A stretch of 64,000 nucleotides of DNA from Epiperipatus broadwayi (Eukaryota > Animalia > Onychophora), in NCBI GenBank assembly GCA_028023455.1, contig JAQFVV010000011.1:2728001-2792000 (forward strand), read 5' to 3'. Below the pieces are notes generated by a model. That model saw nothing but the letters and a program-made list of their open reading frames with translations, was not told the origin of the DNA and searched no databases. The position numbers and the translations under genes were made by a program. This document shows positions 1 through 64,000 of this stretch, one piece after another; within the stretch, counting starts at the first letter, position 1; every line of letters begins with the position of its first letter.

Positions 1-139
1 CTACGTTCTTTAAAAGCGGGGGGGGGGGAGGTAATAGATGATTGTTATATGTTTTTTTTTTTTTCTGTGGATATAAGACTTAGATATTTAACTGATGAAC
101 AATACAGTCTTCAGATTACAAATTGAAGAATAAAAAAAT

Positions 140-380
140 GAATTTTGGAAATAAGAAGGGATTAAAAATGGAACACATGAGAGAGACCAACCTATATTAT
201 TAATATCATTTAAAAAAGAGTTTGAAATAAAAATGGACTGGAACATGCTGGTAAAAAAAGATGACAAAGATGGACAGTTGAAGTCTTAAAGTGGATCACA
301 AAGACTTTAAAAGTACTAGAAAAAATCCATATGTGAGATGGGTGAATAAGATATTGGAGTGCTGTGAAGAAACTATTGGA
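140..380 (+). mobile_element. Old RTE-type LINE 3' remnant
   Basis: ORF 291..482 KDFKSTRKNPYVRWVNKILEC matches RDCKRPRKRPHVRWMDEIRKC of the RTE copies at 38.2 and 46.2 kb; upstream aaatggactggaacatgctg aligns to KWSWAGHIA. Confidence 0.6.
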
Positions 381-581
381 GGTATTAGAAATTTGATTAA
401 TCTTGGGAAGATTTTTAGTTTAATATTGGTTGATACTGATGGTGGTATATATACACATGGAGAGAACACAAGTAGGTACTAAGTTGGTTTGTTTCTCTAT
501 TAACATGTTTGAGTCTTAATTCAAATCCGTGTTATATGAATAATATATAGTTGATGTAAAAGAAAAGTATATATATTCAAC

Positions 582-626
582 TGGCTACGAATATGAGAAG
601 TACATCTTCTTGAAAGCGCTCAGCCA
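582..626 (+). ncRNA. Minimal HHR-like motif, family B (A3/U8 core), decayed at position 4
   Basis: TGGCT-ACGAATAT-GAGAAG tacat CTTCTT-GAAA-GCGC-TC-AGCCA: stem I, variant core, 6-bp stem II, GAAA, palindromic stem III, UH site. Confidence 0.6.
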
Positions 627-926
627 TTAAATTTAATTTTCAATTTGTTGTTATAGCTTTACTTAGAAGTGTGAAAGCACGATTTAATAGTATTATATAT
701 TCATAAAGAATATGCACATATATTATAAACTTCTTTAACAAATTTTCATAGTTGAAAGAAGACTTCAATCAAAATTTGGAGAACACAATATGATACCTTT
801 ATAATACAGAATAATCACACATACTGTAATATAATCTAAAATCTTTATGTACATTTATTTGCCCTTTTATCAGTTACCTTTAATCATAAGATCTTGATTA
901 ACTTTATTTTTTATACTACATACAAG

Positions 927-929
<3 letters not shown>

Positions 930-1002
<73 letters not shown>
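930..1002. repeat. (TA)36 microsatellite
   Basis: Perfect TA run. Confidence 0.98.
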
Positions 1003-1004
<2 letters not shown>

Positions 1005-1749
1005 ACAAATAAAATGTCTATTAATTAAAAGGTATTGTAATAATAATAAAAATAATAAATATAACCATAATTAACTATTATATGGCAGTTGAAGAGGGTT
1101 AAGAAATTAACCAAAAGTTCTTCTGCAAATTGAAAAACTAAGTATATATATTTGTTTGTGCATTTAATGCTTTTAATATATACTTAAAATCCAAACATGG
1201 TTTTTCCATTCGTGTTAATTAGAAATGATTTTAAAATTCACTCAATTATTCGATGTTGTACGTTGATATTGAAACAAGCAGTCACAAGGGGGCTTGTTTA
1301 ATAATTAGCAAATATTATTTCTTTTTAATTGTGATCTGAGTGACAAGCACTGCAGGCTACTTTCTAATTTTAACGCAGAAAATAGTGAAATCATTAATGC
1401 ATTTTAAACATTTTCCACTAATATTATTCTTAATATTATATTTTCTAATATATATAATATTTACAAAACTTAAAATTGTGAGAAAGAAAAAAAAGTTTGT
1501 TCACAATTTTTTTTTTAAAAAACAACTAATTATACTTTTAATATTTTAAATACATGTATAGTATTTATATTTTGAGCTTTAGAAAGCAATTATTTAAAAA
1601 TTGCATTAATTTCATTACATAAAAAGAAAATGATCAGATGTTCAGAATATGGATTATATATTATTATGAAGCAGGATCATTGACATCTTATGCTTGGTCT
1701 TGGTGTTTTCTTGCTCATTTGGTCACATGGCTTATTGCCTACTCATTTT

Positions 1750-1888
1750 GGTGTAGTTAGTAGAGTTTCTGACTTGGGATACAAGAGGTCCCAGGATCAA
1801 CTCTGGCACTTAAATTTCTTAGTTGGTAAAGTTTCCAACTTGGGATACAAGAGGTCCCAGGATCAACTCTGGCACTCAAATTTCTTAT
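1750..1888 (+). mobile_element. tRNA-Pro-like SINE head with 66-bp tandem duplication
   Basis: Units 1765-1830 and 1831-1888; ttgggatacaagaggtcccaggatcaa resembles tRNA-Pro TTGGGTGCGAGAGGTCCCGGGTTCAA; relatives at 39278 and 48885. Confidence 0.6.
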
Positions 1889-1959
1889 GGACTCCTGAGC
1901 AATAATACCGTATGCCCTTTTTTTATTGCCTAGTTTGAAAGATCAACATTGTACAAAAT

Positions 1960-2272
1960 TTTTGATACCATAAAAATCATACTTATGGGATTAAGAAGAT
2001 CTTTAAAAATGCAGAGATAATATTTATATAGGAAACTTGATGCTGTGATCAAAACTAAAACAAAAAGAATTAAATGAATAAGTTATGAGATCTCCAGAAA
2101 AGATTGATAAGGTTGGTTATAGAAAAACTATCCTGTCCAAGATTATGATTTTGTGTTGATATAGAGAAAGATTTGAAAGTCATGGGAGAGCATGAGTAGG
2201 AATTACTTGTGAGAATAAAAAGACATGGCCAAATATTATGAAATAAGCAGCAACAAGTCTTCATGGCTTGTG

Positions 2273-2306
<34 letters not shown>

Positions 2307-2330
2307 GTAATAATAATGATGATGATGATA
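1960..2330 (+). mobile_element. Degenerate RTE-like LINE 3' end with (TAA)n/(TGA)n tail
   Basis: Broken frames TKRIK*, MRSPEK, DIEKDLKVMG, SLHGL*, then a trinucleotide tail at 2278-2330. Confidence 0.5.
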
Positions 2331-3343
2331 AAGAAGAATGAAATGAAGAAGAAAAAGAACTTCAAGAACTACCAGATTGTCTTTCATTCTACTTCATAGT
2401 AAGACACAAAATTATTATGGATCACAAAGATTTATTAACAAAGAAGTGGATCATTTTTCCAATATAAAATTCTGAGTTTATTCTTTGTTTTGAAAATGAT
2501 TTTGAAGATAGCAAATTAGAGCAGTACAAAGTGAAATTATTTTATTATGATTTTTCATTTAGAAATAATGAATAATCTGTTATCACATTTTGTGATTAAA
2601 ACTTAATTCTTAAATCTCTAAGTAATATATTATTTATTAATTAGCTGATGAAGTTATTCATTTGGAAATTTAAATCATATGGAAAAACTTATTTTATTTT
2701 TTCAATCTAATTTAACTTTTTTAAAGTGGCAGAGTAATATATAATAATACAAATCTCATCTTCTTCATCCTTTTATTTATTCATATAAAATCTCCCATAA
2801 AACTAATCTCCATTTCAAAGTTGCTTTATTTTTTTTCCTTAAGACAATTTTTTTTCTCCTACCTCTTTTCATTTCATTCTCATAACTCTTTATGATGTGT
2901 CCATCATAATTCTTTCATGTTTAAGAACATATTTAATTCCTCTTCTGATCCTTGCTATTTCTATTTGTATTCTTTCAAATTATCTACCCTATATACTTTT
3001 AAATCTATATCTGCAGAACCCCCAATTCTATATTGCCTTTTTAAGCAATTAAGTATCTGTTTAAAAGATTCTGAAACATTGGGATATGTTTAATTTCATA
3101 TCTTCATTGAAAAGCGATTTATTATGGCAATTCTTACATTTTTTAGTTGCTAAAATTTTTTTGTTAGTTAATCAGATTCCCAAGTATTTAAAGGTCATTA
3201 ATCTAAGGAATGGTGCTCTTTGTATAATAACCAATACATTTGACACACCCATAACTTGAATTCAATTAAATGGAAATGAAATTTTTTCAGCTTATCTGAA
3301 AAAGTTAGTTCATAACTAATTAATTAACTGACAGAAAATAGTC

Positions 3344-3446
3344 TTTTTTTTTTTAAGTGTCATAGCATCGGCCAGGACGTGAACTCGCAACCCAGGCAAC
3401 TGCCTGCAAGTGCAAGGCAGTCACGCTATCCTCTCGACCACCAACA
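3344..3446 (-). mobile_element. Short tRNA-derived SINE (class II-like), copy 1
   Basis: Reverse complement has TGGTCGAGAGG and GTTCACGTCC boxes, ends cgatgctatgacac plus poly(A); TSD aaaatagtctttt (3335-3347) / aaaatagactttt (3447-3459). Confidence 0.8.
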
Positions 3447-3559
3447 AAAATAGACTTTTAGTTGAAAATTATTCACTTTTTGTTTGACTTGAATCCTAAG
3501 TTTGAAGTCATCAATACAATATAGGAAAAATATCATCTCTCTATTAGTGAAGAAAGCTG

Positions 3560-4500
3560 GCTTGGTGATAATGAAGATAGTTAATACCTTATATTTACTT
3601 ATCTGCTTTAAATATCATCTGCAAAAATATCAAAAATCATAATGATCCACTCTACATGTTTTTGATCCTTCTCATTCTTTTATTATTGACCATGAATGCT
3701 TAAAGTTTAGGTACATCATTTATACATGCAAGTGCTGTTATACAATTAGCATAATTGATATAAATTTGTTTCTAAGCTGCTCAATCCTTTTTATTCCTTA
3801 TGCATCTCTTTTATTAAACAAGTCCTTAAACAGTTTATGTTTTCCTTCACTTTTAACAATGTTTTTAATTTAAATACTTGCTCCATAGAGCTACTTGTAA
3901 ACTGGTTTCAAAGATCACTTTACCACTTTCATAATATATCATTATTTAAACTGCTACAATTTGATTTATAAGTGTCAAATTTTTTGCACTCACATAGACC
4001 CCATTCCCTTTATGTAAGTACATTAATGACTATTACTAATTACTTATTAGGCTAGACATTATCATATCATTTTTAGCTGAAAGGTAAACTCTAAATCCAA
4101 TTGCATAATTATATATATCTGTTTTCTGAGCTTCTTTTCACATTTTGTTCAAACAATCTTCATTTTTATTTGCATTTACAATAATTATTTAGCCCTCTAT
4201 TATTTATATGCTTTTTTCTTAACATTTTTTAAAATTTTGTCAATACCCTATTTTTTCTGGTTTTGCTAATATTTACTTAAAATTTTAATATCATGATCTA
4301 TTTCTGATTCAAATCCATAATAATTCCAGTATGTGCAGTTTACTTTTAATCTAAAACTTCTCAAATTTGCTTTAATCAAAACTAAAGCCCATTGAATGAA
4401 TAATATTTCTGCAATGTAATTTTCACTATCCGCTTTTAACACCTAATAAAAATTATTAAAGACTATTGAAATATGTTTCTATTATTTGAAAGTTTTCATG
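3560..4500 (-). pseudogene. Heavily degenerate non-LTR reverse transcriptase
   Basis: FADDI at 3611-3625 on minus; upstream CINDVP and MEQVFKLKTLLK remnants in RT order; many stops. Confidence 0.5.
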
Positions 4501-4743
4501 AGTAAATTCTTATCTAGTTATTTTAAAATCATTTGGTATCATTACTATTTTTTCTATAAAAACTATCAATCTTTTAATTCACTTATTTTTTATCTTTCAT
4601 TTTGCTAAAAGTTTAGTTCTGTTTTCTTCCTAGAACAGCATTTCATTCAGAATTAATATACAATATTATTTTTTGAAGACATAAGAAGATGAGAATAAAT
4701 GGTGTTGAAGTAGAAAACCCAAAGTTGTAAATTCAGCTTGAAA

Positions 4744-4847
4744 TCAAGCATTGGTGGTCCAGAGGTCAGTGACAGCTGCTTTACATTTGTCCCGGGTTAG
4801 CGGGTTCACTTCTCAGCTGATGCTATGACACATGAGAAAAAAAAAAA
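4744..4847 (+). mobile_element. Short tRNA-derived SINE, copy 2
   Basis: tcaagcattggtggtccagaggtc...gggttcacttc...tgatgctatgacacatgag plus A-tail; same ends as copies at 3.4, 34.5 and 51.8 kb. Confidence 0.75.
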
Positions 4848-5189
4848 TTAAAAAAAATTAAAATAACAATATCATAGAACAATAATTGTGGTATTAAATA
4901 AAATAACATAATATTGGGAAAATATAATTACTTGAATTTATGATTTTTAAAATTTTAAGGAAAATAAAAAGACAATATAATAAAAATATTACTAATTTAA
5001 TATAGGATGCAGAAATAAATAATAGTGTAATTATATAATAATATTGACAAGATATGATGTGACTGATAAATAATAATAATCTGAAAATACAAGTGTGAAC
5101 TTATCTTATGGCTGTGCTATTTATAAATATATTTAACTTTATTATAAGAAGATGATGTAAGATTATTGAGAAGTGCTGGGTAGTTGAAA

Positions 5190-5935
5190 AATTTGAAAAG
5201 GAAAATAAATAATATTAATGCTCTAGGATTAAGTGGAGGTGAGTAGTATGTGAAAAAGTAAATAATGGAGATGTTATTTTATTCTGGTGTTGATAAAGCA
5301 GTAAATAGAGTTAGTATTGCTGTTGAAAATAAAATTTGCATTAATGTGGGAAAAGCATATTGTGTTAACAATACGTTTTAGGGTTTGATATTCACACAGG
5401 TTTATATGCCAGCTACCAGTCATGCTGATATTGAAAGTGATGAGTAATATGAAAAGTTAGAGAAAATTAATCAACATTAGAGTAAAAATGTATGCATAAA
5501 ATCTTTTGTGGACTTTTGAAGTAAAAAGTAATGAAAAAATTAATTATCATGTAAGAGGTGTTTTATTGTATGGTTGTGAAAACTGGGCAGTGACTTAAAA
5601 AAGGGAACTGATTGGAAGAGATGGTCATAGCAAATGAATAAAATGACAAATGAAAAAGTTTTGGAAAGAGTAAATGAAAAAAGAATACAGATTGAGCAAA
5701 TTACAGATAGAAAGAGAAACTAGATTTGGAATTATATAGTTTAATGAAAGAAGTTTCAGAGTGAATAGTAAATAAAAACAAAAAAAAAAGGATAGAAAAG
5801 ATAGACCTTGCTGTGTGATATAAAAATGAGATGAGATATGTGAAATTGAAGATATGGATGGAGAAATGAATGAACTTGTGATGTGACTGCTGTATGATCC
5901 TGTCTGAAGAACAGAATAATATTGATGATGATGCT
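5190..5935 (+). mobile_element. Internally deleted RTE-type LINE remnant
   Basis: APE-like QVYMPATSHADIESDE*YEKLE followed closely by 3' motifs VLLYGCENWAV and TNEKVLERVNEKR; (GAT)n tail near 5925. Confidence 0.6.
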
Positions 5936-6778
5936 AGCAAGATGGTTATCAACATTAGCAGCCACTAGTAAATGTATGGCCATTTTAACTTTTAGAAATA
6001 ACAAAAAAACAATGAAAAAAAGACAAAATAAATAATGAAATAAATAAAAACTTAGAGAGCTAAGAAAGAGAATTGACTTCAGTCAGAATTGTTATACATA
6101 TAAAGAATGAAGCACACAATCTCTCTTATCAAGGGAAGAATAATGATGTGAGAGGCGAAGGCAACAATATAAAAAAATGGTAAGAGAATGAGATAATAAT
6201 GATTAATTTAATGTCATATCTTTTATTGCAGTGATAGAATGGTAGATTTTGAAGATCATGGGCAAGGGAATGTAATTATAGCATTGCCACTACTAGTGCT
6301 CAAATTTTTATGTTCATCTAAGGAATAAGCTATTTAATTATTTTTTAAATTAATTTAATTATAAATATTAGTAATTAATTAAGCTAAGAATGATAATTTC
6401 CATTCATCTTTCATTCACTAAAGATATGATTAAAAGCACAAGGAAGTTTAAAAAAAAAGCCCTAAAGGTTTGGACATAAGCCTATTTGTTTGCATAGTTA
6501 TATAGATCTAACACCAGATGAATTTCCTATATTTAGAAACCCCAGTTCTCCTTTTCTAAGAAGATTACTACCAACAATGTCACATGACATTGGCAAGTAG
6601 AGTGAAGGCAACTATTCTTAAAAGCATATGAGTAAACCTATGAAAAAGTCGTGTGATATTGTTGTTGATATTAATTTTTGAAAATTTTATTATCTTTTTA
6701 TTTGAGTTATTACTTCAGAAGCAATTTATATATTAACTGCTATCACATTTAAGCAACAAATATAATTCTCAGGCTTAC

Positions 6779-6841
6779 AAAGGTTGTGAGACAGTCAAAG
6801 AATTTTCTACTATTCGCCCATATAAAATTTTTAAAGAACTC
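6779..6841 (-). CDS. Possible host exon, 63 nt, unidentified
   Basis: Acceptor cttttcag and donor gtaagc; two open frames (EFFKNFIWANSRKFFDCLTTF or SSLKILYGRIVENSLTVSQP); no family recognised. Confidence 0.25.
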
Positions 6842-8394
6842 CTGAAAAGTAATAGAATGAGCTACTTGATAATAATCGCCGAATCTGTTTTTCATTAAAA
6901 ATCATTGTTACTTTTACAGTTATAGGTTTGATAATCAGTCTAAAAAACATCTGTAACCAATCAAACCCTTTAGACTTGTTCTGCGCCCCCCTCCCTCCTA
7001 GAAAACTTTGTAATTACATTTTAAACTATCATTGAGTATAACATTTCAAAGACCAATCTCTTTACACAACCATTTCATTAGGTGAGTCAGAAATTTGAAA
7101 TATCTAAACATTAGCATAGAAATGATATTGAAAGAGGAAGGACTGTGGAAGCATTGATATGATAAACATCATATCTATACACTATTAATTGCTAAAGCGT
7201 TCTATCTTAAAAACCAAAATGTTATAATTAAGATATGTGTAAGTGGAAAATATAACTACCAATTCTGTGTGGATTTTTGTTTGTTTCAAACTTTTGGCTT
7301 AAATGACAATCGGAGGTTGTTCCATGAAATGCGTATATAATGACAGAGGTTGGATTATGAAATTTTATACTGGACATAATCTTACAACTTTATAAGAAAT
7401 CTTTGAGGAGGAATATATTGTAAATCTAAGAAATTTGACTGTTTCTTTTTTTCAATATATGTAAATAATTATATGAGTTGTAAAAAGAAAAAAATCTGTA
7501 AAGATAATTGAATGGTTCAGAATTTCATAATAAGTTCGGGTACGGTAACTAATGGAGTAGAACCATGATCTATGGACCATGAACTCCCGAGTCCACGACT
7601 TTATCACCATCTTATACAACGCAGGGCAAAAATAATCCCAAAAAGTCCTGAGTAGGTATGCTATTAATGTTTTCATATGTAAGTATGTGTTGATATGTTT
7701 TAAAAATGTAGGAAAGATAGGGTTAATAACGATGAAAGAATAAAAATGAAAAGTAATCATTTATTAGGGAAATTATGGAGCTAGGAGAAAAATTGAATTG
7801 GGCGCATTTATAAGAGAACTAAGAAGAATATGTTGGAAGAGTGGGTGAAGGATAAGAGGGCGAGAGATAGCAAATGAAGTATATAATATCAAGCCTCTAA
7901 ATGATGATAATATAATATACTTTGTAATTACTATAGTTTCAATCATTTAAATTGGAAAATATATAATATGAATAGAGCAATATTTGTTTTGTTATTTTAA
8001 AATAGATTTATTAGCTCTAAAATTAAAATAGATAAATTAAAAAAAAGGCAAAGTTATTATTAGAAATAGTGAGTACGATCATTAAACTAAAAAATAAATA
8101 AATAATATAAGTCATGGTTTTGTAAATTACAACTATATAAATGTGAAGTTGTTCTCTGAAGAGACTTTGGTATTGTTTAACAATTGCTTCTTATAAAGGA
8201 GTTTCTTTCTGATGAACAAACTCTTCAGGTCTCCGAGAAACTTTAGATCTTGATTGCTTTGAGGTTAAAAGGAAGAAATAGAGGAAAACAAGAAAAAAAG
8301 ATATTAATTGCTACAATGATAAATACTCTTATCAAAGATCTGTACTAAAGAATAGCCTATCAATTTTCTATTGATGTAAACAACTTGTCTATGT

Positions 8395-8720
8395 CTATAA
8401 TATACGCATGCGCATTCAAATACGTCTTTCTTTTTTTATATATATTTACATCATTTTAATAACATCGTTTAAAACATCATTATACATTAACCCCAAAACA
8501 TGTACACACACTCAGATTGTCTTTCTTTTTTTTATATTTAACTCATTCTAAGTGTGTGCACGCGCAGTCTTTTCTTTTTTAGCTTTTCTAATTTTAATTG
8601 TAACTCGCTATTTAATTTACTAGCGCAGTATTCGTACGTAAATTTTACAGTAATAAATAGGCAATGTGCTGAAGGGGGGAAAAAAGATGGAGTCAAGCCT
8701 TAAACGATCCGGGATTAAAA
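8395..8720. promoter_or_regulatory. CpG-retaining patch, possible promoter
   Basis: CpG cluster in a depleted background; NRF1-like ACGCATGCGCA at 8404-8414. Confidence 0.25.
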
Positions 8721-10640
8721 CTACTCTGCCATTTTTGATGCTTGATTATTCTGAGTGGCAAACCATTTGATAAACATTTATTTAATTAGATTATTGTATA
8801 CCCGACTTGCAAATTGTATTTACTAGAATTTATTGCGTAATAATAATATATAAGCTTGTTATGCCCATAACCTAAGTTTGAATCTATATCAAGTAAAACT
8901 TTAACAATTTGGATTAAAATCAAACCTTATTCCAGTAATGTTTAGGATTTTTTTAGATAGTTTAATTTAGTCTACCCAATTAACGTTCTAATATCAGATA
9001 GTAAATGAATATCTGTCTATATTTAGCTAAAATGGGAAAGATTAAATAATGTTCAAATCTCTTCAGCACTGGTGAATGGCAGTCAAGTATTAATACAATC
9101 TATTTCATTGTTCATTTTGTGAGCTTTGATGAAATTTTTTATCTTATGGTGAACTACGTAAATGCTATTTAACTTGTAATTGTACTTTAATAATAAATTT
9201 TCTATACAAGGTATTGTCAAAGATCAATTCATTGATATTAAAAATCAATAAATAAATTGCCTGTGATGATGATCAAATGTTTATATGTTCGATCCCTGTA
9301 CACTTCTGACAAGAGTCTCTTTACATCAGGTACACCAATTTTTGACAAATAACATCCTCACAAATGTTTACAGTGAAGAACTTTTATGCATAAAATATAT
9401 TGCATAAACACTAAATACTCGATTTATCATATGATAATTTGCACAGAAAGTCAAATGGTCTTTAACCTATTAAACAGGTTTCTTTATTCTACTTTATTAT
9501 TGTGCTAATTAAAACAACTTTCAATGTAAAATTGAAAATATATTATCAATGATATTCCAATTACTGGAGAACATTTTGCTTTTAAATTGTAATTTAATTA
9601 GACATATTAATTTTTTAATACATTATTATATCAATTTTTCCATTAACAGAGGCTGTTTCTATAATATATATAAACATAAAAATATACTAATTTTACATTA
9701 CTGTTAGGGTTTGTCTAAAAAGCAGTTTCTGCTGGACTATTTTTATTGATCATTTAGTTAAAGAAAAATATGAAGAAATTAGTATAATATGGACAATTAA
9801 TTTAGATCTATGACATTACTCTTGTTTATGACAGAAAAAATGACCATAAGGTATTTACTTTCCTCTAGTCTAGTTTTTATGCAAAGTTTTTGCAATAGAA
9901 GAAATATGATTTTTTGCTTATTTATAAAATATTTTTGATTATTTTTACACACTAATTGGTTGATTATTATTTAAAACAAAAAGAAATACACACACTCAAT
10001 TTATTTATTTATTTATCTTTTATTTTTAGAAATAAAAGTTAATAAATTTAGCCATAATATAAAGATAAAAATCCACAATGTCTATTATGTTATTATGTGT
10101 CAGAATTGACATAATGTTAAAATATTTTCAAATATTGTCATTATTGTAAATAAAATATCAGATTTTAAAACAGAATTTGATGGATTAATTGTAAATCTAC
10201 ATTTATTTATATAAAATATATATTTATTCATTTTCTGAAAGAGAATTTACACTAGTTGTTGACCCAGTACATTGTTTTTACTTACAAGTCAGTTTTTAAA
10301 TATTTAAAAAGTTAAGTGTTATTTTTTAGATTATTATTTATTTACTCAATTAAATTAAAAACGAATCAGATCCAACTTAATGAGTTGTAATTCAATGTAA
10401 ACATGTTCACTGTGTCTATTAAGAAAGTAATTATTTTTTGTCCATAAATAATATGCTTAGCATGCTTTCAATTTATGTCCATAGCAGTACAACATTATAA
10501 CAGGGGATGTCTGTTATATCAGGATATTAAAATATTCCCTGCAAAAATGTAAATTATTTAATTTACATAATCCACTTTTTGACAAAGGGATACAAATCTC
10601 TCTTATTAGTAGCATACACATTATTGGCTATTACAAATGC

Positions 10641-11068
10641 TGAAATTAAATTGAAAGGCTGCAAAACCTTTCATGCTTATTATAATGTTTATCTGATAGC
10701 CAATCAGATGTTATGATGGCTGTCTGAATAATGATCAAAATGTAAACACAAGACAAAGAATTTTACAAGAAAAGGGCAGTCCACCCTTTTCTTTACTTGT
10801 CTTTCTATATATATGATCCAGTCTGAAGTATTTAGGTTTGAAAGTGTGAAGCTTTAAATATCTTCACATTTAACTCACTGAGTCTAAATTACAAACATAC
10901 AGCGTGAAATCCTACGATTTACTATGCAGTAGTTTTTAGATGTTATAACTTGCAGTTATGTATGTAAATAATATTTATTTTATATAAAGCACAGATAGTT
11001 AGTTGAAATTAAATTGAAAGGCTGTAAACCTTTTGCACTTACTATAATACTTATCTGACAGCCAATCA
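10641..11068. repeat. ~65-bp direct repeat pair
   Basis: tgaaattaaattgaaaggctg...agccaatca at 10641-10706 and 11004-11068. Confidence 0.6.
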
Positions 11069-11454
11069 AGAAAAGAACTTAATTAAATACTGAATTATTG
11101 AGTTTTATTATAAAATAAACATTTTATACAGCAGTAAAAGGTTGAGCATTTTCAAAAACTCACCAGGTGGACAAAAAAAACCATCAAAATTCAAGAATGT
11201 CTCATAAAGTAAGTTTTATATATAGAGAGAGTTTATTAATTGAGGAATCAACATTTTTTAATTATTTTTTTTATGAGCTATGAATTACATTTTAATATGC
11301 ACACTTACATTAAAAAAGAGGAATATCATAACATAACTTTATTCTTAAATGCTTTTTAATGCTTATAAATCTGTATCCTGAAAATAAGTCTTTAAAGTTT
11401 GAACTTTTATATTTGTCTGAAGGTTTGTGATTGATGGTATATTATTGGATGTGA

Positions 11455-11640
11455 TATGTTGGATTAATTCCATCATCTATGAGTGAATGTTGAAGAGTGG
11501 AGAACTCAAAACGTTGTGTAATTACTAATCTATGTTGTCTATTTGTGTGTTATTATTAACAAGTTGTTTGTATTTGGAAAGTTTAAATAAAGTTTAAAAT
11601 TTTCTATTCACTCATAGGTGATGGAAATAGTTCAACACAT
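11455..11640 (+). mobile_element. Fold-back element of the TTGGACTATTTCCATCATCTA family with decayed family-C HHR
   Basis: Arms tatgttggattaattccatcatctatgagtgaat / attcactcataggtgatggaaatagttcaacacat; internal ttgaaga...ctcaaaacgttgtg. Confidence 0.7.
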
Positions 11641-11884
11641 CACATTTGAACTTTTATGGTTTGTTTTAAATTTTGTAAATATATAAAGCAGTGTTTTAAA
11701 AATGTAGATCTGTTTTCACTTGTAAATAGAGTTGTTTTAATACTGTTTGTGTGTATGTCTGTATATATATATAATGGTTATTTATTAATAAATGTAAAGT
11801 AACAAAACTGTTTGTTTTTCTAAAAATAATAATAATGATACTATCAACAATTTATTTTTTTAATATTTAAAAAAAAAACAGGTA

Positions 11885-12710
11885 TATTTTATATACCTGG
11901 AGTCTAGATGTAACATAGGTGATTTTAACACAGACTTTCAATCTTGCTTCAGCCAATGATTCTATCTCATACAACCAATACTCATGACCACACACATGTG
12001 AAAAGGATAAATGATCTCCAATATACATATTTCATGCTGAATCCCAAAGTCATCAGTTAGTCCAGATTACCATCTTCCACACATGTATATAATTAGTACT
12101 CAGTTTGTTTATATTAATATAGTAAACCTTCACATTTTAATGGACAGGCTTCAATTCCCTCCATCCTCCAACCCCCCCAGCCTTCCAAACCATTGAAAAT
12201 CTGATGATTTCATATCCAAATGCCTTGTTAATGCCAGTATTATTTCCATGCTCAGATTGGTTTTAAGTCTCTCTGACACCTCATGTATAGGACCTTGCCC
12301 ATTTAAATACACAGGAGAGAGATGGACAGAATAAGGCTTAATTTGTAATATTTTAAAACACAAGTATATTTTATATACCTGAAGTCTAGATGCAATATAG
12401 GCAATTAGTTTAAGCTTCCTTCAGCTATCCACTCTATCTTATAGAACACATACACATGAACACACACATGTGAAAAAGATAAATGATCTCCAATATAGTT
12501 ATTTCATGCTGAACTAGCACTCATCAGTTGATCCAGATTATCATCTCTCACACATATATAATCAGTGCTTAGTTTATATTAAGATAGCAAATCTTTACAC
12601 TTTAATGAACTAGCTTCAATCCACTCCACCCTCCAATCCTCAGCTATCCACACCACTGAAAATTTGATGATAAAATGTTCAAATCCCTTTTAAATGCCAT
12701 TATTATTTTT
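11885..12710 (-). mobile_element. Penelope-like 3' remnants in tandem (family A)
   Basis: Broken GIY-YIG C-terminus (MRCQRDLK, NHQIF, WRMEGIEAC) between two HHR motifs at 12017-12062 and 12489-12532. Confidence 0.75.
12489..12532 (-). ncRNA. Minimal HHR, family A
   Basis: TCAA-CTGATGA-GTGCT agttc AGCAT-GAAA-TAACTA-TA-TTGG. Confidence 0.7.
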
Positions 12711-12991
12711 ATGTTACTTACTTCATATATGTGGTGTGTATAAAGATGTTGGACAACTGACAAGGGCTAATTCAACCAGAAATAAATGTTGGAAATCATT
12801 TGCATTTTTTTATATGTTTTTATTTATTACATGTTTCAAGTATGGGTTAAGATAAAAAGTTTTATAGTATCTAAAATATCATGCATGAATATAAAAAGAC
12901 AAGATTGCCTTATAAATGATATATTAATTTTTAATTACATTAATGTCTGGTCTAAATTTAAATAACAATCTTTAGTCCAATAAATGTTTAG

Positions 12992-13122
12992 TAATAACTG
13001 TTAACATATTTGTCAAATGAATGCATTTAATGATATCACATTATAAATTGAATTGTGAATAACTGTTGATATATTTGTCAAATAAGTGAATTTAATAACA
13101 TTATAATGTAAATTGAATTGTA
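12992..13122. repeat. ~66-bp tandem duplication
   Basis: aataactgtt...aaattgaattgt twice in tandem. Confidence 0.7.
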
Positions 13123-13718
13123 GTAGTTTGCTATAGATAAATAGTAAATCACAGTATGATACTGGAGATACATTAAGGCTGAAGATTTGGACTAACTGAT
13201 GATGGCTGGTTGAACCAAAAGTGCATTTTGGAGATCATTTGCTTTTGCCATACATTTTTAGCCACATGGTTTAAATGTTTGTGGAAATTGAAAGTTTTGT
13301 TAATACAGTATGGTAATATTTAAAAGTATTATATATTAGAGTATAAAAGTATATACTAAAGTTTTAATATGGTATGATTCCAGATGATACTATTTGTATA
13401 AAAATTTGGTTTTCATTATTCATAGATCCATTCTTGTGAATCCAAGTCAAAAATTAAACTACCCACAATCAGAATTATAGCAACTTTATTGAGGTGAATG
13501 CTAATCTAAAGCAAATATAAATCTATTTATCATAACTGAATAAGTTGGATTTCACAAAGTCTGATAATAATTTAAAAAATTTAGGTACTTAGTTTAGTTA
13601 GTAGACTGACATCACAAAACAAGCCAAATTACTGAAAACTCAATTACTAACTACACAGCCATTTAGTATCTATTGAGTAGCACTTTATAGGATATGTCAT
13701 AAGTCAACATACTTCCAG

Positions 13719-13940
13719 AAGCCAATAAACATCACATGATCACCATTTCTTATGCTTGCTTATAACTGTTATTAAAACAGGCAAAATTCTCTATACATAT
13801 TGCCACTAAGTGAAAGCCAGAGTAATCAATGGATGCCAGAAGGCTTGTTTTTAAAATCCCCATCTAGTGCCTAGTTGTCTGTTTTAATAACAATTACAAG
13901 CAAGCATAAGAAATGGTGATCATGTGATGTTTATTGACTT
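13719..13940. mobile_element. Fold-back of family D repeat, 65-bp arms
   Basis: 13719-13783 is the reverse complement of 13876-13940 with 4 mismatches; the spacer matches the 14.2, 19.4 and 23.0 kb copies. Confidence 0.75.
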
Positions 13941-14077
13941 AAAACCAATCCTGCCTAATAGGATAGTGGTGGCTATGGTTATTACTGAACTGACTTCAGA
14001 CCTATATGACTATATAAAATAATGAGCTTGGATTGAAAATATTATGATGTTTTCAATTTAAGACTTGTAGTTAAATA

Positions 14078-14306
14078 GAGATAAAAGGTGGCTGCTGGAG
14101 GGTTGCATTAGATCCTAAGATCTAGGTACAGTGCTCTCAGATTCAAGGCATCTCATTGATGAAGGCTCCAAGCCAGAAACTAGTCTGGGAATATTAGATA
14201 AGTAGGTACTAGATTGGGATTTTATGCACAAGTCTTCTGGCATCCATTGTTTACTCTGCCTTGCATTGAGTGGCAATAGATATAGAGAGTTTTGCCTGTT
14301 TTAATA
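14078..14306 (+). mobile_element. Family D repeat carrying an HHR motif at 14151-14190
   Basis: TCTCA-TTGATGA-aGGCTccaAGCCa-GAAA-CTAG-TC-TGGGA; homologous to the reverse complement of 22938-23130. Confidence 0.65.
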
Positions 14307-14349
14307 CTTGCAGAAGTTTTACATTACATTGGTAAAGATATAATTAAAG

Positions 14350-14670
14350 GGGATTTGAACACAGACTTTCAAACTTTCTTCATTTACCCACTCCATTTTG
14401 TATAACCAATACACATGACCACATATATGTGAAAAAGATAAATGATCTCCAATATATGTATTTGTGAGCTGAACCAGCACTCATCATTTGGTCCAGACCA
14501 TCATCTCCCTCATATAATCATTACTCAGTTTATATTAACATAGCAAATATTTAAACTTTAATAGACAGACTTCAATCCTCTCCAACTTTTCAATCATCCA
14601 CATTAATGAAAATCTAATGATGGAATGTTCGAACCCTTGTTGATGCCATTATTGTTAATACTCATGTTGA
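14350..14670 (-). mobile_element. PLE family A remnant with decayed HHR (14448-14493)
   Basis: Colinear with the 11.9-12.7 kb units. Confidence 0.7.
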
Positions 14671-15059
14671 TCTAAGGTCAGTATATAGTATGCTGATTTA
14701 TTAGTAAAGATGAGAAATTGGTTTAACATTTCTGTCAACTCAGTCTATTCATTTAATTTTTTTAATTACTTATGGATGGTTTATATCATACAAAATTAAC
14801 ACAATTACATAAACAAATACTAAAATCCACAAAATTAATAAGAAGCATGAAAAACACTCAAATAAACATAATTTAAAACTGAATAATAATCCAAACTAAC
14901 AACACAAATGGGAAACTTTTTTTCAGTCATTAGCAACAAACTAACTTTATTAATTATAAAAATATTAACTATAAAGTATCAATTTCTTTATCTACTAATG
15001 GAAATATGATGCTTTAAATAATTTATAACCCAAACATTTTCATTTTGATTTTTGCATTT

Positions 15060-17230
15060 CTCATATAAAAACTTAACCATTCTATTTCTTCTTGTACTGC
15101 CTCATTTGACATCCACATCTCTGCATATAATGCATGTCTTTCTACTCTTTGTACTTTTTCTAATTAATCTAACACTCCTTTGCTAACACAAAACATCATT
15201 ATCATAGGTTAACCTTGCTACTGCCACCTCATACAATTCTTGCTACATTATATTTATTATATGAACATACTATTAGTTTCTTTATCAGTTCCTTTCTTTG
15301 CTTCATTTATCAATTTTTTTCTCCCATTCATCCAAGCAATTTCTCTGACTACTTAAGATGATTCCCGAATAGTTATACCTATTCACCACATTTAGCTTTA
15401 TATCCCACAAAAAAAATTCTCTCCTCTTTTTCCAGCATTTACCATCATTACTTTTGACTTTTCTTTACTAAATTTGATACTAATCTCTTTACTCACCCCT
15501 GCACAAGTTTTCACTACAGCTTCCATATCTTCCCTATTTTCTGTGCATAATAAAATAATATCAGCAAATAAAAGACCTGACAATGTATATGTTCCCTTGC
15601 CATCTGCTAATGGTATCTCTACTCCTCTTCTTAAACTTTCTATTATCCTCTCAATTTCTTTTAAATATAACAAAAACAAAATAGATGATATAGGGCATCC
15701 TTGCCCTACTCCCACACCATTTTTAAATCTAGCTAATGTTATATTTCCTAATTGATACATATAATTATGTTCATATAATCTCTTAATAAGATCTGATAAT
15801 GCTCCATTCATTTCTAAATTTACTGAATTTATTTTTATTCACTCTATCATATAATTGCCTACCCATGTTTCTACTCATATCTTTAAGTTATGTGACCACT
15901 AGTAAACTATTTCCATACGCCTATTTATTCTAAAATTTTCTTGCATTTCTCCCACTATATTATTTTTTACCTTCCATTTTACCACTCCTCCAGCCACCAT
16001 ATAAGCAAAAACTTTATATAACACTGATGTTATCACTATCAGTCTATAATTATTTTTATCTTTCTATGGTCCTTACCTTTTCCGTTGAATAATAGCCTCA
16101 CTCTTGTATTATTCAAGTTATCTGGAAATTCTGTCTTCTGTGCCATCTTATTAAAACTTAATAGATTTAATTTTGCCCTATTTTCCAAATTCATCAGCCC
16201 TATCTCTGTTGCTCATTTACCTAAACCTTTTTCCTTTCTACTTTTCAACTTTTTCCCTGCCTCATTTCAATTCATTTTCTGTAAAACTAATCTTTCATTA
16301 CTATGTGCTTTTATGATTATTATTATTATTTTGTGTTTCACATCTAACATATTTTCTATATCCATTACATATTAAAAACTATCTCTAATTCCTTTCTAGA
16401 ACTACTTTCTCTCTCCTAATCACTCAGTAATATTATTTCTCATTCTCTTACATTCCTTCTTTATATAATTTTTTATTTCCATCTCTTCCAATTTTATTAA
16501 TATCTTCCAATAATTTAATAATTAATTTCATTCTCTTTCTATAATGATCTATTTTAGCCAACTTCTTTTTATTTAAATATTTTCACCATTTATTATTAAC
16601 ATCTTTTTCACTTTCTTTGCTCTTAATAGCACATTTATATTCTCTGCATGCTTTTCCCCTCTCTTTTACACTTATACTAATTATCACTTTTTTCTGAATA
16701 CTCTGACCTAAAACCCTATTTGCTACTTTTTCTACTTCTCCACACCAATCCTTATATTAATTCACAACAAACTCTTCCATTTACTTTTATTTTATATTTT
16801 TCTAACTTATTTTTATCATTCACTCTCCATTCATACCATTCACTCTCTTTTCTACTTTCATTATTATTTTCCATCACATTACTAACCATTTTTATTGTAA
16901 AGAAATTATGATCATGATTATATGCTCCCTCTTCATTATCAAACACTTTAATTTTCCGTACTTTATTTAATCCCTCTTTCTCTACTAATACATAATCTAT
17001 TGGGTGAAATAGATTATTTCTAAACCACGTGTATTGCTCCTCATAAATATTTGACAAATTTCCAATGCTCAAATTCATTCTCTGACCAAAAAATTTCAGA
17101 AGCTGCCTGGTCTTGTTATTCAAGTTATCAATTTTTTTAATGTGTCCATTCATATCCTCTATAACCATTATTTTCTTCCTTTTTTGAATCTTGGGTTTTC
17201 CCTGATTTTCATTATATTTCAGTGCCATCT
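15060..17230 (-). pseudogene. Degenerate LINE ORF2 (AP endonuclease + reverse transcriptase), possibly RTE-X-like
   Basis: APE motifs IEDMNGH, YTWF, IDYVLV, HDHN (16752..17228); RT motifs GVGQGCPISSILF and LLFAD-IILL (15398..15811); downstream LEKVQR...SNEAVQ. Clade assignment is inference. Confidence 0.9.
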
Positions 17231-18370
17231 ACTGTAATTCATGACTATTAAGTGAAAATGTCATAATATACTCATCTTCAGATCAGTTTGTAATTTTTGT
17301 CAGTTTGTAATTTTTGTCTTCATTGGCTAAGAACTTGAGATGTGATCCCATTAGTTTTTTTAAATAGTTCTAGCATTTATATTTTATAAGTTTCAAATCA
17401 CTAAACAAAACTGCAGTACAGTAAAAAGCAAACATATAAATGAAGATCTATGTAAAATTTGGAGAGTATAAAAATATTAGAAGTTCTACATGTATTTTGG
17501 TCTATAGATAAATAAATTAAAAATTTCCATTTATACAATCTTGAATAAAACTGAAGACAAATATAGGCATTAAAGAAAATGATATATCGTTGGTCTGTGA
17601 CTCTACTTACTTAAAATAATCATTTGCCTGCCCTCAAAGTGATAAATCCAACGGATCAAAGCTTTTTAAGAAAAAGTTGCTACTAAAGAATATCTGTGCT
17701 GTAAAGTTTGATCTCAAATTTAAAAGTCTTTCTTAAATCTATCACATGATTAAAATTTTAAAAAATGGTTTAATTTTGATATTTGCTTATATATTTCATT
17801 ATATAATGTTCAATGTGATTGCTTAATTTCTGAAATGATTATAAGCCCTGTGTGGTTTGGTGGCTGGAGCTAGGATCCATGGAATGATCCAACTCTTTTT
17901 TTCCCAATGCTTGAACTTTTTATGAACTCACAAACGTTAGATTTTTAAAAAAAGTATTGTAAGAGATTTTATAACCTCTACAAGTAATTACATTGTTAAA
18001 AATAAAAAATGAAAACTCTGTTTATTATTAATATATAAAATTTATTTATTTATTCTACTTAAGTAATATTTACTAAGGCAATAAATCTAAAGCATGTGCG
18101 GTTGAAAATGCAAAAGTAGGGACCTCTACAGGTCTTAACCACAAGCTTACACATTGGAAGAATGATTATGAGAGTTAATAAATAAATAATAAAATGGCTT
18201 TATTGTTTGAAAGCTCATAAAAAGTTCAAGCACCAAAAGTGCCATGACTGGAATTGATCCTAGAACCCATATTCTTTAGTCTGACAATCTATCATTGTGC
18301 AAAGCATGATGGGTAAGGAAGAAGTTTGTAATTTTTGAGATATGAATTTAAAATGAAGTAGGTGAAACAA

Positions 18371-19020
18371 TAGTGTTACATTTTGAATTACAAGTACCAA
18401 ACTTATTTCACCCACAACTTTGATACCGCCACCCCTCTCTCTCTATATATATATACAGTAATGATTATCACTAATTATTTATTAAACTAGAGATTATCTC
18501 TAGTCCAGATATAAACTTTAAACCTCAGTTAAAGATTAATATATCTGATATTTTTAAATTAAATGCACAGTATCTTTATATAATTTTAAAAGAAAATGTG
18601 TTAGGGTGGAGGTTTTTTAATACATTTATAAAGGTATTATACATGACATAGAAAAATGTAAATAATTTCATATATATGTGTCTGTGTTTAATTTTAAAAA
18701 ATCAGATATATTAATCTTTAACTGAGATTTAAAGTTTATATCTGGGCTAGAGACAATCTCTAGTTTAATAAATGATTAGAGACAATCATAACTATTTATC
18801 TAGGATAGATGGTGTCAAAGTTGTGGCTGGAGTAAATTTGACATTCGTAATTCAAAATTGTTAACAATTTACTACTGCACAGATAATAAAAATATATAAA
18901 ATGGTGACTTGGGCCAACTGATGAGTGCTGATTCTGCACGAAATGCATCTTGGACATCATTTGTCTTTTATTGTATCTTCATTCATATGATTTGAAAAGC
19001 ATATGTGGTAGTGTGGAGAT
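18371..19020 (+). mobile_element. PLE-derived long fold-back (18371-18870) followed by HHR
   Basis: Long inverted arms; the right arm gatggtgtcaaagttgtggctggagtaaatt resembles the family A GIY-YIG tail and runs into the HHR at 18912. Confidence 0.7.
18912..18955 (+). ncRNA. Minimal type-I HHR with fully canonical core (family A)
   Basis: CCAA-CTGATGA-GTGC tgattct GCAC-GAAA-TGCA-TC-TTGG; predicted cleavage after AUC at 18949. Confidence 0.85.
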
Positions 19021-19354
19021 TGTTGAATACATTGTGAAAGAATATTTAAAAATATAAGATGATGTTTGAATATTTTGTATTAATATAAGTAATAGAAAAA
19101 AGGATTAGAATCTACCATTGTATTAAATGACACAGGGATAAATAATCATTTGTCCATACAACTAATAACATCTATAGAAAGGTGCAATATTTTTATGTCA
19201 TCAATGACATATTTTTATGATTGACATTATTTTTCTGTTGAAATAAAAGAGTATTAATTTTAAAGTTATGTGTATATTAAAAACATTTGTAATAGAATAA
19301 GAAGAGGTAACTCTTAAATAACTCTAATAATTATTATTAACACAGAGACAAAAC

Positions 19355-19610
19355 TCTTCATATAATAGTGCCACTCAGTGCAAGCCAAAGTAATCAATGA
19401 ATGCAGAAAAGTTTGTGCATCATTGATTACTCAGGCTTGCACTGAGTGGCGCTACTGTATGGAAAGTTTGATGAGTAGGCATTAGTTAGGGATTTTATGC
19501 TCAAATCTTCCTGCAGCCATTGATTACTCTGGCTTACACTGAGTAGTGCTATTGTATGGAGAGTTTTGCCACTATATAAACAGCTAATGTAAGCATAAAG
19601 AAAGGTGATC
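19355..19610. mobile_element. Family D head-to-head plus tandem fragments
   Basis: gccactcagtgcaagccaaagtaatcaatg inverted against cattgattactcaggcttgcactgagtggc, then a second direct copy. Confidence 0.7.
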
Positions 19611-19947
19611 GTGTGATGTTTGATGATTTAAATTACTATTAAATTAATCAACAAAAATAATTAAATTTCTTTTTAAATACAATCTAAAATAATTTATTTA
19701 TATTTAAATACTTTAATGAAAATTTTAAAATATTTGAAGTATTCATTTTTTTTTATTAATTAATAAAGTCTCACAATACCCATATTTGAACATTTAATTT
19801 GTTTTGGATATATTTAAAAACACTTTCATCATGAACCAGATATTAAACATGTGAATAACAAATTCTCAAAAGGCAAATGTCCTCCACCTCCAATGCATAT
19901 CTGGCTGAACAAGTGGTTCATGATTTTTTTTTTTATGATGAAGATAT

Positions 19948-20122
19948 TTTTTTAAATAGAAGGGATTTACACCCTAATCACATGCACTGTAATGTTGTTA
20001 TATTAGCCAACGATGTTTTTTGAGTACTGAGAATACTCTTAAAATCAGTAAGACATTGTTGAGCTAGTATAACAACATTATGGGCACGTGCTTAAGGTGT
20101 AAATCTCTTTTATTTAAAAAAA
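19948..20122. repeat. Imperfect fold-back, ~70-bp arms
   Basis: 19948-20020 pairs with 20050-20122 at roughly 80% identity by eye. Confidence 0.7.
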
Positions 20123-21394
20123 TTACATACAATCTTTGTACTAGTAAATAAAATTAAAAGTTACATGATGAAGATATACTTAAATAAGGCAATAACCTTA
20201 GTACATGTGCTTTGAGTGCTTAATTTATTATAAGAGAGACCTCTGCAAATCTAAATGCAAGATTCAACTTTATAAAGATAAGAGCAGCCACTCTTATCTT
20301 CAACCTATTTTTCTAAATATATAGGCAAATCTAAAGCATTTTGATTTGGGAGTTGAAGCTAATAAATTCTTCACTGATTAAGTCCACTATTTCTGTTAAA
20401 CATTTCGATTTACAATGAGTTAATAGTCAGATCTTAAATTTAGAAATATTTTGAATCAATTTAAAGTTGTAAATATTAATTCTTATTAAGTGAAATGTCA
20501 GCACATAATACTTATGTAGAAGATTGTAATCTGGATCAACTTAATGATATCATATGGTTGCATTGAATTAAGAATACTTATATCAATCTTTAATTAAATT
20601 TAAAGGTTACTCCTGGGTTAAAAATGACAAGAACATCTCTAACCTGATAAATGATTAGAGATATGTACTAATGTATTTATCTAAAGAAAATGTTGTCAAA
20701 TGCATGAGCGAAGAAATTTGGCATTTATAGATTAAATTATAGTATTTTAATATCTTGTTTTATAATGGAATATGGTTGTGAATCTTTATTTAATTTGCTA
20801 TATTTGCAAGCAGTGCCAGCAGTATCGCAGTATGAGATAGCGTGGATAGTTGAGGGTCGTGTAAAAGTCTGAGTTCAAACCCCGTATATATTACATATTG
20901 GAATGAAGGTATAAAAAGCCTGTACTATAGAAAAAAATTATACATTTAAGACATTTGTAAAATTACATTTTCTTCATTTCCTTACACTAATTGTAGTCGG
21001 TTACTTTAACATTTCTAACGTTAAACCTTTACTTGGCTAACGGTCAAAACATTTAAGCGAATCAATTAAAATTTATGTTTAGTATATTAAATAACAATGT
21101 TTAATATTTTTTTTCTCATCTAGAATTAGCTAATTATAATATATTTAAATACATGGCGGAGAATTTGATTTTTAAAAAATCTTATATTTGCATATCCGTT
21201 TTTGTAATAGTTATTACTTTTTATAACTAAATTAATCAATATTGTTTTTTTTTTAAATCATTTTTTTAACTTTATTATATGCAATAATTGAATTATTTAC
21301 TTCATTAAATTGTAAAATAATATATATATATGTGCTGTACGATGGGATAATGAAACTAGTATATATAATCGAAAGCAAATATAAAATACTATTT

Positions 21395-21440
21395 TAGCTG
21401 ACCGCTTTCGAGAGACTTTTTGCTCTCATATTCATAGTTA
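21395..21440 (-). ncRNA. Minimal HHR variant, family B (A3-U8)
   Basis: TAACT-ATGAATAT-GAGAG caaaaagt CTCTC-GAAA-GCGG-TC-AGCTA. Confidence 0.65.
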
Positions 21441-21800
21441 CTATCTTGTTAAAAACTGCGTTGTTAGAAGGAAAATTTATGCAAAATAATGCAAATTAGT
21501 TATAACTGCCATGTTCGGGATGGGGCAAAGCAGGCTTCTCTTCGCTTAATGGACTTAGGATCACGTGCTATATGTAATGCTTCTCTGATCTTGCGTTTAG
21601 CATCGTGTCTTTCTGAGCAAACAATGTTAGCAGATGTGGGTTCGAATCTATGCCCTGTTGTTTTTTCATGCTCAACAAAGATGGAATTGCCTTCCTGCTT
21701 GGTTTTAGTTTTATTGTAAAGGTATTTATGCTGAGCCACTCTTTTGGCAATGCAGTCACTGAGATTATTATAGGCCTCAGTCATAAGGAATCTCTCTTGA
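21395..21800 (-). mobile_element. Penelope-like GIY-YIG C-terminal remnant with 3' repeat (family B)
   Basis: KRVAQHKYLY...SIFVEHEKTTGHRFEPTSANIVCSERHDAKRKIREALHI...SRTWQL is a typical PLE endonuclease tail; HHR follows the stop. Confidence 0.85.
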
Positions 21801-22937
21801 CTTAAGTAGGGCTTAATCATAATGAGTTTCTCGTGCTTTCGGTCATTTCTCCAAAATGATTGTAATAACAAAATCATCCCCTTTTTATTTTTAATTACGT
21901 GCAGAGCAATTCTGATCCCAACAGAAGAAGATTTATTGTTTTTATTTCTAATTTTTGTTATTGTTGTTGTTCTGGAATTAGAAATGCTATACTTATTTAT
22001 AAATGGCTCCTAATGATGAGAAGCCATCATTATTATAACAATTTAGTACTCTTAATCTTGAATTATATTACAGCAGTAGTAGGTTCAAATTCCAAGACTA
22101 TTTAGCATTCAAAATATCAAATTCGCTTAAAAAGTTAACTTTATGTTCATTATTATGTTTTATTAATATACATTATTTATTTTCTTCTCTTTTCTGATGT
22201 ATATACCATTCCACAATAATTTTTTACTCACTGCAATATATATATATTAAAATGAATATTTTTTATGGGCAATACATATAAAATATATATTATCTGGGTT
22301 CATCTGTGTTAAATCAACAGTAATATTAATTATACCAATATTTTGAGCTGAGTTATCACTCTATTATCTGGGAAAGTTTATGTTATTTATAAAATGTATT
22401 TAGAAGTGTTGGAAACAACACATGGAATAAGATTAAATGTTCAGCAATAAAGATAAAAGTAAAAAAAAATTAATAAGGGGATGTATGGCATCACATTAGA
22501 TGAATAATCTGACATAAAAGTAATAATTGTTTTGATTAATGGATTTAAAGAAAATTTTCATATGGAAGATAATTTAAACATTATTTGATACAATCCAGAC
22601 TTTTAACATTCTTGATAGTTATTTTGATTTTTCTTTGGTAGTAAATGACACATTATCTTACCCTTATAAATTCTTGTCACAATGTAATATTAATTCTCCC
22701 TTCATTGTACACATATCTCTTTTGTGTACATATGTGTGTATGCTTTATGAAGTGGGTTTTATTTCTTTCCTTTATTATAGTTTGCTGAATTCACATTTGG
22801 TGATGAATCATAATGTTAGCTTTCATGTTTCACAGTGTTGTTGCATTATTTATAATTCATCTTGATTATTTATAATATATAAATCAGTTGATTTAATTAG
22901 TCCATCTATCATAATTTTTTAAACCAATATTTTATCC

Positions 22938-23130
22938 AAACAAGCAAAACTCTCCACACAGTATTGCCACTCAATGCAAGCCAGAGTAATCAATCAATGC
23001 CAGAAGGCTTGTGCATAAAATCCCCTTCTCGTGCGTACTCATCCATTATCCCCAGATTAGTTTCTGGATTGTGGCCTTTGTAGTGAGGAGCCTTGGATCT
23101 GAGAGTACTGCACCTAGATCTCAAGATCTT
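22938..23130 (-). mobile_element. Family D repeat with decayed HHR (23050-23088)
   Basis: CCTCA-CTACAAA-ggccacaatcca-GAAA-CTAA-TC-TGGGG on minus. Confidence 0.65.
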
Positions 23131-23624
23131 ATTTTATCAAGATGTTCTATCTATCCCCCAAAAATATCAGAGAGGCGAACTAGAGTTTTAAGGAATCAAC
23201 AATATTAACAAATAGTGATGCATTTAAAGATGTGATCCAATTAAATGTTGTCTATCTATTAATTATACAGAGATTACCTGGATATTATAAATATAATTGC
23301 TATTACTGACAGATCTTCTTGACTTTCCAAAGTGCATAATGATAAAAAACGCATTTACATTCATCAAAAATATTAAAATATTTGGATACAAAATAGATAA
23401 TAAATCACATCATGGTATTTGATTTGTGGAAAGAAATAAAAACCCAAAAACAAATTCCAGATTTTTAAAAATGTGTGTACAATTGATTTTCTATTTTTAT
23501 TTAAATGCATTTTAAAAATCATTTGAATAATTTCTGACTCTTATAATAAATGCTTTTTATATTGGAATTTTTAATGTAGTCAATGTTAAAAAATCCCAAA
23601 ATAATTAAATATTTATAACTGAAA

Positions 23625-24215
23625 CACATATATATGCTACAAGTGCTCAGATATATATTAAGATAGCCAATTTTCATACTTTAATGGACAAGCTACAATT
23701 TACTCCACACTCCAACTCTTCAACCATCCATCCAATTGAAAATCTGATGATGAAATGCCCTGAGGCTGAGATTCTTGTCACACCCATGTTGACCATAGAT
23801 CAATCTGACCCCTCATGTACAGAACATAATCCATTTAATACATATACAAGGGATGGGCAGACATCTCTACTATGTAATAACTAAAACACAGTCTTATTAT
23901 ATACCTGTGTCTATATATATAATATATAGGGTATATGAGCACAGACTTTCACAACACCCACCACTCTCCACTCTATCTCATAACACTGATACATTTGAAC
24001 ACATATATGTCGAAAAGATAAATAATCACCAATATACGTATTTCATGCTAAACCAGCAATCATCAGTTGTTCCAGATTACGTATTTGGTGATTATTTATC
24101 TCTTCGACATATATGTGTTCAAATGTATCAGTGTTATGAGATAGAATGGAGAGTGGTAGGTGGTGTGAAAGTCTGTGCTCATATACTCTATATATTAAAT
24201 ATTTATAGCAATTCA
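23625..24215 (-). mobile_element. PLE family A remnant with ~115-bp terminal inverted duplication; HHR 24028-24071
   Basis: Arms 23921-24037 and 24079-24196; HHR ACAA-CTGATGA-TTGCT ggttt AGCAT-GAAA-TACGTA-TA-TTGGT. Confidence 0.8.
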
Positions 24216-24949
24216 ACAGGAAATGCAATAGTAGTTAATTTACAATATTTATGATTTTAATATATAGACCATATAAAAGAAAAAAAAAAGCCACATGTAA
24301 TAATCTTTTAAACATCATAAAATTTTATAGCAATATTTCAGCAGAATATGTGTTTTAAAATCTGACATAAAATCTATAATTAAATTGACGTTAATTATTT
24401 AAAAAATAAATAAATAAATACTTAGGAGGCCCATTAAAACTTAATTAAGTTATTTAATAGTTTCAAATAATAAAATGTTTCACTAGTAATAAATTATAAT
24501 TTCTAATAAATAAAAATCCACTAGATATTTATAATAATAAAAAAGTTTGATTTTTAATACATTTTTTAGTTAGAATGTTTTTTTTTTACAAAAATTCTGA
24601 TAATAATAATAATTTTTACCGTTAATCTTTTAAAAGATCTGAAGTGAATGAGGAAGTTGTAGTAAAAGTAAAGGAATTAACAATTGCAAACCTAAACACC
24701 GGATGTTCATAGTATTTTAAATAAAAACAATGGCGACTAGGTTTACCGCTCTCATACAAAAGCATCTGAATAATTTATTGTTTTGAAGTTCATAGGAAGT
24801 TTAAGCATTGGATATAATACTGGATCACAATTTATGAAATTTGAACTCTAGAGTTAGTCTCTTTATCATTGCCCAAAATAATGCAAGCACTATTTCCATC
24901 GTACTTGGCAATGGAGCCAAAGATTGTAAAATGGTTTAGAAACAGAAAA

Positions 24950-25200
24950 TTCTGCTTACCAGCCAGTAATGTAATACAGTAGGGTGCAACTTGTAGGTCA
25001 CAAACTTCAAGGGGCTGAAGAAAACTGGTTGGGGGTCATAAGTTCTCATGCTGGAAAATACATTTTTAATTGAAAAATAAAAATCTAAACCTTATTATGA
25101 AAACTGCTGAACTCATTATTGTGTGTCTGAACACTTTTGTGTTTAAGTACTTCCTTCTTTGCATTCTAATCCACTTTGTACAAACAGTACATCATAACTG
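24950..25200 (-). pseudogene. Possible pogo/Tigger-type DDE transposase remnant
   Basis: L*PPTSFLQPLEV resembles the LPPNTTSxLQPLD motif of DDE_1 transposases; stops present. Confidence 0.35.
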
Positions 25201-26850
25201 CATTTTGCTTATATTGCTCTCATTTTTCTGGTTCATTCTCAAGAGTTTTGTTCTTCATGTTAGTATGTTTCTAGCATTAATATATTGTATTATGTTCTGG
25301 AATGTACACATTTTCTAAAACAGGATAAAAAGGTTGTAATTGTTATAAATCAACAGATCTACTAAGAATCAAGTATTATTATAGTTTTTGTTAATATGCC
25401 GTTTTTTCAAGGATCTTCTATCAAATTGTATGTACTGAAATATAATATAAAGATATATTTTTCTATGTGGTAAAGTGACTTTTATTAATACTATCCTTAT
25501 ATGCTCATAATAGATTAGTAACAACATATAATGGGTCATGTAAAATGTCAGACTGAGTATGGGAGTCACAAGTGTAAAAAAAACCCTGTGTACCACTGAT
25601 TTAAGACATACAATAAATATAAAAAAAATTCTCAAGTGATATATATATAGTGAGAAAAGATTTTCAAGCTAATCTTTGATTGAAATAAGTGTACTGTCCA
25701 CTTTAGTATAGTAGACAAATGCTACTCAAAAGTCAAAGCATTTCTGATTTAATTCATAGACCATTTTACTGTTATAGTATTCAAACATTGCATGACGTCA
25801 TGAGTGATTAATAACATGACGTTTATTGAAGAAAATAAAAAAAAATTACTCTGGCCAATGGAAGTAGACTTATTGCACCCTTCTACTTTCTGAACAATTA
25901 ACCAAAAAATTAAAAAAAAATGGTCAAATCAAAGCATAGATTAATTGAAAAATAAGAAAGTGAATAATAATTTAGAGAAAGAAATTTTAATGTGTTAATC
26001 CACAAAAGCATTCTAAAGAGAAAGACTGGTGATACTACTCTGACACATAAAACATCACTACACTGATATGTAAGTGATGATAACACATTTTACCTTGTTA
26101 GTCAATTCTCCTTTCTTAATCTTTTCAATTCACCAAATGATTCTTTGGTATTTTACACCTAATTGCAAGTAACATTTTCTTTAAGATCATTTAGCAGCTT
26201 TTTTCTTTTGCTATTATTATTTTTGAATCTTTTCACTTTTTTTTTTCCTCATAAGAATTTTATTGATTATATAATATGTTTACATTAGTACAATGGTGAA
26301 AGCAATACAGTTAAGGGCAAAGCCAGGATGAGGTTTACACCACTAGTCCAGTCAGGAACACCTAAGCCTTTTAACTTTTTGAATTCAATCATGTTTAAAA
26401 CTCATTTATTATTTTACATATTGTTTGGTTTTTACATTCTTGTTATTTACTTTTAACTATTATCATTTGTTCCAAATACTTTCTGAGTTTGTTTTGTGTG
26501 TGTGTGAATGTGTGCAATAATTTAATCTAATCTTTTTACAAAGTTGTACTCCAAAAATTTTAATTTTAGTAGTGTGCATAATAACCATTGTAATTAAATA
26601 AATTATTTTATGGATTCTTTATGTGTGAATAAAAAAAAAAATCCAGAAATAAACTCAAAACAGAACTTGACAACAAAATAATACTGCAGAAAGTAAATTA
26701 AAAAAGTTTATAAATAAGATTTAAAAGCAACAGGATCAATAAACTGAAAAAAGCACCACAAACTCATAAACTTATTTCAGAAGATTAAAACAAATTATAC
26801 CATTTAAACACTTATTTTTAAATCAATTAAAATATGAATTAATTTAGTTG

Positions 26851-27183
26851 TATTTTTATATTGGACTATTTCCATCATCTAATATGCGTATTGAATGTCT
26901 TTAGAAAAGGATGGCTCCGTTGGTTAGAGTATTATCTTAAAATTCAATAATCAAGAATCTAAGGATCCAGGTTTGAAACTCATACTAGTACTGTCATCAG
27001 GCCAGCAACATCTGAAGAAGAGGAGAGAATAATACCTCTCAAAACATTGTGCATATGCTAACCTGTTTGATGTGCGATTACTAATAATTGAATGTATTTG
27101 GAATATTTAAATAAAGTTAAATTTTTCTAAAGACATTTAATACATATATTATTAGATGATGGAAATAGTCCAATATAAAAATA
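26851..27183 (+). mobile_element. Fold-back element with tRNA-type A/B boxes and family-C HHR remnant
   Basis: Inverted arms ~60 bp; A box TGGCTCCGTTGG (~26922), B box GGTTTGAAAC (~26971); CAT-CTGAAGA-AGAGG...CCTCTC-AAAA-CA-TT-GTG at 27009-27051. Confidence 0.75.
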
Positions 27184-28599
27184 TAACTAGAACACCATCA
27201 TCAAAAATTTTGAGGAAAACATTAATCAATTTAGTTTTTTTTTTTTTTGGAACAAAAACTGCATACAGAATAAAATTTTTTGTAATCCTTTTCATTCTTG
27301 TTTGTAATAAATTGGCTGAAACATATCTAACATTGGCAAAAGAAAAGGTTTTTTATATTTATTTATTTTATTTTTTATTAAGTGTAGCTCAGCACACTTT
27401 CAGTTTGAAAAACGATGCTATGAATCTGGTTTTTCAAACCAAATATGCTCAGCTACACTTAATAAAATATAAATAAAATATAATAAACCTATTCTTTTGA
27501 CGATGTTAGAAATATTTTGACCAATTTATTACACACACAATAAATATATTTGCAAAAGATGTAAGCTGAAAAGAATTTTCTCTTAACATTAAATAACACA
27601 TAAATACAATACTAAACTTAATAATTTTCAAAGGTTTGTTTTGTTTCATTTAAAATTTAAGTGGCAATAAATCAATCTGAGAAATACATAACAATTATAA
27701 AAATGCTTGAGATGTTCACATTTTATTTGTAAATGTTTCCCAGGCTTGCATTCAGAACCTATCTGGAATCTTCCTCATGTAACCTCTGAGTCCAGTTCAC
27801 AGCAAAATGTAAACTAATTTGTGAATTGAAAATAAAAATCTTACAAAATATCTGGTATATTTTAATTTTTGATATTAAAACATCAAATTTTATTTTGTTT
27901 TTTCTTACAGGTAAAATACCATTAATTAGAAATCTCAGAATCCAAAGCAGTTTAGGATTTTAAAAATTGATTTTCTATTCTCATCATTATAAATCCAAAC
28001 TCTGGTAGATAAAAAAACAGGCAGCTCACTGCAATTAGGCTTATTAATTTCTAGGTATTTACTGACACCCCCTCCCCAAGTACAACCTAATTTATTTATT
28101 AAAAAGGTTAAAGATCACTTTTAAAACTTTGTTTGAATAATAAAAATTTTTGAGTAATAAGTACTTGGATTAATAAAATGTTCTACTTATATTACTATAT
28201 TTATATATATATTAACAAGAAGTTGTATGTATGTAAGCTAATGGTTAAAATTTATTATATCACTTTAAAATTGAGATAGTAAAGTAAATTGGGTTGAGGG
28301 GATGTCAAGCAATAATAGAAATAGTTGTTTATAATATTCTCAAACCTGGTTTCTAGACCAGCTTTGGTCAGATGGTTTAACTTCCATGCATTAATATATA
28401 CACACAACCAAAAATAATTACATCCCTGTTCCTTAATAAAAAGTAAATTAAAAAATTATTGAAATATATAATTGATAAAAATATTATATATTGTGTGGGT
28501 CAGAATTGTATGTTCATCTAACAAGAGCTAGCATCTAGGCAAAAGTACCTAGAGTTCAATCATATGCGAGATACATAAGTCAGGAATAATCATGAACCC

Positions 28600-31120
28600 T
28601 GCCCTACTGCCTATTTCCCAAATCTATAACATTACGAACAACACTTCTGATGATAGCAAATGAAATTTCTAACAATTCCCGTCCCAGAGCATCAGCAGAG
28701 AAACAAGAGATCTATTAGATTAACTAAGGGATGACGCAATATAATAATCGATGTGCATGCATGAATGAATAAAATATCCAAAGAATAGGTTATTAAATGA
28801 TTAATTTATTTATAATAATCTTAATAATATGGTTAAACTTGTATATAAACAAAATGGATGATAGAAAGGATTAAATACGTCATGAATCTAATTAAACATA
28901 ATGAATGTTTTCCGGGTTTCACATAATTAATATTTATTTGTGCATTCCATACTGACCTATGCAACATAACTTAAGGATTAATGGATATGCGAATACAAGT
29001 ACAAGTATTGATAAAATCAGTAACTAATCAAAACAATGTGGCTTAATATGCTAATTAAAGACATCAAGTTTACGAGGTTTATATTCTGAACACTATGATA
29101 TTTTAAATAACAAATAATCTAACAAATTTCAATAATTATAAGTGGGTTTTATCACAGTTATCCTAACTGCAGATTAATTATGTTTCAAATTCTAAAAGGT
29201 ATACAACATTTACGATTTACATTAATGATTTGAAAAGAGTACATTTATTTTCGCATTCGGTTACATGATTTGACTTTTGTAGGATTTATTAGAAGTTATT
29301 TCTCAATGTATCTAGGAATTGTTCAACAAGAAGGCGGACAGCTTAAGTATGCTTTAACACGTGACATTTCCAACTAAAATAATATAATAAAATGAAAGCT
29401 TTGGGATGGTTTAAGAGATCATAGCATTATGACTTATAGACTAATAGAGGAGACGATAAAATATGACTAACTGCGGTGTTGACCGAATGATAACATCAGG
29501 AAGGATGAGAAGCTTCATCAACTTTAGAGTGAACGAACGAGCTCATCTGTGCTTGTGACAGATGGCATCTGAAGAAGTGGTTTGGTAGGGTGTTATGGTT
29601 TTGAGGATTCCAAATGTTAACCCATATAGAGCCTAGTGACAACCAAGCACAACCTTTGGAGTCGGGGCCTCCACACTCCACCGAGAAATGTGCCTTACAA
29701 AATAATCTGGTAATGAAGGAAAGTTTAACAAAGCAACATATAAATTTATGTACATTATCATCGATAAGCAATGCCAAGGATTTCAGGTCTGTAGTGACAC
29801 TGATATGTTAAGGCCTTAGAAAGTAATCAAATCTGGCATAATGGTATGATATGGTTTAAATCATCCTTAATGGCACATAATTGGCCTAAAATATTAATTA
29901 GAACATCAATTATAAAAAGGAGAGTATATGACTCCCTTCGTTAAACAAGTATCAGTATGTTTGAGAAGAGAAAGACTTAATTAAAATCATCATTAGATGG
30001 CAGGTTAATCAAATAATTGATTACTCACTAAAGGTAAGGTCACGAACTCTAATTTACTCTATATTAAATTTCCTAAATCAATAGCATTAAAATACAAGTA
30101 AAATGATATCTTTAAATGATAATGGATAATATATTATGAAATACAAAACAATTCAGGAATATTATTCAACCGGATGAACTTTATAATTTAGTAAGAAAGC
30201 TTACATTTACTGATTTAAGATTCCAAAATGGTGGAATAGTAAAATAAGACAAGATCGGTTCACCAGGTTGAATTATTATCATATTAAAGTATATATGATT
30301 AACATAAAATCAAATAAAAGTTGCTGCATTTAAAAATAATAGGACAGCAAGAGTGAAACCTAGCAAGTGAGTTTAGAAAATAAAAATTATAGATTCATGC
30401 TAAAAGAAAGTCATTATTCTAAGAAAATTAATAATCGGCTTTGTATTGCCGATTGTGAAATAGGCAGATTACATTTTAAATAACAGAGAGATTACATAAA
30501 TGGAAGTTTTATAAAGATACAATTTAAACGAAAATAACTTTACATAGCTGGAGGTTGAAAATTTACATTTTTAAGAATATTAAAAGCATTTAGATGGAGG
30601 TTTTAAAGTTCATATTGCGGCGGAGAATTACCTTTAGTTGTTGAAGACTTGATGGCCATATACGTGTATGTGGATATCATTCTGAGAAATACAGTCAATA
30701 AGGCAGATTTTTGGGAAAATAGTGGCTGGCATCCTTTCCTAGTTTATTTAAGAGTTCATTTAGGCAGTATTTATGGGGCGATGGCATAAGAGTATGGCAG
30801 CATGGATCTGATCTTGGAAAGATCAGGGAAGCAAATTTCTCTTCTACTCACTATTCATAATGTTAAAATTTTGAGTGACATAGATTCATCCTGCAACACC
30901 TTTTGAAAATCAAATGCAGAGTGTTTTATATAAAAAATTTGGCTGTATTTATACACACTGAAACTGCCTCTGGTAATCCCTGGATGTCCATTAACGGTCA
31001 ACTGTTATACCTTTATTTTAAAATATGGACGAGATATAAGTTCGAGAGAGCAATCGTTTCAGTCTATTTTTAGTTGGAAATAGACCCGCAGGATAAATGT
31101 TTTAAATAATGTAAATCTTT
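28600..31120 (+). other. CpG-retaining, degenerate coding-like island of unknown origin (possible endogenous viral element)
   Basis: More CpG than the flanks; broken frame with SFRQYLWGDGIRVWQHGSDLGKIREAN (30756-30836) and TASGNPWMSING (30963-30998). Confidence 0.3.
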
Positions 31121-32574
31121 TAAAATAAATCTATGCCAACAAAAGCTTTTTTAAATTCAAATAAGGCATGTCTTTTGTTTGCAAATTTTCAGTTACTCTC
31201 TAGAACTTACTCTCAAATTAAATAGTACATGAATAAATATATATATATAACCTGAACATGTTTAATGCTATTATTATACTCATTTATCTGTTACACACAC
31301 ACACATGCACGATTATTTACCGTGATGGAAATTTATATACTTTATAATTAAATTAAATATTATTAAATGAGAATAATGCTTAGCTAACAAGAGGTGAAAA
31401 TAATCACCTGCATATGTATACCTGCACTCCCTAGTGATTTACTACTACACAACTGAGTTTGAACCCCTGTTTGAAGGTTCCAAACATCACTAGACAGTGA
31501 AGCAAAATATGTGCAACAGATTTGACTGCTTCAATATAGAGCTTGCAAAATAAGCTCTTAACAAGCAGAAACTGGTCTGGGATTGGGATCTTCTCAAAGC
31601 TTGATAAGAGTTTATTTTGCGAGCTCTATACATAACGTTTGTAAATATAAGCTTATTAAATTAGGTCATGTGACACCTGACTTGATTTTTTTGTAATTAA
31701 TAAAAAAAACGTAAGATTCAACTAAATATTAAATGTCATTCATACTAATTATTTGTGATAATTATTTGTTATGGGTGGTAGGCTATTTATTATCATTATT
31801 TCTACTCTGAGGAGTTAGCCCAATGACAAAGTAGCTAACTATTGAGCTAAATGTTTTGTGAAAGAAATTAAAAGAGACAAAAAAAGTATTAAAGAATTTT
31901 TAGAGTTTCTTCTGCTATTGTCTTTGATTCTCAAATGACTCTTGCTTTTCCATGTAATTGAACTTCTAGACAATTCAGCATTCAATAGTCAAATAGTTAT
32001 CTTTAACACTATTAGAAGAGATATAACTATACTAAATAAATCTCTTTAATAAAAATAGTTTTTTTAATAAACATTACTGTCCTTACCATTAATTATATCT
32101 TTTTTATTTCTATTATTTTGCCCACCCATTGCAAGAATGAAACGCTCTTCAAGTTTAACCCAATAACTTATATTGACTTATCTCAATCTATAACCAGTTT
32201 TATTTATTAATTTTAAAAACCTATTAGAAGTATGTACATTGAGTTTCTTTGTTCAGAAGCAGGTAAAAGTCAGTGACTAAGTGATAACCCTTTATTATTA
32301 TTGATAAGATTCAGTCCCTGCTTGCCTTTCTCCGCATCATTATGTTGTGTAAATACAAGCATAAAGATAATGAATCTGCGATTATGATTATAGAGGTACC
32401 TTTATTTCACTTCCCTTAATTGGTTAGTTTTGATTCATTGTTGTACTATGAATCCTAATTAGCAATAATAATTTTAGTTAAGATTTATATGTTAAGCAAT
32501 GGCAAGTTATAGTTGGTGTTTATAAAAATTGTTACTTGAACATAACATCAATTCTTTTTAACACTTGTTATTTG

Positions 32575-33320
32575 CAAATTGTTACATTTTGATTTACAAG
32601 TGCCAAATTTACTCTGCCCACAACTTTGAGATCACCTACTCTAGATAAATACATTAATGATTTCCACTAATCATATATTAAACTAGAAATTATTCCTAGC
32701 ACAGATAATATCTGATTTTTTAATTAAACACACACAAATAGAATAATTCAATTTAATTTCTTTTTTTCCACATGTAATATCATTGTTATAAAAATGTACT
32801 TAATGATCTTACTCCATCACACTTTGTTTAAACTTATGAATAAAAACTCTATCTTAAAAAGACAAATAAACTCCAAATTGCACCATGTATTGAATTATTA
32901 CTCATTAGTTAACAGAGATTATATAACCTTATCATATGTTCTCTATTTATCAATAATAAATTGTTACATTTTGATTTAAAGGGATAAAACTTACTCCATG
33001 CACAATTTTGACACAATCTACTCTAGACAAATATTTTATCATCTATCACTACTTATTTAAGTAAAGATTATCCCTAACCTATATATAAACTTTAAACCTG
33101 TTAGCAGATGATATCAAAGTTGTGGGTGGAGTAAGTTTGATTCTTCTAAATCTAAATGTAACCATTTATTATTGATAAATACTAAACATATTTTAAGTTC
33201 ATATGTGAGAAATTGTGACCTGGATCAAATGATGAATGATAGTTCAGCACAAAATGTGTCTTGGTGATCATTTGTCTTTTAAGAAGTCCTTATTTATATG
33301 TTTCAGGAATATGCAGTGCT
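32575..33320 (+). mobile_element. PLE-derived fold-back plus decayed family A HHR
   Basis: Inverted arms 32945-32977 and 33148-33180, related to the 18.4 kb element; followed by atgatga...agcacaaaatgtgtcttgg near 33230-33272. Confidence 0.6.
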
Positions 33321-34526
33321 TGAATGTTACCAAGGACACCTATAAAATAGTTATTTATATATTTTATCTCTTCACAAAGCATTCTTTTTTGAGTTTGAAT
33401 TCATGACCTGAAAATTAATATTCAATCTCCACCTATCTCTACTTTTTTTTATAAACAAAAATTCTGTTCTACATATAAATATTCTTATGATATACTAATA
33501 GCATATAAAGTATTCTATCGCGAGTTGGAATTTATAATCTTAAAATTAAATTACTTTTCAAATAATTAGATTACAACATATCTCTATTTTTATGATTTTT
33601 TATATATACACACACATGCAAAATCTGCCATATACAAAAACCTCAAGGTTTAATTAATAGCTTACCTACCAGCCACATCAGCGATCTGGAATTTGTATTC
33701 AAATTGGATAAGATTATAACATTTTTGAAGTTCCAAGCAGGAATAGGATTCTTGTTTAGGCAACCCAACTAGCCACTCAAAATTAATTGATAAATGACAT
33801 CTAACAAGTTTGGATAGTATTGAAATTTTTACCACTTGATATTTAAAAAATAATGATTTGTCTTTCACTACTCTTCTTAGGAGAGCTTTTATAAAATTCT
33901 TGCGCTGCAGCGAGTTAAGCTGTTTTATCTTTCTACCACACATATACATTTTTACGTATACAAGTTAAAGAAATCTAAATTTTACTACGAAGATACAGTA
34001 AAAAAGTTCTTTAGATGGATAATAATACATTTGAACAAACAGAAATGATAAAAGCTAGAATTTTTTTCAAGTTAATGATTCTCTTTGAAGAAAGAAAATC
34101 TCCGAAGCTTCAGCAACTGGAAATGGCATTTTTAAGCATTCTGATTTCCTTATCCTAGAAAAAATAGCAATTTAATTTTTTTAAAAAAAAAGAAGGAAAG
34201 AGAAAGACTGATAACATTACTACATAGAAAGCAATTTACCACTACTATGTAATAAAGGGACAAATGGTAATCTATTTGCTCTCTTCTAGATGAAAAAATC
34301 TTGTTCCTACTCTCTTAAAACTAATGACCTACTGAGGTTTTTTTTTCTTAGTAAAAATGCTTAATAAAAGAAAATAATTATTATGCTTGCATTTTAAAAA
34401 TATACGTAGACGTGTATTTCAATCTCTGATAAAAATAGATTCAGCATCCAGAACAATAAAGGCTACAGTGAATTCAGTAATATTGATTATCAATGATAAG
34501 AGTCTTTGCTAAGAGTCTTTGCTATT

Positions 34527-34632
34527 TGTCAAGCGTTGTTAGCCGAGAGGTCATCGCAGCCGCGTTGCAAGCAAGTAGTTGGTTGCAGACTGTTGTAGGT
34601 TCGCCTCCTGCCGATGCTATGACATATGAAAA
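34527..34632 (+). mobile_element. Short tRNA-derived SINE, copy 3, perfect 16-bp TSD
   Basis: TSD aagagtctttgctatt at 34511-34526 and 34633-34648; acceptor AGCGTTG/CGATGCT, T arm GTAGG-TTCGCCT-CCTGC. Confidence 0.9.
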
Positions 34633-34866
34633 AAGAGTCTTTGCTATTAGTTAGAATGCTCTCAGATTTTGACTTCAGATCATATGTATGGTAGATGTAT
34701 GTGCTATCATTATACCAAAAGGTCTTTTCATGTTAGAGAATTTTGTACCAATATTTCACTGAGATTGCACTTGCCAAGGTGAAATTCAGATAAAGTGTTG
34801 GCACAATATTCCTGTTAATTACATTTAGATGAACCCGGAAAATATAATTTAAACATATATATATAA

Positions 34867-35015
34867 TAATGAATATTATCAGGGTACATACAGGTATAAT
34901 TTATTGTAAAATATATATAAACCAACGTCATCAACTGTATATATATATAGACGTTGGTTTATATATATATTTTACAATAAATTATACATGGATGTACCCA
35001 GATAATATTTCATTT
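34867..35015. repeat. Near-perfect hairpin, ~63-bp arms, 20-nt loop
   Basis: 34867-34929 is the reverse complement of 34950-35015 with few mismatches. Confidence 0.85.
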
Positions 35016-35271
35016 ATATCTACAACCTGTAAAAATCTTCAACTTAATATATATATATAGGTCAAATAGACCGAATAAATAAATGCATTACAAAGACCTC
35101 TTCAATAGTCCTTTATAGATGACTAATGAAAGCATTTTCATTTTAATTTATGAATTTTTTATAATGTAAAAGACTCACTAATGTTGATATAATAAAAAAA
35201 TAATTGAATGGCTTTATTAGTTGGGAATTCAAGCAATGGAAGTGATACAATTGGAGAGACATGGACTTTTA

Positions 35272-35486
35272 AGGGTAATTTTACTAGTGCTAAAATTGGA
35301 TGCAAACCATGGACCTTAAGCTCCAGAGTCTGTTATTCTACCATTGCTCTAAAACATACAGGGTAATTATTATGTCTTGACATTAGTGTTACAATTGGAT
35401 GCAAGCCATGGACCTTAAACTCCAGAGACTTTTACTCTATCACTACTCTAAGACACACAGGGTAATTATTACATCTTGACGTTAGT
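35272..35486 (-). repeat. 99-bp tandem repeat of a tRNA-like SINE fragment
   Basis: Units start at 35285 and 35384; minus strand has degenerate A (TAGAGTAGTGA) and B (GGCTTGCATCC) boxes. Confidence 0.5.
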
Positions 35487-38134
35487 AATTAAAATAATCA
35501 AATTTGTTCACTGCTTAAGATTTAATAAGTTCAAGTGCTATTATGAACTTTGAACTCCAGAGTTGACCACTCTGCCCCTGTACCAAATCAGGCAGTAATA
35601 TTATAGTTGATGATGTACCAATAAATATTGTGACATAAAAATAAACTGGCAATAATAAACTACCTATAAGTACCTACCGTCAGCTGAGGACATTTTGTAT
35701 ATATATTCATTAGTTTCTTTTCCTATTTATTTATTAATTTTTGAATATATATAATACAGAATTAAGGAGAACAGAGTAAGAGCATTATAATAATTAAAAA
35801 ATAAACTTTCAATAATTTATTCCTGTAGAGAGATGCTTCCTAATTATTAATACATTCTCAAATTTTAAGAATGCTTGAGGTTCCTACTAAATGAGGTGAG
35901 TAAAAGCGATCTCATTACGAAGACCGACTAGATTGGGTGGGAAAAGCAATTAAGAATAAACGCAGCATATGTTTTGAGTTAGGAAAATGAATTACTGGTT
36001 ATTTATAGTAATAGATAAACGAAGTTTGACTGTTTAAAATATATTTAAAAAAATTAATGCTCAAACAACATGCCTCCATTATTAATTCAAAGCATAATTT
36101 ACATTTTGATAATACTAACCTTCACAACACTCGGAGAAATTATATAAATCTATGCAATTAAATTACATTTATTTTTAGAGTATTATAAAAGATAAGTAAT
36201 TGGAAATTATTAAAAGTGGCGAAAGAGATAGCTACAAATGAAAACTAAAACATGCAGTAAAAAGTAAACTTATCAGTGCAATCTATGATTTATAACTAAA
36301 ATTGAATACAGTGGATGTAAAGATGAGATTATGACTAAACTAGAAAAATAACGTTATTAAATATATTATTGTATACAGATTTAGCAAGTATTTAAGATGT
36401 TTATTTACACAATAAAAACAAATTATTGTTTTATATGTGCAAATGTTATTGAAAATAAAAGTATTAACTTTGCTAATGATATGCTATTATTGAACTAAAT
36501 ACTAAAAACACTTTGTTTATATCAAAAAATTGGTACAAAGACAATTCAAAGTGTTTGCATTGATAAGAATTTTTCGCAGAACAATCATGTCAGAATATGT
36601 TGTATGAAATATTTACAATGAGGTGCCCAAAAATAACTGGCATCATTCCCTGGTTTGTGCACCTATTGTAGTATATATTTCCACTGTTACATACTTCTTG
36701 CAGGGATTCTTGCATCACTCTGCCAAATGACACCAACGTGTAAAATCATGGTACCACATAGCACATTTTTTTGCAAAGTGTATTTTGTGTATTGGGCCAC
36801 TTTTATAATAACTGAAAAGTTCAAACAATGTGAAATTCTGTTTTCATTTACAAAAAACAGCAGAGAAAACAGTTGTAAAGCTTTAAATACATTGTGAGCA
36901 CGCTGATCTCATAAAAACACAAGTTTATGAGTGGTTTAATTAAAATGTTAAATTCGCCACATCCCTAAAGCATGCAAGTAAAGTCCAAAGTCAAAAAAGT
37001 GCTGATATTTTTAATACAAATGACATTTTTATCTCAGATTTAGTTCATAATAATCAGGCATTTTATCTGCAAGTTCTTAAACATTTATGCAATGTGGTAA
37101 AATATAAACATTCAATTTTGTGGCAAAGAAAAGAGTGTAATCTTCACTTCAGCAAAGTGTCATTTCTCACAGCCTTGAGTGTGAAATGCTTTTTAATTAA
37201 ATTCAGCATGACCTAGCTTATCTGTTACCCATATTGCTCAATCTTGTTTTGTGCATTTTTTTTAAATATCTCAAATGAAAAAAATGTTTCAATTTTTTTT
37301 TCTTGCAGACTTAGAAGTAGTGAAAAAACAACACTGCATGCATTAAAAGGCATCACTTTGTACATGTTTCCAGACTATTTTGAAAAATAAAACCATGTTT
37401 AGACTTACGTATTAGATCAAATGGATAGTAATTTAAAAATGATTAAATTTATAACCCTTAAAAATAAATAAACAAGTTTTTAATATAAAATTCTGATTAC
37501 TTTTGAGTATCCCCTTCTTTATTCCTAAACATTATATATTTGGTCAGCAGTAAAAATCATTTATGTGTGATTAAAATTATTAGTACATTAATAAGAGGGT
37601 CATTGAATAAATTACACTACAGATAGCAATCTGAATATAAGAAAAAGTTTATATTTTCTACAAGTGTAGATGATTAAATAGATAAAAAAAAATAACACTT
37701 TCCAAGGTTTATAATAAATCCTATTCCAAACATGCTATAAGAAATTTAGCTTTCATCTTTAGAAGCAATTACTATTTGAGCTAAATTTTAACAATAATCA
37801 AATAATGATATGCATTTTTCTTCTTATACAACAATTTTTATATGATGATTTGCTATAGTGATCATCATCTATTTGTCCCATTTTATTAAGCAAGCAATAA
37901 TTCACAATAGAAATTTAAAAGTGGTCATATTTTTTAAATGGTGATTATTCTATAATATTATTGGCATCATAAGATATTGATGTTATGAAACAATATTATC
38001 CTCATATGATAAAATGCTAAGATTAATTTCAAAAAAATATATAAATATTATTCATGATTGACAACAAACTTCCAAGGCAGATATAAACTAATAAATACCC
38101 TAAAAGTAAATTGAAAAATACAATTAATCATGAG

Positions 38135-38585
38135 TCATCATCATCATCATCAACCATTATCAATCCACTGCAGGATGAAGGTCTCTCCAAGTTTAATCCA
38201 CCTTCTCTGATCTTTAGCTTTTCTTCTCTGTATCACCCCTGCACACTTTCTTATTTCATCCATCCATCTCACATGTGGTCTCTTTCTGGGTCTTTTACAA
38301 TCTCTTGGAATCCAGTTTAAGATTTTAATTGTCCACCTATTGGAATCTCTTCTAGCAATATGTCCAGCCCAACTCCACTTCAATCTTTTAATTTTTTCAG
38401 TGAGGTCAGTAACACCTGTTTGTTTTCTTACCCATACATTGCATTTTCGATCTCTTCTTGTTACTCCCAACATGCATCTCTCCATACTTTTTGAGTGGTC
38501 TGAGTCTCTGTATTGCTCTTCTATTAAGTGTCCAAGTCTCAGATCCATATGTAAGAACTGGTAAAACACATTTGTTAAAAACCTT
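38135..38585 (-). mobile_element. 5'-truncated RTE-clade LINE with (GAT)n tail
   Basis: ORF 38150..38569 MERCMLGVTRRDR...KWSWAGHIARR...RWTIKILNWIPR...ILQWIDNG; tail 38135-38152. Confidence 0.9.
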
Positions 38586-39277
38586 TCCTCAGAATACTAT
38601 CTGTAGAAGATATGATAATACATTCAAGGCAGAGGAGGTTTCCATTGCAAACATTACAATCTTTTCAAGAAAAAAGCAAACAAATTAGATAGAAATTCTA
38701 TTTAGTATATGATTAAAAACATTGATTATAAACAATAATAAAATGCATTAAAATATATATTGAAAATATTTACATTAGCTAAAACATGATTTACTTATCT
38801 AATTTTTATTAAATTCTTGCAATACTAAAAATATCAATTTGTCCAAGAATATTTGTTAAAATAAAATAAAAATATTCACTTAAAATAATAAAACTAGTAA
38901 TCTATTCCATTGTATCAAAAATAATTTAAGTTTTTAAAATTAAATTGCATTTTTATGACAACCAAAATAATTGTTATTTTATAAAATGTATTGTTAAAAA
39001 AACCCCAAAGATTTCACATTAGATAATTATAAAAATATTTGTGCACATAATATATAAAAAGCACCAAAATATATGAAGTTAAATTTTTTTATGTGTGTAT
39101 AGGTACATTTTAACATAATTCAATGACTCCAGCAGTTTGATGCAATAGTAGACTGATATGAAAACTAAGGTTTCTAGATCAAAGCTCAATCATTAGGATG
39201 ATTTCATATCAGTAACTATATTTTAAAGTCATAGCTACTATTTAATTTTATTATGCACTGTATTAAAACACATCCTT

Positions 39278-39345
39278 GTATGGTTTAGCAGAGTTCCTAG
39301 AGCATCTAACTTGGGATCGAGATGTCCCGGGATCAATTCTGGCAA
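39278..39345 (+). mobile_element. tRNA-Pro-like SINE head
   Basis: ttgggatcgagatgtcccgggatcaattctgg versus tRNA-Pro TTGGGTGCGAGAGGTCCCGGGTTCAAATCCCGG. Confidence 0.6.
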
Positions 39346-40640
39346 TATAGGGTATGGTGTTCGAACTTTTTGTAAACTATTGAGCTATAAAGCCATATTT
39401 ATTTATTTTTTATATTAAACTCATGCTTGTTTTTAATACTTTAAAAATGTTTATTCATTAATTATAATTTTTATTCAATTGACATTTTTTTAAAATTAGA
39501 TGTTCAAAGTATATAAACATTTTGAATTTGTGTTAATGAGTTAAATTTTTTGTCATAGAACACCACAATACTTTCTTATTTTTTATATGAGATTTTTTAT
39601 TTAAGAGGAGCTTTAAGAAACCATTTATCCTCATTGTTCAAGATAAAGCTATTTTGCCAATTTGAATCCTTTTAAAGAGTCAGTTGCATATAAAAATAAG
39701 TCTATTCTGGGATTTAATAAAAAGAACAATCCTGGTTGCCTCTTTGAAAATGATTCTATTATTAGATATTTTACTCAAAAGAAACATGTACCATTTGGCA
39801 AAAGAAAAAAATACATTGAATGTAAAGCTTCATAAGGAATGCAGAGATTTAAAAATAAAAGTTCAACTCAAAGAAGTCATATTCATTCACTGATAAGAGC
39901 CATTAAAGTTCTTTTCTTTAGATATTATAATTAATATATGGATTTAAAAACATACTATAATAAAATTAAATTTATAGATGGAACTCTTTTAATTGATAAA
40001 TATTTTCTGAACAGATAGAGAAAATATTTTGATCATCTTTGAGATGATGGACTTTGATAACAGAACAGATTTTTTTTACTTATTAATTCTCTCAATAAAC
40101 TTAATAAAGTTAAATACAATTTTTATATTTTTAAAAACAGAAAGGCTACAAGTCCTAGTGATATATCTGAAAAAGTTTTAAAGTAATGTAGTGACATATT
40201 GGCTTCAAAATTATTGAAATTCTTTCTAAATATATGGACCCACAATGTATATTCTACTTTATAAAAATAAAAATGATATAAATGCAGTGACCACTTACAA
40301 ATGAGAATGGTCTGATATAATTCCAGAAATAAATAAATAATAATATATTAGAGATGAAATTGGCAATAACTACACACATTAATCCATGAGTCACAAATAA
40401 ATTCGCATATATCACACATGGACCCTTTAATCTGGTTATTAATTTTTTTACGATGATGTCTTCTTTCAACTTCTCTTAAGAGTTACCTTTACTTTTTGAA
40501 CTATTTCCAGACAATTCTTAATTACAATTCTACTTTGCATTCTATAATTGACAGAAATCAATATTGCATTTTTTAAAAGTATATTTGTGATAGTTTTTAT
40601 AATATAAGGAAGATCTCTCTTTCTCCCATGAAAACCACAC

Positions 40641-40730
40641 TCTATCCATCTGTCTATCTATCTATCCATCCATCTATCTACCTACCTACCTACCCACCCA
40701 CCTAATCTATCTGTCTGTCTGTTCTATCTA
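40641..40730. repeat. Compound tetranucleotide microsatellite (ATCT/ATCC/ACCT/GTCT)
   Basis: Seen directly. Confidence 0.9.
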
Positions 40731-42367
40731 ACTATATAAATATTTTTAGGAACAATTTTACACTTAATTCTAAACAGAAGGCAATCAGTCCTTTACACAT
40801 ACACTGTGCTGTTATATTAAATCAATGTTGTTTTGTTGAATGTAAGAAAACTCTCAGTCCAAGACACAAGATAGAGACTTTGAAAAAATAAAAGTGTTTG
40901 TCTTATCTTTATAGCTAAATTCATCTTAAGATGGCTGTGCTCTATTTTGTTTAAAATTACAGTTTGAAACCACACTAGTAAATCTATTAATCAATTAATT
41001 CATTTACTTAATATTCCCAATCTAATGCAGATATGGTTTTACAATAATATATCCTATAGTATCGCATCTAGCAAAATAAATAAATTATTGATTGATATTA
41101 TGTCTTGTCACTACATATTTAGAATCTTAAGAAGCATTCATAATTTTAAATTTTCTAATATTTTTGTTATAGTTTAATGGGAATCCAGGTGTTACTTTCC
41201 TATAACAAATGGCCATGTAACAGTTATATAAATAACTAATTTAATCACAGAGGTTATATATTATGATGAAATATGCTTTTTTAATTTATTAAATATATAA
41301 ATAACAGATTGGAGTCTCCGTTTCACCTTAATGTCCAATACACCTTCTTACCTAAAGGTTATCAAGATTAGAATAAATTAGTTCACATTCTCAAGTTGAA
41401 AACAATCCAGGTTAATAATTGTTGAATTTTATTTTTCATCTTTGACTACTAAAGAATTTAGACATCTAATTATTAATTCAAAGCATGTGAAGATCATATA
41501 AAAAATATTCTGTAGATTATTTTTTTGAATTCACAAAAATATGATGTCATTCAAATATTGTAAATCAAAAATCAAAAAGATGAAACGCCTACTTTCATTT
41601 TTAATTCATTCATATTTAAAATCCTGTCACCAAACCTGAATCTCTTTTTAATAACTACTTCAGGAAACATTCTATAAACAAGACAATCACAAAAATGGAG
41701 ACAGGGTTGGAATTAATATTTATATCCTTGTTTAATACCAGCGTTTATTTCAAATTCCTCAAAAATTATATGACTCTCTTTCATTTCTTTATGTTAAAAA
41801 TTGTGCTATATCTAATTACATTTGGTAAACAACCAGTTAATTTCAAGCACTTACACAAATTAATTGAGCCAAATGTATTGACCAAATCAATAAAAGCAAT
41901 ATATAAAATAATTATACATTTATTCTTGACTTTTTCTTTTTCATTTTCCAATTCAACAAACCCATAGGATTTCTTGATATTCTAAAGCCACATTATAGCT
42001 CTGGTCACCAGACATCCATGACTGGAAGTGATATATTCAACAAATCCATGGAAGTATTTTTATTATAGTAAATAATAGTTGCATTTCACAGTAGTGCTTG
42101 CAGATTTTTTAACTTTACTTTTATAAATCAGAATAATATGCAAAGTAATGGATTATTTATGGATTGGGAGTTCATATAAAAGTTTGAGCTTTGGAAATGT
42201 CAAGGTTGGGTCACACTCCATGGACTTGAACTTATAAATAAATAAATAAATATATATATATATATATATGTCCACAGATGGCGTCCTACCAAAAACACCT
42301 ATCAAGCGTATTTTCGTTTACATAAACGTCAGAGTAGTTAGTATTCACTATCTCTAACTATAATCCA

Positions 42368-42406
42368 CTTTGATCATGTTTCAAGCTTTTGCTATCGTCA
42401 GGAAAG
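42368..42406 (-). ncRNA. Second family E HHR with small deletions
   Basis: CTTTC-CTGACGA-tAGC aaaa GCTt-GAAA-CATGA-TC-AAAG; core intact, stems I and III shortened. Confidence 0.7.
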
Positions 42407-42747
42407 ACAGGATAAAGAAACAGATCAAATCAAACCGGCGTTTAGAAACAATTTCTCGCTGCAAGCGGAATTTTAGACCTAATGTCAAACTCAGCATAGC
42501 AAACCAGATAGCTAATGGGTCTGATCTCAGTTCAGCATCACCACATAGTAGAAGCCTCTGCAATCTATATCATTGCAAGAAAGACCTCAAATGTACATTT
42601 ACGATAAACAAAAATGCAAGTTAAAAAACTTGCTAACGCTTGTATTTATGTCCACAGATGGCTCCTACCAAAAACACCTATCAAGCGTATTTTCGTTTAC
42701 ATAAACGTCAGAGTAGTTAGTATTCACTATCTCTAACTATAATTCCA

Positions 42748-42791
42748 CTTTCAGATCATGATTTCAAGCTATTTGCTATCGTCAGTGAAAG
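42748..42791 (-). ncRNA. Intact minimal type-I HHR (family E)
   Basis: CTTTCA-CTGACGA-tAGC aaata GCTt-GAAA-TCATGA-TC-TGAAAG; 6-bp stem I, ATCATGAT palindrome, cleavage after AUC at 42754. Confidence 0.9.
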
Positions 42792-43656
42792 ACAGGAATA
42801 AAGAAACTAGCTCTCGTAGGGGATTTTTTATTTTTTTTATCATATATATATATAACAAGATATTAAAAATAAATAGAAATCAATCCCTAATTTATGGAAA
42901 GAGAGAATTCCAAAATGTGTGTGGAAATTCAGATGTTCAATGTTTCTAGATTATCTAAGAAGTGCAGATTATTTGCAAAATACATGCATAGTAAGAGAGT
43001 GTGTTCTGAGTTTGAGCACTTGTTGATGGTTGTGAGATGGTGAGGCTCTGAAAGACATGCTAATAAGAGTATTAAATATAGTAATATATGTGTGAGTATA
43101 CAGACACGTACATACTATGACTAAGAAATAACACTTGAACAGTAGCAGTAGTAGTTTGCAATTATGGACCAATCTCACCACAACTTATTTTAGCATTTGA
43201 ATTTTAGAACTTCATTATAAATTTTTATAACCCCTTTACATTAATTCTAGGACAGTAGTACATTTTAGCACAGTCTGAATTATGAAAAATAATAACCAGA
43301 ACTTAGTAGTAACCAAATTGAAGACTGCTGAGATCTAAAAGATAATTTATTAAGAATTTGCACATTTCAGAAGTTTTATTAAACAAAGAATAGTTTTCAC
43401 TTACAAACCTAATAAATTATCCAGAACAAACAAAAGATGCTGGTATTTAAAGTGGTAGAACATTAAAATATTTTTATCTTTGCCAATAGTGTGTTTTAAC
43501 TTAAATAATTGGAAATTCAGTTTCTTTTTTTAAATAAATATAATTACAATTATTTTCTTTTGCTTGTATAATGTTTTTTACTTTATTTGCTAATTTTAAA
43601 GTTGCACATTTTTACTCAATCAATTTTATTCAGTATTGGCAAAAAAAACCAGTATA

Positions 43657-44715
43657 CACCGGGGTCTTGTTTTATGCGGATTATTTTAATGCGATTTTGA
43701 AGTTACGCGATTCATGTTTCTTCTTAATATTTTTCATATTTCACTATATTTATTAGATATCAAGAAATTTAAATTATTAATAACTCATTTTGACTTGAAA
43801 TACTTTTTTTTTTAAAAAAAATATAATGTTATATTAGCAGCTAACGTGAATATGGCCTGAAGCTATATTTAGAATAAATAACTTACTTATACTAATGAGT
43901 AAATAATAATAATAGATTTATACTTACATATAAAAATATCACAATAAATATTCAAAAATTTTAAACTTTTAAAATATATTTTGTTAGGTATAACAGAAAT
44001 AAATAATGTAGATTTTTAAAATAAATAACGAAGATTTTATTGATTTTATAAACTGAAAATAATATTTTTAATGATAATGTATAATCTTTTTGTTTTGATT
44101 GCGATCCTCATTTTTTTTAATATAGAAACAAAATGTGAACATTTAAAATTTATTTCAGTAGTAAAAATCAGTTGTCAACAGAAACCATTAACACAGTACA
44201 AGACTGAAATTGGCATTAGTTGTGTAAATGGGATAGAGCAGAATATGGTAAAAATTAGAGTGGGGAATGGAAAATACAGTGGCTAACAAGTTTATCTGGG
44301 CATAATTGCTGAGAAATTCTTGATTTTGTTCAAGAAGAAGCTACATCGCATCGATGAATCTGATTTCTTACCACTTTACATATGAACCACACATTCGAAA
44401 ATAGCGATAATGATTAAAATACGTATGAAAAAAATGTTAAATTAAATACTGTAGTTAATAAAAAAAGGTAAAAAAAGTTTGTCTTGAACCAATTTTTTTC
44501 AAATATTTGATATTTTTTATTAGTCATACTTTATTTCCTTATTTTTTTAATGTGAATTTTAAAGTATTTTTCCTTGTTGCTTTGCTTTTATGTGAATTCT
44601 GAAAATTATAGACCCTATGCCCCATTTTTCAAGGTAAGTTAAGTCTATTTTTGTGTGATTTTTTTTAATGGGTTTTCTGTGGAACCTATTTACCGAATAA
44701 AATGAGACCCAGGTG
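43657..44715 (+). mobile_element. Non-autonomous Tc1/mariner (Tigger-like) element, copy 1
   Basis: TIR CACCGGGGTCTTGTTTT / AAAATGAGACCCAGGTG, TA on both sides; homologous to 52324-53300 in the opposite orientation. Confidence 0.85.
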
Positions 44716-46166
44716 TAATATATTATTATTTGCTTTCATTCCATTTACTGCCCTATTGCAGCAATAACAGATTAAGTTAAGGTGTGTGTGTGTGTATGTA
44801 AATGTGTATACCTTTTTTACCATTTTATAAACAATTCTAAAGATTAGGGATAAAGACTATCAGTAATGTTCTTAAAATAAAAAAAGCAAACATTGCAATG
44901 GATGTACAACTCATTATATAAATACCCTGTGCAGTTTGGCACAGACAGTAATGCATCAGACTTGGGAAAACTTCTCATGAACTTCAGAGCAATAAACCAT
45001 TAGCATTTTTTTAATTAGATAAATAATTATAGACATATAATGAGACATAAACATGATTAATTGAACACCAACTTGACTTTTTCTTTTTAATTATTAGACA
45101 ATATATTTACTCACTTTAAATAGATTTTAAGCATATAGTATTTATAATATTCTGAATGAATTAATTATGCACTTACATAAGGAAATTAAATGACCATAAT
45201 TCCAAAAAAAGAAAAAAAAAGGTATTTAGAAGCTGACCAAGCCCTGATTACATAGCTAGATATTATCAGATGGAGAGAAGTAGAAGTTAGGTGATATAAG
45301 AGTTCTGAAGAAGATTGTTGGGGCAATCAAAACTGTAAAGTATAAAAGAGGGTGGTAAATAAAGCATTGTGTAACAATCATAAAGTACATGGATGATTTA
45401 GTAACAGATGGAGCTTTGAGAAAAAAATTTTTAATTTGTCTGAATTGTTTGATCATAGACTTGCATTATACAATAATAATAAATATATGACTATGAAATC
45501 AATTGCTAATTTGTAGAATTATATCCAAAATAATATTCCTAACAATGAAAGCTTTTATTTGCTATCCACGGTGTAAATAGTGTATGTAATATTCTAAAAT
45601 ATTCCAGTCCAACCTACTTTGAGAGGTTTAAGGCAGTAGAAAGTGATGAACAAGAATTGACAATTCACAGATTACAGGTCAGCCTGTCACTTCTGGTGTC
45701 TAGGTACTATGTTTGCAGAGTACTGTAACATTACATTATGAGTTTTTCTCTGACAAAAGCAATGAATTTTGCATAATAATAAACATAGATGGATTTAAGC
45801 AAAAATATTAAATTTGATATTGTAATAAAATGATCAGTCTTATGTAAGGCTTTAAAAAATAGAATAGTTTATCATTTAAAAATTTATAAGAAGTTTGACA
45901 TGAACCACAGAATTTGAAGTCCATAGTTTGCTACTCTAACAAACCATACAGACCAAAATGGTTTATTACTTTGGAGTTTATAAGATGTTTGAACATTGAA
46001 ATCATTTAGCTGGGACCTGATCCAAAAACTTTAAGAATACTAATTCTACGACTGAATAAAATCATGCCAGATAAAATATTTTATTGCTTGGGAAGAAAAT
46101 AACCAAGCTGGATAATGATCCATGGACTTTGAGTTCTAAAATCTGTCATTCTGTAATTGCATGAAA

Positions 46167-46755
46167 TCATCATCATCAACCATCATCAATCCACTGCAGG
46201 ATGAAGATCTCTCCAAGTTCAGTCCATCTTTTCCTATCTTTAGCTTCTCTTCTCCACACCACCCCTAAACACTTTCTTATTTCATCCATCCATCTCACAT
46301 GTGGTCTCTTCCTGAGTCTTTTACAATCTCTTGGAATCCAGTTTAAAATTTCAATTGTCCACCTATTATCATATCTTCTAACAATATGTCCAGCCCAACT
46401 ACACTTCTGTCTTTTAATTTTTTCAATGAGGTCAGTAACACCTGTTTGTTCTCTTACCCACACATTGCGTTTTCGATCCCTTCTTGTTACTCCCAACATG
46501 CATCTCTCCATATTTTTTGAGTGGTCTAAAGTCTCTGTATTGCTCTTCTATTAAATGTCCAAGTCCCAGATCCACAAGTAAGAACTGACAAAACACATTT
46601 ATTAAAAACTTTCCTTTTCAAACACATAGGTATATTTCCTTTTAGTATCAAGTTATTTCTACCCAAAGCACTCCAATCAAGTTTAATTCTATGATTAATT
46701 TCATCCATTATATTTCCATCTGTATTAATAATCTGACCAAGGTATTTGTAACTGT
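46167..46755 (-). mobile_element. 5'-truncated RTE-clade LINE with (GAT)n tail
   Basis: YKYLGQ...EINHRIKLDWSALG...CLKRKVFNKCVLSVLTCGSGTW, then the same C-terminus as the 38.2 kb copy. Confidence 0.9.
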
Positions 46756-47089
46756 TATAAAGCATTAATATACTTAAAATGCCAAAAAACTTAGAATTTC
46801 AGCTTACATAATATGTTTAATTTACCAATAAATAGAAATAAATAGTAAAAATTTAGTCATCACTCAGCTTCAAATCCAGTGAGTGAAAATTTTTTCAATG
46901 GGTTAGCTCTGCTTCTGATCTACTAAAAAAAGACTGTTTACATAATTTTGAAATTTCTTTTTGCACTAAAAGTTAATAAGTTGTAGTTGAAAAATATGTG
47001 AATTAAATTTAACCAAATTGAGGTATTTATCTGAAGAGTTGTGTTGATGGCATTTTGGTAGTAATTATTTGTTAGTAATAGCTCACATG

Positions 47090-47800
47090 TTAGTGGATAC
47101 CATTGTTCAAGTGCTATTATTCTCCTCTCTTTTTCAGTTGGGGCTTGATCAAAGACAATATTGGCATGGGACTCAATCCTGTACTTTTAGTTTATGAATA
47201 TTGAATTTAAAGTGATGCTCAAACCAACAAGGCTATTCTTCTAAAGGCAACATTTCACTTAATTGTTTGTAAAGATTCACCTGATTTTTCTATTTTTTTC
47301 TAAAAGCAAAGTTAATTAGTGGCTTCCAGATTATTGATTATTACGCTAGGTTAACTTATTGGGTTAATTGCCATTGTCACATGAACAGTTTCTTTGAATT
47401 TTCTTCTTTGCACATTCTCTACCCAAAATTTATATATTTTTCCAATTGAACATATGTTCATTGATGTATACATGATTTACTACTTCAGATATTCTTGTGT
47501 TTCTTCTTTAGTCATCAGTTTGAGACCTTTTAATCACTTTTCAGTGTGCTCTTCCAATCATTTTCAATGCCATGACTGTTCTCACCAATATCCAACCTTT
47601 CACATTCACATATTTCACATATTTCACATAGTTTTTGTTTTTCAGGGTTTCAAATTTATGCTTGGAAATGATAGTGTTCTTTATAGTATAACTTGGCTTT
47701 GGAAAGCTACTATGATGTTATATTTGATTGCAGGTTTTCTTTGTTTGTCTGCTATTTCTGGTATGTATGGATACACTACATTGACAATCAATATACTATC
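47090..47800 (-). mobile_element. PLE GIY-YIG remnant with A/B boxes and decayed HHR (family C)
   Basis: Broken frames CERLDIGE and EVVNHVYINEHMFNWKNI*ILGRE; downstream TAGCCTTGTTGG, GGATTGAGTCC and caactgaaaaagagagg. Confidence 0.7.
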
Positions 47801-48029
47801 AGAACAGCTTTTCAAAGTCATATAATATGATGAGGAATCCTAATATCTACAAAATCTAAACATATATATATTGAAAAACAACTGAATCTGTTAAATAGCT
47901 TGTAAATGTGAAAAGATATATATTTGTGATACCAGTTACCTCATTAAAAAGTGACTGACATTTCACAAATTAATGATTAGAAAAGAAAAAAAAAGATGTA
48001 TCTAAAGTAGCAGAGCATATATATATATA

Positions 48030-48400
48030 CCAATAGACTTATGTTCAATTGGGAAAATGCAAAATATTGGATAGAGAGGGCAAAAATACACAGAAGAAAA
48101 TTCAAAAAAGCTGCTCACATGAAAATGGTAAATAGCACCATAGATCAACCTACTGTAGTAATTCATAACACATGAAAGCCAATAATTAGCCTTTCTTCTA
48201 TGAAAAGGTGGAGAAATCTCACAGATAAGTATATGAAATTTCTACTGACTGTTGCCTTTGATATAGTCACAAATCTAAATGTTTGGGTTCATTTTCTATG
48301 CTAATACTGTCACTGGTTAGGCCAGAAATACATGAAAAAAGAGAGAATAATAATACCATTGGAAACATTATGTTATACAGTAATGTGTGTGCTATTACTA
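48030..48400 (+). mobile_element. PLE GIY-YIG C-terminus and 3' repeat (family C)
   Basis: NWENAKYWIERAKIHRRKFKKAAHM...IDQPTV; homologous to the reverse complement of 47330-47480; B-box remnant and decayed HHR near 48330-48370. Confidence 0.7.
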
Positions 48401-48884
48401 ACAGTTGTATGAATTTGATAAGTTTAAATAAAGGATGAATTTTTTTAAAAGACATTTAACATTTAATAGATGATGAAAATATTCCAATATGCAAATTTTT
48501 GCTAAATTGACTATAGGTTTGAGATTAAGTTTAATTAAAACTAAAGTATATTTTAACTTAACTATGCTGTAGTTGTGGTTTTCATTCTCATACATTTTAC
48601 ATCTCACAGTAGCAAAATATTTGTAATTAATTAGTTCCTGCTGCTTAATACATTTATATTGTAACTGCAAATAAGTAGCCCAAAATGGAATAAAAAAAGG
48701 TAATGAAATATTATTGAAAAAATATTGCATATATATTTACATTCAAAACTAAAAAGATACAAGAAATCAAATATTTATTGTGAGTGTGAAAAGGTCCTAT
48801 CTTCCCTATTCCCCCTATGTTGCAGGTTTAGTACTCAAGTACCATTAATTGATATGTATATATCCTACATGGTTTGTCATAATC

Positions 48885-48940
48885 AGTATAGCATCCAACT
48901 TGGGATTGTGATGTTCCAGAATCGATTCTGGTACTCAAAC
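48885..48940 (+). mobile_element. Degenerate tRNA-Pro-like SINE head
   Basis: gcatccaacttgggattgtgatgttccagaatcgattctgg matches the 39.3 kb and 1.8 kb copies. Confidence 0.5.
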
Positions 48941-49028
48941 TTTTTCATTAAAGTTTCAAGATTTTCTATCTTAATATAAACTTAGACTGATTATATTATA
49001 TATATGTGTGTGGGATATGATGATCTGG

Positions 49029-49072
49029 ACCAACTGATGAGTGCTAGTTCAGCATGAAATACATATACCGGA
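49029..49072 (+). ncRNA. Family A HHR, stem I damaged
   Basis: ACCAA-CTGATGA-GTGCT agttc AGCAT-GAAA-TACATA-TA-CCGG. Confidence 0.6.
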
Positions 49073-50141
49073 GATCATTTATATTTTTCACATGTGTGTG
49101 ATTATGTACATCGGTTGTATGAAATAGATCAGATAGCCAAGGGAGCTTGAAAGTGTAGGTTCAAATCCCTTATAATTAGTTGATATCAGATAAAGCAAAC
49201 AAAGTAAAAATAAATCAATCATCCAATTAGTTCTCAGTAGTTTGGCAAAAAATAATTAATATTATTGTCAAAAATATAATGCAAAATATAATTGATTAAC
49301 CATTAGATGTATTTATAAATAATAATTAATATTAATTCTTTTATAAATTTTTCTGATAGAAGTAGCAATAAAAAATTTTAAAAATTGACTTTAGCAGGCA
49401 GTTTATTTATTTATTTATTTTTAGTTAAAGTGACGTCTACTATAAATGCTGAGAAATTGATGAAGGTGCAAAATAGCAGTAATCAAAATAAATGACTCAA
49501 ACTTTTGTTTGATTAAATTTAGCTGATCTGAACAGCTTAACCTTAACACTGAAAAATTTCAGAACTAGAAAGTTCTTGTATTCATTTCATCTGTGGTTAA
49601 AAAAAGATTCCAGTTTGTTCAATCAAGTCCACAACTTTGGTCTTTACATGTCATGTGGTTTTCTAAACCCAAGTGACGAAGATGAATAAAAATAGAAATA
49701 AATTCATTTCTGAATAAAAATAAAAGCAATCTTTTTTGCAATTCAAGTCAACTAAACTAAATATGAAAAAATGTCAGTTGCAATTATTATATGTAATATA
49801 TACTTTTTTATTATAGTTACCATACTAGTTGCTCTGCAGTATATATACACTTTAAGAGCAACTTCTTCAGTCAAATCCCTTTAGCAATTTACCAATCTGT
49901 GCAAATGTGACAACTCACTTGACTTATATTAATGTTATGGTGGCCATTTTTATATCAAACTGAGGAAATTTAATGCTTCAGTCATTTATATAAATTAACC
50001 TATTTATTGTTAGAAACTGAAATAAAATATTTTTGACATTTAAATTATTTTTAAACTGAGTATCTCTTTTTTAAAAAAAAAAAAATCACTTATTATGCAC
50101 ATTATTAATAGCTTTGCTTAAATGTTTCAAACTTAGCTAAG

Positions 50142-50251
50142 TAAAGGTTTATTCTGTATGTTAAGTTTGTTAACTGTAGCTTAGCACGCTTTCGGCTAAT
50201 GAACCATACTCAGCTATCATTAGCAAAATTAACATACAGAATAAACCTTTA
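50142..50251 (-). mobile_element. Mini fold-back (23-bp perfect arms) enclosing a family B HHR remnant
   Basis: taaaggtttattctgtatgttaa / ttaacatacagaataaaccttta; inside on minus TAGCT-GAGTAT-GGT tcatta GCC-GAAA-GCGTGC-TA-AGCTA (50177-50216). Confidence 0.75.
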
Positions 50252-50258
50252 GATATGA

Positions 50259-50352
50259 TATGCTGAACTATTTCCATCATCTATAAGTGAATGTTGAAAG
50301 TATAGAACTACTTTCAACATTCGCTCATAGATGATGGAAATAGTCCAACATA
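50259..50352. repeat. Hairpin of the TTGGACTATTTCCATCATCTA family
   Basis: ~43-bp arms around a tagaac loop. Confidence 0.8.
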
Positions 50353-50754
50353 CTATATCTAATAATTTACTATCATCCCAAACCTTCAGTAGAATAAACT
50401 TTTATTTAATTAACATTGGAGACATTTAAACAAATCAATTACAAGTAGGATAAGGAAAAGGACAATAACCTGAATATGCACATTATTGTCTAAAGCTAGA
50501 TCACAATATTTAACAAACTATTTGTAAACATTAGTGAAAATAGCATAAGTCACAAATTATGAGTTATCATAATTAAACACTGTCACATAATCTGAATGCC
50601 TCAACCCTGCCTCAAGACCATTATTTAAGACTTTAATATGTTTATAAATGTATACAAGTCACACAATGAACTTCTTTATAAATCTTGATTTATTCATGAA
50701 TTATTATAACATACATGTTTGTATGTTTGTTATTTAGTTTATGAATATAGATGA

Positions 50755-51630
50755 TAATAATCAAACCTTAAGCTATGAACAATATCAATCTGTAGTCAAG
50801 GCAACCTCCTTTAATAATAAAGATGGTACCACCTCTATTTATGGTCTGATATATTTTTATTGACACTAAAGATTGCTGGTTAGACCATAGATAAAGTGAT
50901 ATCTTTATTGTTAAAGAAGATTGCCTTGATTACACAAGTTGAGATTGTTGATAGCTTAAGGGTTGATGTTATAATCTACATTTATAAACCTATTAAGAGC
51001 CTTGAATAATTGGCTTTATTGTCTTAAAAATATATAAAAATTTGAAGTTATTATTGAGTTTATTAGTCTCTGCTTTCTGAATTTAGAAGTTATAATTGAT
51101 TATTTATTAGTCTGCTTTTAAAACAGGTTATATTTGCCTGATTAATGAGGTTTGTTTAAACTTCTTTGCATTATAAATCTCACACTTCTTGATCAAGTTG
51201 CAATCTTTAGTATCTATATTAACATGTCAGATCATAGATAAAGGTGATCCTACCTTTATTGTTAAAGAGGGTTGCCTTGACTACAGGTTGAGATTGTTGA
51301 TAACTTAAGGGTTGATTATTATCATTTCATTTATAAATTTATTAAAGCCTTGAGTAATTGGCTTTATTGTCTTAGTAAATATACATACTTTATATGGAAT
51401 TTGGAAGTTATAAATAACTATTTATTAGTCTTCTTTCAGAACGGATTATATTTTCCTGATTAATGAGATTTGTATAAACTTCTTTGTATTATTAGTCTCA
51501 CACTCTTTGGTCAAATTGCAATCTTTTATATAAATATATCAGATTATAAGTAAAGATGATGTCACCTTTATTGTTAAAGAATGCCTTGACTCTAACGTTG
51601 AGATTGTTGATAGCTTAAGGATTTATTGTT
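50755..51630 (-). repeat. ~310-350-bp tandem units plus an inverted partial unit; possible PLE RT remnant
   Basis: Units start near 50882, 51230 and 51541; inverted piece 50755-50850; minus frames give KATLFNNK and VGSPLSMI. Confidence 0.55.
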
Positions 51631-51802
51631 TCTAATAAACACTAAATATGACTTCTAAAAAATATCATATATATATATCAATTAGTTTAAAAAATAAAAA
51701 AGTATGATACTTAGTTTTTTAAATGTTGCTTTTTGAACTTGCAATCTTATCTCAAGATTAAAATATAAATAAAAAAGCGATTAAACTAAAATTCAGTTCT
51801 TG

Positions 51803-51909
51803 TTTTCGTATATCATAGCATCGGCCAGGACGCGAACCCACAACCGTCTGCAACCAACTACTTGCTTGCAAGGTAGCTGCGATGACCTCTCGGCTAACAA
51901 CGCTTGACA
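51803..51909 (-). mobile_element. Short tRNA-derived SINE, copy 4
   Basis: Close to the 34527 copy; TSD-like attcagttcttgtt (51791-51804) / attcagtccttgtt (51920-51933). Confidence 0.85.
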
Positions 51910-52323
51910 AAATTGAAATATTCAGTCCTTGTTGAACTCATTTTTTATTTAGATTTCAAGAATATATCACTTATGTTATTAATTGTAAAGTTGAATTCTT
52001 TATAAGGTAGAAAAAAATTGTCATATTATTTTATAAGTATTTACAGATTTTTTTTACATTTTTGTTTATAAAATATATATATCAACTAATTTATTTATTG
52101 TAAAATATTAAAGATCGCCAGTGAAATTTTATTTCATTACTAGATTCTGAATAATAAATATTCAAATTAATAGTATTCTACTTGCATAAATTGATTATTA
52201 AGAACGATATTGGAATAAAAGACAAGGAATATTTGTTATATATATAAACAAAACATTATTTTTAAAAATTAAAAATTTTATTCACTTAAAACAAAAACAA
52301 CAATAACAATAAAAAACATTATA

Positions 52324-53300
52324 CACCTGGGTTTTGTTTATGCAGTAGATAGGTTCCACAGAAAACCCACATTAAAAAAAAAATCGCACAAAAATAGACT
52401 TAATTTATCTTGAAAAATGGGGGATAGGGTCTGTAATTTTCAGAATTTGCATAAAAGCAAAGCAACAAAGAAAAATAATTTTAAAATTCGCATTAAAAAA
52501 ATAAGCAAATAAAGTATGACTAATAAAAAATTTCAAATATTTGAAAAAATTAATACAAGACAAGTTTTTTTTACCTTTTTTTATTAACTACAGTATTTAA
52601 TTTTACATTTTTCATACATATTTTAATCATCACCGCTAGTGTTCATTTGTAAACTAGAAAGAAATCAGACTCTATGTGATGTGATGTATTATAGCTTCTC
52701 CTTAAACAAAGTCAAGAATCTCTCAGCAATTATGCCCAGAGAAACCTGTTAGCCATTTTATTTTTATTCGTGATGTGATGTACAACTAGTGCCATTTTCA
52801 GTCTTGTGCTGTGTTAATGGTTTTCTGTTTCTATATTTAAAAAATGAGATTGAAATCAAAACAAAAAGATTATACATTATCATTAGAAAGATTATTTTCA
52901 GTTTATAAAATCTTCATTTTTTATTTTAAAAATCTAAAAGATTATTTATTTCTGTTATATATAACAAAATATACATTTTAAAAGTTTAATTTTTTTGAAT
53001 TTTTATTGCGATATTTTTATATATATAAATCTATTATTATTATTTATTCATTAGTATAAATAGGTTATTTACATAGAAGCTAAAATTCTAAATACAGCTT
53101 CAGGCCATATTCACGTTAACTGCCAATATAATGTTATGTTTTTGAAAAAAAAAGTATTTCAAGTGAAAATAAATTATTAATCATTTAAATTTTTTGATAT
53201 CTAATAAATATAGTGAAATATGAAAGATATTAAGAAGAAACATGAATCGCATAACTTCAAAATCACATTAAAATAATCCACATAAAACGAGACCCAGGTG
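52324..53300 (-). mobile_element. Non-autonomous Tc1/mariner (Tigger-like) element, copy 2
   Basis: TIR CACCTGGGTTTTGTTTATG / CATAAAACGAGACCCAGGTG; internal sequence colinear with the reverse complement of 43657-44715. Confidence 0.85.
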
Positions 53301-53324
53301 TGCACTATTATTCTTTATTGATGT

Positions 53325-53535
53325 TTGTAATAAACTGGTAGCAACATTTTTTTTTTCTGAAAAAAAAAAACTTTTAATGTTAGTGAAACAAAAAAAAATT
53401 TTTTTTTTTATATTAATTAAAGCTGAGGGTGCTTTCGATGTGAATCACATCGAAAGGGTTCCCAGCTATAATTAATATGAAAAAAAAAACCCTTCCTTTC
53501 GCTACTTTTAAAACATTGCTAGCAGTTTATTATAT
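53325..53535. repeat. Nested imperfect palindrome
   Basis: Core ctttcgatgtg-aat-cacatcgaaag; outer arms taataaactggtagcaac / attgctagcagtttatta. Confidence 0.7.
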
Positions 53536-54114
53536 ACTATTATAAATTCATTTTTTAGGAAATTTTTGTTTTATTTGGTATTGAACCAGATGCTAATAAA
53601 TTAGTATGATATTAATGAATGGGAAAAATTTTGAGTAAAAAATCTGCAGGTTATTTGAAGATCATATATCATATTTAAAATAAAAACAAAAACTATATCT
53701 TTATATTAAAAAAACTAATGTAATAACATATCTAAATAGACAATTGCATGGTAACTCAATTAGAATTCAAAACTAAAGCAAATATTTTAACTTAACGGAA
53801 TGTTAAAAAAAAAAGATATCAATAACAAAAAAAGAACAAAAAGTATAATGTTGTTACTACAAAAAAAATTAAAGGAAGTGATAGAGGAAATAAGTATAAT
53901 TGTTGATTCAAGAAATTTTTGACTGGAACACCTAAGTGTTTAAGTATCCTAGGATGATGAACCCTAAAACATTTTGATTCATCATAGATAGATACGCTCA
54001 TGAAATTTGGAATGTCCTTTATTGTAAAATATTTTAACCATTTCTTATAATTTCAATATAAATAATCATATTCTAATAGATTCCTTTACTCTCTGAGTAT
54101 TTGATTTATCCCTT

Positions 54115-54505
54115 ACAATTTGGAGAGTCTATAAATACCTACTTTTGCAATATATAATGACATCTATCCTGGATTGTTCTGATCAGAGTTTTCTTGAAAG
54201 GGCTGACTCCTCCAAGCTATGTAGAGCACAAGCCAAGAGGGGCCTGTAAAATTTGACACTCCCTGTAGATATGTATCATAGTTTGTGGTTTCCACAATCA
54301 CAGTTTGGAAAGTCTATAAATCCATACTTATGCAATATATATAATGACATCTATCCTGGCTAGTTCTGATTCTGTTAATCTTTGAACGGAGTTTCCTTGG
54401 GAGTGTGGAAGATCATAAACTACGGTAAATATATCTATGGAATGTCAAGTTCACTAAGTCCCTATTGGCTTCTTTGCTCTGCATAGCTTGGAAGGGTCAG
54501 CTCTT
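54115..54505. repeat. A-B-A'-inverted B repeat arrangement
   Basis: A at 54115-54185 and 54300-54370; B at 54200-54295 is inverted at 54400-54500. Confidence 0.7.
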
Positions 54506-55067
54506 GGTTGGTTAAGAACTGTTGGAGTTGAATTTTAATATACTAGCACCATACGATAAATAAATAATATATTTCTTGATAAGGAAGATATTAATAAAGT
54601 TTAAACACCATTGAGAATATCCAAGAATCTTTGTAAGGTAACCGTGCATGCAGTTATATATATAGAAAGTCTGTTTGTGTAGATAAAAAGTGTTTATCGT
54701 TTTATTTTTAAAACTTTTTAAAAGATGTTCTTATATGTTATTAGCAGCTGAGCTTTTCGAAAAAGTATTCAACACAAATCTTCTGGGGGAAAAAATTTTT
54801 AATTCACAAAACTTGACAGATAAAATTTACAATTCTAAACATATTTCTCAAACTTGTTTTATTTTCTTAATATAAAGTTCTTGAGTGACAAATCTATGAG
54901 TGAATTTCTAGATTAAAGTTTAGAGAAGTTAATGTGATAGACTGCCATGCTCTGTATTATGACGAATGATAGTTCCCGATTAAAAAATAGAGGTTAATAA
55001 ATACGTAATTAATAACTGACACTTATATAAAGGCTTAGTCTGATTTATTATTATACAGGCCTATTAT

Positions 55068-55700
55068 ATACCTGTATTAATATAGTAATATGTAGGGTAT
55101 ATGAGCACAGACTTTCACATAACCCACCACTCACCACTCTATCTCATTTCACTGATACTCTTGAACACATATATGTCGAAAAGATAAATAATCACCAATA
55201 TACGTATTTCATACTAAACCAGCAATCATCAGTTTGTACAGATTATCATCTCCACACGTATATGCAACAAGTGCTCAGATATATATTAACCAATCTTCAC
55301 TCTTTAATGGACAGGCTTCAATCCACACCACACTCCAACTCCTTAACCATCCATCCAATTGAAAATCTGATGATGGAACGCTCAAAGGCCACCCTGAGAC
55401 TGAGATTCTTGCCACACTCATGTGACGGTTAAAGAGTTGGAATGTGGAGTGGACTGAAGCCTGTCCATTAAAGTGTGAAGATTGGTTACCTTAATATATA
55501 TATATATATCTGAGCACTTATTGCATATAAGTGTAGAGATGATAATCTGGACCAACTGATGATTGCTAGTTTAGCATGAAATATGTATATTGGTGGTTAT
55601 TTATTTTTTCGCCACATATGTGTTCAAGTGTATCAGTGATATGAGATAGAGTGGTGAGTAGTGGGTCATATGAAAGTCTGTATTTATATACCCTATATGG
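55068..55700. mobile_element. PLE family A inverted pair with HHRs at 55194-55237 (-) and 55551-55594 (+)
   Basis: Plus copy ACCAA-CTGATGA-TTGCT agttt AGCAT-GAAA-TATGTA-TA-TTGGT; inversion junction near 55420. Confidence 0.8.
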
Positions 55701-57529
55701 TGAATAGTTTTAGAAAAAAAGAAATTTGCATAAATTCCATTTTTAAAGAAAGTAGTATTCATCTCCTATTGCAGAAGTGTAATGTTTTGGATTCTGCAAT
55801 ATTTTTAAATATGTACTATTAGCAGAATATGTACTCTGTAAACTGAGTGAAAAACTTAAGGGTGGGTGGGTGCTATTGACAAAAAAATTATTTAACACAT
55901 TTGCCACATAAAGTCATCTCAGAAAGTAGCAGATCTGGGTCATGCATATTAATTTCCCGAGTATCTATTCTATGATGATGACAAACCATATTACTACTCT
56001 TATACAACCCCTCCCCCGATGGCTAGGGTTGTTAAAAGTTCAGTATTATAAATCATGCAGAATATCAGTTACTTATTTTTAGTGCACTGATGTAATGAAT
56101 GATCATGTGACATAAACTCCTTAAATAAAATTACAATCTTCTATGCATAAGCCATATGTCCTGATACTATTTTATCTAAGTTAAATATTCCTCACTTTAA
56201 ATGGTTTTAATAAACTCTGGAATTCAGGGATGATGAATTGTGGTCCAGCTCTATCAGTTTTAATGCTTGAACTTCTTATGAACTCATTAGCAATAAACTA
56301 TGTAATTATTTTGTAATGATCATTGTAGTGTTTGCAAACACAGAACTGCACAAAAATATTTTATTCTGAACTCATATACAATATATATACACCATCTGAT
56401 ATTCCATTCACCTAATACCATTGGCAAGTTGTAACATCTAGTTAACTGACATTAATTAAAGCAAAGGATTGCAGTTGCCCTTCTAGCTCTGCCTAACAAT
56501 TCCATCTGTACCATGGAAGCTTGCCTCTTTAGCATCTAGCAGCTTCCAGTTCAATTGTGAATATGCTTCACTGCTTCTAAAATCAAATATGGGACAATCA
56601 GTGCATTATCCATTGTTGCTTGTCTCTATCTCCAAATGGACTGCCATTTTATAGTCAGGCCTCTTCCTTAATGAGAGCAATTTGATTACTGAACATCTTT
56701 ACCTATTGGCCTATTTGTGTGATATACTCATTAGACTAGCAATAAATGCTGAATATGATCAAGATATGATTAATAATATGGAAAAGTCCATTACTTGAAA
56801 ATGAATTGAACCATATAGGTTATATATCACAACATAGTCATTTATTTTTTCCTCTATTATTCTCTTCCAATTTAAAAATCCCTGAATCATTCTTCCCCAA
56901 AACTTTCTCTCCCTTCCCTCATCACACTTTAATAAAAGCAGTTCCATTCATTTCAGTATTGTCATATTTCTCTTTTTTTTCACTCACTATGATTTTTTCT
57001 GACCTTTCAAAATCCTACTTATCAAAAATAAAAATATAACACTCGCTATATTTTTATATAAAGCATATTTGCACGTAAAACTTTTATTCTATTTTGCCTT
57101 ATTTTCTTCATTTTGGAAAATCCTATTTTTGCACTAAAACAACAATAAGTTTCATCTAGATTGAAAAACATTCTTTCAACTTTTATATATGGCAATAACC
57201 TCTATTTACCCTACATCTTGTTTTAAGACAGCAGGCATTAATTGCAAATTGATTTTATTTAGGCATTGTAATTTATACTTAAAAGAAAATAAATTTTCAA
57301 TTATATAGTGTATCAAACGAATTTTATTTTATTTTTACCAAAACTTTCGTTTTCGTTTTGCAGCCAACTGCTAACTCAGTTTCAAATCAATAGAATATTT
57401 TTAATTTAGATCATTATTAACTTTAAGTAGTATATTAAATTCACTAGCTGCAAACAATATACATTTTTTTTCTATCAGTAATTTGTCCCTTTTGATAAGT
57501 AATTAAATAAAAAGTCATTGCGAATGTGA

Positions 57530-57930
57530 TATGATGCACTGTGACTTCTCATTACACAAAGTCAGGAATCTCTCAGCAACTATACCCAGAGAAACCTGTT
57601 AGGCACTTTGATTTCCCTTTCCATTCCCCACCCAAGTTTTCACATATTCTTCTCTATTCTGCTCTATTCCATTTCCACGATATAATCTTTGTCAATTCCA
57701 TGACCTTTATATCTAAAACCCCTTATCTTTTCCTAAACCCAGCATAAAAACCAATAAGCCACTTTCTGTATAATCACTTTGTTCATATTTATTCTTCCAC
57801 AACTTCATTATTTGTATCCTTTTTACTTTCAGACATTTGCATTCAATTAACAGATGCCTAATATTTCCTATGCCTTTCTTACACAACTTGAAGACTAAAT
57901 CACCCATATTTTTCCATTTGAGTATAGATC
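57530..57930 (-). mobile_element. LINE 3' end with CCHC zinc-knuckle remnant
   Basis: FKLCKKGIGNIRHLLIECKCL; 3' UTR shared with 62160-62540. Confidence 0.7.
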
Positions 57931-58059
57931 ATTTTTCCATCTGGTATTCAAATTTTTGATTAATATTAAAAAAATAAGAAGAAAAAATACAACTGTATTA
58001 CATTGTCTAAAGATATAACTGACAATTAGTCTCAAGACAGTTATCTAGATACAAGTTTT

Positions 58060-58860
58060 TTATTCAGCTATAAAAAGGCCATCATTTTTGTAATAGTTTT
58101 TTTTTAATTGGTTGCTTTAACAAATCTTTTTACGATTTAATATAAATTAAACACATTTTATTTACATTATATAGGTGCTATCACAGAAAGCACTTTAGTT
58201 ACAAATAATAATAATTTAATAATGATTAAAAATAATTACAAATTTCTGTACTTTGTTGTAAATTGAATTATAAGATACTATGTAACTAAACTTAAGTACT
58301 TTCTGTGACATATTAAAATCTTATAGTTTATATTAAATCTTAAAAAAAATTGTTAAAGTAATCAATTAAAAAAAAACTATTACAAAAACGGCAACCTTTT
58401 GTCAGCATTACAGACAAACATTCACATGGATTTTATATATTTTGATTATATAGATATTATCATGGAAAGTACTTATATTTAGTTACAAATAATAATTTAA
58501 TTTAAAATATTCATAAATTTCCATTGTTTGCCTGTTACAAATCGGATAAGATACTAATGAACGTTTCGGTATGTCACTGTGATCTTTGAGAAGATGATTC
58601 ATTTATAAAATTTTATTTGCCTTATAGAGATATTATTACAGAATGTACTTAAGTTTTATTACAAATAATAATTTAATAATAATTAAAAATATTTATAAAA
58701 TTTTCATACTTTGTCTGCTGTAAATTGGATTATAAGGTACTATATAGTGGTTTGGCATGTCATTATGGTCATTTATTTTGGTATTGTTTTATAATTATGA
58801 GGGCACTCTAATAAAATATTACAGACAAACATATATTCACTTGAATTTTATATATAAGAT
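58060..58860 (+). mobile_element. Possible Helentron/DINE-1-like non-autonomous repeats
   Basis: Subterminal inverted repeat (58070-58110 vs 58360-58400), three internal subrepeats, two acagacaaaca...ttttatatat ends. Confidence 0.4.
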
Positions 58861-59182
58861 TTTCTCTCCATATTAAACATATTTTTTAAAATTAATTTTT
58901 TAAAAATTTGTATATCATTTATTTATTTGATAATTATAAAATATTTTATACAAAATAAACAAAATGAAAATCCCAATTAATGTAAAAGTCAGAATTGAAT
59001 TTACAAGAATACCATTTATTTTTATTTAATTGCCACTCTACCTATGATTTGGGTTCAAATCTGTTTCTAGTTTGGTAATATTTTTATAATGCTTCACACA
59101 AGTTCTGCTTGTTTGGAGTTATTCTCTTTTATATATATTGTGTTTTCCTGAAGGTTTTTGAGATGATGGTGTTTTAGTTGTA

Positions 59183-59379
59183 TTTATATGTTGGACTATT
59201 TTCATCATCTAATATGAGTTTGGAATATGTTTAGAAAAATTTACCTATATTTAAATATTTCAAATACATTCAACTGCTATTTCCATCAGTTGAATGTATT
59301 TGAAATATTTAAATAAAGTAAAATTTTTCTAAAGACATTTACTACTCATATTAGATGATAGAAATAGTCCAACATATAT
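59183..59379. repeat. ~90-bp-arm hairpin of the TTGGACTATTTCCATCATCTA family
   Basis: Arms pair throughout; loop ctatttccat resembles the family terminus itself. Confidence 0.85.
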
Positions 59380-60796
59380 ATGTTAATTCTAATATTCTCA
59401 TGGATAAACGAATTCATAATATTATTTCCAGGAGCTTCAGCATTATAAAAATATAATAGCTAAATATCTAACATTTCAGTATAATAATGATTACTTTCCT
59501 CAGATTTTCTTCTTTTTCAAATCATAAAAATGTGTGTGATAAGATTGAAATCATTAATTTTTTTTTGAAATCTCATCACACATATTCTTATGGTTTGAGA
59601 AAAAAGGAACTTTGATGAAAGTACTTCTTATTGTATGGAAACATCAGTTATATACTATTATATTTTTATTACATGGAAGCTCCAGGAAATGAAATTCAAT
59701 TTTCTTGATCAAAAATAATATCTATATTCTGATTATCATATAAAATCACATCTCTGTGGATGTATGTGCATCTCTTTATATAGACCAAGTTACATTAATA
59801 GATGTAATTCTTTGATCACTATAATTTGAAAAAATTTTAAACCCAAGCTAACTTTTTTTTGTAACTACATTGGTCTGACATGAGGTCAAAATCTAAATAT
59901 TTTAATAATTATTTATATGGAAATTCAAAAACTTGATATCTGGCACAAAATGATATACGTATCAAGCAATATATCCCATAACTTTTTTAGCTTATGGGTA
60001 CATCTCTATTAACAACAGTAATCTGCTCCATCACTACATTCCTCAATAATCTATGTGTGAGTAATTTGTGAAAAACAGGTAGCCGTGTCAATCAAGTCCC
60101 TACACTAATTTTTGACTATTAGTTTTTTTCAACCTAGAAAGACAATCCCATAATATAGTGCTCAGAATCAAATGATCACAAAAAAAAAAATAAAGGAGGC
60201 ATTTTACATTAATGGAAACATCCATGCTATTAATAGGAAAGACACTTGCTTTGAAATCTCGAAGAAATGGGCTACATAATACTAGCTCATTTGAATATTT
60301 GCATATATTTTACTATACATTTTATGAAGGCTATGAATATGGGGCATGGATCCTCGAAAACGTTAAGCCAATAAACTTTAATATTAATTTATATCTTCTT
60401 CTTTATTAACAATTATAAATAAATGTTCTTTTGTTATACTATTAGATGTAAATATTTGAAAGTTTCAGATTCTCTTAAGTTTGATTTTCAAATTCTTTTA
60501 ACTGCTAGAAGAATATGGACAATCAAATGTTCACCAGTATCAAATGCCAATTTTAGAGAAATTAATTTGTGGATTGTTTTACAGTTGCTATCTTATATGT
60601 ACAGGTTACTTACACTTATAGATATGGATCTAGAATAAAGTGTTAGGCTAAAATTATGCTAATATAGATATTGAATCTAAATTTTAAAAAATATGCAATG
60701 CTTTGCTTAATGTAATAAATTTATTTATATATAAAATAAAGTTTTTACATAATATATTTCAAATAATCTTTATTGAGACTTAATAATGCTATAAAG

Positions 60797-60830
60797 TAGG
60801 GATCAGCAAACTGTGGCTCACAGGCCAAAT
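60797..60830 (+). mobile_element. hAT/Charlie-like terminal remnant
   Basis: tagggatcagcaaactgtggctcacaggccaaat resembles the CAGGGGTCGGCAAACT...GGCCAAAT ends of Charlie-type elements; no partner end seen. Confidence 0.4.
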
Positions 60831-61110
60831 ATGACTTCTTGATACCACCCTCCCTGCTTTTTTTATCATGATAAAAACAACACATTCCTCTTATAATTTG
60901 TTAATAAATATGTTGATGACTTTAGGAGAGGAAAATTGTTCACTACAATGTTATTATTTGAATTCAGTCTTTAATTATTGTCAATGATGAATGTTTAAAT
61001 ATTAGATATTTGTGAATAAATCAAACTGTCAAAATAATTCATTGTTTTGTTTAATTGAGATTGTGCTTTACGCAAAAAAGTGAAGCTTGTCTAACTCTTA
61101 CAAAGTTATA

Positions 61111-61620
61111 TGGCTTAGCACTTTTGGAGACCTTGAGTCTCCATAATCATAGCCTACTTTTAACTGAAGTTTAGTTGTGGTTTATGTAAAATTTATGCAA
61201 ATTTTATAATGACCATTTTCTGGAGATTGTAAAGCACGATTCTTTCCGGTTTATTGCATAATTATCATTTGCAATAAAACATGCCTCTTTGATTTTTCAT
61301 TTCACATCATTGCGTTCAGTGCACAGTGCCCTTGCTATAGTGGGTTCAAACATATGGCCAGTTGTATTTTGGTGCTCGAAGAATATGGATCTGTTTTCAT
61401 CATTATTTATAGCTTTTCTGTACAAATAACGATGATGAGCTGTTCTTGTTGTGATGTTGGCACGGATCTCCCCATAGTATGCCACTCTACATCCATTGGT
61501 TGGGCATGAAATTTTATAAACTGCTTGGGATATTTGATCAGAAGGTATTTTGTTTGTTTATTTGCAAGAGAACTTTTTATTTGTTTGGATGTCTAAGGAT
61601 TTTATAACATTCTCTTGCTA
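61111..61620 (-). mobile_element. PLE GIY-YIG remnant (family B) with HHR variant at 61111-61155
   Basis: AVYKISCPTNGCRVAYYGEIRANITTRTAHHRYLY...EHQNTTGHMFEP; HHR AGGCT-ATGATTAT-GGAGAC tcaag GTCTCC-AAAA-GTGC-TA-AGCCA. Confidence 0.85.
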
Positions 61621-62159
61621 AAGTAAAATTTCAAATATAACCACAGCCATGCAGAAATTCATATTTTTTATGAACATATTTTCCACGTCTTTCCTTAAAT
61701 CTCTTTTAGGGTTGGGGGGTGGGGGGTGGAGGGAGATGGCTCTTCATGTTAAAAAATTTACTGAACCTGCTATGAAGAAATAAAAAATAAAAGAATATTA
61801 AATGGTGATGTGTTACTTATAGGTATAAATTGGACTATTTTCATGAATTAATTTTTTTTTTAAATTCAAACTTTTACTTTTTTAAAAAATAATTAACTAT
61901 TAGTAATAACACACAAGTTAGTATAAACACAATGTTTTGAGTTTATTTTTTCTCTATTTCTTCTATAAATACTGTTGGTCTGAATAGTTCTAATACAAAG
62001 ATTGACGTTAATGTGGTGCTCTAATCTGCTAAACTATTCTGTATATAGAAGTAAACAGAATATTGGGTGTGAGTTAATTTATGATAATAGCAAGAAAAGT
62101 AGTTTACTGTTTAAGGCTTGAACAGAATCATTAGCAACTAGCAAATATACACATAAATG

Positions 62160-62540
62160 AAAAAATGTGGGTGATGTAAGGAAGGCAGTGAAAATATTAG
62201 GCATCTGCTAATTGAATGTAAATGCTTACAGGCAGAAAAGTTACAAATAATGAAGTTGTGGGAGAATAAATGTAAACAAAGTGATTATATAGAAAGTGGG
62301 TTCTTAGTTTTTATGCTGTGTTTGGAAAAAAGATAAGGGGGATGTAGATATAAAGGCTATAGAGTAGACAAAGATGATGTTGTGGAAATGGGATGTAGCA
62401 GAATAGAGAGGAATATGGGAAAAGTTAAGAGTGGAAAATGGAAATAGAAGGTAAGGTGGCTAAGAAGTTTCTCTGGGCATAGTGGCCGAGAGATTCCTGA
62501 CTTCAATAAGAGTAGCACAATGCATCATACTGCATTGCAT
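62160..62540 (+). mobile_element. LINE 3' end, same family as 57.5-57.9 kb
   Basis: ENIRHLLIECKCLQAEKLQIMKLWENK and shared 3' UTR gtggctaagaagtttctctgggcata. Confidence 0.7.
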
Positions 62541-64000
62541 CTGTCAAAGACAATAGTAATTTGAAATTTAATGTTATTATTTATGAAGGCCCTCCTATTT
62601 GTTTCTTTCAAGGGCAGGATTAGTGAATAGTTTTCAAATATTATGGATTATCATACTAGATTGACTTATGGGAAATAAGAATATTAAGTATCAATTATAT
62701 GAAATGCTTTTAATTAATATATAAAAAATTATTTAACAAATTTATTCTGCAATATGAATAAAGCAAAAATTATGACTCCAAATGTGGCAACTATATGTAA
62801 TCTTATTTTATACAACTGTAATATTTATTTCTGAAATATCTATATAAAACTGGAATACTGGTTTTCTAAACAAAAAAAATAATTAAACAGAAATAAGAAA
62901 ATTTAGCTATTCTGTAAAGACTACTACTAATAATAGATATCTTGAAGATGATGAATAATCTCATTTAATCTTAGAAAATAATCCAAAATTGTATAAGATT
63001 TTAAATCAATGGCATATGAGTAATCAAATAGTTTCATTGTTTGGAATTCCATGTACCATTCAAGCACTAAACGTTACAAGTTGATCTTTGATTCATAGAA
63101 CTTTAGTCATTAAATCTACTGTTCCACAACTACACTAAACTAGGTAAAGAGTATTCAGGAATTGAACTTCTAATATTTATAACAACAATCCATCTTTTTA
63201 AAAAGCTTATTCTAGAGAAAGTTTTGATGCACTAACTCATACCAGAAAATACAATGAGTTCACCTGTACAGAAAATTACTCAGCAGGATTCTCTATTGTT
63301 TAATTCAAATGCTAAACATTCCAGGCATGGTTGTTAATATTAATAAATGTGGTACATGTAGACCAATCTATAAAAACCAAATTGAATAATTTATTGCACA
63401 GGGATTCATAAAAAGCACCAGAAATGGTAGAACAGGATGTGATCTATGAACCTTATTAAACTCCAGGGTGTACTATTCTGTGCTTACCTAAATCATATAG
63501 GCAAATGATGTATAAGAGATGATGATCTCTTCAAAAATAAAATTTCCTAAGCATATTGAATCTTAAAAATATTTTTAGTAATAAAAAGATGTGACATCAA
63601 ATGACAATATTGAATTAATTATTATGTTTTATACATTTAATGGTAGTTTTAACTTCTTCTATTTAGAGTTATCTATAATAACAAATTTGCAAGTCACCAG
63701 TGACTAGTAATAGCAATAATTTTCAACAGATAATACTTACATAGGAAGATTTTTATGTATAAGATAATTTATGTACAAGCTATGTGTGAAATTAACTTCT
63801 ATGCTTACTATTAGTTACAATTTTGGATCATCAATTACTTGAAGTTAATAGACCAGTTTTTTTTCTAATGAATAACTAGAAAAATCAATAATAATCAATG
63901 AGGAATGCATTTTCTAAACAATAAAATATGCGATTTGTGGGAGTTTCTGTAATTACAAATATCTTCAGGTACATCTTTACTTTAAAATGCTCAGTTATCA

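Follow-up and report, generated by a model that had tools for sequence, protein, structure and literature searches.

The 64-kb window (the whole stretch of DNA analysed) carries a 571-bp insert at positions 42270–42840, read on the minus strand, which lies between two (TA)n tracts. The tract on its 5′ side (in minus sense) occupies positions 42841–42854; the one on its 3′ side (42250–42269) lies within a (TA)n(TAAA)n tract that spans 42233–42269, and the two sides form an inverted pair. From 5′ to 3′, the insert consists of a 26-nt A-rich tail (42840–42815), a 5′-truncated upstream partial unit (R1, 42643–42814), which contains an intact minimal type I hammerhead ribozyme motif (hammerhead 1, 42748–42791) followed by the 3′ part of the unit, an internal non-coding region of 221 nt (42642–42422), in which no open reading frame (ORF) matches a protein family, and a second copy of the 3′ part of the unit (R2, 42263–42421), which contains a degraded hammerhead motif (hammerhead 2, 42368–42406) and is directly followed by the (TA)n tract. 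One full unit comprises both the internal region and R2.

When aligned to each other, the direct repeats R1 (42807–42643, 165 nt) and R2 (42421–42263, 159 nt) show 94.6% identity over 166 alignment columns, and they correspond to the two direct repeats of ~155 bp described in the original prediction. They share an 81-nt block (42284–42364, equivalent to 42663–42743) that is 100% identical. The predicted cleavage sites of the two hammerheads (42754 and 42372) are separated by 382 nt, and the stretch between them (42372–42753) represents a notional monomer. Self-comparison gives 1.4 copies of a 380-bp unit at the locus. The 3′ end of R2 (...GUGGACA) abuts the (TA)n tract directly; at the equivalent point, R1 goes on into the first nucleotides of the internal region (UAAAUACAAG...).

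Because (TA)n tracts are found on either side, the 571 bp between them appear to be a single insertion into a TA microsatellite, with the two tracts representing the two halves of the target. The insertion would then be made up of the tail, a 5′-truncated partial unit and one full unit of ~380 nt. The element had been described as adjoining a (TA)n tract and as a tandem of repeats. The tract is present, but on both sides rather than on one, and the two repeats are present, but they point to one 571-bp insertion into (TA)n rather than to an array that arose in place. Penelope-like elements insert as partial tandems that form pseudo-LTRs, have a preference for (TA)n and carry a 30–40-bp tail at one end (Craig et al. 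2021, PMC8557442). The insert displays the same combination of a partial tandem, a microsatellite target and a tail at one end, with a tail length of 26 nt compared to 30–40 bp. The consensus of the family to which the unit belongs (see below) departs from the window beyond position 42814. The tail was also considered as a direct or inverted copy of the unit, but this was rejected, as its similarity to the unit is not above that of shuffled controls.

Hammerhead 1 (42791–42748, minus strand) has the architecture of a type I hammerhead, that is, a CUGANGA...GAA core, three helices of which helix I is open, and a predicted cleavage site after a nucleotide at position 17 that is not a G. Its helix I consists of 6 bp (CUUUCA/UGAAAG), and the core is CUGACGA, followed by GAA. 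Helix II contains 3 bp above a U.U mismatch. Helix III (AUCAUGAU) is formed by 2 bp and a tetraloop, and its sequence is an 8-nt palindrome. C17 is found at position 42754, and cleavage is predicted to occur 3′ of this C.

The Rfam model Hammerhead_1 (RF00163) matches positions 42748–42791 over its full length (model positions 1–45) with a score of 27.6 bits and E = 1.6e-5 in a 71-nt search, in agreement with the intact minimal type I motif proposed for these positions. The score falls short of the RF00163 gathering score (34 bits) because helix III is short. Rfam hammerheads were found neither in a search of the whole window at the gathering score nor in a 1-kb search at E ≤ 10. A strict hammerhead descriptor (the core, a helix II of at least 3 bp, a helix III closed by an A-U pair, a non-G at position 17 and a helix I of at least 4 bp) identifies four complete motifs in the window compared to 0.02 per dinucleotide shuffle, and a helix I of at least 6 bp together with a palindromic helix III is found in none of 300 shuffles. 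The window also contains a Penelope-type hammerhead (12494–12527), which has no Rfam hammerhead match under the same search conditions. Thus, with its 27.6-bit match, hammerhead 1 appears to be nearer to the classical type I consensus than the hammerhead at 12494–12527.

The computed folds of hammerhead 1 favour a dimer. The hammerhead fold of the monomer is unstable, with a free energy of +0.1 kcal/mol. A dimer of two copies of hammerhead 1, joined by an 8-bp intermolecular helix III, has a predicted free energy of −17.8 kcal/mol, compared to 2 × −5.8 kcal/mol for the monomers. In the axolotl, the ribozyme HHR_Amex2, which is carried by the retrozyme Rtz_353, shows weak cleavage on its own, whereas dimeric constructs cleave well (Cervera and de la Pena 2020, PMC7229834). 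Hammerhead 1 is similar to HHR_Amex2 in that its helix III comprises 2 bp and a tetraloop and a U.U is located at the base of helix II. A second motif of the CUGACG-hairpin-CGAAA type, found in both repeats (42711–42691 and 42332–42312), was considered as another hammerhead and rejected. A U occupies the position of A9, G12 is preceded by an additional C, and both CpGs of the motif are altered in family variants without compensation.

The element has no coding capacity that we could recognise, as had been proposed. It contains no ATG-initiated ORF longer than 63 aa, and none of its ORFs has a Pfam match, including the longest one (84 aa), which starts with TTG and is located on the opposite strand. 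It is not an autonomous Penelope element, since an ORF for a reverse transcriptase and a GIY-YIG endonuclease, as expected of such elements, is absent. A tRNA-like or SINE-type origin was considered and rejected, since ARAGORN found nothing. The RNA corresponding to the 382-nt monomer is predicted to fold well. Its linear fold has a free energy of −106.9 kcal/mol (z = −3.64) and its circular fold −102.4 kcal/mol (z = −3.73), and none of 200 shuffles is as good as the latter. The GC content of the element is 37%. Its description as CpG-rich holds, with an observed-to-expected CpG ratio of 0.83 in the element versus 0.28 in the window as a whole. The retention of CpGs and the near-identity of the repeats fit a recent insertion in a CpG-depleted genome, so that this copy is probably young.

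No further copies of the unit are present in the 64-kb window, and no sequence similarity was found between the unit and the other hammerhead families of the window, from which it had been predicted to be distinct. A search for copies had been suggested together with the original prediction, and copies are very abundant in the Logan contigs of public sequencing runs. Four runs were analysed, with contigs that are at least 88% identical to the window. In the DNA run X1, 9019 family contigs were aligned, and their summed depth amounts to 1.3–2.5 million over the internal region and the hammerhead compared to 27 on the unique right flank, figures that are not a copy number. The size of the family may be roughly 10^4–10^5 unit equivalents. 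Exact words of the element are present in runs under five coded organism labels. The element had been called young, and this appears correct for the copy; the family, in contrast, is extremely abundant, occurs under all five labels and is neither small nor new-born. Pattern scans of the public metagenome, genome_contigs and viral collections revealed no further loci.

The best-supported loose ends of the family contigs are colinear with the unit. At the loose ends 42799–42814, most other copies extend further upstream, and the sequence that they enter is homologous to the last part of the internal region. Well-supported loose ends that would mark the unit junction at 42649/42650, or a switch to other sequence at this point, are absent from X1. 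From the colinear loose ends and the lack of a break at 42649/42650 we infer that the family consists of a short unit that usually runs into the next unit, and does not represent the flank of a long coding element. Both the tandem continuity of the family and the two-repeat layout of this locus are deduced from the depth profile and the missing loose ends, with no contig strictly bridging the junction or the locus. In DNA, the depth of the internal region over 42474–42662 is approximately equal to that of the hammerhead region. The CpG-rich segment of the internal region (42422–42473) diverges from most family members. Other copies display the same boundaries as the copy in the window: some, including one in run X8 (loose end 42665), terminate beside (TA)n at exactly this 3′ nucleotide, and others have their start near 42800, again beside (TA)n (loose end 42800).

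The ribozyme core appears to be conserved in the family, with the exception of N7. In thousands of contigs, the only position within 42744–42797 at which variants reach at least 10% is 42781, which corresponds to N7 of the core and is C or U (39% in X1). In one family variant, helix III changes from AUCAUGAU to AUCAGCUGAU, and the palindrome is kept.

These properties bear on whether the repeats could have arisen without an RNA intermediate, by local tandem duplication or as a satellite formed through unequal exchange or slippage during replication, with the hammerhead as a passenger. Hammerhead-bearing satellites are known in newts (PMC7229834), and the presence of 1.4 copies of a 380-bp unit at the locus is what such a process could produce. 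However, the family is dispersed over thousands of contigs, several independent copies have ends defined by (TA)n, the window holds a single copy and the ribozyme core is conserved, all of which makes a purely local origin extremely unlikely.

The family is possibly transcribed. In runs X8 and X9, which are guessed to be RNA runs in which DNA is possibly present, the depth of the hammerhead bin is 7–100 times that of the internal bins, compared to ~1:1 in DNA. A profile so unlike that of DNA argues for real family transcripts. Go-back joints were not reported in these data, and because the reference already includes the tandem junction, circular RNA and tandem DNA look alike in this analysis.

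Hammerhead 2 retains the core, and it carries small deletions, as predicted. Compared to hammerhead 1, six deletions (T, A, T, T, UG and A) remove 7 nt in total. All differences between R1 and R2 inside the ribozyme segment (~62 nt) are deletions in R2, with no substitutions, and the segment is followed by 101 nt in which R1 and R2 are identical. The 2-nt deletion takes exactly both nucleotides immediately 3′ of the scissile C17 (42372). The deletions leave helix I without its core-adjacent base pair and make loop 2 shorter. Only one A-U pair of helix III is left, and the palindrome is cut down to CAUG. Searched under the conditions used for hammerhead 1, hammerhead 2 gives no match to an Rfam hammerhead model at E ≤ 10. 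Considering the absence of a covariance-model match, the broken helix I and the shortened helix III and palindrome, hammerhead 2 is probably impaired. This makes the double cleavage that would release a 382-nt RNA from the locus doubtful, although the 382-nt spacing of the cleavage sites is as originally predicted. It likewise makes doubtful the idea that the palindrome lets the two motifs dimerise in cis.

The clustered deletions of hammerhead 2 have several possible causes: a scar left by the mobilisation process, an assembly error or chance. In the first case, the deletions would have been introduced by reverse transcription across the cleaved and re-joined ribozyme site. The confinement of the deletions to the ribozyme segment, the position of one of them at the scissile site, the identity of the sequence that follows and the absence of this version from other copies in the four runs point in this direction, and we nevertheless regard such a scar as improbable. 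If it were real, the locus would record that its template RNA self-cleaved in vivo before it was copied, with reverse transcription either passing through the junction of a circle or jumping from one cleaved monomer to another, which would amount to direct genomic evidence on the mode in which retrozymes are mobilised. The deletion cluster, with its one member at the scissile site, might in that case be a footprint of the mobilisation mechanism. The only other tandem pair of hammerheads in the window (11873–12708) is old (78% identity) and therefore uninformative on this point.

Depth is zero over 42366–42473 in all four runs, an interval that spans the R2 hammerhead and the segment 42422–42473. 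Thus, the R2 hammerhead version is private to this locus or to the assembly. R2, or its deletion cluster, might accordingly be an assembly artefact, with the true locus containing one unit or two identical hammerheads. The zero depth over 42366–42419 and the absence of the R2 hammerhead version from every contig of the four runs would be expected in this case. Among the contigs listed, none spans the stretch, and X1 contains only 58% of the sampled words; furthermore, a pattern of deletions without substitutions is typical of some long-read errors. On the other hand, the identical context in R1 is free of such errors, holes in contig coverage prove nothing, and the (TA)n flanks and the tail form a coherent single-insertion structure. 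We consider an artefact highly unlikely.

The closest counterparts of the element are found among animal non-LTR retrozymes, which consist of low-GC, non-coding tandem repeats of 150–450 bp with type I hammerheads (PMC7229834); in mussels, the retrozyme repeats are 350–390 bp long (Cervera and de la Pena 2020, PMC7229834). The element is non-coding, its GC content is below 50%, its unit RNA is predicted to be highly self-paired, and its repeats fall into the 150–450-bp range with a type I hammerhead each (two motifs in 1.4 units). The very high copy number is a further likeness. The retrozyme architecture of the original prediction, with two tandem type I hammerheads, a short non-coding unit and a well-folding RNA, is thereby upheld. 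Unlike typical animal non-LTR retrozymes, the locus contains only 1.4 units, one of its two ribozymes is damaged, and helix I of hammerhead 1 is a simple stem of 6 bp, in which a loop 1 that could make tertiary contacts is not evident.

The LTR retrozymes of plants (Cervera et al. 2016, PMC4918200) are also non-autonomous, carry two hammerheads in direct repeats around a non-coding core, and have likewise been proposed to form circular RNA. However, plant LTR retrozymes contain type III hammerheads, true LTRs of ~350 bp, a PBS and a PPT and are flanked by 4-bp target duplications (PMC7229834). They are mobilised by Ty3/gypsy elements and give rise to RNAs of 600–1000 nt (PMC7229834). The element in the window differs from them in its type I hammerhead, its 382-nt unit and its (TA)n flanks, in which no target duplication is readable.

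The second group with which the element shares features is the pseudo-LTRs of Penelope elements. These carry minimal dimeric hammerheads in which helix III is palindromic (Cervera and de la Pena 2014, PMC4209133; PMC7229834). Like them, the element is inserted as a partial tandem into (TA)n and ends in a short tail on one side, and its type I hammerhead is minimal and has a helix III that forms a palindrome. It differs from them in that its repeats enclose no ORF for a reverse transcriptase or a GIY-YIG endonuclease and in that the family unit measures only ~380 nt. Minimal hammerheads are commoner in Penelope pseudo-LTRs than among the canonical ribozymes of invertebrate retrozymes (PMC7229834), and the minimal form of hammerhead 1 therefore counts against a retrozyme. 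A 2026 preprint places retrozyme families as sisters to Penelope pseudo-LTRs (bioRxiv 10.64898/2026.07.22.740005).

Given these similarities, the insert might be the remnant of a coding Penelope-like element, in which two pseudo-LTRs were brought together by a large internal deletion or by 5′ truncation of the downstream copy. The partial tandem with its tail and (TA)n target, the minimal hammerhead with its palindromic helix III and the sister relationship reported in the preprint are all compatible with such an origin. Several observations speak against it. The 221-nt internal region is as abundant as the hammerhead region in X1, and the loose ends with the best support follow the short unit colinearly, with none leading into other sequence. 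The element contains no coding remnant, and none of the ten longest open frames in the window, one of which matches RVT_1, is identified as a Penelope reverse transcriptase or GIY-YIG endonuclease. A decayed coding element is thus an unlikely source of the insert.

Our preferred reading, to which we assign a probability of about 0.7, is that 42270–42840 (minus strand) is a copy that was retrotransposed recently and belongs to a non-coding hammerhead family of very high copy number with a unit of ~380 nt, which would make it an animal non-LTR retrozyme and a non-autonomous Penelope-like derivative. Judged by its sequence, the element belongs to an already known class, the abundant non-autonomous hammerhead retroelements. 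The locus is consistent with the prevailing view of animal retrozymes as non-autonomous derivatives of Penelope. Its value is that of a clean young example that ties a short hammerhead repeat to the Penelope-like insertion signature, in which a tailed partial tandem lies in a (TA)n target.

The life cycle of such a retrozyme can be proposed as follows. Multimeric family transcripts would be cut by their hammerheads, which probably act as dimers, with the 8-nt palindromic helix III pairing two motifs. The resulting unit-length RNA may then be circularised by a tRNA ligase. A Penelope-type reverse transcriptase with a GIY-YIG endonuclease would use the circle, or a multimer, as the template for a copy made at a nicked (TA)n tract, with priming possibly taking place at the A/U-rich site ...ACAUAAAUA. 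Copying of a circle or multimer would give rise to copies that are longer than one unit. As only the upstream ribozyme looks competent for cleavage, the locus itself is more likely to be a dead end than a place from which 382-nt circles originate.

An autonomous partner element was not identified, and no Penelope reverse transcriptase or GIY-YIG endonuclease is found among the ten longest open frames of the window, at odds with the initial description of the window as filled with Penelope-like elements. The single Pfam match among these frames, RVT_1 at 15401–15838, looks LINE-like by its motifs QGCPxS and FAD.

The hammerhead segments of the element, a non-coding, retrozyme-type insertion on the minus strand, differ from each other solely by deletions in the downstream copy. 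Relative to 42748–42807, which holds the intact type I motif, the downstream segment (42366–42421) has lost 7 nt in six events, one of which is a 2-nt deletion that takes out precisely the two nucleotides lying 3' of the site where cleavage is predicted. The 101 nt that follow the hammerhead segments are identical in both copies. The element is conspicuous in its CpG observed/expected ratio, which is 0.83 compared to 0.28 for the whole window, where GC content is 27.6% and CpG is strongly depleted.

A CUGACG–5-bp hairpin–CGAAA motif, which imitates half of a hammerhead core, is found on the minus strand in both repeats (42691–42711 and 42312–42332). As a hammerhead, its core fails, with a U at A9 and an additional C preceding G12. 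Both CpGs of this motif are altered, without compensation, among other copies of the repeat family in public sequencing-run contigs.

Another hammerhead family is represented by three more minimal type I motifs, all complete and with a palindromic helix III, at 12494–12527 (minus strand), 18918–18949 and 55556–55589 (both plus strand). The first has no match to Rfam Hammerhead_1, even when the search space is cut to 71 nt. A U·U at the base of helix II is also found in several relatives (24041, 55207, 55556). The hammerhead-like motif at 14470–14510 (minus strand), in which AUGAUGA replaces CUGAUGA and GAAA is degraded, is probably a decayed or variant member of the window's Penelope-type hammerhead family, which is unlike the element in sequence.

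Older tandem repeats (identity of about 77–78%) occur at 11873–12708, with a spacing of 482 bp, and at 50879–51627, with a spacing of 347 bp; the latter also has an inverted partner (50738–50876/51200–51337). The sole Pfam match among the ten longest open frames of the window is RVT_1 (E = 3.9e-10; 15401–15838, minus strand). Judging from its QGCPxS and FAD motifs, this frame looks LINE-like rather than Penelope-like.
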